Shown piece after piece: positions 1 through 24,000 of a DNA stretch of 24,000 nucleotides. The stretch comes from Patescibacteria group bacterium (GTDB lineage Bacteria; Patescibacteriota; Minisyncoccia; Portnoybacterales; GWB1-42-6). The notes under the pieces are model-generated. The model saw nothing but the letters and a program-made list of their open reading frames with translations. It had not been told where the DNA came from and did no database searches. The DNA is taken from the NCBI GenBank assembly GCA_018818145.1, contig JAHIST010000036.1, positions 6,103 to 30,102 of the forward strand. Direction: 5' to 3'. Positions within the stretch are counted from its first letter, which is position 1. Every line of letters starts with the position of its first letter. The position numbers and the translations under genes are program-made.

Positions 1-2425
1 CAACAGAAACTTCAATTCCTTCGTACCGAAAAAAACTTTTGGCTTTCAAGATTTTGGGGTTTTCTATGGTGAATTTGCCTTCTTCGATAACGGTGGAAAG
101 AAACTCCACAAATCCAGTTGATTGCAAATGCTGGATCATCTGCTGGTCTTTTCTATCTTTCGCGTCTTTCAAGACAGTCCAGTATTGCTTCAAATTCAAC
201 GGAAAAGAGCCAAGCCCGTCCAGAAGCCGAACAGCCTCACCGAAAGTAACATTGTTTATTCTCCCCTGCCGGTCTGCGGAAAGATTAATTCCCGATTGCC
301 AAGCCGCCCTTTTCGTCCGGTCAGTCAATTTCAGGAATTCCCGCTTGACATAAAAACCAGCCGAGGGAGAAAAAAAGAAATTATTATAGGCAACGACCAC
401 CGGTTCCAACAGCGGGACAGTTTTTTTTCGCGACAACTGGACACCTATTCCCCAAAACTCTACATATTCAGTTGCAGAAATGGTTTGCGCTCTTCCCTTA
501 AAAACAGAATGAACGACCGTCGAGATCAGATCAAACATCGTCTTTTTGTATTCGGGAAAAACTTCGTCGTTGAATATAAGATAGACTCTTTCCCGATTAA
601 CGATTTCATTGTCATCAAGGTAATCCGTCACCTTCAAAATGGTCAGCGACAAATTCTTTTCATCGTTGTTTCTTTTGGCCAGCGCGACGAGCTTACCGAA
701 CAATTCCTTTTTCAAAACCCTGCCCTGCTGGTCAAAGCCGCCTTTAATCTTGGCGACGGCGAATCCGAAAAAAGACCAGTCCTCTTTATAATCTCTAGCA
801 AAGAGAAGCTCGGCAAAATCGGTATTTAAGAGAAAACCCATCAGCTCACGATAAAAGACCTGGTCGCTAGTTACTCCGGAGGTCTCTTTGAGTCCGTCCA
901 TAATCAGCTTGTCTTTGAGCGTCATCTTGAGTTCCGACCGATTCTCGGTATCCATCAAAGCCGCTCCGTAAAGGATCTCGGCCAAAAGCTTTGACAATTT
1001 AATTCCGCAACCCTTGATTTTTTGGACAACAAGCGCGGTTGTTGAACCGGTCATTTCGAGTGTTTTGCTGACATTCTGCCGCAAAGCCACTTCCGATGGC
1101 ACATGATGATCAATAATGGAAATCGCAAACTTCTGAATCTCTTTGTTTCGGTTGTGATCCACCATGATCCATCGTGCTTGTCCTGAATCCTTGATCTGCT
1201 GATAGAGATCGTCTTCGGAAAAAATAACTGAAGCTGAAATTTCATCTCCCAATAGCCGCTCAATTTCGTCGGGTATTCTCCGTCCTTGGACAATTGGCAC
1301 ATAAATAGCGCTTTTATCAATCAGATGGCTTCGATATGCTTCGGCCAAAGAGCTGATGACTGTGTCGGTGTCGGGATTTTTATGTCCTATGACGAAAACA
1401 ATCGGCTTGAAATCCTTAACCGCTCCCAAAAGGCTTTCCCGGCTATTTTTCACAAATTCAACAAAATTAGAAAAGCCGATCTCCTTTTTTTTCAACCCCG
1501 AAAACTTCCTGGCTACTCGGTCAATAGTTTTTGTTGCTGAAAAATCTTTTCTGGCCTTCGCCGCGATCTGCAGGATCCCGAGAATATCAACCATCTTTTC
1601 CCGGATTCGGTAAACCGCCGTCTCTCTGGAATTACGGAGCCTGTCTCCTCTGGCGACCAGAAACTTCTGAAACTCCCCCTTTTTTGCATAAAGATCATCA
1701 AATCTGCCTTCTTTGTTGAGCGCCTCATAGACCGCTATCAAATTTTTCGCCTGGCCCATGATTTCTGGATCAATCGCAGGTTCCGGTAACGTCCTACGGC
1801 ATTCCCTTAAAAGCAATACAGGATAAACAGCATCATGAGGGATTCCCAAGTCAATCGAAGGCTTGCCGACCGAGGTAACCCAGCCTCTGATGGCCGCGGC
1901 CACATAGTCATAATCGCAAAAAGACCAATACTTCCAGCTTGTCGCCATCTTTTCTCTGTTTAATTCAACTCTGCCGGGTAAGCCGGTTCGCCAATCGATA
2001 TCATCGGGATTGAACCAGCCCGGATGGCCAAAAGGCATCACTACTTCTTGTCTTTCTCCGGAATACGATCGGTCGCCTCTTTTTGTTTTCGACCGATTGA
2101 TCAAATACCCCTTTTTTTCCAGAATTGTATTCAGCCGCTCCGCATATTCGTTCGACTGAAGCTGGTCTAGCATGTCCTGATCTTTTGCCCTTTGGGTATC
2201 GCGAAAAACCAACCAGTATTCACGTAGCGAGAGCATAATGGCGCCCAGACTTTTCAACAAAGTCAGACTGTCCCAATAATTCAGAAAATTGATCCGACCC
2301 TCGTCGTCCCAGCACAGCTTAATGCCGGTTTTCGACGCCGCCTTAATAACCCGGGCATCGATTTTCAAAGGTTCCCTGGCAGCATAAAGGCCAGTTGATT
2401 CAGAATAAAAGTATTCGTTTTCCAT
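1..2425 (-). CDS. DHH/DHHA2-family phosphoesterase-like multidomain protein (partial; C-terminus lies beyond position 1, >808 aa)
   Basis: My translation gives an uninterrupted minus-strand frame from ATG 2425-2423 to the window edge. It is missing from the ORF track because no stop lies in the window. A GGAGGTGA Shine-Dalgarno sits 5 nt upstream. Motifs GHKNPDTDTV, MVDHNRN, IIDHH, GSTTALV and MDTENRS resemble DHH motifs of family II pyrophosphatase/nanoRNase-type enzymes. The N-terminal and C-terminal flanking segments are homologous to each other. Confidence 0.8.
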   Translation of the reverse strand, partial: MENEYFYSESTGLYAAREPLKIDARVIKAASKTGIKLCWDDEGRINFLNYWDSLTLLKSLGAIMLSLREYWLVFRDTQRAKDQDMLDQLQSNEYAERLNTILEKKGYLINRSKTKRGDRSYSGERQEVVMPFGHPGWFNPDDIDWRTGLPGRVELNREKMATSWKYWSFCDYDYVAAAIRGWVTSVGKPSIDLGIPHDAVYPVLLLRECRRTLPEPAIDPEIMGQAKNLIAVYEALNKEGRFDDLYAKKGEFQKFLVARGDRLRNSRETAVYRIREKMVDILGILQIAAKARKDFSATKTIDRVARKFSGLKKKEIGFSNFVEFVKNSRESLLGAVKDFKPIVFVIGHKNPDTDTVISSLAEAYRSHLIDKSAIYVPIVQGRRIPDEIERLLGDEISASVIFSEDDLYQQIKDSGQARWIMVDHNRNKEIQKFAISIIDHHVPSEVALRQNVSKTLEMTGSTTALVVQKIKGCGIKLSKLLAEILYGAALMDTENRSELKMTLKDKLIMDGLKETSGVTSDQVFYRELMGFLLNTDFAELLFARDYKEDWSFFGFAVAKIKGGFDQQGRVLKKELFGKLVALAKRNNDEKNLSLTILKVTDYLDDNEIVNRERVYLIFNDEVFPEYKKTMFDLISTVVHSVFKGRAQTISATEYVEFWGIGVQLSRKKTVPLLEPVVVAYNNFFFSPSAGFYVKREFLKLTDRTKRAAWQSGINLSADRQGRINNVTFGEAVRLLDGLGSFPLNLKQYWTVLKDAKDRKDQQMIQHLQSTGFVEFLSTVIEEGKFTIENPKILKAKSFFRYEGIEVSV

Positions 2426-2429
2426 CGTT

Positions 2430-2885
2430 TCACCTCCTTTTTATGGAAAAAAACAATTTTATTTCGGCTTCGGCTTCGGCCTTGGTTTTTGACGCATGCA
2501 TTCTGTTTCTAACGTTTTTGCCTTGGCGAAACAAAGCTCTTTCCTCGTCGGTAATAAAATCTCGTCTGATTGTTCCCCGGCGCGCCCATAAAAGGTTAGT
2601 CGAACCTCTTAATCTGAAAGCTTTACGGACGGCATTCTCGCCTTCAAAAATAAAGACGATACTGATGCCTTCGCCCATCGCCCTTTCGACAGCCAAATAA
2701 ATCTTAGGCAATTTCGCTTTGGTCTTAGCATAGAGATTACTGCATTCATCAGGTAAAATAACTCTGCTCTGCGCCCGGACGATCCTCAATCCCAGTTCCT
2801 CTATTCTTGCCAAAACCCTGCCCACCAGCCCCCTGACCACGCAATCTGGCTTCATAATCACCAGTGTCCTTTCGTCCTTTTTCAT
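2430..2885 (-). CDS. ndk: nucleoside diphosphate kinase-like protein
   Basis: 151-aa ORF. ERTLVIMKPDCVVRGLVGRVLARIE, GTIRRDF and NRMHAS (active-site His context) match the NDK family. AGGAGG lies 7 nt upstream of the ATG. The stop is 4 nt before the DHH gene start, consistent with an operon. Confidence 0.85.
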   Translation of the reverse strand: MKKDERTLVIMKPDCVVRGLVGRVLARIEELGLRIVRAQSRVILPDECSNLYAKTKAKLPKIYLAVERAMGEGISIVFIFEGENAVRKAFRLRGSTNLLWARRGTIRRDFITDEERALFRQGKNVRNRMHASKTKAEAEAEIKLFFSIKRR

Positions 2886-2948
2886 CGCCCTGCCTCCTAT
2901 TTGATTTTTAAAGCGGAAGCTTTAACTTCCGCGAACTAAACTTGATTA

Positions 2949-2973
2949 AATAAAAATAGCACATCCGTGCTAT
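2949..2973 (-). terminator. Rho-independent terminator candidate downstream of the 3063..3905 gene
   Basis: Minus strand reads ATAGCAC-GGAT-GTGCTAT (7-bp stem) followed by TTTTTATTT. A second hairpin, GCGGAAG/CTTCCGC at 2913-2932, follows. Confidence 0.5.
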
Positions 2974-3062
2974 CTTATCAACGTTTACCCGTGGTTTTTT
3001 GTAATCTTACCAAGGCACTCGAGTAGGGTTAAAATTCACAGACTTCTTCAATTTGTAATCGA

Positions 3063-3905
3063 TTATAATGCTACTTTCCGGTGAATATTCTGAAGTGCCT
3101 CACGGGCTTTTTCTGCTTTCTGCTTCTTTTCTTTTTGCTCTATCTTCTCGTCTAAGATTTGCTCAATTCCTATCTTAACGGCTTGAAAATATTTAAGACA
3201 CTCCTCTTCCTCAAGATCATGAATGCCCTTACTTAATATTGAATAAAGATTTTTATTTTCAACCAAAAATTCCGGTAAAAAGACTTTTAATAAAATAATT
3301 TTTTCGTCCATTCTACCTTTTAAATAATTCTCTTCTGAAAAAGCTGGATCTTTTTTAACCTCTGTGTGCGCCTCTTCTATTAGATTTTCAAAAATTCTTC
3401 GTAGATAGACGAACGAACCGATACCAACACCATGAGCGTTCAAGCCAATTCCTCTGGTAAATTCTTTATATTGATCCTCTCCTAATTCTTTTCTATATTT
3501 TTCCGCTTGAGGAATTTGAAAGTCAGCTACTGATGGGAATTGACCCATTTTTACAAAAAAACCATCTCCCTTATAGTAATAACTATAATATTCGTGACCA
3601 CTGTTTCTAGTGCATCGATAAACGGTTCTATCGAAACCTATAGATTTTTTCCACTCAGAAAAAATAGTACGATTGAGATACTCTACCGTATCAAAAACGC
3701 TCTCCTTCCCACACTTTATACAATATATATCAATTGTTCCAGAATAACACAAAAGGTCATATATTTTTCTGCATTGGCTGCCAACACTTAAGTCCAGCTC
3801 ATGATAAAGTGGCATTTCTAATATGAACTCTCTGGGAGAGTTTAAATATGGATCATTTTGTATCTCCTGCTCTTCAGGCATTTTTTTAGAAATAGGTTCT
3901 CGCAT
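3063..3905 (-). CDS. hypothetical protein with N-terminal Cys/His zinc-ribbon-like segment and C-terminal helical domain
   Basis: 280-aa ORF with an ATG start in a visibly AT-rich segment. It carries CIKCGKE...YRCTRNSGHEY. The C-terminal part (LSKGIHDLEEEEC context) loosely resembles DUF4145-type helical domains, recalled from memory only. Confidence 0.6.
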   Translation of the reverse strand: MREPISKKMPEEQEIQNDPYLNSPREFILEMPLYHELDLSVGSQCRKIYDLLCYSGTIDIYCIKCGKESVFDTVEYLNRTIFSEWKKSIGFDRTVYRCTRNSGHEYYSYYYKGDGFFVKMGQFPSVADFQIPQAEKYRKELGEDQYKEFTRGIGLNAHGVGIGSFVYLRRIFENLIEEAHTEVKKDPAFSEENYLKGRMDEKIILLKVFLPEFLVENKNLYSILSKGIHDLEEEECLKYFQAVKIGIEQILDEKIEQKEKKQKAEKAREALQNIHRKVAL

Positions 3906-3949
3906 CGTTTGAACCTATCCGCTGATGGCAAATTTTAGAAATTTCGACC

Positions 3950-4318
3950 TTATTTTAAAGGTATGCTCTTTTTTGTAAATGCATCTACTATCAAATGAAA
4001 AACATAACCAACAAAAAATGAACCGGCATATAAAATATACTCCGACCTAAATAAATATGCCCATATAACCGCCAACAAGCTAGTTGCGATGACCAATATC
4101 AATAATAATCTTACACTATGGAAAAATTTGCGGTGGGCAAAGCTATGAAGAGAAACTGGCTCTATGAGGTCTGGAAATATACCACCAAGGATAATAAAAA
4201 TACTGGATAAAAGAAATTGCCATTGTCCCGATAAGGGCAGTTTCCAAACGCTAAAAATAATATAAACCCCCACGACAACAATTAATGATATGTTTGTATG
4301 GGTTTTCCTACTGGGCAT
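3950..4318 (-). CDS. membrane-bound metal-dependent hydrolase-like protein (DUF457/YdjM-like)
   Basis: 122-aa ORF with about 3-4 hydrophobic helices. His/Asp motifs FPDLIEP, HRKFFHS and HLIVDAFTK are typical of the YdjM/DUF457 family. Confidence 0.6.
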   Translation of the reverse strand: MPSRKTHTNISLIVVVGVYIIFSVWKLPLSGQWQFLLSSIFIILGGIFPDLIEPVSLHSFAHRKFFHSVRLLLILVIATSLLAVIWAYLFRSEYILYAGSFFVGYVFHLIVDAFTKKSIPLK

Positions 4319-4342
4319 TTCTTTTTAAAAGTTATTCCTAGA

Positions 4343-4567
4343 TTATTTTTCAAAGCCATGCATTATTAAACAATTATTGTACATAAAATCAAACTCTGCC
4401 CTTCTTTCGGCTTCAGTGCCGGAAGATATATTAAAACGATTTGCAGTTACAGAATTATAGCAGTTTTGCCTTATATGCATTGGTACATATATATACAAAT
4501 AAAAAAATACTATAATAGCTAAAATAATTAGAAGTTTAAACCAATTTTCTTTTAAAAAGTTTTTCAT
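4343..4567 (-). CDS. small single-pass membrane protein, hypothetical
   Basis: The ATG at 4567-4565 is preceded by GGAGGA about 9 nt upstream; the track's start at 4585 is a TTG. It has one hydrophobic helix (KLLIILAIIVFFYLYIYVP). It begins 5 nt after the stop of the AbrB-like gene. Confidence 0.5.
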   Translation of the reverse strand: MKNFLKENWFKLLIILAIIVFFYLYIYVPMHIRQNCYNSVTANRFNISSGTEAERRAEFDFMYNNCLIMHGFEK

Positions 4568-4572
4568 TTTCT

Positions 4573-4755
4573 CTATTTCCTCCAATCCCTAATCACAATC
4601 CCGCCGCGGGTGCGTTTGGCCACGACTTTCTGGTGCTCTTGCCAGCCCAGCGCCAAAACCATTTCTTTTGGCAAAGTCAGCCCTAAGCTGCCGCCGGCGC
4701 GGCCCATCCGAGTTAGCTTTCTGATGTTTTTATTCTTCAGTGAAGTTCTTGGCAT
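4573..4755 (-). CDS. AbrB/MazE/SpoVT-family DNA-binding protein (antitoxin-like regulator)
   Basis: 60-aa ORF. RKLTRMGRAGGSLGLTLPKEMVLALGW matches the swapped-hairpin SpoVT/AbrB fold signature. It sits directly downstream of a triple 10-bp repeat. Confidence 0.7.
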   Translation of the reverse strand: MPRTSLKNKNIRKLTRMGRAGGSLGLTLPKEMVLALGWQEHQKVVAKRTRGGIVIRDWRK

Positions 4756-4760
4756 AAAAA

Positions 4761-4798
4761 GTGTTACTTAACTTGTTACGTAACATGTTACTTAACAC
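4761..4798. promoter_or_regulatory. triple operator-like repeat GTTACNTAAC x3 with 12-bp phasing
   Basis: GT-GTTACTTAAC-TT-GTTACGTAAC-AT-GTTACTTAAC-AC. The central unit is a perfect palindrome. The array ends 5 nt from the ATG of the AbrB-like gene. Confidence 0.5.
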
Positions 4799-4806
4799 TC
4801 AATAAG

Positions 4807-4880
4807 TGGCAGGGGCGGAGGGAGTCGGACCCCCGTTATTCGTTTTGGAGACGAATGTAATACCGTTATACCACGCCCCC
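4807..4880 (-). tRNA. trnW: tRNA-Trp(CCA), CCA end encoded
   Basis: Hand-folded cloverleaf: acceptor GGGGGCG/CGCCCCU, anticodon arm UUCGU-CUCCAAA-ACGAA, T arm GGGGG-UCCGACU-CCCUC, 3' GCCA. Confidence 0.93.
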
Positions 4881-4898
4881 GTGCCGCCTCTTTGAGGC

Positions 4899-5040
4899 GG
4901 AATTTCTAAATCCTAATTTCTAAACCAGTCCCGCCCGCTTCGCCATAGCTTCCCGCCAGAGGCGAGGCTCGCAAAAGGCGGCAGCGAGGCGAGCGCAGCG
5001 GGACATTATTGAAAATTGGAAATTTGAAATTGGAAATTCC
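4899..5040. repeat. MITE-like element: GC-rich palindromic core flanked by imperfect AT-rich terminal inverted repeats
   Basis: The left end GGAATTTCTAAATCCTAATTTCTAAA and the reverse complement of the right end GGAATTTCCAATTTCAAATTTCCAAT match at 19 of 26 positions. The core has GTCCCGC...GCGGGAC arms and the module CCGCC-AGA-GGCGAGGCTCGC-AAAA-GGCGGCAGC, which is also found inside the tRNA-Thr locus. Confidence 0.5.
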
Positions 5041-5049
5041 ACAAAGAAA

Positions 5050-5208
5050 CTACTTCTTAGTCTCTTTGTGGGTTGTGTGCTTTTTACACCACTTACAGAA
5101 TTTTTTAATCTCAATTTTACGCTCTACTTTGCGCTTGTTTTTGCGCGACCAGTAATTGATGCGCTTACAAATCGCGCACTTAAGTTTTATTAGATTGTCT
5201 TGAGACAT
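5050..5208 (-). CDS. rpmG: 50S ribosomal protein L33 (zinc-ribbon type)
   Basis: My translation gives a 52-aa ORF below the track's length cutoff: MSQDNLIKLKCAICKRINYWSRKNKRKVERKIEIKKFCKWCKKHTTHKETKK. It has the CxxC...CxxC pattern and the L33 signature. tRNA-Trp lies downstream. Confidence 0.9.
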   Translation of the reverse strand: MSQDNLIKLKCAICKRINYWSRKNKRKVERKIEIKKFCKWCKKHTTHKETKK

Positions 5209-5220
5209 ATTATTTTTATT

Positions 5221-5301
5221 CGTCATTGCGAGAAGCGAAGCGACGAAGCAATCTCGTGGTATTCCACGGGATCCTTCGGCGCTTTGCGCCTCAGGATGAC
5301 G
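5221..5301. repeat. GC-rich palindromic intergenic repeat (CGTCATTGCGAG ... CCTCAGGATGACG type)
   Basis: The ends CGTCAT/ATGACG are inverted, with internal GAAGCGAAGCGACGAAGC and GGATCC. Its architecture relates to the GTCATT...AATGAC elements at 19893 and 20823. The track ORFs across it are artefacts. Confidence 0.6.
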
Positions 5302-5308
5302 CTTTGCG

Positions 5309-5836
5309 TCAGTTTTTCTTTTCCCAGCTCTTTAAGCTATCATCAAATTCGTATAAATCCAAATTTTTGCCAAACTGCGTGTCCTGGCCGTTTTTCAAAG
5401 TCCATTGCGATTCTCCGGGCTCAAAATAAGCGATGACTTCGTAACTAAGTCCGGTCTCTTTTTCCTGCGCTTCCAGCAAAACCCGCCGCATGATATGGCC
5501 GTCTTCATACTCAACATAAAAGTTGCTATCGGAGCCGATGACGAACCAAAACCGGTCAACAAACCAATGGCCGCCCAGAACGGGCTGGGCCGGCGAAATT
5601 TCGCCTATCATTTGCGCCACGTCTTCCATTATTATATCTCGCTCCGTTTTTACTCTAGGCGTTCCGCTGGTTTCCGACGGCGTCGGTGAAACCGTGATTG
5701 TGGGCGAAGCCACCTCAACCGTACCTTGCCAAGGCCAGCGCTGATAGATTTGCTGATACAAAACCATCGCGCCTGCCAAAACGGCAAGCAAAACCAGTAA
5801 AATTATGAATTGTTTTTTGGTAAACCCCCACGCCAT
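5309..5836 (-). CDS. hypothetical membrane-anchored protein
   Basis: 175-aa ORF with an ATG start. It has an N-terminal hydrophobic helix (IILLVLLAVLAGAMVLY), then a Pro/Thr/Ser linker and a globular domain. I recognise no family. Confidence 0.6.
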   Translation of the reverse strand: MAWGFTKKQFIILLVLLAVLAGAMVLYQQIYQRWPWQGTVEVASPTITVSPTPSETSGTPRVKTERDIIMEDVAQMIGEISPAQPVLGGHWFVDRFWFVIGSDSNFYVEYEDGHIMRRVLLEAQEKETGLSYEVIAYFEPGESQWTLKNGQDTQFGKNLDLYEFDDSLKSWEKKN

Positions 5837-5935
5837 AATAATGTTTTATTTTAACAAATTATTATTAAACTTCTTACTTTCTAAGCATTTACCCGCTGCC
5901 ACCGTTTTTTGGTGTGGGGGTAAACATAATTTTTG

Positions 5936-6188
5936 AGCCGTTGGCCAGAATCGAACTGGCGACCTACTCCTTCATTTGCACCTCTTTTTTTGTTCGCCTA
6001 TAAGAGGATTAGACTGTATCTTCTCCGAAAATATTCGGAGCCCTTGTCAGTCGTTCGAGCGCCTTTTAGGCGCTACGGTCTTGACCAAGCCAGGCCTTTA
6101 ACCGTAATTCGGGATTCATAATGAGATTGCTCTCATGATGGGCAGAATCTCTACCATGGAGTTGCTCTACCGGCTGAGCTACAACGGC
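5936..6188 (-). tRNA. trnT: tRNA-Thr(GGU) interrupted by a 180-nt intron in the anticodon loop
   Basis: The 5' exon is GCCGUUG-UA-GCUC-AGCCGGUA-GAGC-A-ACUCC-AUGGU (6188-6153). The 3' exon is AA-GGAGU-AGGUC-GCCAG-UUCGAUU-CUGGC-CAACGGC-U (5972-5936). All stems pair perfectly. The spliced loop AUGGUAA gives anticodon GGU. Confidence 0.85.
5973..6152 (-). ncRNA. group-I-like intron within tRNA-Thr(GGU)
   Basis: The 5' exon ends in U and the intron ends in G. Hand-fold elements:
- IGS-like GCCCAU pairing with exon AUGGU
- P2-like AUGAGA-GCAA-UCUCAU with a GNRA loop
- P4/P5-like UACGGU-UAAA-GGCC...GGUC-AA-ACCGUA
- P6-like GCGCC-UAAAA-GGCGC
- P7-like GACUG/CAGUC flanking a P8-like CUCCGAA/UUCGGAG hairpin and an A-rich J8/7
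- P9-like CCUCUU/AAGAGG
P3 was not resolved by hand. Confidence 0.65.
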
Positions 6189-6775
6189 AATAAACTTATT
6201 AAAATATTTCTTACCTTGATATTTCCATAATATAAAGTTAACACTCCATATTTGCTTTTATTCCTATATTTACCTAATTTTCCTGTAATGGAAACAAACG
6301 GTTTGTAAAATTGCCCCTTCTTGATTCCTAATCGTTTCATCCAATATTCCCGGGCTTCTTCTATATCAATATCCGTAAAAGTATGCAAATGAAATTTCAG
6401 ATCATCTTTGCTAATACTAAAGAACTTGACTAAAAACTCAATAAATTTTTTTAATAATGCGGGGTCTGAATTCCCAATCCTTACTGTAGTTTTGTTTGCT
6501 TTGGTACCCTCTCCCCAATACAGGCCTATCCCCAATCCGAATAATTCTGCTTCTTTTAGATTTTTTGGTAAAACAAAGCGAAATGGATCGCCTTCGGGAT
6601 TATGCTTGATATAGATTGCTTCACTTATTGATCTCTTTGAAATTCTGTATTTAAATAACCAGTAATTTATTCTGCCTGCCGAACAGCGAAATTTTTTGGC
6701 GATCTCGGTAACTGATTTTTGCTCTTTGCTATATAGTCTTAATAGCTCCTCTTTTTTTATAGCTTGTATTTTCAT
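6179..6775 (-). CDS. LAGLIDADG-type homing endonuclease-like protein with N-terminal HTH
   Basis: 198-aa ORF with an ATG start in an AT-rich segment. LFGLGIGLYWGEGTK followed by RIGNSDPALLKKFIEFL fits the single-motif LAGLIDADG pattern. SVTEIAKKFRCSAGRINYWL is HTH-like. The last three codons and the stop overlap tRNA positions 1-10. Confidence 0.7.
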   Translation of the reverse strand: MKIQAIKKEELLRLYSKEQKSVTEIAKKFRCSAGRINYWLFKYRISKRSISEAIYIKHNPEGDPFRFVLPKNLKEAELFGLGIGLYWGEGTKANKTTVRIGNSDPALLKKFIEFLVKFFSISKDDLKFHLHTFTDIDIEEAREYWMKRLGIKKGQFYKPFVSITGKLGKYRNKSKYGVLTLYYGNIKVRNILISLLPL

Positions 6776-6855
6776 AATAATGACTTCTTATCTTATTATA
6801 AAGCCATCATTATTTATAGTCAACCAGTTTCTTAATAAACAACTGCTCTCTTACA

Positions 6856-7887
6856 TTAACTCTCTGGATACGCTTCTTTTATCAAATTTTGCTTGTCTTT
6901 AAAATATTCGCGCACGGGTTTCAAAATTTCCGCAATTTCGCACGCTACGGTTTTTTTCAAATCCTGCGGATGCAATTTTTTGGCCAAAAAATCTTTTTCC
7001 AAATCAGTATAAGTTTTGTATTCAATATTGCCGCCGAATTTTTCCGGCCGCTCAACGGAGAACAGTTCTCCGTTATCTTCTTTCAAAACCGTCAAAACAT
7101 ATTTCACAAAAGCCATTATGCCGTTGTCCGTTAAATCCCCTTCCGGACAATAGGCTTTGTTAATTTTAGCGGTAATATCAGCCTCGCTGTCAAGCAAATC
7201 AATTTTTGAACTGGGGTCGGAAGCACTCATTTTCCCGCCCATAATTCCGGGCAGCATCGGCGTCATAATTTCCACGCGCTTTTTTTGTCCAATTTTTGGA
7301 TGCGACTCGCGCGCAAAACCAAAAATTTTTCGCTGGTCAGTGCCGCCGTATTGAATATCCGCTCCTAAATATTCTTCGTCAAGCGTCTGTAAAATTGGAT
7401 ATAAAAATCCGCTCAATTTGGGATTTTCGCCAAATTTGACGACTTCCGCAGCCGCGTGTTTGGCGCGGTCAGCGCTGGTTAAGGCCGCCAACCGATAAAC
7501 ATCCAGCGTATATTTTTTATCCAGCTCAAAATCAGAGCCTTTTACAAATTCAATTTTTGAAACATCAACGCCAATAGCCCCATAAAGTTCGGCTAGCTCT
7601 ATTTTGTAAAATTCAACTCGCTTATCCAAAAGCTCAAAGGGTGTCTTCGTATTATCCAAATGGGCGTGAATGTCGGCCAGAAGAATTTTCACGCGCAAAC
7701 CGGCGTCCACAAAATCCTTAATTTTTATCGCCGGAATCATATAGCCGATGTGCGGCCGACCGGTGGGCGCGTAGCCTAAATAAACCACCGGCTCTTTTTT
7801 GGTTTTTAAAAGTTCCGCCAACTCTTCCTCCGTCAAAATCTCTTCAGTGTTGCGTTTGATTAAATTTAGTTTTTGTTCAATCGTCAT
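6856..7887 (-). CDS. tyrS: tyrosyl-tRNA synthetase, archaeal/eukaryotic-type (short form without S4-like C-terminal domain)
   Basis: 343-aa ORF, collinear with my recollection of M. jannaschii TyrRS: LIKRNTEEILTEEEL, PTGRPHIGY (HIGH), LLADIHAHL, YTLDVYRLA, YPILQ, KMSAS (KMSKS), KAYCP, RPEKFGGNIEY, LHPQDLK. Confidence 0.93.
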   Translation of the reverse strand: MTIEQKLNLIKRNTEEILTEEELAELLKTKKEPVVYLGYAPTGRPHIGYMIPAIKIKDFVDAGLRVKILLADIHAHLDNTKTPFELLDKRVEFYKIELAELYGAIGVDVSKIEFVKGSDFELDKKYTLDVYRLAALTSADRAKHAAAEVVKFGENPKLSGFLYPILQTLDEEYLGADIQYGGTDQRKIFGFARESHPKIGQKKRVEIMTPMLPGIMGGKMSASDPSSKIDLLDSEADITAKINKAYCPEGDLTDNGIMAFVKYVLTVLKEDNGELFSVERPEKFGGNIEYKTYTDLEKDFLAKKLHPQDLKKTVACEIAEILKPVREYFKDKQNLIKEAYPES

Positions 7888-7988
7888 TTCAAATACTGGG
7901 TAATTAATGCTTATTTATGACAAAAAGCGTTCCTCCTAAATAGGGTAACTGTTTTTGCGGTCTTTTTCAAGGGCGCGATTATCCCGCC

Positions 7989-8693
7989 CTATCGCCCTCG
8001 TCGTATCTCCCGCTTGGAAAATTCCTCCAAAATTGATTCAAATTCACTTTTGGTGAAATCCGGCCAATAGGTTTTGGGAAAAAACCATTCGCTGTAAACT
8101 GTTTGCCAGGGCAAAAAATTTGATGTGCGAATTTCGCCGGAAGTACGAATTACCAGCTGCGGGTCGGGCAATCCGGCCGTCCAAAGAAATTGAGAAAATT
8201 GCTCTTCGGTCAAACCAGAGATTTCTTCTTTGGTTTTTTCGCTGCTGACTTTTTTAACCGCCTCCAAAATCTCCGCCCGGCCGCCATAAGACAGGCAAAT
8301 AATAAAATTGATGCCGAAAAAATTAGCAGTCGCTTTTTCTAATTTTTTTATAACCATTCTAATGGCCGGCGAAAAGCGCCCAATTTGGCCGACAAATCTG
8401 ATCCGGGCTTTTTCTTTTATTAACGCCCCGGCGCCCTGCCCAAAAGTCCGTAAAAAAAGCTTCATCAGGTAAGCCACCTCTTCTTTTTTGCGTATCCAGT
8501 TTTCGGTTGAAAAAGCGTAAATATAGACGGTGGAAATGCCAAATTCTCTTGCCCATCGCAAAACTTCTTTTAGTTTATCATAGCCAAACTTATGGCCCTT
8601 CATGACTGACAGTCCCCGTTCGCTGGCCCAGCGGCGATTACCGTCAATAATAATGCCGATTGATTGGGGGTATTTGGTTTGATTATTTTTCAT
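7989..8693 (-). CDS. uppS: undecaprenyl-diphosphate synthase (cis-prenyltransferase)
   Basis: IIIDGNRRWA, YAFSTENW and RTSGEIRTSNFLPWQ are family signatures. I chose the ATG at 8693 over the track's TTG at 8747, which lies inside acyP. The chosen start overlaps the acyP stop by 11 nt. Confidence 0.9.
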   Translation of the reverse strand: MKNNQTKYPQSIGIIIDGNRRWASERGLSVMKGHKFGYDKLKEVLRWAREFGISTVYIYAFSTENWIRKKEEVAYLMKLFLRTFGQGAGALIKEKARIRFVGQIGRFSPAIRMVIKKLEKATANFFGINFIICLSYGGRAEILEAVKKVSSEKTKEEISGLTEEQFSQFLWTAGLPDPQLVIRTSGEIRTSNFLPWQTVYSEWFFPKTYWPDFTKSEFESILEEFSKREIRRGR

Positions 8694-8964
8694 ATAATAT
8701 TTTAAAATCTGAAAATTCTGATGTCTCCGGCAGCCATTTTTCTTCAAGCCTGTCCACGCGCGCTAAAACAGGTCCTTTTTTTAAATCTTCCAGCAACAGA
8801 CTAAGTTTTTCCTCTTCTCCTTCCGCCGTCACAAAAACCGAACCGTCTTTTAAATTTTTCACCGTCCCGGCCAAACCAAGTCTGCTGGCCCTACGTTGGG
8901 CAAAATCGCGAAACATTACCAGCTGGACCCGGCCGAAAACAATACATTCCAATCGCTTTTTCAT
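8683..8964 (-). CDS. acyP: acylphosphatase
   Basis: VFGRVQLVMFRDFAQRRASRLGLAGTVKNLKDGSVFVTAEGEE matches the acylphosphatase signature. I prefer the ATG at 8964 to the GTG at 8970. Confidence 0.85.
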   Translation of the reverse strand: MKKRLECIVFGRVQLVMFRDFAQRRASRLGLAGTVKNLKDGSVFVTAEGEEEKLSLLLEDLKKGPVLARVDRLEEKWLPETSEFSDFKILYEK

Positions 8965-9239
8965 AAACACTTAACCAGAGTATTTTTTATTATTGCCTTT
9001 GCCGCGCTCTATCTAAAAACCGCCCCAAAGGCGATTTTCCCCTTTATACTTAAGCAATTTAAACCGAACGAATTACTCTTGCCTCGGCTAATTAAAGTCC
9101 CTTTTATAAATTTAGTGTCCACTGCACCGATCTGGGACCCATGGACTTTGAATCCAGTGGTGGGTTTTTCAGCCTTCCTTTATTATCTCTTGCACAAGCC
9201 CCCGGTCGGGGTGTTTGTTCGGAAAACCCAAGACAAAAC

Positions 9240-9788
9240 TTAATGGGGCAGATTAGCAATAAGACTGGTAAATATGGGATGTTGGCTTAAAAATTTATAT
9301 TCCAGCAATTTGTTCACGATAAAAAAATCTTTGATTTCCGAGGACAGCTCTTTGGGTCCGGTGAATAAATCTTGGGCTTGTTTTATCGAATCCTTAAAAT
9401 ATTCGCTCAAACTCTCAGTATCCACTTTTTGTTCCAAATAATTAATTATTTTTTTGAATTCTCCTCTGTCCAGCCATACCCCGTGACAGGAATTACAGAC
9501 GTCTACTTGAATATCTGATTTATTATAATTAACTTGATATAGATTTTTATCGCAAACCGGACAAATCTTTCCTGAAAAAACAACCTTAAAGCCTTCTTTG
9601 TTTTTCCAAAGGTCAATATCAAGCCATTCTAAAAATTTATCCTCCTCGGCTACCGTCTTACTCAATTCATCGCGATTAAACCAAAGTCCTTGACATTGGT
9701 CGCACCTGGCGACTTTAGTTTTATGAAATGCAATCTGCCTTAAACTATCACTTTTACAATTTGGACAAACCAAAATATTTTTTTCCAT
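9240..9788 (-). CDS. tandem zinc-ribbon protein (TFIIB-type zf domain x2), hypothetical
   Basis: 182-aa ORF with an ATG start. It has two CPxC...C(D/N)xC(Q/H)G(L/V)W(F/L)(N/D)R modules (CPNCKS..CDQCQGLWFNRDE and CPVCDK..CNSCHGVWLDRGE). Confidence 0.7.
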   Translation of the reverse strand: MEKNILVCPNCKSDSLRQIAFHKTKVARCDQCQGLWFNRDELSKTVAEEDKFLEWLDIDLWKNKEGFKVVFSGKICPVCDKNLYQVNYNKSDIQVDVCNSCHGVWLDRGEFKKIINYLEQKVDTESLSEYFKDSIKQAQDLFTGPKELSSEIKDFFIVNKLLEYKFLSQHPIFTSLIANLPH

Positions 9789-9834
9789 ATGAAGGATTCC
9801 TTTTTTATTATAATTTATTTCTTAACTTACGAGG

Positions 9835-9907
9835 TCCAGGGGGTAGGAGTCGAACCTACCTGAAACGGTTTTACAGACCGCCGCATCGACCGCTCTGCCA
9901 CCCCTGG
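9835..9907 (-). tRNA. trnY: tRNA-Tyr(GUA) with C1-G72, A73 and a 5-nt variable loop (archaeal/eukaryal-like architecture)
   Basis: Fold: CCAGGGG-UG-GCAG-AGCGGUCG-AUGC-G-GCGGU-CUGUAAA-ACCGU-UUCAG-GUAGG-UUCGACU-CCUAC-CCCCUGG-A. It lacks the long variable arm that typifies bacterial tRNA-Tyr. Confidence 0.9.
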
Positions 9908-9952
9908 GTCTAAATAACCAGTATGTGCAAGAGTCGCCCCGCAGCAGCGGGG

Positions 9953-10029
9953 TTACAGACCGCCGCATCGACCGCTCTGCTTGCCTCGCCGAAGTCCCGC
10001 AGACGGGACGAAGGCGGGCCACCTCCTGG
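9953..10029 (-). pseudogene. partial 5'-half copy of tRNA-Tyr carrying a ~40-nt GC-rich hairpin insertion in the D-stem
   Basis: A 28-nt perfect direct repeat (9953-9980 = 9871-9898) covers the D-arm through anticodon-loop nt 37. The upstream acceptor-like CCAGGAGG-UG-GC is followed by the insertion CCGCCUUC-GUCCCGUCUGCGGGAC-UUCGGCGAGGC. The copy stops after CUGUAA and has no T arm or 3' acceptor. Confidence 0.6.
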
Positions 10030-10081
10030 CTATTATAATTCTTAATAAAATTCTACCATCTTTTACATATAAGTCCAGTCT

Positions 10082-10106
10082 AAACAAAAATACGGCTTAC
10101 TCAGCC
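10082..10106 (-). terminator. terminator-like hairpin between the Thr cluster and the Tyr cluster
   Basis: Minus strand reads GGCU-GAGUA-AGCC followed by GUAUUUUUGUUU. Confidence 0.4.
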
Positions 10107-10173
10107 ATATCAACGAAGAGCCAGCGGCCCCGCTAAGCGGGGCGACCTATTTACCCCGTTACATTCGTTGAAG

Positions 10174-10403
10174 AGCCGAGGGCGAGATTCGAACTCGCGG
10201 CCAGCGGTTTACAAAACCGCTGCTCTACTTCACCCCGCCATCTTTTATCTAGAGCCACCTCTCGGGCTCGAACCGAGAACCTGATGCTTACAAAGCAACT
10301 GCTCTGCCAATTGAGCTAAGGTGGCAAAAGATGGCGGGGCAAGCTGCCGCCCCGACACGACGTCGGGGCGAGCCTCGCCCTTTTGGGCGGGAGCTACCTC
10401 GGC
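10174..10403 (-). pseudogene. interrupted (split or intron-containing) tRNA-Thr(UGU): a 13-nt 5' piece and a 59-nt 3' piece separated by a 158-nt D-loop insertion
   Basis: The 5' piece is GCCGAGG-UA-GCUC (10403-10391). The 3' piece is UGAAGUA-GAGC-A-GCGGU-UUUGUAA-ACCGC-UGGCC-GCGAG-UUCGAAU-CUCGC-CCUCGGC-U (10232-10174). The acceptor, D, anticodon and T stems would all pair perfectly once the insertion is ignored. Confidence 0.5.
10253..10325 (-). tRNA. trnT: tRNA-Thr(UGU), intact, embedded in the insertion of the interrupted tRNA-Thr(UGU)
   Basis: Fold: GCCACCU-UA-GCUC-AAUUGGCA-GAGC-A-GUUGC-UUUGUAA-GCAUC-AGGUU-CUCGG-UUCGAGC-CCGAG-AGGUGGC-U. There is one U-U mismatch in the anticodon stem. Confidence 0.93.
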
Positions 10404-10420
10404 AAATGTAACGGGGCGGG

Positions 10421-10446
10421 CAAAACCGTTGCTCTGCCATTGAGTC
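10421..10446 (-). pseudogene. third tRNA-Thr(UGU)-like fragment (D-arm to anticodon nt 35)
   Basis: GACUCAAUGGCAGAGCAACGGUUUUG resembles the D-arm of the intact copy and the anticodon stem of the interrupted copy. It has no acceptor or 3' half. Confidence 0.4.
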
Positions 10447-10580
10447 CCGAAAATTACAAAATCTAAGATTTTGATAATTTTCGAGGATCCTCGACAATTC
10501 TAAAAATCAAAGATTTTCGAATTGTCGAGACTACGCTGGCACATAGGTGTGAGATTCTATTTGGGCCACTCCTAAAAAGA

Positions 10581-11369
10581 CTAAGTAGCGCCTTGCTGTT
10601 TCTTTGCTCTCAACCCCTTAATCTCATTCAATTTATTTTTTACTTCTTCATCCTGCGGATTTAATTTGAGCGCCCTTCTGAAACAGGCTCGCGCGTCGCT
10701 ATAATTTTTTTGATTAAGATATAAAAATCCCAGCGCCCGATACGCATCAACATCTTTGTGATTCTCGGCGATGCGATCAATGTGTTTTTTTTCTTCTTCG
10801 GTTACGGCTGTATTTTCTACGGCGGGCGAAACAACATTCGCCTCGCTATTTAAAATTTCTGGCTGAACCAATGGAATTACTTCGGCCGTCTCGCCATTTA
10901 CCATCGCTTCAATTTTTTCTTTTAAAGCATTATCCTCTTCTTTGGCCACTTCCTGTTTAATTTTTTCCAAAGTTTCTGAAACCTCCACTTTATCAAGCCT
11001 TTCTAAAACCTGCAGTTTTTCTCTTTTTTTCAACCGCCGGTGCTCGCTCCAGGCGTGAGACCTGATCTTCCAAACTTGCGACTTTTCCCTTGATCGTTTA
11101 ATCAGCCCGACAAAAAAATTATCTATTTTTAAAATAAAAAGTCTCAATCTGCGAAGGCTTTTCTCAAGCGACTCCAAGACCAACGGCCGATAGGTTGAAT
11201 ACCTCAACGCCTTAATTTTGTTTTTTATTCCTTCAGCCAGGCTCGTTTGCGGCAAAGTCGGAAATTCCTCTGTTTTAACAAGCGTGGGGATTTTTCTCGC
11301 TATCATAAAAACCACCCCCGCAAAACCGCCGATAGCCAAAATTAAACCGACTATTGTCACCAAAGACAT
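10581..11369 (-). CDS. membrane-anchored protein with C-terminal TPR-like repeat, hypothetical
   Basis: 262-aa ORF with an ATG start. It has an N-terminal TM helix (VTIVGLILAIGGFAGVVFMIA), a charged coiled-coil-like middle, and a C-terminal TPR-like motif (AYRALGFLYLNQKNYSDARACFRRALKLNPQD). Confidence 0.7.
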   Translation of the reverse strand: MSLVTIVGLILAIGGFAGVVFMIARKIPTLVKTEEFPTLPQTSLAEGIKNKIKALRYSTYRPLVLESLEKSLRRLRLFILKIDNFFVGLIKRSREKSQVWKIRSHAWSEHRRLKKREKLQVLERLDKVEVSETLEKIKQEVAKEEDNALKEKIEAMVNGETAEVIPLVQPEILNSEANVVSPAVENTAVTEEEKKHIDRIAENHKDVDAYRALGFLYLNQKNYSDARACFRRALKLNPQDEEVKNKLNEIKGLRAKKQQGAT

Positions 11370-11378
11370 ATTTCAAGT

Positions 11379-11828
11379 TTAAATTTCAAAACGCACAAAT
11401 TTTATTACTTTAATATTCTCCCCCAATTTTCCGACAGCTTCATTGGTTAAGTCTTGGGCTGTCTGCTCGGGATTTTTGACAAATGGCTGTGCCAAAAGCT
11501 CTTCAACGTTTTGGGGATTCGTGGCCGAAATTTGCAGACACAGCTCGTGTGCCAGATTTTTGAAATTTTCATTGCGCGCCACAAAATCCGTCTCGCAGCC
11601 CAACTCCAGCAGAACGCCGATTTTTCCGTTGGTATGAATATAGGAATCTACCAAGCCGGCTTTAATTTGGCGCTCCGCTTTTTTTTCGGCCATGGCCGCG
11701 CCGCGCCTGCCCAAAATTTCCAGTGCTTTTTGCTCCTCGCCCTCAGCTTCTTCAAGGGCTTTCTTACACTCAATTATTGAGGCGCCTGTTTTGGCTCTTA
11801 AATTTTTTACCGCTTCTGCTGAAATCAT
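11379..11828 (-). CDS. tsf: elongation factor Ts, very short form (149 aa)
   Basis: VKNLRAKTGASIIECKKALEEAEG (UBA-like N-terminus) and LGCETDFVARNENF (core TDFVA motif). It lies directly downstream of rpsB, as in most bacteria. Confidence 0.9.
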   Translation of the reverse strand: MISAEAVKNLRAKTGASIIECKKALEEAEGEEQKALEILGRRGAAMAEKKAERQIKAGLVDSYIHTNGKIGVLLELGCETDFVARNENFKNLAHELCLQISATNPQNVEELLAQPFVKNPEQTAQDLTNEAVGKLGENIKVIKFVRFEI

Positions 11829-11837
11829 AAATTTCCT

Positions 11838-11867
11838 ACCAATTACTAATTAAAACCAATTACTAAT
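11838..11867. repeat. 13-bp direct repeat ACCAATTACTAAT x2 in the rpsB-tsf spacer
   Basis: The copies lie at 11838-11850 and 11855-11867, just upstream of the tsf start. Confidence 0.6.
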
Positions 11868-11904
11868 AAGAATATATAGGCAAGGCTGGCTATTGAGAAA
11901 AAAT

Positions 11905-12660
11905 CTAACTCTCTTTATTTTTCTTTTCTACGTCAACAACCGCCACCGGCTTCACCTCTTTTAAATTATTAACGATTGTTTCAACCAAAAGCTTGAGAGC
12001 GGAAGAAGCATCGTCATTGGCCGAAATAACATAGTCAACCATTGAAGGGTCGGCATTGGAATCACAAATAGCCGCTACCGGAATGTTTATCCTTTTGGCC
12101 TCTCTTATGGCCAAATTGTCTACTTTAACATCAATTACAAAAATGGCATTTGGCAATTTAACCAGATTTTTAATGCCTTCGAGCTGCCCGTGCAGTTTTG
12201 TCAGACGCTTTTGCAGCTGACCTCGTTCTTTTTTGGTATATTTTTCCCAGCCGCCGGTTTTTTGCTGTTCTTCAAGGTCTCGATAATACTGCAGCCGCTT
12301 GGTGATGGTTTTAAAATTTGTCAAAGTTCCGCCCAGCCAGCGCTCCGAAACATAGGGCCAGCCGAGGGTTTGTCCGGCCTGTTTAATAATGTTTTTAGCC
12401 GCTGGCTTTGTTCCTACCAGTAAAACCGTTCCGCCCCGCTGCAAGACAGAACGCATAAAAATTAAAGCCTCTTCAAGTTTTTTAGCGGTCTTTTCCAGGT
12501 CAAAAATGTGGACATCGGCTTTGGCCGTAAAGATATAGCGCTCCATTTTGGGATGCCAACGGGAAGTTTTGTGCCCAAAATGAACACCCGCCTCAAGCAT
12601 TTCCTGCGCCGACGGCAATCTCAATTCACCCTCCGTTTTGGTATTTTTTTCGTCAGTCAT
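11905..12660 (-). CDS. rpsB: 30S ribosomal protein S2
   Basis: MLEAGVHFGHKTSRWHPKM and downstream S2 signatures. I prefer the ATG at 12660, because the track's start at 12693 lies inside the predicted promoter spacer and -10 element. Confidence 0.93.
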   Translation of the reverse strand: MTDEKNTKTEGELRLPSAQEMLEAGVHFGHKTSRWHPKMERYIFTAKADVHIFDLEKTAKKLEEALIFMRSVLQRGGTVLLVGTKPAAKNIIKQAGQTLGWPYVSERWLGGTLTNFKTITKRLQYYRDLEEQQKTGGWEKYTKKERGQLQKRLTKLHGQLEGIKNLVKLPNAIFVIDVKVDNLAIREAKRINIPVAAICDSNADPSMVDYVISANDDASSALKLLVETIVNNLKEVKPVAVVDVEKKNKES

Positions 12661-12681
12661 AGATTTATTTTTTATATATCC

Positions 12682-12710
12682 AGTATATCGCAAAAATTTA
12701 AAAAAGGCAA
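12682..12710 (-). promoter_or_regulatory. sigma70-like promoter for rpsB-tsf
   Basis: Minus strand reads TTGCCT (12710-12705), a 17-nt spacer, then TATACT (12687-12682), about 20 nt upstream of the ATG at 12660. Confidence 0.55.
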
Positions 12711-12720
12711 CCCTGAATAT

Positions 12721-12757
12721 AAAAATCGGCTGGACCCCCGAGATGAGAGATCCAGCC
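12721..12757 (-). terminator. Rho-independent terminator after the frameshifted gene
   Basis: Minus strand reads GGCUGGA-(16 nt)-UCCAGCC followed by GAUUUUUAU. Confidence 0.55.
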
Positions 12758-12768
12758 TAGTCATTTGT

Positions 12769-13883
12769 TTATCCACGGTACCAATCCTTTACTTCTTCGT
12801 CCTTTTTGATAACTATAGCAAAGGTCGGTATAGAACCATGAATAGTGTTGTTTTTCAAAACCCAGGTCTTAGTTATTTCTGACAACCGCTCGAATTGAGC
12901 TTTTTTCCCGACCGATAGGTCGCCTATCTCCGGGTTAAGATTGAAGGTAATTAAAAGATCCTTTTTTTTCGTTAACGAGACCATGCAGATAGAGACTCGC
13001 CTCATGCCCTATGTCTATTTTGGTAACGGCTTCTTTTTGAAAAACAGGAAACAGATTCTCGTTAATTGCTTCCCGAGCTTTCTCCAGTTCCGCCCGAAGT
13101 TCACGAACACACACAAGCCATTCGTCAACCTCCTGTGCTAATCTTCTCAAAAAAACTTTGCCTCCGAGTCCCATTTTTTATATTGCCCCACGTGCAGCAA
13201 CAAATTGTAGCCTTCAATTTCCAACCACGCTCTTTGCGAGGAGATGCTGCGGCCTTTAGCAATCAACAGAATTCTTCTGAGCTCCGAAGGCATAGGCTCA
13301 ACTATCCACCGCGACAAGGAATCATCGTCCCATTTCTCGTTCGTATGTTCCCTGATTATTGCCAGAATTTCTTTTCCTTCTGTTGGATGTATATATTTTC
13401 TCTTGTCCCGTGCCTTTTGATCGTAAACACAGCCACTACCCTCGTTGGCTGGCCTGACAACAGCGGCAATAAATCGAAAAGTGTCCATACTCTCTTCGTC
13501 CAAACTAGGTCGCCATTGCTTGATAACCCGCTTTAAAATATCCAGTTTGGTTTCAAGTACCGCGGGTTCCATATACGAAAACATATTCCCCTTGTCTTTA
13601 ATTTCCTTTGATACAGGCAAATTAAAAAAATGTCGCGCATCAGTGTATCCAGAAACATCCGGTTGGCTCGCTTATCAGCCTCGGGCATGCTTAGATGCTC
13701 CAGCAACTGCTCTTTTTCAAATTCCTGATCGCGAAAAAGTTGCCCAAGATGTTCTATAAGCGTTTTCGCGGCCAAATCCAGATGGTTATTTGCTGCCATC
13801 AACAAGCCTTGCACCGTTGCCTCTACCGGCGTCATAGAATGACGCTTGTCCTTCCCTGACTCTCCGCTAAATTCTTTGTTCAT
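12769..13883 (-). pseudogene. one ~370-codon gene split into four overlapping frames by three homopolymer frameshifts (unknown function)
   Basis: Track ORFs 13533..13883, 13147..13620, 12935..13174 and 12769..13005 overlap head-to-tail. Each frame change coincides with a homopolymer:
- 13625-13631: T7 on the coding strand
- 13149-13155: T7 on the coding strand
- 12962-12969: A8 on the coding strand
Adding one T at each of the first two and removing one A at the third gives a continuous ORF. The ORF tails past each run look like out-of-frame junk. Confidence 0.6.
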
Positions 13884-14089
13884 TTTTGCCTCCTTTTACG
13901 GCCGCGGCCGTTTTTTCTCTTCCTCCGCAGAGAAAGAGCCCCAGCTTGAATCCTTGGATTCTGCCGAGAAAATTGATAAAAAGGACAATAAAACTAATAG
14001 CCTTTATATATCACAATCGCTCGTCAATATCAAGGCGGCGCTTGTCAAAACCGTATTTTGTGATAAAATGGACAAAAGATAAAAGCGAC

Positions 14090-14148
14090 CCGAATGACGC
14101 TAATCTTCACCCGAATGACCCGAATATTCATTCGTGTGGGCGCATTCG
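14090..14148. repeat. CGAATG/CATTCG short repeat cluster upstream of rpmE
   Basis: CCGAATGAC occurs at 14090 and 14111, CCGAATATTCATTCG (an inverted pair) at 14120-14134, and CATTCG at 14143-14148. Confidence 0.5.
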
Positions 14149-14154
14149 TATAAT
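14149..14154 (+). promoter_or_regulatory. candidate -10 box (TATAAT) for rpmE-prfA
   Basis: A perfect TATAAT lies 50 nt upstream of the rpmE ATG. The -35 region is weak (TTCATT-like). Confidence 0.35.
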
Positions 14155-14203
14155 GTCCTGATCCGCCAGCGGGCAGAGAAGGACTTATCGCTATTCGCGT
14201 GCT

Positions 14204-14464
14204 ATGAAAAAAGACATTCACCCAACCTATTATCCCGAAGCCGTTGCCAAATGCGCCTGCGGCAATACTTTTAAGGTCGGCTCCACCAAGCCCGAACTTA
14301 ATGTTGAAATTTGTTCGGCCTGCCATCCTTTTTATACCGGCAAAGAAAAACTAATTGACACGGCCGGCCGCGTTGAAAGATACCGGAAACTGCAGACGAG
14401 AGGCAAAGAAATGCAAGCCAAAAAACCGGTTAAAAAAATCCGGGTTAAAAAACAAAAAAAATGA
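14204..14464 (+). CDS. rpmE: 50S ribosomal protein L31 (Zn-binding type) with Lys-rich C-terminal tail
   Basis: [23 protein letters not shown]...[11 protein letters not shown] is the L31 signature with its CxC...CxxC pattern. The stop overlaps the prfA start (ATGA). Confidence 0.93.
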
Positions 14465-15207
14465 ATGTGCAAAGCAAAGGAATTATAATGGAAATCCGCG
14501 CCGGAACCGGAGGCGAAGAAGCGGCTATTTTTGCGGCTGACCTCTTTCGAATGTATACTAAGTACGCCCAATCTCAAAATTGGGGTTTTTCTATTATAGA
14601 CAAAAGTTTAACCACGCTGGGCGGAATTAAAGAAGTGGTAATAGAAATTAATGGCCCGGAAGTTTATAACCAACTTCAATATGAAAGCGGCGTTCACCGG
14701 GTACAGCGCGTGCCTAAAACCGAAAAAAATGGCCGGATCCATACCTCAACCGCTTCCGTGGCTATTTTGCCAAAGATTGAAGCCACCGAAATCAAAATTA
14801 ATTCGCAAGACATAAAGATTGATATGGCGCGCTCCTCGGGCCCGGGCGGACAAAACGTTAATAAACGATCCACCGCCGTTAGGATCACCCACTTACCGAC
14901 CAATATTGTTGTCTTTTCTCAAACCGAAAGATCTCAGCCGCAAAATAAAGAAATTGCTATGGAAATTCTACGAGCCAAGCTTTATGAGCGGGCCAACCAG
15001 CAGCAAATGTCACAATTAAGCCAGGAGCGGCGAGATCAGATTGGCACGGCTGATCGCTCCGAAAAAATACGGACATATAACTTTCCGCAAAACCGCCTGA
15101 CCGACCATCGTATTGGCAAAAGCTGGCACGATTTAGAATCAATTATAGACGGCCGGCTCGAGACGGTTATTAAGGCATTCCGCAAAAACGAAGCTCCTAA
15201 AAATTGA
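14461..15207 (+). CDS. prfA: peptide chain release factor 1 lacking the N-terminal domain 1 (248 aa)
   Basis: [39 protein letters not shown] (PxT-type codon-recognition motif, so RF1 class) and SGPGGQNVN (GGQ). The sequence begins where E. coli RF1 is at about residue 105, by my recollection. Confidence 0.88.
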
Positions 15208-15226
15208 ATGTCGCGGAGGGGGAAAA

Positions 15227-15291
15227 CCGGGTAGTGAAAATTCGGCATATAGAATTTGGCGTTGCGCGCCAGCCGAATTTCTACTACCCGG
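15227..15291. repeat. long imperfect hairpin (20-nt arms, 18/20 paired) downstream of prfA
   Basis: CCGGGTAGTGAAAATTCGGC (15227-15246) pairs with GCCGAATTTCTACTACCCGG (15272-15291). On the minus strand it is followed by UUUUCC, which is terminator-like for a minus-strand transcript. Confidence 0.45.
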
Positions 15292-15360
15292 AAAGGTCGA
15301 AGAAATTAATCTAAAAATCTGCTCCCTCATTATCCCAAAGCTAAAAGCTATTTGTTTAGC

Positions 15361-15460
15361 CCCCACACCAGAATACCACAGGCGTCAGTCCATAGATGAA
15401 TGGTTGGGTGCCCGAAATGGTATTGCCCCAATGACACGGAAGTAAGTCCGTGGTGTGGGG
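15361..15460. ncRNA. candidate ~100-nt structured RNA of unknown class
   Basis: There is a 10-bp closing helix CCCCACACCA/TGGTGTGGGG (15361-70/15451-60) and a nested 7-bp helix AATACCA/TGGTATT (15372-78/15418-24). Inner hairpins are CCAT-AGATGA-ATGG and CGGA-AGTAAG-TCCG. The strand is undetermined. Confidence 0.3.
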
Positions 15461-15499
15461 TTAACCCGCTTTGGTTTTAATAAAGGAACAGAAAAAAGA

Positions 15500-16108
15500 A
15501 TGAATGCTATGCCGGGCCCACAGTTTGGCCAAGAAATGGGAGAAAAAAGCTGGTTCCGAAATAATGCCCAAAAAATAGTTCTTTCGCTAATAGTTGTTTT
15601 ACTGGCAATCGGCGGTTTCTATTTCTACAAAAACTATCAGGAGAGACAAGCGTTGCTTAAACCCGCGCTTGAAGAAATGCAGAGCTTAAACGCGACTCCC
15701 TCGCCTCAAGAATCGCCAATCGCTTCGGCCGCCAATGAGCAGCCCCAATCCTCCGTCTTGGGCGTCCAGCAATCAAAGATGGCTGCGCCAGAAACCAGAA
15801 AAGAAAACTCTAATATTATTGCCCGCGCCGCCAAAGGAAACGGCGCCACTCATCTGGCCCGCCAGTCTCTCAAAGAATATCTTAAAGATAAATCTGATTT
15901 AGCCGGACAGCTGAAAGCGGAACAAAAGATTTATATTGAAGATTATCTGCAAAAACATGTTCCGCGTTCAAAAACCCTGAAGGTCGGCGACGAAATTACT
16001 TTTTCCGATAGCTTAATCCAAGACGCGATAAGCCAGGCCCAGAAACTCACGGATAAACAAATTAACAACTTACATAAATACGTTCTTTTAGCACCTTCTC
16101 TAAATTAG
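15500..16108 (+). CDS. hypothetical membrane-anchored protein
   Basis: The ATG at 15500 is preceded by AAGGA about 12 nt upstream; the track's GTG at 15455 lies inside the helix of the structured element. It has a TM helix (IVLSLIVVLLAIGGFYFY). I recognise no family. Confidence 0.6.
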   Translation: MNAMPGPQFGQEMGEKSWFRNNAQKIVLSLIVVLLAIGGFYFYKNYQERQALLKPALEEMQSLNATPSPQESPIASAANEQPQSSVLGVQQSKMAAPETRKENSNIIARAAKGNGATHLARQSLKEYLKDKSDLAGQLKAEQKIYIEDYLQKHVPRSKTLKVGDEITFSDSLIQDAISQAQKLTDKQINNLHKYVLLAPSLN

Positions 16109-16163
16109 ACACGAAAGCAACGAATATTTACTAAACAAACTAATTAAATACTTAAAGCAAAAA

Positions 16164-16186
16164 TCCCGCAATAGGCGGGGTTTTTG
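16164..16186. terminator. bidirectional Rho-independent terminator
   Basis: AAAAATCCCGC-AATAG-GCGGGGTTTTTG lies between convergent genes ending at 16108 (+) and 16205 (-). Confidence 0.7.
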
Positions 16187-16204
16187 CTTACTTTAATCTC
16201 CAAA

Positions 16205-17527
16205 TCATCTAATAATTATATTCAGTTGCTCCTGTATCACGCCGGCCAAATCCATCACCTGGTCACCGTAAAAATAATAAGTCGGGTTATTCCAGCGGCT
16301 GCCGGCAAAATAAATCTGAGCGGCTTTCCATTCGGCGTTTTCCGTCCGGGCATTGGCGCCGCCATGCGCTAATTTAACACCCGCAGCGACAAAAGCATCT
16401 TCAATGTTCCAGGGATCCGGCGGATCGTGTCCTGTCAGTTGCCTGACCCGGTCTTCATATTGCAGCCAAACCGAAGGCAAAAATTGCGCCGGGCCCATCG
16501 CCCCGCCCCAACCATAAGAAGGTTTTTTTGAAACAGGCGTGGTATCAGGATTCAAACCGAGTTTTTCACAAATTTGCACAAAAGCAGTTTTATCTCTTGA
16601 ATGCATGTCTTGGCGCCAAGTGCCAGTGCCGACTTTTTCACCCCAGCTTGACTCTTTTTTCAAAACGGCCAGCAAAAAGGCGGGCCGCACGCCAGTAAGA
16701 TCAGACGCTTTTTTGGCATACTGATAAGCCTGCTCCAAAGACATAGACAGCCCGACCCCCTCCAATAGATAAAGGCTTTTCCTGATTGAGGCGGCGTCGG
16801 CTTGCGCTTTTACCAGTAGTTTTTGAAAAGTACTCTCCTGCCCATTTGTTTGAGCCAATAAATTATTTTTATCAGCTTGCTGCGCCGCCACGGCTTGACG
16901 CTGGATCTGTTGCAAAACTTTCAGCTGGTTCAATTCCCCCCTTCTGTCTTCCAATACTTGCTTGTCGGCCTGCAAAACAGCTTTAAATTCTTTAATCTGT
17001 TCCATGCTCTCTTGAATCTCCCGCTGAATGCTCTCAAGAGAACTGACGCGCTCAAAAATATCGGAAAGTTTATCGTCGCTCAAAAAAGCCTCAATCAAAT
17101 TTTGCTGATCATAATCATTAATCAATCTTAAATAATCGCCCAATATTTTCCTCTCTCGCCCTATTTTCAATTCCGCCTGCCCCAGCTCCAAATTTTTTCC
17201 GGAGATTTCCTCTTCCGTCTGCTTAATCGCCAAGCCCGTCTGTTTTATTTCCAGTTCCGCCGTTTTTATTTTGCTGTTAAGCAAAGCGACGTCCCTTTTA
17301 AGCGTTCTGCCCTGCTGCTGAAGATCTTTAATGTTTTGGCGATAATCGTTTATTTGTGACTGCAGCTCGTCAATTTGCTGGCGCAAGTCGTCTTTTAACT
17401 CTTCGGCCGGCGAAGCCCAAACTTCCTGAATGCAAAAAAGAGAAAAAATCAAACAAAAAAATCCCAAAACGGCAAAACACCATTTGGGAATTTTTAATTC
17501 GTGTCTAAATTCAAAAATTTTTTTCAT
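16205..17527 (-). CDS. secreted coiled-coil protein with C-terminal lytic transglycosylase (SLT/MltB-like) domain
   Basis: It has a signal peptide or anchor (AVLGFFCLIFSLFCIQEVWA) and long heptad-like Q/E/K-rich repeats. C-terminal motifs are LAVLKKESSWG (catalytic Glu context) and GAMGPAQFLPSVW. I prefer the ATG at 17527 to the TTG at 17533. Confidence 0.8.
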   Translation of the reverse strand: MKKIFEFRHELKIPKWCFAVLGFFCLIFSLFCIQEVWASPAEELKDDLRQQIDELQSQINDYRQNIKDLQQQGRTLKRDVALLNSKIKTAELEIKQTGLAIKQTEEEISGKNLELGQAELKIGRERKILGDYLRLINDYDQQNLIEAFLSDDKLSDIFERVSSLESIQREIQESMEQIKEFKAVLQADKQVLEDRRGELNQLKVLQQIQRQAVAAQQADKNNLLAQTNGQESTFQKLLVKAQADAASIRKSLYLLEGVGLSMSLEQAYQYAKKASDLTGVRPAFLLAVLKKESSWGEKVGTGTWRQDMHSRDKTAFVQICEKLGLNPDTTPVSKKPSYGWGGAMGPAQFLPSVWLQYEDRVRQLTGHDPPDPWNIEDAFVAAGVKLAHGGANARTENAEWKAAQIYFAGSRWNNPTYYFYGDQVMDLAGVIQEQLNIIIR

Positions 17528-17553
17528 TGGCAAAATGAAAACGGCTGGTAAAA

Positions 17554-18249
17554 TTATTGTGCGTTTTTTTCTTCTTTTGCTTCCGCTTGGGCTTCGGTTC
17601 CTTGAGCGGCTTCTTTGGCAGCTTTTTCTTCTTCGCCCACCACCTTGATCTCGCCGACTTCTTCAACCGGCTTGGCTTCTATTTCTTTTAATTCTTCTTC
17701 CGAGCGGGGCGGAGCGACAAAAGCTACCGTCGCCTCCGGTTCGGCCAAAATTTTTACTTTTTCGCCCGCACTTAATCCTTTAATAAAAATTTTATCTTCA
17801 AAAGTATTTAAAAAAGAGATCTCCACGGCAATTTCTTTGGGTAAATCCTGCGGCAGCGCTTCAACTTCAATTTCCTGAATAGCCCTGACCAAAACCCCGC
17901 CTTCGGCCTTTATTGCCGGTGACTCACCAATGAAAACCAGCGGAATTTTCGCCTTTAATTTTTCGTCCATTCTGACCTCATAAAAATCAACGTGTAAAAT
18001 TTCATCGGTAAGGGGATCTTTGGCCAAATCGTGAATCAGCACATTGTGTTTTTTGCCGCCGACCAAAAGATATAAAATACTGGTCTCGCCTGCCTGATTC
18101 AACGCCTTCTGAAATTCTCTGGCCCGAACTTCCAAGGGAACAGATTTAATTCTGTGACCATACAAAATAGCCGGAATATATCCGGTTTTCCTTAATTTTT
18201 TAACTTTTTTGCCAAGAATTTCTCTGGGCTGGGCTTTAAGTTCAAGCAT
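17554..18249 (-). CDS. rplY: 50S ribosomal protein L25/Ctc-form with acidic C-terminal tail
   Basis: LKAQPREILGKKVKKLRKTGYIPAILYG, LIHDLAKDPLTDEILHVDF and ALPQDLPKEI are L25/Ctc signatures. I chose the ATG at 18249; the track's TTG at 18312 adds an implausible hydrophobic leader. Confidence 0.9.
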   Translation of the reverse strand: MLELKAQPREILGKKVKKLRKTGYIPAILYGHRIKSVPLEVRAREFQKALNQAGETSILYLLVGGKKHNVLIHDLAKDPLTDEILHVDFYEVRMDEKLKAKIPLVFIGESPAIKAEGGVLVRAIQEIEVEALPQDLPKEIAVEISFLNTFEDKIFIKGLSAGEKVKILAEPEATVAFVAPPRSEEELKEIEAKPVEEVGEIKVVGEEEKAAKEAAQGTEAQAEAKEEKNAQ

Positions 18250-18341
18250 AAAAATAATTAGCAATAAACAGTTAACAGTAAACAATATAACATAGGAAAA
18301 ATAAAAAAACAAGAAGCTCCATCTCCTTTATCCTTGATTGT

Positions 18342-18551
18342 TTATTGTATTTTTATGGTTTGCACCGGACAAACTTCCGCCGCCTCTTTGGCGCAGCCAA
18401 CGTCGGCGGTTTCCAATTCCATATTCTCTCCGGCCATCTGGCCACCTTTGATCTTAGACAAATTATCATCGCCCATTTCAAAGTATCTATCGCAAACCGC
18501 GACGCACGACCCGCAACCGATACATTTTGAACGTTCTAATGTTATTTTCAT
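18342..18551 (-). CDS. small ferredoxin (single Fe-S cluster type)
   Basis: CIGCGSCVAVC ... CP is a cluster-binding pattern. I prefer the ATG at 18551 (MKITLERSKCIGCG) to the TTG at 18575. Confidence 0.8.
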   Translation of the reverse strand: MKITLERSKCIGCGSCVAVCDRYFEMGDDNLSKIKGGQMAGENMELETADVGCAKEAAEVCPVQTIKIQ

Positions 18552-18653
18552 TGAATTTCTTTTCGCGCATGGCAAAAGTTTTGTAATAAAATCGCGATGA
18601 GCCGAGCGTATGAAAATCTCGTGTTTATGGTTGATGGCGGATAGCGATTTTAG

Positions 18654-18692
18654 CTCGCCCCGTTAGATTTGAAAATTATCTAACGGGGCGAG
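18654..18692. repeat. perfect 15-bp-stem hairpin repeat CTCGCCCCGTTAGAT / ATCTAACGGGGCGAG
   Basis: The arms lie at 18654-18668 and 18678-18692 with a 9-nt loop. It shares the 10-mer TAACGGGGCG with the outer bracket of the tRNA-Thr locus (10407-10418). Confidence 0.65.
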
Positions 18693-18883
18693 GCGAATCC
18701 GATTTTATCAAAACTTTATGCCTGCGCAGGAGTTTTTCTGGTTCTCTTTTGCCTGCCCGCCGATAACCAAAGCTGATTACGCGGAATTACATCCTTTGAG
18801 TGATTAAGTTTGCCTTAGATGCAGTATTACCAAATCATTATCGTGCTTTGGCAGGCGCGGTCGATACAAAAGAGAACGAAATG

Positions 18884-19852
18884 TTATTGCAATTTAACGG
18901 GCGTTATCGGCGCCTCACCATTTAGCACCGCGATAATATTTTTTGCCGCCAATTCCGACATCGCGCCGCGAGTTTCCTCGGTCGCAGAAGCCGTATGGGG
19001 CGTCAAAACCGTGTTGGGTAATTCCGCCAATCCCGGCGCCATTTTTGGTTCCTGCTCATAGACATCCAACGCCGCGCCTTTAATTTCACCCGACTTTAAC
19101 GCTTCCACGAGGGCTGTCTCATCCACCACCGGCCCGCGCGAAGTGTTTATCAAATAAGCCGTCTTTTTCATCATCTTTAAACGCTCGGCGTTTATCAAAT
19201 GTTTTGTTTCGGGAGTCAGCGGCACGTGAATTGAAACAAAATCTGAATCTTTTAGTAAACTCTCCAAATCGCGATACTCCAATTTATATTTTTGCTCCGC
19301 CTCTTCATTTCGCCTGACATCATAATACAAAATTTTCATCTCAAAGCCGTCCGTCATTCTTTTAGCCACGGCTTCGCCAATCCGGCCAAGACCGACCAGC
19401 CCCAATGTCTTGCCGACTAAATCATTGCCCAAAAACAGCATCGGCGCCCAGCCGACATATTTGCCGTCGCGCATATATTGATCCGATTCTACAATTCTGT
19501 GCGCCAGCGCAAAAATCAGCGCCATGGCGTGTTCCGCCACTGATTCCGTTAAAACGCCCGGCGTATTGGTGACAATAACATTGTGGCTGGCCGCATCCTT
19601 TAAATTAATATTATCAATTCCCACCGCGTAGTTAGCGATAATTTTTAACTGCGGCCCGGCTGCTTTCATAACTTCCGCGTCCATTTTATCGGTCAACAAG
19701 AACAAAATGGCGTCAACGCCCCTGACCCTTTCCAGCAACTGCTTACGCGGCAAAACGCCGTCAAAATCCGAAACCTCCACTTCAAAACCAGCCTCCTTTA
19801 ACATTTTGATTCCGGCATCCGGAATCACTCGTGTCACAAAAACTTTTGACAT
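18884..19852 (-). CDS. D-isomer-specific 2-hydroxyacid dehydrogenase (glyoxylate/hydroxypyruvate reductase-like)
   Basis: GLVGLGRIGEAVAKR (NAD fold), NTSRGPVVDE, ALDVYEQEP and TPHTASAT are family signatures. 322 aa with an ATG start. Confidence 0.9.
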   Translation of the reverse strand: MSKVFVTRVIPDAGIKMLKEAGFEVEVSDFDGVLPRKQLLERVRGVDAILFLLTDKMDAEVMKAAGPQLKIIANYAVGIDNINLKDAASHNVIVTNTPGVLTESVAEHAMALIFALAHRIVESDQYMRDGKYVGWAPMLFLGNDLVGKTLGLVGLGRIGEAVAKRMTDGFEMKILYYDVRRNEEAEQKYKLEYRDLESLLKDSDFVSIHVPLTPETKHLINAERLKMMKKTAYLINTSRGPVVDETALVEALKSGEIKGAALDVYEQEPKMAPGLAELPNTVLTPHTASATEETRGAMSELAAKNIIAVLNGEAPITPVKLQ

Positions 19853-19892
19853 ATGTGTATATTTTTTATTATTAATTTTTATCTTCCCATTC

Positions 19893-19959
19893 TGTCATTC
19901 TGACGAAAGTCAGAATCCAGATTTTAATTTCTGGATTCCGGCTCAAGGCCGAAATGACA
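19893..19959. repeat. Y-shaped palindromic repeat GTCATT-[hairpin]-AATCC..GGATT-[hairpin]-AATGAC, copy 1
   Basis: TGTCATT-CTGACGAAAGTCAG-AATCCAG-ATTTTAATTT-CTGGATT-CCGGCTCAAGGCCG-AAATGACA. Confidence 0.65.
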
Positions 19960-19972
19960 AAATGTTTTTTAT

Positions 19973-20797
19973 TTACTTTATAAATTTAAAAGTGAAAAGG
20001 ATTTGATTGCAGTACTCCAATAGATTTTTATAGCCAGAACTATAATCTACGCAATTAGCATAAATAGTTTTATTATTATCATCTTTAAAAAATATCCTAT
20101 TTTCGCCATTCTGAAAATTTTCATCAGTAAATAACTTCGTCTGCATAGGGATGCTTAAATTTGATCTACTATCTTTAACATTACTGATTACTAGACGCGG
20201 TGGTTCATAACCATCAATATTTTCTTCTTGAAAATCAAATTGAAATTGCGTTTTATCTTGAAAAAAAGACTGATCAACAACTTTCCAACTATCAGGATAC
20301 TTCACCTCAAACCCATACTCCTCATTCCGATAAGTCTGCCAGTTGGCAATTCCACTAATTTCATCTGCAAGAATAAACTCGCATTTTCTGTTCTGGCAGA
20401 TAGTTTCGCCCTGTTTGCAATTAAACAAAGCAATACAGCTAATATCGCGACAAGTTTTGTCTATTTTTTCCTCCCAAGAATCTAAATATTTTTTATTAAT
20501 ACCTTCCTGCGTTCCGCCACTGCCACATCCACAACAACTACTCTGGGTTTCAACGCAATCTGTGTCCGCCTCGCAAATTCTCCATTCGTCCGGTAAGGCA
20601 AGGGTTATTCCCGGTGAAATTGGTGTGTAGATATTAAAATACCAATAAGCACCATAGCCCGCAGCTATTACAAAAATAATTACAGTGGCAATAATAAAAG
20701 CGATTTTAACCGGCCTTCTTTTGGGCGGCTCGCTTGGTTCCACTGGTACGACTGGCTCATTATCATTAATAGTTGGCTGATTCTGCTGGTTGTCCAT
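19973..20797 (-). CDS. hypothetical membrane-anchored Cys-rich secreted protein
   Basis: 274-aa ORF with an ATG start in an AT-rich segment. It has a Pro-rich N-terminus and a TM helix (IAFIIATVIIFVIAAGYGAYWYF). A Cys-rich module (CEADTDCVETQSSCCGCGSGG...) is followed by a WQTYRNEEYGFEVKYPDSW-type domain. Confidence 0.65.
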   Translation of the reverse strand: MDNQQNQPTINDNEPVVPVEPSEPPKRRPVKIAFIIATVIIFVIAAGYGAYWYFNIYTPISPGITLALPDEWRICEADTDCVETQSSCCGCGSGGTQEGINKKYLDSWEEKIDKTCRDISCIALFNCKQGETICQNRKCEFILADEISGIANWQTYRNEEYGFEVKYPDSWKVVDQSFFQDKTQFQFDFQEENIDGYEPPRLVISNVKDSRSNLSIPMQTKLFTDENFQNGENRIFFKDDNNKTIYANCVDYSSGYKNLLEYCNQILFTFKFIK

Positions 20798-20822
20798 ATA
20801 TTATTGAGCAAAACTTTATTTT

Positions 20823-20880
20823 TTGTCATTCCGCACTTGATGCGGAATCCACTGGATTCCTGCTTTCGCAGGAATGACAA
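20823..20880. repeat. Y-shaped palindromic repeat, copy 2
   Basis: TTGTCATT-CCGCACTTGATGCGG-AATCC-ACT-GGATT-CCTGCTTTCGCAGG-AATGACAA. The architecture matches 19893..19959. Track ORF 20680..20880 is an artefact of this repeat. Confidence 0.65.
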
Positions 20881-20906
20881 ATTGGACGTTTTACTTTTTT
20901 AAAAAT

Positions 20907-21785
20907 TTAAATTTTATTATCGCTTCCAAATAATTTAATTTTCTCCTTCACCACTTTTTTCACCGCATCAAAAGAAAGTGCTAAAATTTTATACGGCGTG
21001 GTTTCTTGGGGTTTTTCTTTTAGTTCTTCTTCCAATCCCTCTTTATAAGCAACGCGCAGTTCGGTATTAACATTTATTTTGACTATACCCAGCTCAATCG
21101 CTTTTTTTATATCTTCTTCTGGAATTCCCGAACCGCCGTGCAGCACCAAAAAAACTTTTTCGCCCAGAGTTTCTTTAATTTCCGCTAATCTTCCCAAATC
21201 TAATCTTTCCTCGCCCTTGGCAAAAACGCCGTGCGCGTTGCCAATAACAATAGCTAAAGAATCCACACCCGTACGTTCTACAAAATCTTTGGCTTGTCCT
21301 GGACTTGTTAAATCTTCCTGTTTAATTTTCAGCGCTTCCTGGTGCACCGATGAAGAGCCGCGTAAATAACCCAGCTCTCCTTCAATTATAATCTCCTGAC
21401 TATAATCTTTTTCAATTCTTCTAACATAATCAACCATTGCTTTTGTCTGTAAAATATTTTCTTCATAATCTAAGCTTGTACCATCAAAATGCACAGCGTT
21501 ATAGCCAGCCTCTACCGCCTTTTTAATACTCTCCAGCGACTTGCCGTGGTCCAGATTCAAAATTATCGGCAATTTTGTGCCATGCCGCCAAGCACCAACC
21601 AGCGCCGCGGCTTCGGGCATACCGAAAAACTCTCCCTCGTTTTCCGAAGTTGCAACAATAATCGGCGAATTCAATTCTTTGGCCGCCGCTACAATGGCTT
21701 TTAATACTTCGGCAGTCGAAAAATTAAACGCACCGATAGCATATTTGCCAGATTGGGCTGATTTTAAAAATGTTTTTGGATTCAA
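20907..21785 (-). CDS. fba: class II fructose-bisphosphate aldolase family protein
   Basis: YAIGAFNF, LNLDHGKS, HFDGTS and LVLHGGSGIP are class II aldolase signatures. The apparent start is a TTG at 21785, with no in-frame ATG nearby. Confidence 0.88.
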   Translation of the reverse strand: MNPKTFLKSAQSGKYAIGAFNFSTAEVLKAIVAAAKELNSPIIVATSENEGEFFGMPEAAALVGAWRHGTKLPIILNLDHGKSLESIKKAVEAGYNAVHFDGTSLDYEENILQTKAMVDYVRRIEKDYSQEIIIEGELGYLRGSSSVHQEALKIKQEDLTSPGQAKDFVERTGVDSLAIVIGNAHGVFAKGEERLDLGRLAEIKETLGEKVFLVLHGGSGIPEEDIKKAIELGIVKINVNTELRVAYKEGLEEELKEKPQETTPYKILALSFDAVKKVVKEKIKLFGSDNKI

Positions 21786-21816
21786 TTGAAAAATTGTTAA
21801 TTGTTAATTGAAAAAT

Positions 21817-23073
21817 TTATAGTTCTATGAACCCTTTCTTAATATTTTCCACAATCAATTCCTCCAGCTTATCCTCCCCCATAAATTCAATAAAAATTTT
21901 ATTCCAGAGCGCTTCTTGTTGATGATAAAGATATTTGCCCAATCCCCCGTGCGTTAGCGAAATTACATTATCCAATAGGTCAAAACTGACGATTTCCTCT
22001 CCTTTTTTGCCGGCCGGAAAAATTTCGCCGGCAAAATCGTCTATGCCGCGCCAAAAATCCATTTTAATTTGCGGATATTTTTGCGCCAGTACGTCCATTT
22101 CCTTTTCCGCTTTCAGCCAATGGATGGTTTCAGGATTAACATGCGGTTCAAATAATCTCGGGTCTTGCGGGTCAATTTTAGCCAGATAGCGCTGGATAAT
22201 GCGCCAATATAATTTGTCTTTTGGCAGGACGGCCGACCCGACCGCGCCAGAAAGAAGGCTCACTAAATTTGAGCCAAAATTTGGCAAGCCAGAATATTTT
22301 CTGAAAAGTTCTGAATAAAAATCTATCTCGTGCAAGTAGTGCAAAATCAGGCTAAAAGTTTCCAGAGACTGCCCGGCAAAATTCTCCTTTTTGACCGGAA
22401 TAACAAACACCAAACCAACTTCTTTCAAATGACTGATATTGTGCAGTTTTTTGCCTACAAACTTTTCGGCGATTGCCAGCCACTTTTCACCCAGAACCCG
22501 CACGCGAATTTCCCTTTCTTCAAAATGCTCGGCAATCAGATCGTTATAGGGCCGGAAAAAAACTTCGTTTAGCCAGCGTTCGTTTTCCACAAAGCGCAAA
22601 GCGGCAAAAATTTCATAAAGATCTTCTTTTTCCAGAAGCTCTTCTGCGGTTTTATAGCCCAAAACTTCCAAAATATTTTTAGGCGGATTAAGAATTAGAA
22701 AGGTCTTCAATTTCTCTTCTTTTAAAAAATAGCCGGGTTTCAAATCGGCCGTGTTTTTTATTATATCAATCATTTTGCTGCAGCCAGTCTGTTGACTAAA
22801 ATCTGGTTTTCCCAAAAATTCATAAAAAACTTCGTCGGCTTCTTTGGTTTTTTTGAGTAATTCTGCCTCTACCAATTGGGCATCGGCTTTTTCTTCAACA
22901 ATCCTCATCTCCTTTAGCTTGCGGCTAACTATTTTTTTGTTTTCCTCAAAAATTTTTCCGGCCACATTTTTTTTGCCCGTGATTTTTTCCATATTGACGA
23001 ATAAATCTGCCAGCACCGCTTCGGGCGTTCTTAATAACTTGGCTATTTTTTGAATTGATTGTATCTCTGGCAT
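21817..23073 (-). CDS. conserved-looking hypothetical protein, 418 aa, no family recognised
   Basis: Long ORF with an ATG start and composition like the neighbouring core genes. It has several His-containing motifs (HNISHLKE, LHYLHEIDFY, HVNPETIHW, LTHGG). It lies between fba and the pfkB kinase. Confidence 0.65.
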   Translation of the reverse strand: MPEIQSIQKIAKLLRTPEAVLADLFVNMEKITGKKNVAGKIFEENKKIVSRKLKEMRIVEEKADAQLVEAELLKKTKEADEVFYEFLGKPDFSQQTGCSKMIDIIKNTADLKPGYFLKEEKLKTFLILNPPKNILEVLGYKTAEELLEKEDLYEIFAALRFVENERWLNEVFFRPYNDLIAEHFEEREIRVRVLGEKWLAIAEKFVGKKLHNISHLKEVGLVFVIPVKKENFAGQSLETFSLILHYLHEIDFYSELFRKYSGLPNFGSNLVSLLSGAVGSAVLPKDKLYWRIIQRYLAKIDPQDPRLFEPHVNPETIHWLKAEKEMDVLAQKYPQIKMDFWRGIDDFAGEIFPAGKKGEEIVSFDLLDNVISLTHGGLGKYLYHQQEALWNKIFIEFMGEDKLEELIVENIKKGFIEL

Positions 23074-23130
23074 AAATTAAAAATTATTAATTATTTATCT
23101 TAAATTATAAAATACATTTTTTCCGCGTTA

Positions 23131-23197
23131 TTCTGCGTTTTGTTCTGCGATAAAGTCTCCGCAGAACAACGCTGACTTATACGCTGAACTGCGCTGA
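23131..23197. repeat. short GC-rich repeat cluster (TTCTGCG x2, CGCTGA x3, inverted GTTCTGCG/CGCAGAAC)
   Basis: It lies in the spacer between the pfkB stop and the start of the 418-aa gene. The inverted 8-mers are at 23142-23149 and 23160-23167. Confidence 0.45.
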
Positions 23198-23224
23198 ATT
23201 TATTAATTTTGTAATTAAAAGTAT

Positions 23225-24000
23225 TTAAGTAATTGTCACCTCAGCTTTTTCCCACGATCCCCATTCTCCTTTTGGCAAAAGGCCGCTTTTGGCGCCAATC
23301 TGCTGGATGGTTGAGGTGGCGTTGACCGTACCAAACTGAATAGCCTGCTCAACCGTGCCCCCATAGATTATCACCGAAACGAAACCAGAACCGAAAGCAT
23401 CGCCTGCGCCGGTGCGGTCAATATAATCGGACTTAGGAATGCCCGCGCGGTAAATTTTTTGTCCGTCAGAAACCGCCACGCCGCCTGCTCCCTTACTCAT
23501 TACCGCGATGCCGGAGACTAACTCGTCAAATTTTTTAAACAGCTCCGGCTCATCTTTATAATCAATTCCGGTAATTAAACTGGCTTCTTCTTGATTAACA
23601 ATCAAAATATCAATTTTACCCAGCAGGCCCAGCAAGATATCCAGATCTTTTCCCAGCTGGTCGCGGCCGGGATTAACCGCCAGCTTTATACCGTTTTCCG
23701 CCGCAAACTCAACAATCGGCTTGAAGGTTTTTGCCGACTTGCCCGCCAGGCCGGAAAGATAAAACCATTTGGTTTTTTTAATTTTTTCCCAAGGAATATC
23801 TTGTAAATTCAAAAAATGCGAAGCGCCCTCGTATACCAAAATACTGCGCTCCCCGCCCGCATCGCCTTGTGAAGCATGGCGGACAGGCCCACCCGGCGCC
23901 GATAAAATTATAGAATACGGGGTTTGAGCCCTGTTTGTCACTTTTACAAAAGCGGTGCCAACACCCAGCTCTTGCAGTTCCCTGATGATTTCGCGGCCGC
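23225..24000 (-). CDS. pfkB-family carbohydrate kinase (ribokinase-like), 5' end beyond window
   Basis: DRTGAGDAFGSGF is the pfkB signature 2 context. The frame stays open upstream of the track's GTG at 23941 through to position 24000 (..GREIIRELQELGVGTAFVKV..). Confidence 0.85.
   Translation of the reverse strand, partial: GREIIRELQELGVGTAFVKVTNRAQTPYSIILSAPGGPVRHASQGDAGGERSILVYEGASHFLNLQDIPWEKIKKTKWFYLSGLAGKSAKTFKPIVEFAAENGIKLAVNPGRDQLGKDLDILLGLLGKIDILIVNQEEASLITGIDYKDEPELFKKFDELVSGIAVMSKGAGGVAVSDGQKIYRAGIPKSDYIDRTGAGDAFGSGFVSVIIYGGTVEQAIQFGTVNATSTIQQIGAKSGLLPKGEWGSWEKAEVTIT

Follow-up and report, generated by a model that had tools for sequence, protein, structure and literature searches.

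The Azoarcus intron is said to have been regarded, in the work of Reinhold-Hurek and Shub from 1992, as the smallest self-splicing group I intron. Bacterial group I introns have four classical tRNA hosts, as listed in the original prediction for the locus described here; this is correct as history, and the number of bacterial tRNA settings has since been raised from 4 to 21 (Williams 2020, bioRxiv 10.1101/2020.01.27.920355). The seed alignment of that study includes an intron of tRNA-Thr, Rba53.Thr.5Ug, where the 5' exon ends in ggU and the insertion site follows nucleotide 36. tRNAs with group I introns in CPR bacteria are mentioned in passing by Lui et al. 2021 (PMC8172020). No description of the particular compact tRNA-Thr(GGU) intron family considered below was found in a literature search, and a search for a 'smallest group I intron' returned nothing. 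The intron analysed here has the same host tRNA as Rba53, the same insertion site (position 5, that is, after nucleotide 36) and the same U-1/ωG. However, the Rba53 seed, through which the two types were compared, is longer and IC3-like; its core differs, and its P8/P9 region is long.

The window, that is, the whole analysed stretch of 24,000 nucleotides, contains on its minus strand (6188..5936) a tRNA-Thr(GGU) gene interrupted by a 180-nt insert after U36. ARAGORN with introns allowed reports tRNA-Thr(ggt) i(37,180), with the intron between positions 36 and 37; the site and the length are identical to those predicted originally, when the strand was not given. The 5' exon (6153..6188; GCCGUUGUAGCUCAGCCGGUAGAGCAACUCCAUGGU when read 5'→3' from 6188 to 6153) comprises the 5' strand of the acceptor stem, the D arm, the 5' strand of the anticodon stem and the anticodon loop up to U36, and its last three nucleotides are the anticodon GGU (6155..6153). 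The insert occupies positions 5973..6152. The 3' exon (5936..5972; AAGGAGUAGGUCGCCAGUUCGAUUCUGGCCAACGGCU from 5972 to 5936) starts with A37 and A38 and continues with the 3' strand of the anticodon stem, the variable loop, the T arm, the 3' strand of the acceptor stem and the discriminator U (5936). Joined together, the exons form a 73-nt tRNA-Thr(GGU) with the predicted loop AUGGUAA, which is the loop of uninterrupted tRNA-Thr(GGU) genes. The acceptor stem GCCGUUG/CAACGGC, the D stem GCUC/GAGC, the anticodon stem ACUCC/GGAGU and the T stem GCCAG/CUGGC are all fully paired, in agreement with the two perfect tRNA halves noted earlier; the last nucleotides of the 5' exon and of the insert, U6153 and G5973, agree with the earlier reading as well. 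CCA is absent from the 3' end of the gene. The split tRNA-Thr(GGU) gene with its 180-nt structured insert is thereby confirmed as real. Within the window, ARAGORN run with default settings leaves the gene out, and the Rfam tRNA model at its gathering threshold matches only four ordinary tRNAs, as is to be expected when a gene is split. The ORF listing has no open reading frame on the insert's own strand, and therefore no homing endonuclease is encoded there.

Two further tRNA-like sequences were observed in the window, both on the minus strand. A 66-nt sequence at 10174-10239 lies 12 nt downstream of a normal tRNA-Thr(UGU) gene (10252-10325). It scores 35 bits with the Rfam tRNA model (gathering score 29) and is not called by ARAGORN; its anticodon loop is UUUGUAA (UGU), the D arm retains only about 9 nt, and there is one mismatch in the acceptor stem. 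This may be a pseudogene or else an unusual second tRNA-Thr(UGU). Positions 9953-9980 are an exact 28-nt copy of the segment 9871-9898, running from the D arm of tRNA-Tyr to position 37 of its anticodon loop (GCAGAGCGGUCGAUGCGGCGGUCUGUAA). The copy lies 54 nt upstream of the intact tRNA-Tyr gene, has no acceptor strand, and could be a scar of recombination or integration.

The insert folds into a stable structure. Its minimum free energy is -56.8 kcal/mol, compared to -41.4 ± 4.1 kcal/mol for shuffled sequences (z = -3.8), and none of 200 shuffles reaches the energy of the native sequence. The order of elements is canonical for group I introns: P1, P2, P3, J3/4, P4, J4/5, P5, P4', P6, J6/7, P7, J7/3, P3', P8, J8/7, P7', P9.0, P9, ωG. 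The P2 hairpin with a GNRA loop (here GCAA), P4/P5, P6, P7 enclosing P8, and P9, all proposed originally from the sequence, are present in the minimum-energy fold, and each of these helices is upheld by the alignment analysis described below. All coordinates that follow refer to the minus strand.

In P1 (6141..6155) the exon GGU (6155..6153) and the intron AGA pair with UCU and the guide GCC (6143..6141), the loop being GAU; the U36·G pair at the 5' splice site is a wobble pair. P2 (6117..6140) has 10 pairs and one C·U mismatch, with the GCAA tetraloop at 6130..6127. The 5' strand of P3, CCC (6111..6113), pairs with GGG (6043..6041) and makes a pseudoknot with P7; P3 thus has 3 bp, and P10 has at best one pair in the window. 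The region 6075..6110 contains J3/4 (GAAUU), P4 (ACGGUU/GACCGU), J4/5 (AAA), the P5 hairpin (GGCC/GGUC) and J5/4 (AA), and is followed by the P6 hairpin AGCGCC/GGCGCU with the loop UAAAA (6058..6074). J6/7 (CGAAC), the 5' strand of P7 (GACUG, 6052..6048), J7/3 (ACAA) and the 3' strand of P3 (GGG) form the block CGAACGACUGACAAGGG (6041..6057). This block recurs in the family members from the genome scan, whose search pattern did not require it; one member, L061, deviates. P8 (CUCCGA/UCGGAG, 6023..6040) is a plain helix with tandem C-G pairs. J8/7 (AAGAUA) and the 3' strand of P7 (CAGUC) at 6012..6022 match locally the consensus GAAGAUAUAGUCuaauc of the Rfam group I model RF00028, and the guanosine-binding pair is expected to be G6052-C6012. 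P9.0, formed by AU (6009..6008) and AU (5975..5974), encloses the P9 hairpin (CCUCUU at 6007..6002 with AAGAGG at 5986..5981; P9.0 and P9 together span 5974..6009). The last intron nucleotide, ωG (5973), is G in all aligned members of the family.

Homologous introns were collected in two scans. Firstly, a genome collection was scanned with a generic J8/7-P7' motif followed, at the distance expected in a tRNA, by a variable loop and a T arm. This gave at least 120 matches (loci L009-L128), which are split tRNA genes of many kinds and include at least 14 loci with introns clearly homologous to that of the window. Secondly, metagenomes were scanned with a family-specific pattern, giving at least 119 matches. 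Both scans together yield at least 120 resolvable loci with at least 113 distinct homologous introns. Among the matches listed, all resolvable family loci are tRNA-Thr(GGU) genes interrupted after U36 by an intron ending in G, the loop NUGGU before the intron being imposed in all resolved loci by the boundary filter. The titled genome records among these matches are mostly Patescibacteria MAGs (Paceibacterota, Saccharibacteria, Doudnabacteria, Vogelbacteria). The original prediction considered the host tRNA-Thr(GGU) unusual. This finds no support, with at least 113 distinct introns at the identical site and Thr.5Ug already in the seed alignment of Williams 2020.

Among the matches listed, the family introns are 169-297 nt long with a median of about 196 nt; nearly all members are within 169-227 nt, with P3 of 3-4 bp and no peripheral domains. 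The description of the window intron as very compact was correct in part: with 180 nt it falls 25 nt below the Azoarcus-type intron (205 nt), but it is only about the twelfth shortest of its own family among the matches listed. At many related loci ARAGORN with introns allowed gave other identities, namely Arg(GCG), His, Pro(GGG), Leu, Phe or Gln. These calls were rejected, as the intron was misplaced by 2-13 nt, and boundaries set by the anticodon stem make all of them Thr(GGU). Apparent intron lengths of 160 and 164 nt are ARAGORN boundary artefacts of the same kind, and the minimum, that of L142, is 169 nt among the matches listed.

The helices of the window intron were mapped onto an alignment of 36 diverse family members, and pairs were counted. 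Standard pairs are formed in 92.1% of cells (36 members, 51 pairs), compared to 28-45% after displacement of the 3' partners by 1-3 columns and to 75% after shuffling. Compensatory double changes occur in 33 of the 51 pairs, and none of 500 shuffles reaches any of these measures. The exon pairs of P1 (G-C, G-C, U·G) are invariant in all 36 members. All ten pairs of P2 and all six pairs of P8 show compensatory changes, as do three of four pairs in P5, five of six in P6 and five of six in P9. P3 is paired in 100% of members, with double changes in two of its three pairs; in L061 it is UUC/GAA, compared to CCC/GGG in the window. P4 and P7 never vary, and therefore what supports them is conservation alone; moreover, P7 was partly fixed by the search patterns that collected the family. 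P9.0 is the most diagnostic element. Here the dinucleotide that follows CAGUCUA pairs with the one that precedes the terminal G; the pairing is present in 36 of 36 members with 13-14 double changes (variants AU/AU, GC/GC, AC/GU, GU/AC), and this covariation defines the 3' splice site without reference to the tRNA. Chance does not explain the arrangement of the gene and its insert, which is found again, with strong covariation, in at least 113 distinct sequences of other assemblies.

Sequence variation in the family also bears on the tertiary structure. When the P2 loop L2 is GAAA, P8 carries a motif resembling the 11-nt receptor (GCUAA...UAUGC) in 48 of 61 sequences; of the 13 exceptions, several have variants of the motif that the search pattern did not cover. 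When L2 is GCAA or GUAA (GYAA), the receptor-like motif is found in none of 35 sequences, and P8 is a plain helix in all 35. The association of the loop type with the P8 motif is strong (Fisher p = 2e-15, uncorrected for relatedness) and agrees with the established receptor preferences of GNRA loops (PMC2275092). The window intron, with its GCAA loop and plain P8 with tandem C-G pairs, belongs to the second type, and P8 is the likely docking site of the L2 loop.

Taken as they stand, the sequence data make it very probable that this tRNA-Thr(GGU) gene is functional and is interrupted, between U36 and A37, by a spliced, ORF-less group I intron of 180 nt. By the established chemistry of group I introns, splicing would proceed as follows. 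In the pre-tRNA, the anticodon GGU would pair with the internal guide GCC to form P1, with U36·G marking the 5' splice site. The core would form a P4-P6 and a P3-P8 stack, fastened together by the P3/P7 pseudoknot, and the GCAA loop of P2 would dock on P8. A free guanosine bound in P7 at G6052-C6012 would attack after U36. Then ωG (5973), placed by P9.0, would occupy the guanosine site, and the freed 3'-OH of U36 would attack after ωG. Ligation of the exons would produce a tRNA with the anticodon loop AUGGUAA and the predicted junction CUCCAUGGUAAGGAGU (...CUCCAUGGU joined to AAGGAGU...). CCA would then be added enzymatically, since it is not encoded. From the structural comparison we infer that the intron is catalytic and sufficient for its own splicing, needing no protein cofactor.

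The gene adjacent to the interrupted tRNA could be relevant in this respect. The ORF 6179-6775 on the minus strand, encoding 198 amino acids, overlaps the first 10 nt of the tRNA-Thr(GGU) gene, and its product has a weak N-terminal match to helix-turn-helix domains. The ORF is conserved directly upstream of intron-bearing tRNA-Thr(GGU) genes in at least eight loci (L055, L042, L176, L213, L156, L165, L134, L233), and its product is 61-70% identical to the products of ORFs found at this position in L042, L176, the Patescibacteria MAG L055 and others. The sole strong promoter-like site, TTGACT-17-TATAAT at 6823-6795 (minus strand), is upstream of this ORF; given the site and the 10-nt overlap, co-transcription with the tRNA is possible. 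The Trp/Tyr-type tRNA synthetase of the window shares 78-83% identity with its counterparts on metagenome contigs that carry the family. Both comparisons mark the organism of the window as a relative of Patescibacteria. Two ORFs, 6179-6775 and 5309-5836, were considered as candidate splicing factors and rejected, the former having only the weak helix-turn-helix match and the latter no similarity.

One possibility is that the insert, although descended from genuine group I ribozymes, has been reduced so far that it cannot splice on its own and needs a host protein, such as an RNA chaperone, an aminoacyl-tRNA synthetase-like cofactor or the neighbouring 198-aa helix-turn-helix protein. Indeed, P3 is formed by CCC/GGG only, P10 is negligible, there are no peripheral domains in the 180 nt, and unaided folding or exon alignment may be weak, since P3 has 3 bp and P10 at best one pair. 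The position of ORF 6179-6775 directly upstream of the interrupted tRNA in the related loci, possibly under one promoter-like site, could be explained in the same way. However, the helices are rich in G and C, and the contact between L2 and P8 is maintained in the family. Self-splicing is efficient in the Azoarcus intron, which has 205 nt and a comparable architecture. The weak helix-turn-helix match of the ORF product is accompanied by no similarity to maturases or RNA-binding proteins, and a conserved position next to a tRNA gene is frequent and does not have to reflect a function. On balance, we consider dependence on a host protein unlikely, although it is the most serious of the alternatives to an autonomous group I intron.

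A very improbable explanation is that the tRNA-Thr gene is dead and contains a structured insertion that is not spliced, the likeness to group I introns being a decayed remnant or a coincidence. Splicing is predicted here from the sequence, and the standard model RF00028 has no significant match to the insert. On the window this model gives 16.1 bits (E 0.13), below the gathering threshold and in a wrong register that puts P1-P6 upstream of the tRNA. No match is reported at E ≤ 10 for the isolated intron, nor for the related locus L116, and none of eight family relatives reaches the gathering score of 50 bits. Four other tRNA introns in the same search pass this score with 55-64 bits. The original prediction had named the absence of a significant match to group I covariance models as an outcome that would refute it. 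This criterion is too strict, since a covariance model built from the family reaches group I introns validated by Rfam; the miss is a limit of RF00028, none of whose 12 original seeds was bacterial (Williams 2020, bioRxiv 10.1101/2020.01.27.920355), and not evidence against a group I intron.

The family covariance model, R1, whose E-values are rough, scores the window intron at 188.6 bits. Over the full length of the model, it matches RF00028-validated introns of other tRNAs at 23-36 bits, these scores being inflated because the loci were picked by the J8/7 plus T-arm pattern. Thus, L058 has 35.6 bits with R1 and 68.6 bits with RF00028; the respective scores are 31.2 and 65.2 bits for L086, 28.8 and 60.9 bits for L010, 29.0 and 56.0 bits for L023, and 27.9 and 69.9 bits for L114. 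The best non-family match of R1 is L019 with 36.4 bits (48.6 bits with RF00028). L086 and L010 are Bartonella tRNA-Arg(CCU) introns, relatives of the classical tRNA-intron group, which RF00028 detects whereas it does not detect the compact family. At the sequence level, the family HMM (nhmmer, E < 0.01) matches no other type of tRNA intron among the at least 120 genome-scan loci, with the exception of a weak match to L019. As sequence alone fails to link the family to the classical introns, the covariance model was needed. The J8/7-P7' segment of the window intron, AAGAUACAGUC, aligns to the RF00028 consensus GAAGAUAUAGUC. The 5' strand of P7 is GACUG here and GACUA in the bacterial seeds of Williams 2020, and its partner is CAGUC here and UAGUC there, which is a compensatory change from U-A to C-G.

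These models, together with P1, P9.0 with ωG, the P3-P9 core, the P3/P7 pseudoknot and J8/7-P7', support the assignment of the insert to group I introns. The central claim made originally, that nucleotide 36 in the anticodon loop of tRNA-Thr(GGU) is followed by a group I intron, is thereby upheld by covariation, by P9.0 in all 36 members and by the link through R1. Decay of the gene would not account for at least 113 distinct versions that keep both exon halves perfectly tRNA-like, nor for the retention of U-1, ωG and every helix, the helices being kept by compensatory changes. In the 36-member alignment the stems are kept by compensatory change, which is the opposite of an accumulation of stem-breaking changes. 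The maintenance of exons and helices indicates purifying selection on structure, not decay. It is hardly credible that the insert is a protein-spliced tRNA intron (bulge-helix-bulge, archaeal or eukaryal type) or a group II intron: although protein-spliced introns are likewise found in the anticodon loop, the site here is 36/37 where 37/38 would be canonical, the nucleotides at the junctions take part in P1 and P9.0 with no bulge-helix-bulge, the titled genome records with the family are bacterial among the matches listed, and for group II introns there is no Rfam family match in the window and 180 nt is far below their size.

The scans also retrieved other interrupted genes. Among the matches listed for L009-L128, ARAGORN calls split tRNA-Gln(CUG) in 21 cases, tRNA-Met/fMet/Ile2(CAU) in 17, tRNA-Thr(UGU) in 15, tRNA-Arg(UCU) in 13 and tRNA-Arg(CCU) in 12, as well as His, Tyr, Asn, Leu(CAA) and SeC(UCA), the latter in Melghirimyces (L039); these identities are raw calls, and ARAGORN misplaces many boundaries. 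Many of the split tRNA-Thr(UGU) loci are in Clostridia MAGs, following tRNA-Lys and tRNA-Glu, and the split tRNA-Arg(CCU) loci include those of Bartonella. In five phage-like contigs (L004-L008) tRNA genes, mostly tRNA-Arg(UCU), are split by 606-653-nt introns that have a group I core (…GUAGAGACUA…AAGAUAUAGUCC…) and contain coding-looking sequence, presumably homing-endonuclease genes. In L040, a genome of 0.8 Mb, the match to the bacterial LSU rRNA model (2771-6122, minus strand) spans 3352 nt for a model of 2925 positions, which suggests that this 23S gene contains insertions; such insertions have been described for CPR bacteria. Finally, one pattern match (L076, CAYIBB010000024.1) is on a contig of a MAG labelled as a Woesearchaeota archaeon. 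A similar archaeal-labelled case was suspected to be a mis-binned bacterial contig (Williams 2020, bioRxiv 10.1101/2020.01.27.920355).

The interruption of tRNA-Thr(GGU) has consequences for annotation. Genomes with the split gene, whose titled records are mostly Patescibacteria MAGs, will appear to have no tRNA-Thr(GGU), and as default tRNA finders and Rfam miss such genes, estimates of tRNA complement and genome completeness are distorted. The general annotation problem has been noted in passing (Lui et al. 2021, PMC8172020). With more than 100 naturally occurring versions of a group I core that is very small (the shortest intron has 169 nt among the matches listed), the family provides useful material for studies of folding and of minimal ribozymes, and it includes the natural swap between GAAA with its receptor and GYAA with a helix at L2-P8. 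That a single intron lineage occupies one site of one tRNA in several classes of this phylum, whose genomes are reduced, suggests that what would be a self-splicing element has long persisted there by vertical descent, and the family has probably been inherited mainly vertically. If the compact family introns indeed splice unaided, the natural lower size limit of the group I fold would be redefined. The family deserves a short description and a covariance model of its own; it does not change what is known in kind.

Comparison with known introns places the family as follows. Relative to the Tetrahymena LSU rRNA intron (IC1), considered through the RF00028 consensus, J8/7 with P7' is AAGAUAUAGUC there and AAGAUACAGUC here, and the host is an rRNA there and a tRNA here. 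The likeness includes the bulged nucleotide before the guanosine-binding G-C pair and the presence of J7/3; the Tetrahymena intron has about 413 nt, with P2.1, P5abc and P9.1/9.2. The closest core was found in introns of the Tyr.4Ug/Thr.2Ug type (seeds Mba143 and Pgr210, and locus L019), where J3/4-P4 is GAUAACGGUG, compared to GAAUUACGGUU here, and the likeness extends to P4' ACCGUGG and J8/7-P7' AAGAUAUAGUC. However, these introns occupy other sites of the anticodon loop (Mba143 being in tRNA-Tyr) and have a P3 of 6 bp, J6/7 GUAGA and an internal loop in P6, whereas J6/7 here is CGAAC.

The Azoarcus-type intron of pre-tRNA-Ile(CAU) (IC3, Aol6.Ile2.5Ug) is likewise inserted after anticodon nucleotide 36, the anticodon serving as the 5' strand of P1; both introns have no ORF or large peripheral domains, and both have a GNRA-capped P2, P9.0 and ωG. 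The differences are the length (205 nt there, as counted from the Williams seed, and 180 nt here), P3 of 6 bp there and 3 bp here, the P6a extension on P6 there, and the core sequence, which is AAAUUCGGCGAAA...GUAGAGACUAGAC...AAGGCAUAGUCC in the Azoarcus type. In general, the architecture of IC3 introns is shared, but their signature blocks (J3/4 AAA, P4 UUCGGGG, GCC-AAG-P6a, GGU-GUAGAGACUAGAC) differ here, and IC3 introns are not matched by the family HMM and are matched weakly by R1. By its core sequence, the family appears nearest to the Tyr.4Ug/Thr.2Ug-type bacterial tRNA introns rather than to those with the classical IC3 core. The window intron is a member of a compact sub-lineage invisible to Rfam and not a new kind of element. 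It is conceivable, though somewhat less likely than not, that the family is a distinct minimal lineage of group I ribozymes, fixed in tRNA-Thr(GGU) across much of Patescibacteria, invisible to RF00028 and including some natural introns smaller than that of Azoarcus.

Follow-up and report, generated by a model that had tools for sequence, protein, structure and literature searches.

The rules by which tRNA-Tyr is recognized were long held to be fixed for each domain of life, which was thought to bar the transfer of an archaeal tyrosyl-tRNA synthetase (TyrRS) into bacteria. Bacterial TyrRS holds the long variable arm of tRNA-Tyr by means of an S4-like C-terminal domain. The canonical bacterial pair, as in T. 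thermophilus (1h3e) and in two sister genomes of the one studied here (G008 and G012), consists of an enzyme of about 400-412 aa with this domain and an 84-nt tRNA with G1-C72 and a long arm. In the pair of M. jannaschii, the classical orthogonal pair for E. coli, a short enzyme without the arm-binding domain goes with a tRNA that has a short variable loop and the identity set C1-G72, A73 and G34.

[quoted passage not shown] According to the sections of that article available to us, the CPR TyrRS is of the archaea/eukarya type, lacks the S4-like domain and is predicted to be of DPANN origin, and the C1-G72 tRNA-Tyr occurs in arm-bearing and arm-less versions, is of bacterial or archaeal origin and was acquired several times independently. 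The text and legends name Roizman-, Davies-, Shapiro-, Wolfe- and Andersenbacteria and the phyla OD1, OP11, WS6 and WWE3. In breaking a domain-fixed Tyr identity, these bacteria bear on how the machinery of the genetic code can be rewired, and their Tyr pairs are natural candidate orthogonal pairs for genetic code expansion, a point already made in 2017.

The pair studied here lies in a stretch of 24,000 nucleotides that was analysed as a whole (the window). It has the identity set, the short enzyme and the short variable loop of the M. jannaschii pair, but the enzymes are more distant (E 7e-65), and the D and T arms of the tRNA look bacterial. With the canonical bacterial pair it shares the class Ic fold, the GUA anticodon and the genomic slot (the position after tRNA-Thr(UGU), as seen in the sister genomes), and it differs in all the traits of enzyme and tRNA listed above. 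A CPR host, a DPANN-related TyrRS and a C1-G72 tRNA-Tyr are common to this pair and those of 2017, and it is a further lineage of the switch already published (PMC5370408). Portnoybacteria, which the host resembles, are not named in the text or legends available to us. That text also makes no mention of a TyrRS gene between tRNA-Tyr and tRNA-Thr(GGU) in a Thr-Tyr-Thr-Trp cluster, or of two unrelated archaeal-type enzymes with nearly the same short tRNA; the former arrangement, found here in four families, is possibly a new detail.

An archaeal/eukaryal-type TyrRS without an S4-like domain

The gene at 6856..7887 (minus strand) encodes a TyrRS of the archaeal/eukaryal type of 343 aa, the sole TyrRS in the genome. 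It matches NCBIfam NF006330 (archaeal-type tyrosine--tRNA ligase) with 350.5 bits, residues 1-340 covering positions 1-339 of the 342 in the profile; the cut-off of this family (NF006330 / PRK08560) is 220 bits, and among the control genomes four archaea alone exceed it. PF00579 is the only Pfam match (residues 30-322). The C-terminus lies 3 residues past the end of the NF006330 profile; an S4-like domain is absent and would find no space, and the bacterial TyrRS of the sister genomes are 60-70 aa longer. The initial annotation had described the enzyme as collinear with archaeal TyrRS and devoid of an S4-like domain, which the end-to-end profile match and the single Pfam domain bear out.

When solved structures in the PDB were ranked, the best relative was human cytoplasmic TyrRS (mini-TyrRS, 1n3l; residues 4-342, E 1e-103), followed by the yeast enzyme (2dlc, E 2e-95), archaeal TyrRS and, far behind, bacterial TyrRS, that of T. 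thermophilus giving a weak match (E 2e-14) in the catalytic half only. The human and yeast enzymes and those of Aenigmatarchaeota and Woesearchaeota are collinear with the window enzyme over its full length. The HIGH motif is H46-I-G-Y49 and the KMSKS motif is K219-M-S-A-S223, as in the KMSAS of yeast. Eukaryotic and DPANN TyrRS share with the window enzyme this KMSAS, the Y36/D170 pair that binds the Tyr hydroxyl (aligned with human Tyr39 and Asp173), the DQRKI motif with R186, and F284/P307/D309 for G34. The window enzyme differs in being encoded by a bacterium, in lacking the eukaryotic EMAP-II-like C-terminal extension, and in having His144 at the position of yeast Arg151 and M. jannaschii Arg132, where human TyrRS has Lys.

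By alignment with yeast, R186 corresponds to R193 (R174 in M. jannaschii) and is invariant within the clade, and F284 and D309 correspond to F296 and D321, both invariant in alignment A2. In the yeast enzyme, Arg193 and Arg151 (Arg174 and Arg132 in M. jannaschii) read C1-G72 and A73, Arg151 contacting G72, and Phe296 and Asp321 read G34 (PMC1934993). By homology, Arg186, with His144 nearby, would read C1-G72 and A73, and Phe284 and Asp309 would read G34. Because the Arg contacting G72 in yeast is His144 here, the reading of the acceptor end is not fully conserved.

A short C1-G72 tRNA-Tyr and its broken copy

The tRNA-Tyr(GUA) gene at 9835..9907 (minus strand) is 73 nt long, compared with 84 nt for the long-arm forms of sister genomes, and is the only tRNA-Tyr gene in the genome. 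In the alignment, its acceptor stem consists of C1-G72, C2-G71, A3-U70 and G4-7 paired with C66-69, followed by the discriminator A73. The variable loop between anticodon stem and T stem is UUCAG, 5 nt, a class I form. The D stem has 3 bp with G13.A22 and a long loop, and resembles that of bacterial class II tRNA-Tyr. ARAGORN and Rfam (RF00005, 55.6 bits) agree on this gene, and the C1-G72, A73 and 5-nt loop noted at first reading stand, as does its status as the window's single intact tRNA-Tyr, the second copy being broken.

Three tRNA-Pro in the host genome likewise bear C1-G72 and A73. The acceptor end is therefore not the sole determinant, and discrimination must lean on the anticodon. Archaeal tRNA-Pro, unlike the tRNA-Pro of this genome, is not known to carry C1-G72/A73.

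The broken copy, recognized by local alignment to the intact gene, lies upstream at 9918..10029 (minus strand). It begins with CCAGGAGGUGGC and continues with a GC-rich module of 37 nt (9981..10017), an exact repeat of 28 nt that spans the D arm to the anticodon loop, then a hairpin, and finally a decayed 3' portion with ACUGG at its end. The 37-nt module is found again on contigs C28, C33 and C52. The idea that the Thr-Tyr spacer holds a fossil of an ancestral G1-C72 long-arm tRNA-Tyr was rejected, as this copy is already of the C1 type. A second candidate fossil, 10174..10239 (minus strand; Rfam 35 bits, D arm missing), has the anticodon UGU, not GUA, and is what is left of the 3' portion of an older tRNA-Thr(UGU). 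The 3' strand of its acceptor stem, CCUCGGC, has a matching 5' piece, GCCGAGGUAGCUC, at ~10391..10403.

Gene order at the locus

Upstream of tRNA-Tyr lies its conserved neighbour tRNA-Thr(UGU) (10253..10325; ARAGORN, Rfam 63.2 bits), and downstream of TyrRS its conserved neighbour tRNA-Thr(GGU) (5936..6188), detected by ARAGORN with introns allowed. The latter contains an intron of 180 nt after position 37, group-I-like with a weak match to RF00028 (14.6 bits). tRNA-Trp(CCA) (4807..4880; ARAGORN, Rfam 58.9 bits) is the last member of the ancestral cluster, whose order, Thr(UGU)-Tyr-Thr(GGU)-Trp, was derived from relatives. Two genes separate tRNA-Tyr from TyrRS, one for a zinc-ribbon protein (9240..9788; PF13453, 1e-26) and one for undecaprenyl-diphosphate synthase, UppS (7989..8747; PF01255, 4e-72; TIGR00055, 235 bits), a bacterial housekeeping gene that marks the contig as bacterial. 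All of these genes are on the minus strand.

The order Thr(UGU)-Tyr is conserved in all relatives examined, and the order TyrRS-Thr(GGU) is present in relatives too. An archaeal-type TyrRS lies between tRNA-Tyr and tRNA-Thr(GGU) in four families, f1, f7 (genus g31), f38 and f41, and the enzymes found there are of two unrelated archaeal types. Types 1 and 2 are 30-35% identical, and their short tRNAs are 82-91% identical.

Distribution among relatives and phylogeny of the enzyme

The same TyrRS (74-88% identity) and a short C1-G72 tRNA occur together in at least ten genomes of the same family. Ten related genomes have the archaeal-type TyrRS only, with the short tRNA only, and two of the genomes with this enzyme and tRNA have been assembled to 100% completeness, in 3 and 8 contigs. 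The 84-nt G1-C72 long-arm tRNA-Tyr accompanies the bacterial TyrRS in G008, G012 and most of the order, and in these sister genomes it occupies the identical slot after tRNA-Thr(UGU). Within one family, some species have kept the bacterial pair, and in others the archaeal-style pair occupies that slot of the tRNA cluster, a contrast that recommends the family as a good natural system in which to study how the switch proceeds. Two genomes combine features of both states. In G096, a tRNA with C1-G72 that has retained the long arm adjoins an archaeal-type TyrRS, and G009 encodes an archaeal-type TyrRS together with an intact bacterial-type TyrRS; no tRNA-Tyr was found in the G009 assembly.

In the phylogenetic tree, the 19 CPR TyrRS form one clade (SH-aLRT 100) within the radiation of Aenigmat-, Woese-, Nano- and Iainarchaeota, the next relatives beyond the clade, with 54-61% identity; the tree is rooted with the very distant second TyrRS type only, and the nesting in DPANN depends on this root. 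The enzyme is placed among the archaeal TyrRS of DPANN and not among bacterial forms, as the archaeal character first assigned to it would predict.

Origin of the pair

Taking these data together, we consider it very probable that Tyr decoding in this bacterial lineage was converted to archaeal/eukaryal rules by a DPANN-derived TyrRS, with the resident tRNA-Tyr remodelled and the bacterial TyrRS lost. The housekeeping TyrRS would then be the short DPANN-derived enzyme, which has no S4-like domain to hold a long arm. The body of the tRNA would descend from the resident bacterial tRNA-Tyr, which would have lost its long variable arm and had the top of its acceptor stem rewritten to C1-G72. Enzyme and tRNA genes are part of the ancestral cluster, in which TyrRS stands between tRNA-Tyr and tRNA-Thr(GGU); the bacterial TyrRS would have disappeared. 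Gene identities, uniqueness within the genome, placement in the tree, synteny and distribution among relatives were observed, and the order of events and the charging specificity of the pair are inferred from them. By analogy with archaeal/eukaryal pairs, the pair would probably be orthogonal to ordinary bacterial Tyr systems.

The descent of the tRNA bears directly on this reading. Over its core, the short tRNA is identical to sister long-arm tRNA-Tyr at 47-50 of 58 positions and to the best non-Tyr tRNA compared, a tRNA-Ser, at 46 of 58, a small margin in an alignment that tolerates gaps and somewhat favours longer tRNAs. Identity to a DPANN tRNA-Tyr (L122) is below 40 of 58, an archaeal comparison that rests on this one sequence plus textbook knowledge. 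Pattern scans, a covariance model built on the short tRNA (R1) and run over five DPANN genomes, and scans of 16 extra regions returned other isoacceptors or false matches, and the L122 gene, which lies next to a related TyrRS, is the sole DPANN tRNA-Tyr recovered. Model R1 also gave 72-80 bits to the tRNA-Cys of G013 and G015, the source of the idea that the short tRNA arose from tRNA-Cys(GCA) by a one-base change in the anticodon; this was rejected as the preferred reading, the core identity to tRNA-Cys (41-44 of 58) being lower than that to long-arm tRNA-Tyr.

An unlikely alternative, although the strongest of those considered, is that the short tRNA-Tyr is itself archaeal, arrived with TyrRS as one operon and ousted the resident bacterial tRNA-Tyr. 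The two genes are indeed linked, with the tRNA upstream of the enzyme gene by 90 bp in G007 and by ~10-40 bp in G048/G049, and the acceptor stem of the G007 tRNA, CCGGCGG/CCGCCGG, presumably equals that of M. jannaschii tRNA-Tyr. Between two different families, the short tRNAs show the 82-91% identity given above, whereas identity to long-arm tRNAs of the same family is just 65-72% for the short tRNAs of G048/G049 (family f7) and 60-77% for those of f1. This closeness across families indicates that the tRNA gene was passed from one lineage to another. An archaeal source, however, is at odds with D, anticodon and T arms that are closest to the long-arm tRNA-Tyr of bacteria of the same order, unlike the L122 DPANN tRNA-Tyr, and with a D arm whose 3-bp stem and long loop are those of a bacterial class II tRNA-Tyr. 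Moreover, model R1 ranks no tRNA-Tyr first in the five DPANN genomes, and the intermediate with C1-G72 and a long arm is known, both from G096 and from the available text of Mukai et al. (PMC5370408).

Since the tRNA sits in the ancestral cluster, with a core nearest to that of sister long-arm tRNA-Tyr, import of the enzyme with remodelling of the bacterial tRNA-Tyr explains the data better than does the arrival of a tRNA from archaea. The initial annotation had offered co-transfer and co-evolution side by side; an imported enzyme with a remodelled bacterial tRNA is retained, and co-transfer of an archaeal tRNA is not favoured on account of the slot, the core identity and G096.

The position of TyrRS between tRNA-Tyr and tRNA-Thr(GGU) in four families suggests a portable matched module. 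More tentatively, and with the odds rather against it, the matched pair may be such an 'identity module', in which a retooled tRNA-Tyr and a compatible enzyme are swapped into the tRNA cluster in one recombination. If so, the very well conserved tRNA genes on either side would serve as the sites of recombination, enzyme and tRNA would change together in a single event, and the bacterial TyrRS, no longer needed, would decay; G009, with both enzymes, may be at this stage. A tRNA following archaeal rules would also accept any archaeal-type TyrRS as a replacement partner, be it type 1 or type 2. Frequent turnover at the locus is hinted at by its hairpin-flanked tRNA debris.

Host genome and uniqueness of the pair

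The host is an uncultured, Portnoybacteria-like CPR member of the Patescibacteria, with a genome of 866 kb in 99 contigs that is ~95% complete. Profile searches identified EF-Ts, ribosomal proteins S2 and L25, RF-2 and UppS on the contig bearing TyrRS, and the host is therefore a bacterium, as the initial annotation had assumed in placing an archaeal-style Tyr pair in one. The TyrRS sequences nearest to that of the window are labelled Candidatus Portnoybacteria or Parcubacteria.

A genome-wide tRNA scan found 42-43 tRNA genes, with the single, short C1-G72 tRNA-Tyr and no long-arm G1-C72 form in this 95% complete genome. Only two class Ic synthetases are encoded, the archaeal-type TyrRS and a bacterial-type TrpRS. 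tblastn with the bacterial TyrRS of two sister genomes as queries detected no bacterial TyrRS or pseudogene of it in the assembly (95% complete, not closed), the best match (E 0.19) being the TrpRS. With one TyrRS and one tRNA-Tyr, and neither a canonical TyrRS nor a long-arm tRNA-Tyr beside them, the genome agrees with the view that enzyme and tRNA switched identity rules together and that no canonical bacterial pair is left.

It is highly improbable that the pair is accessory, serving for example in stress or antibiotic tolerance, with the canonical pair in the unassembled 5%. Such a gap is conceivable in an assembly of 99 contigs that is 95% complete, G009 combines the two enzyme types, its bacterial-type TyrRS being intact, and double TrpRS systems occur in CPR according to the available text of Mukai et al. 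(PMC5370408). The ten relatives with the archaeal-type enzyme and short tRNA alone, including the two complete ones, argue against it, as do the lack of a bacterial TyrRS pseudogene in the host genome and the fact that the short tRNA fills the canonical tRNA-Tyr slot rather than lying beside a canonical gene. That the pair is a binning artefact, from an archaeal contig or a chimeric assembly, can practically be dismissed: CPR and DPANN co-occur and their bins are sometimes cross-contaminated (Mukai et al., PMC5370408, available text), and contamination of this bin is estimated at 4%, but the pair lies within a 36-kb contig, flanked by UppS, EF-Ts, S2, RF-2, L25 and bacterial-type tRNA genes, GC content is uniform across the window, and assemblies made independently in different studies share the conserved locus.

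The tyrosine pair and its bacterial host

The tyrosine pair of the window consists of a TyrRS gene (6856..7887, minus strand) and a tRNA-Tyr gene (9835..9907, minus strand). The TyrRS ORF translates into 343 residues, the sole Pfam match of which is PF00579, the class Ic catalytic family (residues 30-322). The protein scores 350.5 bits against NF006330, the NCBIfam archaeal-type tyrosine--tRNA ligase, with residues 1-340 aligned to profile positions 1-339 of 342; the curated cut-off of this profile is 220 bits, and among the control genomes it was passed by the four archaea only. Since the protein stops at the end of the family profile, the enzyme lacks an S4-like C-terminal domain, as the initial annotation had described. 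When solved structures were ranked, the human cytoplasmic TyrRS came first (E 1e-103, aligned over 4-342), followed by the yeast enzyme (2e-95) and by the A. fulgidus-type and M. jannaschii enzymes (1e-72 to 7e-65); the bacterial T. thermophilus TyrRS matched the catalytic half only (2e-14). The tRNA-Tyr was called by ARAGORN and Rfam (55.6 bits) with anticodon GUA. Its acceptor stem contains C1-G72, C2-G71 and A3-U70 followed by four G-C pairs, the discriminator is A73, and the variable loop is the 5-nt UUCAG; C1-G72, A73 and the 5-nt loop are as first read from the sequence.

The host is a bacterium, and the window contig also encodes EF-Ts, ribosomal proteins S2 and L25/TL5, RF-2, UppS and a lytic transglycosylase. 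The assembly (866 kb, 99 contigs, 95% complete, 4% contamination) has figures typical of Patescibacteria (CPR), and the closest TyrRS sequences bear the names Candidatus Portnoybacteria and Parcubacteria. A whole-genome scan yielded 42-43 tRNAs with a single tRNA-Tyr, and PF00579 was found in two genes only: the window TyrRS and, on another contig, a TrpRS of bacterial type. When bacterial TyrRSs of two sister genomes (405-412 aa) were searched against the genome by tblastn, the best match was this TrpRS (E 0.19). Neither a canonical bacterial TyrRS nor a long-arm G1-C72 tRNA-Tyr was thus found in this 95% complete genome, and the proposal that enzyme and tRNA had moved to archaeal-style identity rules together is supported.

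Some other translation genes were also noted. The ProRS gene adjoining the TrpRS gene (L002 60..1286, minus strand, contig C40) encodes only 408 aa, much shorter than a typical bacterial ProRS, which contains an editing insertion. The RF-2 gene of the window (14204..15207, plus strand) is split over two overlapping ORFs: in the one at 14461..15207 the match to the PCRF domain begins only at profile position 99, and the one at 14204..14464 holds the N-terminal part. This layout resembles the programmed +1 frameshift usually found in prfB. Long frames with weak, piecemeal class Ic matches (24-35 bits) occur in three further genomes (G016:C1:90996-91946, G018:C22:7780-8700 and G005:C74:1494-2285), for which no ordinary TrpRS match is listed. 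Those of G016 and G005 carry an internal TAA, and all three may be divergent or broken TrpRS.

Origin of the enzyme and of the tRNA

Among GTDB species representatives, the close relatives of the window TyrRS (67-81% identity) belong to eleven CPR genomes, including a Yanofskybacteria genome, and the next relatives (54-61%) to dozens of DPANN archaea of the Aenigmatarchaeota, Woesearchaeota, Nanoarchaeota, Iainarchaeum and Pacearchaeota. In a maximum-likelihood tree of 92 rows (quick IQ-TREE search, SH-aLRT support only), the 19 CPR sequences formed one clade (support 100) within the DPANN radiation, where the human and yeast TyrRSs were likewise placed, and not among ordinary bacterial forms. 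Because the tree was rooted with a very distant second TyrRS type alone, a transfer into CPR from the DPANN side is likely rather than proven.

The history of the tRNA was followed across the window's order by an NF006330 survey of its 59 species representatives, a pattern scan within the window's own family (f1, 16 genomes), a covariance model built from tRNA-Tyr genes, and ARAGORN. The ancestral cluster is tRNA-Thr(UGU) - tRNA-Tyr - tRNA-Thr(GGU) - tRNA-Trp, in which the tRNA-Tyr has 83-84 nt, G1-C72 and a long variable arm, with a TyrRS of about 400 aa and bacterial architecture encoded outside the cluster. Within f1, the window enzyme type and a 73-nt C1-G72/A73 tRNA-Tyr in the same cluster slot were present in 10 of the 16 genomes, and one of the two partners was seen in two more with incomplete assemblies; the bacterial TyrRS and the long-arm tRNA-Tyr have been retained in two genomes, G008 and G012.

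Co-transfer and co-evolution had both been offered as the route of this switch. Import of an archaeal tRNA along with the enzyme fits the data less well: in the core of the short tRNA-Tyr (positions 8-65), 47-50 of the 58 residues agree with the long-arm tRNA-Tyrs of the order and fewer than 40 with the sole DPANN tRNA-Tyr recovered. The margin over non-Tyr tRNAs is small (46/58 for the best compared, a tRNA-Ser; 41-44 for tRNA-Cys), and the archaeal comparison is thin. The D arm, with a 3-bp stem and a long loop, is that of a bacterial tRNA-Tyr, and an intermediate form exists in G096, a genome of another family, whose tRNA-Tyr (L227, G096:C5, 2261..2345) combines C1-G72 and the acceptor sequence CCGGCGG with a retained long variable arm. 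This tRNA gene has tRNA-Thr(UGU) on one side and, on the other, a TyrRS of a different archaeal type (type 2). Based on core, D arm and intermediate, the preferred reading of the short tRNA-Tyr is a bacterial tRNA-Tyr that has been remodelled. Both partners did switch, and the supported route is an imported enzyme combined with a remodelled resident tRNA.

The window pair is a further member of a kind published in 2017 by Mukai, Reynolds, Crnkovic and Soll (Life 2017;7:8, PMC5370408). As far as its text and legends go, that paper covers a DPANN origin of CPR archaeal-type TyrRS, tRNA-Tyr of bacterial or archaeal origin in arm-bearing and arm-less forms, a C1-G72 long-arm intermediate like that of G096, and several independent acquisitions, with even one TyrRS replaced by another at a fixed locus. 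The same text and legends do not name Portnoybacteria, place no TyrRS in the Thr-Tyr-Thr-Trp cluster and mention no short tRNA shared across enzyme types. A literature search returned no later primary work on archaeal-style Tyr pairs of CPR.

Predicted reading of the tRNA

Contact residues were mapped through the yeast alignment onto the TyrRS complex structures of three kingdoms (PMC1934993), from which their roles are taken. Arg186, within the invariant DQRKI motif, corresponds to yeast Arg193 and M. jannaschii Arg174, which contact C1 (and A73 in yeast). Also kept are Phe284 (yeast Phe296), which stacks on G34, Asp309 (yeast Asp321), which hydrogen-bonds G34, and Tyr36 and Asp170 (human Tyr39 and Asp173), which bind the tyrosine hydroxyl. 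The residue at G72 is not kept, His144 standing in place of yeast Arg151 and M. jannaschii Arg132 (Lys in human). With Arg186 kept and the His144 position changed, reading of the acceptor end is plausibly conserved, though not residue for residue.

All three tRNA-Pro genes of the genome (C17:6919-6990, C42:277-349 and C55:2256-2327) carry C1-G72 and A73, as does the re-tooled tRNA-Tyr. The TyrRS must therefore rely on the anticodon too, and TyrRS and ProRS might each recognise the other's tRNA. Orthogonality belongs to the cell as a whole rather than to the Tyr pair alone.

Arrangement of the tRNA cluster

On the minus strand, the locus runs from tRNA-Thr(UGU) (10253..10325) through remains of an older tRNA-Thr (10174..10239), a broken C1-type tRNA-Tyr copy (9918..10029), the working tRNA-Tyr, a zinc-ribbon gene, uppS, TyrRS and a 198-aa ORF to tRNA-Thr(GGU) (5936..6188), a 175-aa ORF and tRNA-Trp. 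The old tRNA cluster thus houses the TyrRS gene, which is placed between tRNA-Tyr and tRNA-Thr(GGU). Relatives share this placement: in several family members TyrRS is directly followed by tRNA-Thr(GGU) and tRNA-Trp, and the Yanofskybacteria genome shows the same order. In G007 (L018/L044, G007:C19), a short tRNA-Tyr (21932..22004) with acceptor stem CCGGCGG/CCGCCGG and an encoded CCA lies 90 bp upstream of a TyrRS of the window type (type 1; from 22098), which is cut by the contig end.

The tRNA-Thr(GGU) contains a 180-nt intron after position 37. The intron core is group-I-like (AAGAUACAGUCUAAUCC), and the match to Rfam RF00028 reaches only 14.6 bits; tRNA-Thr(GGU) with the same intron also follows TyrRS at five other loci (L065, L066, L072, L073 and L224). 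The ORF at 6179..6775 has no Pfam match at E 0.001. The broken tRNA-Tyr copy is the immediate upstream neighbour of the working gene. It shares with that gene a 28-nt exact repeat from the D arm to the anticodon loop, and its sequence is broken up by a 37-nt GC-rich module (9981..10017), copies of which were found by blastn on three other contigs. Such short GC-rich hairpin modules (9981..10017 and 10365..10396) occur in the AT-rich spacers of the cluster and recur at 88-94% identity on other contigs (C28:1299-1342, C33:3988-4018, C52, C88 and C25), which suggests a small dispersed repeat family. The halves of the older tRNA-Thr(UGU), GCCGAGGUAGCUC ... AGAGC..CCUCGGC, lie at 10174..10239 and about 10391..10403 and flank the working gene on both sides; the older copy resembles the allele of G004/G008, the working copy that of G011/G018.

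Other enzyme types in the same slot

Type-2 archaeal-type TyrRS was found in G048 and G049 (f7, another family of the order), in G096, in three f42 genomes and, within the window's own family, in G009. It shares 29-36% identity with the window TyrRS, and its members share 53-60% between families; G107 carries a third archaeal-type TyrRS. The order in G048 and G049 is Thr(UGU) - short C1-G72 tRNA-Tyr - type-2 TyrRS - Thr(GGU) - Trp, with TyrRS starting about 10-40 bp downstream of the tRNA. In their core, these short tRNA-Tyrs share 82-91% identity with those of the window's family, but their identity to their own family's long-arm tRNA-Tyr is only 65-72%. Judged by these identities, the re-tooled tRNA-Tyr has a common origin and has moved between lineages, and it appears to work with unrelated archaeal-type enzymes. 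The shared slot, the shared short tRNA and the unrelated enzyme types suggest a tentative and rather doubtful further reading, in which the matched pair would be a portable identity module exchanged by recombination between conserved flanking tRNA genes.

G009 (C3:4594-5736 and C10:13039-13773) encodes two enzymes, a type-2 TyrRS with tRNA-Thr(GGU) behind it and an intact bacterial-type TyrRS of 404 aa. No tRNA-Tyr was found in its assembly, and this two-enzyme genome may represent a transitional state. In an even sample of the class, archaeal-type TyrRS was present in 8 of 151 genomes.

Follow-up and report, generated by a model that had tools for sequence, protein, structure and literature searches.

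How do three tRNA-Thr(UGU) genes come to lie one within another, and which of them can still serve the cell? This question is raised by the minus strand at 10540-10119 of a 24,000-nt stretch of a contig from an uncultured Patescibacteria (CPR) bacterium (JAHIST010000036.1; the whole stretch is referred to here as the window), where all of the elements listed by the first-pass annotation were located at their minus-strand coordinates.

Anatomy of the nested tRNA-Thr locus

The innermost gene (layer 1, 10325-10253) is an intact, canonical bacterial tRNA, called as tRNA-Thr(tgt) by ARAGORN, scoring 63.2 bits against RF00005 (threshold 29), and identical at 73 of 73 positions to the stand-alone tRNA-Thr of two other loci (L007 and L008). 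As had been claimed from the letters alone, it lies within a second tRNA, in the D-loop, and each layer is enclosed by complementary GC-rich arms. Layer 1 is preceded by a D-type junction, AGCTTG, and the left arm CCCCGCCATCTTTT (10345-10326; arm 10339-10326), and is followed by the spacer CTAGAT and the right arm AAAAGATGGCGGGG (10252-10233; arm 10246-10233), the two arms being 100% complementary over 14 nt. The same AGCTTG junction is found in L016, L020, L024, and L035.

The second gene (layer 2) consists of a 5′ exon, GCCGAGGTAGCTC (10403-10391), which matches a contiguous tRNA in L003 exactly, and a 3′ exon (10232-10174) comprising TGAAGTA, the 3′ strand of the D-stem, the anticodon arm (UGU), the T arm, the 3′ strand of the acceptor, and the discriminator. 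As encoded, layer 2 is not a contiguous cloverleaf: it is split by 158 nt, and only the 3′ part scores in Rfam (35 bits, the D arm being skipped). Once the exons are joined, the stems pair perfectly, as first noticed, and ARAGORN calls tRNA-Thr(tgt); outside the D-loop, the layer is the contiguous L003 tRNA gene (76.5 bits), and the spliced D-loop, TGAAGTA, is without the conserved GG. The 158-nt insertion described by the first-pass annotation is present, but its first 45 nt (10390-10346) are a separate GC-rich, hairpin-only element (CCGCCC...GGCGGC) that sits after the D-stem of the dead layer 2 and recurs in nearly the same form in L024, again at that position of the tRNA. Layer 2 is bracketed on its 5′ side by CCCG and the left arm CCCCGTTACATT (10420-10405; arm 10416-10405, the same sequence as in L003), and on its 3′ side by the spacer CTTCAACG and the right arm AATGTAACGGGG (10173-10154; arm 10165-10154), these arms being 100% complementary over 12 nt; compared with L003, the spacer matches at 5 of 8 positions and the right arm at 12 of 12. 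We use “cassette” for a complete tRNA-Thr(UGU) gene plus a 12-17-bp terminal inverted repeat, which abuts the 5′ end of the tRNA and lies 5-8 nt beyond its 3′ end.

A third Thr-like sequence had been recognized as a fragment that stops inside the anticodon; it is present, but it is more than a fragment, and belongs to a complete third shell (layer 3; 10540-10531, 10444-10421, and 10153-10119). The first part of its 5′ exon, GCCAGCGTAG (10540-10531), provides the acceptor 5′ strand, U8, A9, and G10; it is contiguous with the second part in L003, and its GCCAGCG pairs at 7 of 7 positions with CGCTGGC at 10126-10120. The second part, CTCAATGGCAGAGCAACGGTTTTG (10444-10421), ends with G35 of the anticodon. 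Between them, in the D-stem of this dead layer, lies an 86-nt AT-rich double palindrome (10530-10445; termini TCTCG...CGGGA), another hairpin-only element, which L003 does not have and which haplotype B (L001; see below) carries with five SNPs. The 3′ exon of layer 3, TAAATAGGTCGCCCCGCTTAGCGGGGCCGCTGGCT (10153-10119), is identical to that of L003 at 35 of 35 positions; in it, the 3′ strand of the anticodon stem is shortened and the T arm is now a 7-bp GC hairpin. The layer-1 cassette occupies the D-loop of the second tRNA, the layer-2 cassette occupies the anticodon loop of the defective third shell, and two hairpin-only insertions (86 and 45 nt) break the dead layers. A terminator-like hairpin and T-run (10111-10085, minus strand) closes the transcription unit. 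No ORFs were identified within 10119-10540, no direct repeats were found bounding the inserts of the nest, and Rfam (E ≤ 1) returned only spurious miRNA-like matches on the AT palindrome for these inserts. An 8-bp GCCAGCG/CGCTGGC pair within rpsB (12335-12407) was dismissed as a chance occurrence in ordinary coding sequence.

Related loci, alleles, and arm families

Related loci were gathered by an alignment query with the neighboring TPR gene; when GTDB genomes and JGI metagenomes were scanned with the single protein of the same gene, no relatives appeared, and the Zn-ribbon and UppS genes, as delimited here, had no exact-protein record match. Approximately 25 of the approximately 34 distinct TPR-linked syntenic loci from GTDB genomes and JGI metagenomes contain split tRNA-Thr nests or relics around an intact copy, and approximately nine are entirely without a shell. 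Syntenic comparison, which the first-pass annotation had recommended in the search for empty sites, was fruitful: in L003 (86% identity in the neighboring TPR protein), the layer-2 tRNA is uninterrupted and has a native D-loop (AGTGGTA), within the same layer-3 shell and arms. The order of nesting varies, with GCCAGCG-type within GCCACCT-type genes in L013 and L035, and the deepest nest (L016) has four layers.

The outer halves of the nests are unmatched or missing in L014, L017, L020, and L024, there are internal deletions in L043, and the dead shell of L038 differs from that of L016 although their TPR genes are identical at 768 of 768 positions. The spliced outer tRNAs of L019, L022, and L035 are callable; no tRNA was recognized in the spliced layer 3 of the window, in L013, in layer 2 of L016, or in L059 or L061. 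Because halves are lost, mismatched, or deleted in relatives, and spliced shells are often not tRNAs, the shells appear to be dispensable.

Two alleles coexist in sample ERZ27247128, in which the L001 and L002 contigs end at the locus. Haplotype B (L001) is identical to the window over 4841 of 4841 positions upstream, and its divergence begins exactly at the nest, where it has another cassette and another functional tRNA. Judged from these contigs, the layer-2/nest allele is polymorphic within one population, and the difference between haplotypes A and B would represent ongoing turnover.

Perfect arms of at least 11 nt (actual range 11-17 nt) occur in 15 of 33 distinct intact units, with at least 10 different sequences, and a complementary run of at least 10 nt was never reached when the trailers of the 33 units were shuffled. 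Given that the arms vary in these 15 units, and that 18 of the 33 working tRNA-Thr genes are without any helix, the helix belongs to the cassette and is not something that the tRNA requires. The unit that combines arms of the ...CCGyCATCTTTT type with a GCCACCT tRNA lies between genes in L018 and L035 but within a tRNA D-loop in the window. The layer-2 arm family also occurs as a free hairpin (window 18654-18692), and hairpins related to the arm families are found away from tRNAs at 5824-5921 and 15359-15462 of the window as well, and at other loci (in a survey of loci rather than whole genomes); the core CCCCCACACC has four matches versus 0.78 expected. Both the inner and the outer cassettes have terminal inverted repeats of the kind expected of MITE-like elements (perfect arms of 14 and 12 nt, respectively), and 2-bp repeats surround 6 of approximately 10 MITE-like copies. 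The residues at D-type junctions (AGCTTG/TGAAGYA) are constant across outer tRNA types and differ from native D-loops. D-type cassettes show TG..TG, and A-type cassettes are without target duplication; an extra AA at D-type junctions and CYYG at A-type junctions are unexplained. The cassettes are known from one locus because sampling covered that locus alone.

In viral sequences, the D-type junction motif gave only chance matches in GC-rich phage coding regions, and viral contigs scanned for split tRNAs had only interruptions of 500-1000 nt, which are of a different kind; generic tRNA-Thr patterns match many viral contigs.

Probable serial replacement and its alternatives

For the directly observed anatomy, empty site, clade-wide recurrence, allele swap, and dispersed arm families, we consider the probable explanation (roughly 0.65) to be serial insertion and replacement by terminal-inverted-repeat cassettes, with only the innermost gene working. 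This reading, one of three that the first-pass annotation offered without preferring any, gains support from the empty site in L003, the nests or relics in most related loci, and the dispersed hairpin-only copies of the arm families. The resident gene, of GCCAGCG type, would have been hit first, by a GCCGAGG-type cassette that entered its anticodon loop between G35 and T36, an insertion that the window and L003 would have in common. A second cassette, of GCCACCT type, would then have entered the D-loop of the GCCGAGG-type copy, in the lineage of the window only. Each insertion would break the resident tRNA-Thr and bring its own substitute, and we therefore infer that the innermost tRNA (10325-10253) is the sole functional copy. 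The outer halves, still able to pair, would remain as the shells of recent pseudogenes, in which hairpin-only members of the same element class would later gather. Layer 2 would be such a young pseudogene, in agreement with the earlier argument that its perfect pairing speaks against an old one. The nest is predicted to be transcribed as a single, highly structured precursor up to the terminator at 10111-10085, from which ordinary RNase P and 3′-end processing would free the inner tRNA.

It is unlikely, though conceivable, that the nest is instead a selected composite precursor, in which the paired halves and arms scaffold the processing or stability of the inner tRNA: the leader-trailer helices, similar to rRNA-processing stems, would give entry to RNase III or RNase P, or protect against exonucleases, and the shells would be neither tRNAs nor junk. 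Between the window and L003, the layer-3 3′ exon (35/35) and the arms plus CCCG (29/29) are 100% conserved, against a spacer matching at 5 of 8 positions and flanks of 65-75% identity (75% at codon third positions, 65-71% in downstream DNA); L016 and L049 likewise show shell conservation above background. Such conservation above neutral DNA could reflect selection on the shells instead of recent horizontal spread, but the recent spread of a mobile nest predicts it as well. The outermost shell looks maintained, in that its T arm is kept as a GC hairpin with variable loops across deep lineages and its acceptor halves co-vary (GCCAGCG/CGCTGGC versus GCCAGAG/CTCTGGC), as the arms also do, and the fold of the whole 426-nt nest is exceptionally stable (−224 kcal/mol, z = −12.75). 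However, more than half of the working tRNA-Thr genes (18/33) do without the helix and approximately nine loci without any shell, and sister lineages have lost or damaged shells (L017 versus L013, L043 versus L035, and L038 versus L016).

More improbable is a functional split or intron-containing tRNA, as also proposed at first, in which RNase P/Z would remove the inner tRNA and the outer halves, kept together by the 14-bp helix or ligated, would yield a second tRNA-Thr(UGU). The perfect pairing of all layer-2 stems, the ARAGORN call on the spliced form, and the callable outer tRNAs of L019, L022, and L035 are compatible with this proposal, but the pairing is perfect because the insertion is recent: the exons equal a contiguous gene in L003, and the allele is polymorphic within the population. 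Moreover, the D-type junction swaps G18G19 for CTTG...TGAAG, the outer halves are often missing, mismatched, or deleted in relatives, the remaining outer layers are defective or incomplete, the spliced outermost shell is not recognized as a tRNA, and there is no evident use for a second UGU isoacceptor. The nest does resemble archaeal split, tri-split, and permuted tRNAs and introns (Nanoarchaeum, Caldivirga, and Thermoproteales) in its D-loop and anticodon-loop interruptions and in the GC-rich complements that join the halves. Unlike those, it resides in a bacterial host (the window encodes EF-Ts, S2, an RF-1/2 family protein, and L25, and its neighbors are named Patescibacteria), its “intron” is a full tRNA of the same specificity, its outer genes decay, and its junctions are not of the bulge-helix-bulge kind: they sit at the last base pair of an unbroken 12-14-bp helix, one opposite the other, and 3-nt bulges 4 bp apart are, by inspection, absent from them.

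A comparably poor, marginally weaker candidate is that the nest comprises remnants of integrase islands or tandem duplications joined by later deletions. Genomic islands and prophages integrate into tRNA genes, which are classic integration sites, and restore them, reportedly at attB sites in the anticodon loop and T loop; in L020, a large serine recombinase adjoins tRNA-Tyr. In addition, a duplicate of the 5′ part of tRNA-Tyr lies upstream of this gene. The nest shares with islands and prophages a tRNA target that includes the anticodon loop, compensation of the damage by element sequence, and repeated events that leave tRNA fragments. Yet such elements would leave one tRNA segment directly repeated at the two ends, and no direct repeats are present here; instead, complete and different tRNAs, rather than matching segments, are enclosed between 5′ and 3′ halves that match, every boundary has inverted repeats, and the old gene is left as two halves around the new one. 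Furthermore, the inserts are merely 100-160 bp and without an integrase, and the same junction types recur across many lineages.

An assembly chimera, the last of the initial proposals, in which co-occurring strains that differ in their tRNA-Thr alleles would have been fused, can be set aside as having a negligible chance, despite the two alleles in ERZ27247128 with contigs breaking at the locus and the identity of the inner tRNA with that of another lineage: a separate ENA assembly (L010) is identical to the window at 7692 of 7692 positions, the entire nest included, a Logan assembly of another run (L012) has identical junctions over the 3′ part from the middle of the inner tRNA, comparable nests occur in dozens of unrelated assemblies, and a chimera would account neither for inverted repeats that are perfect nor for an outer tRNA that continues in register.

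Several specific mobility systems were also considered and rejected. For integron attC-like sites, the GTTRRRY and RYYYAAC boxes are wrongly ordered and missing from most arms; for tyrosine-recombinase attB/attP sites, there is no duplicated 6-8-bp overlap region; for serine-recombinase sites, the attB implied by the TG that D-type junctions share (D-loop AGCTTGAAGTA) is not native, and A-type junctions are without a common dinucleotide; and for IS200/IS605-type elements, there are no subterminal hairpins. A group I intron likewise occurs as an insertion in a bacterial tRNA gene, but the inserts of the nest are without a ribozyme core or Rfam match (none to Intron_gpI over 9700-10700 at E ≤ 1), the 5′ exons end with G or C and not U, and one insert is in a D-loop. 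Elsewhere in the window, tRNA-Thr(GGU) (6188-5936) has a likely group I-type insertion.

A candidate mobilizing partner and the meaning of the nests

Elements of approximately 330 bp in the clade have as their only gene an 86-aa GIY-YIG nuclease, identified as an ORF in L040; its homologs, on five contigs (L200/L201 and L203-L205), occupy four unrelated gene contexts. Each element is bracketed by perfect 15-21-bp repeats (ACCCCCACACCTAATCAGYAT), and 2-bp direct repeats flank five of five. The repeat core is YCCCC...GGGGR, of which CCCCCACACCT is the clearest case; this CCCCCACACCT core is common to the GIY-YIG elements and the L014 tRNA cassette, the arms of which (CCCCCACACCTT) are the only exact match, the window’s own arms merely resembling it. 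There is no GIY-YIG gene in the 24-kb window. The GIY-YIG element is described here as a candidate mobilizing partner, of which the cassettes would be non-autonomous relatives. In a homing-like process, breaks in other tRNA-Thr alleles would be repaired from a nest-bearing donor, and the repair would carry flanking D-loop residues along by co-conversion. We tentatively suggest, as a possibility that we regard as less probable than not by some way, a hitherto undescribed class of selfish element in which hairpin cassettes with terminal inverted repeats and a complete tRNA gene are mobilized in trans by the minimal 86-aa GIY-YIG nuclease element, home into the chromosomal gene of the same isoacceptor, destroy the resident copy with each insertion, and make the cell dependent on them.

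Small palindromic elements include MITEs, REPs and REPINs, Rickettsia palindromic elements, and mitochondrial GC clusters, and in Neurospora mtDNA GC-rich PstI palindromes bracket tRNA genes. Like them, the cassettes are short, non-coding, and form a long hairpin through their terminal inverted repeats; they too insert in structured RNA genes, and appear to belong to dispersed families with empty and cargo-bearing copies. What sets them apart from these systems is that they deliver an entire tRNA as a replacement and that they land preferentially in the gene of the same isoacceptor, which leads to recursive nesting; moreover, their candidate autonomous partner codes for a nuclease of the GIY-YIG type and not for a DDE or HUH transposase. 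Homing endonucleases of the free-standing GIY-YIG kind adjoin tRNA genes, for example SegB in the tRNA cluster of phage T4; here too, a nuclease would be tied to tRNA genes, with break repair, co-conversion, and a resistant allele that travels along. In contrast to these enzymes, the nuclease here is predicted to be just a catalytic domain, 86 aa in length, in an element that has terminal inverted repeats and 2-bp target duplications, and the nest of the window has no nuclease gene. Searches of the literature brought up no account of bacterial tRNA genes nested one in another, or of GIY-YIG mini-elements with terminal inverted repeats.

If serial replacement is correct, an essential single-copy tRNA gene has been overwritten again and again by mobile cassettes that enter it and bring a replacement with them, a form of compensation unlike that of other tRNA-targeting elements. 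Two strains identical over 4.8 kb have very different tRNA-Thr(UGU) sequences, which suggests that alleles are exchanged rapidly or that the tRNA gene is under selection. The nests would explain tRNA fragments and “missing” or odd tRNAs in annotations of CPR genomes, they offer a natural experiment in how structured-RNA genes tolerate insertions, and they suggest a function for widespread stand-alone GIY-YIG proteins. Were the selfish-element proposal also true, an essential tRNA would undergo gene-drive-like turnover, leaving behind Russian-doll nests and several very different tRNA-Thr alleles per population.

Anatomy of the nest and an uninterrupted counterpart

The window is bacterial DNA: its typical genes include those for EF-Ts, S2, L25, UppS and a class-I release factor; the TPR protein beside the nest carries the NCBI name "Patescibacteria group bacterium" and has relatives in Candidatus Portnoybacteria and Parcubacteria. 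ARAGORN and Rfam return a single tRNA-Thr(UGU) call in the nest, the inner intact gene (layer 1; 10325-10253, minus strand, 63.2 bits), and Rfam also reports a partial tRNA at 10239-10174 (minus strand, 35 bits). The sequence elements listed in the first-pass annotation are all present at the coordinates it gave, both inverted repeats of the nest are perfect (14 nt and 12 nt), and the proposed 'outer' tRNA (layer 2) is called as tRNA-Thr(tgt) by ARAGORN when 10403-10391 is joined to 10232-10174. The anatomy is deeper than that account: comparison with L003, a related locus (NCBI GCA_041643215.1; TPR protein 86% identical to that of the window), reveals a third tRNA-like shell around layer 2 (layer 3; 10540-10119, minus strand). 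The 5' part of this shell is split after GCCAGCGTAG by an AT-rich double palindrome of 86 nt (10530-10445, minus strand), and the layer-2 tRNA holds, besides the tRNA cassette (a complete tRNA-Thr(UGU) gene between inverted-repeat arms), a separate GC hairpin element of 45 nt (10390-10346, minus strand). A terminator-like hairpin lies downstream of the nest (10111-10085, minus strand); no promoter-like site was found upstream on the minus strand. Once spliced, layer 3 is not recognized as a tRNA; the 3' strand of its anticodon stem is shortened and its T arm is now a 7-bp GC hairpin. The 426-nt nest has a fold energy of -224 kcal/mol (z = -12.75); the computed minimum-energy structure includes the two arm helices as well as the acceptor stem of the shell.

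In L003, the 'outer' tRNA of the window is a normal, uninterrupted gene (GCCGAGGTAGCTCAGTGGTAGAGC..., 76.5 bits), flanked by the same 12-nt arms as layer 2. The whole arm-bounded cassette sits inside the anticodon loop of the third tRNA-like shell, after TTTTG; the 5' part of the shell is GCCAGCGTAGCTCAGCTGGTAGAGCAACGGTTTTG and the 3' part TAAATAGGTCGCCCCGCTTAGCGGGGCCGCTGGCT.

Nests and cassettes across the clade

Related loci (L-numbers) were sampled by TPR-homologue alignment (GTDB genomes gave 9, JGI metagenomes 40) plus exact-protein look-ups. Split tRNAs were sought first by a simple scan, which required a T-arm hairpin and an acceptor pair of 7 bp within a span of ≤1.5 kb, and then by a regex-based parse. 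Intact tRNA-Thr genes flanked by split tRNA-Thr halves occur in many lineages: GCCAGCG inside GCCACCT (L013, L035, and L043), GCCACCT inside GCCACCC (L019), GCCAGCG inside GCCGAAG (L022), and GCCTGAG inside GCCAGCG (L059), with three layers in L061 and four in L016. At least one relic is present in ~25 of 34 distinct loci; ~9 are simple, among them L007, where the stand-alone tRNA is identical to the window inner tRNA (73/73). Serial insertion and replacement, one of the readings first proposed for the nest, is thus supported by the contiguous 'outer' tRNA of L003 and by the clade-wide nests and relics. Three junction types recur: in the anticodon loop between G35 and T36 (TTTTG / CYYG CCCC...GGGG / TAAA), in the D-loop (GCTCARC TTG / CCCC...GGGG / TGAAGYA GAGC), and at sites where the 5' anticodon strand has been replaced (GAG / TCCCGC...GCGGGA / TAAAC).

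Perfect leader–trailer complementarity of 11-17 nt was found in 15 of 33 distinct intact tRNA-Thr units, with at least 10 different sequences. The arms co-vary: complementarity of ≥10 nt is rare between non-cognate leaders and trailers (21/1056 comparisons) and was never reached by shuffled ones. The other working tRNA-Thr genes (18/33) lack the helix, and the tRNA therefore does not need it. The unit with arms ...CCGyCATCTTTT and a GCCACCT tRNA is intergenic in L018 and L035 and within a D-loop in the window. Members of the arm families are also present without a tRNA: an intergenic, perfect 15-bp hairpin at window 18654-18692 (CTCGCCCCGTTAGAT(9 nt)ATCTAACGGGGCGAG) belongs to the arm family of the layer-2 cassette arms (CCCCGTTACATT), and two MITE-like elements of ~100 nt each (5824-5921 and 15359-15462) are bounded by the CCCCCACACC core, as in the GIY-YIG element described below. 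The copy at 5824-5921, flanked by AA/AA, lies 14 nt downstream of an intron-bearing tRNA-Thr(GGU).

Probable relic shells and competing explanations

Several lines of evidence favor relic status for the shells: 5' fragments have no partner, or a partner of another type, in L014, L017, L020, and L024; internal deletions occur, for example in L043; hairpin-only insertions lie within shells in L017, L020, L054, and the window; several shells, once spliced, are not tRNAs; the dead shell differs between L038 and L016 despite identical TPR genes (768/768); and the D-type junction removes G18G19. A purely neutral view of the shells is nevertheless counted against by their conservation. Between the window and L003, identity is 75% at codon third positions and 65-71% in downstream DNA, whereas the layer-3 3' exon (35/35) and the arms with CCCG (29/29) are identical and the 8-nt spacer alone has drifted (5/8). 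The same pattern is seen between L016 and L049, and the outermost T arm is conserved as a GC hairpin in deep lineages, with variable loops. These comparisons would be explained either by horizontal spread of nests after host divergence, in a mobile or homing-like manner, or by a structural role that the shells have acquired; we keep the latter as an improbable rival.

A functional split or intron-containing tRNA, also proposed at first, is unlikely given the bacterial host, the wrong junction geometry, and the several spliced shells that are not tRNAs. An assembly chimera is rejected: ENA contig ERZ27247128 k141_262336 (L010) is identical to the window over 7692/7692 positions, complete nest included, and L012, a contig assembled in Logan from run SRR6514274, begins within the inner tRNA and spans both 3' junctions.

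A second contig from the same ENA sample as L010 (L001) is identical to the window upstream of the nest (4841/4841) but has a different arrangement from the very start of the AT palindrome onward, so that a population which is otherwise clonal is polymorphic at the tRNA-Thr locus. L001 holds a different cassette (arms CCCGCACCTTTT / AAAAGATGCGGG), a functional tRNA unlike that of the window (GCCGAGA...), and a 3' fragment from a tRNA of a further type. The two alleles in this sample are L001 4842-5121 (GCCGAGA type) and window 10528-10085 (GCCACCT type).

GIY-YIG elements, neighboring tRNA genes and known systems

Small GIY-YIG ORFs occur within the Thr-Tyr locus of L019, L020, and L040 (PF01541, E = 1e-12 to 1e-15). 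A perfect inverted repeat of 21 bp (GTCCCCACACCTAATCGGCAT) encloses one of the L040 ORFs, whose homologues lie on five contigs in four unrelated, intergenic settings: pilin genes (two near-identical contigs), prepilin peptidase, Mfd, and AbiEii. Each homologue fetched is bracketed by the same 15-21-bp perfect repeat (ACCCCCACACCTAATCAGYAT; five contigs), the right repeat overlaps the stop codon, and a 2-bp direct repeat flanks every element (CA, TG, TT, CA, TG). By its repeats and contexts, this ~330-bp unit (L040 3458-3749; around 1465-1772 in L200, L203, L204, and L205), with an 86-aa GIY-YIG nuclease as its only gene, appears to be a mobile element; no GIY-YIG element with terminal inverted repeats was found described in the literature searched. 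The GIY-YIG nuclease family is known for 2-nt staggered cuts, which the 2-bp duplication fits.

In L014, the tRNA cassette has arms made of the repeat core CCCCCACACCT, which also lies at the ends of both MITE-like copies in the window; the window cassette arms (CCCCGCCATCTTTT, CCCCGTTACATT) have only the YCCCC...GGGGR design in common with the repeat. Residues at D-type junctions do not vary with the outer tRNA type and are unlike native D-loops (L003: AGTGGTA), which suggests that D-type cassettes are transferred by recombination with co-conversion, as in homing. The nuclease of the ~330-bp element is a candidate that would mobilize the tRNA cassettes; no GIY-YIG gene was found in the 24-kb window. 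A second small GIY-YIG ORF type (L019 3680-3955, L020 3796-4071, and L040 3948-4234), weakly similar to group I intron endonucleases, sits between a hairpin-riddled pseudo-tRNA-Tyr and an intact tRNA-Tyr; the ATG start of the L019 copy appears mutated.

Ahead of the working tRNA-Tyr (9835-9907) the window carries a decayed copy (9937-10029, minus strand) made up of CCAGGAGGTGGC, a GC hairpin of 34 nt that interrupts the D arm, 28 nt that exactly duplicate the D and anticodon region of tRNA-Tyr, and an empty CCCCGC-TGCT-GCGGGG helix after the anticodon. Because similar hairpin-bearing 5' remnants precede tRNA-Tyr in most related loci, tRNA-Tyr undergoes the same kind of turnover as tRNA-Thr. 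The working gene (C1-G72, 5-nt class I variable region) and a class-I synthetase gene at 6856-7887, a short archaeal/eukaryal-type TyrRS (NF006330, 350 bits), together give this bacterium a tyrosine identity set of archaeal style. Directly downstream of the L020 tRNA-Tyr, a large serine recombinase (4111-5589, minus strand; Resolvase, Recombinase, Zn_ribbon_recom) suggests an element integrated there. The tRNA-Trp (4807-4880) has a GC-rich leader (4882-5022, minus strand) with multiple hairpins (e.g., GTCCCGC...GCGGGAC and CCGCCTC AAA GAGGCGG) that may represent further hairpin elements.

The tRNA-Thr(GGU) at 5936-6188 (minus strand), missed by default ARAGORN and Rfam, is interrupted in its anticodon loop by a 180-nt insert (6152-5973; ARAGORN intron option, tRNA-Thr(ggt) i(37,180)). 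The last base is U in the 5' exon and G in the insert, and GACTG...(CTCCGAA TATT TTCGGAG) AAGATA CAGTC within the insert resembles a group I P7/P8/J8-7 core; the insert, which has no match to Rfam Intron_gpI at E ≤ 1, is probably a group I intron of very small size.

For the nest itself, a group I intron is ruled out (no Rfam Intron_gpI match at E ≤ 1 in 9700-10700), as are an archaeal bulge-helix-bulge intron or split tRNA (bacterial host, wrong junction geometry) and an integrase footprint (neither direct repeats nor an integrase). The nest most resembles MITE/REPIN-type hairpin elements to which the compensation seen in tRNA-targeting islands has been added, and it may also follow the homing principle of free-standing GIY-YIG endonucleases (e.g., T4 SegB); no bacterial tRNA gene nested inside another tRNA gene was found described in the literature searched. 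That the nest represents a new nuclease-driven class is doubtful, at roughly three chances in ten. Its elements are a variant of small hairpin mobile elements, in which the tRNA cargo and the self-nesting in the cognate gene are new.
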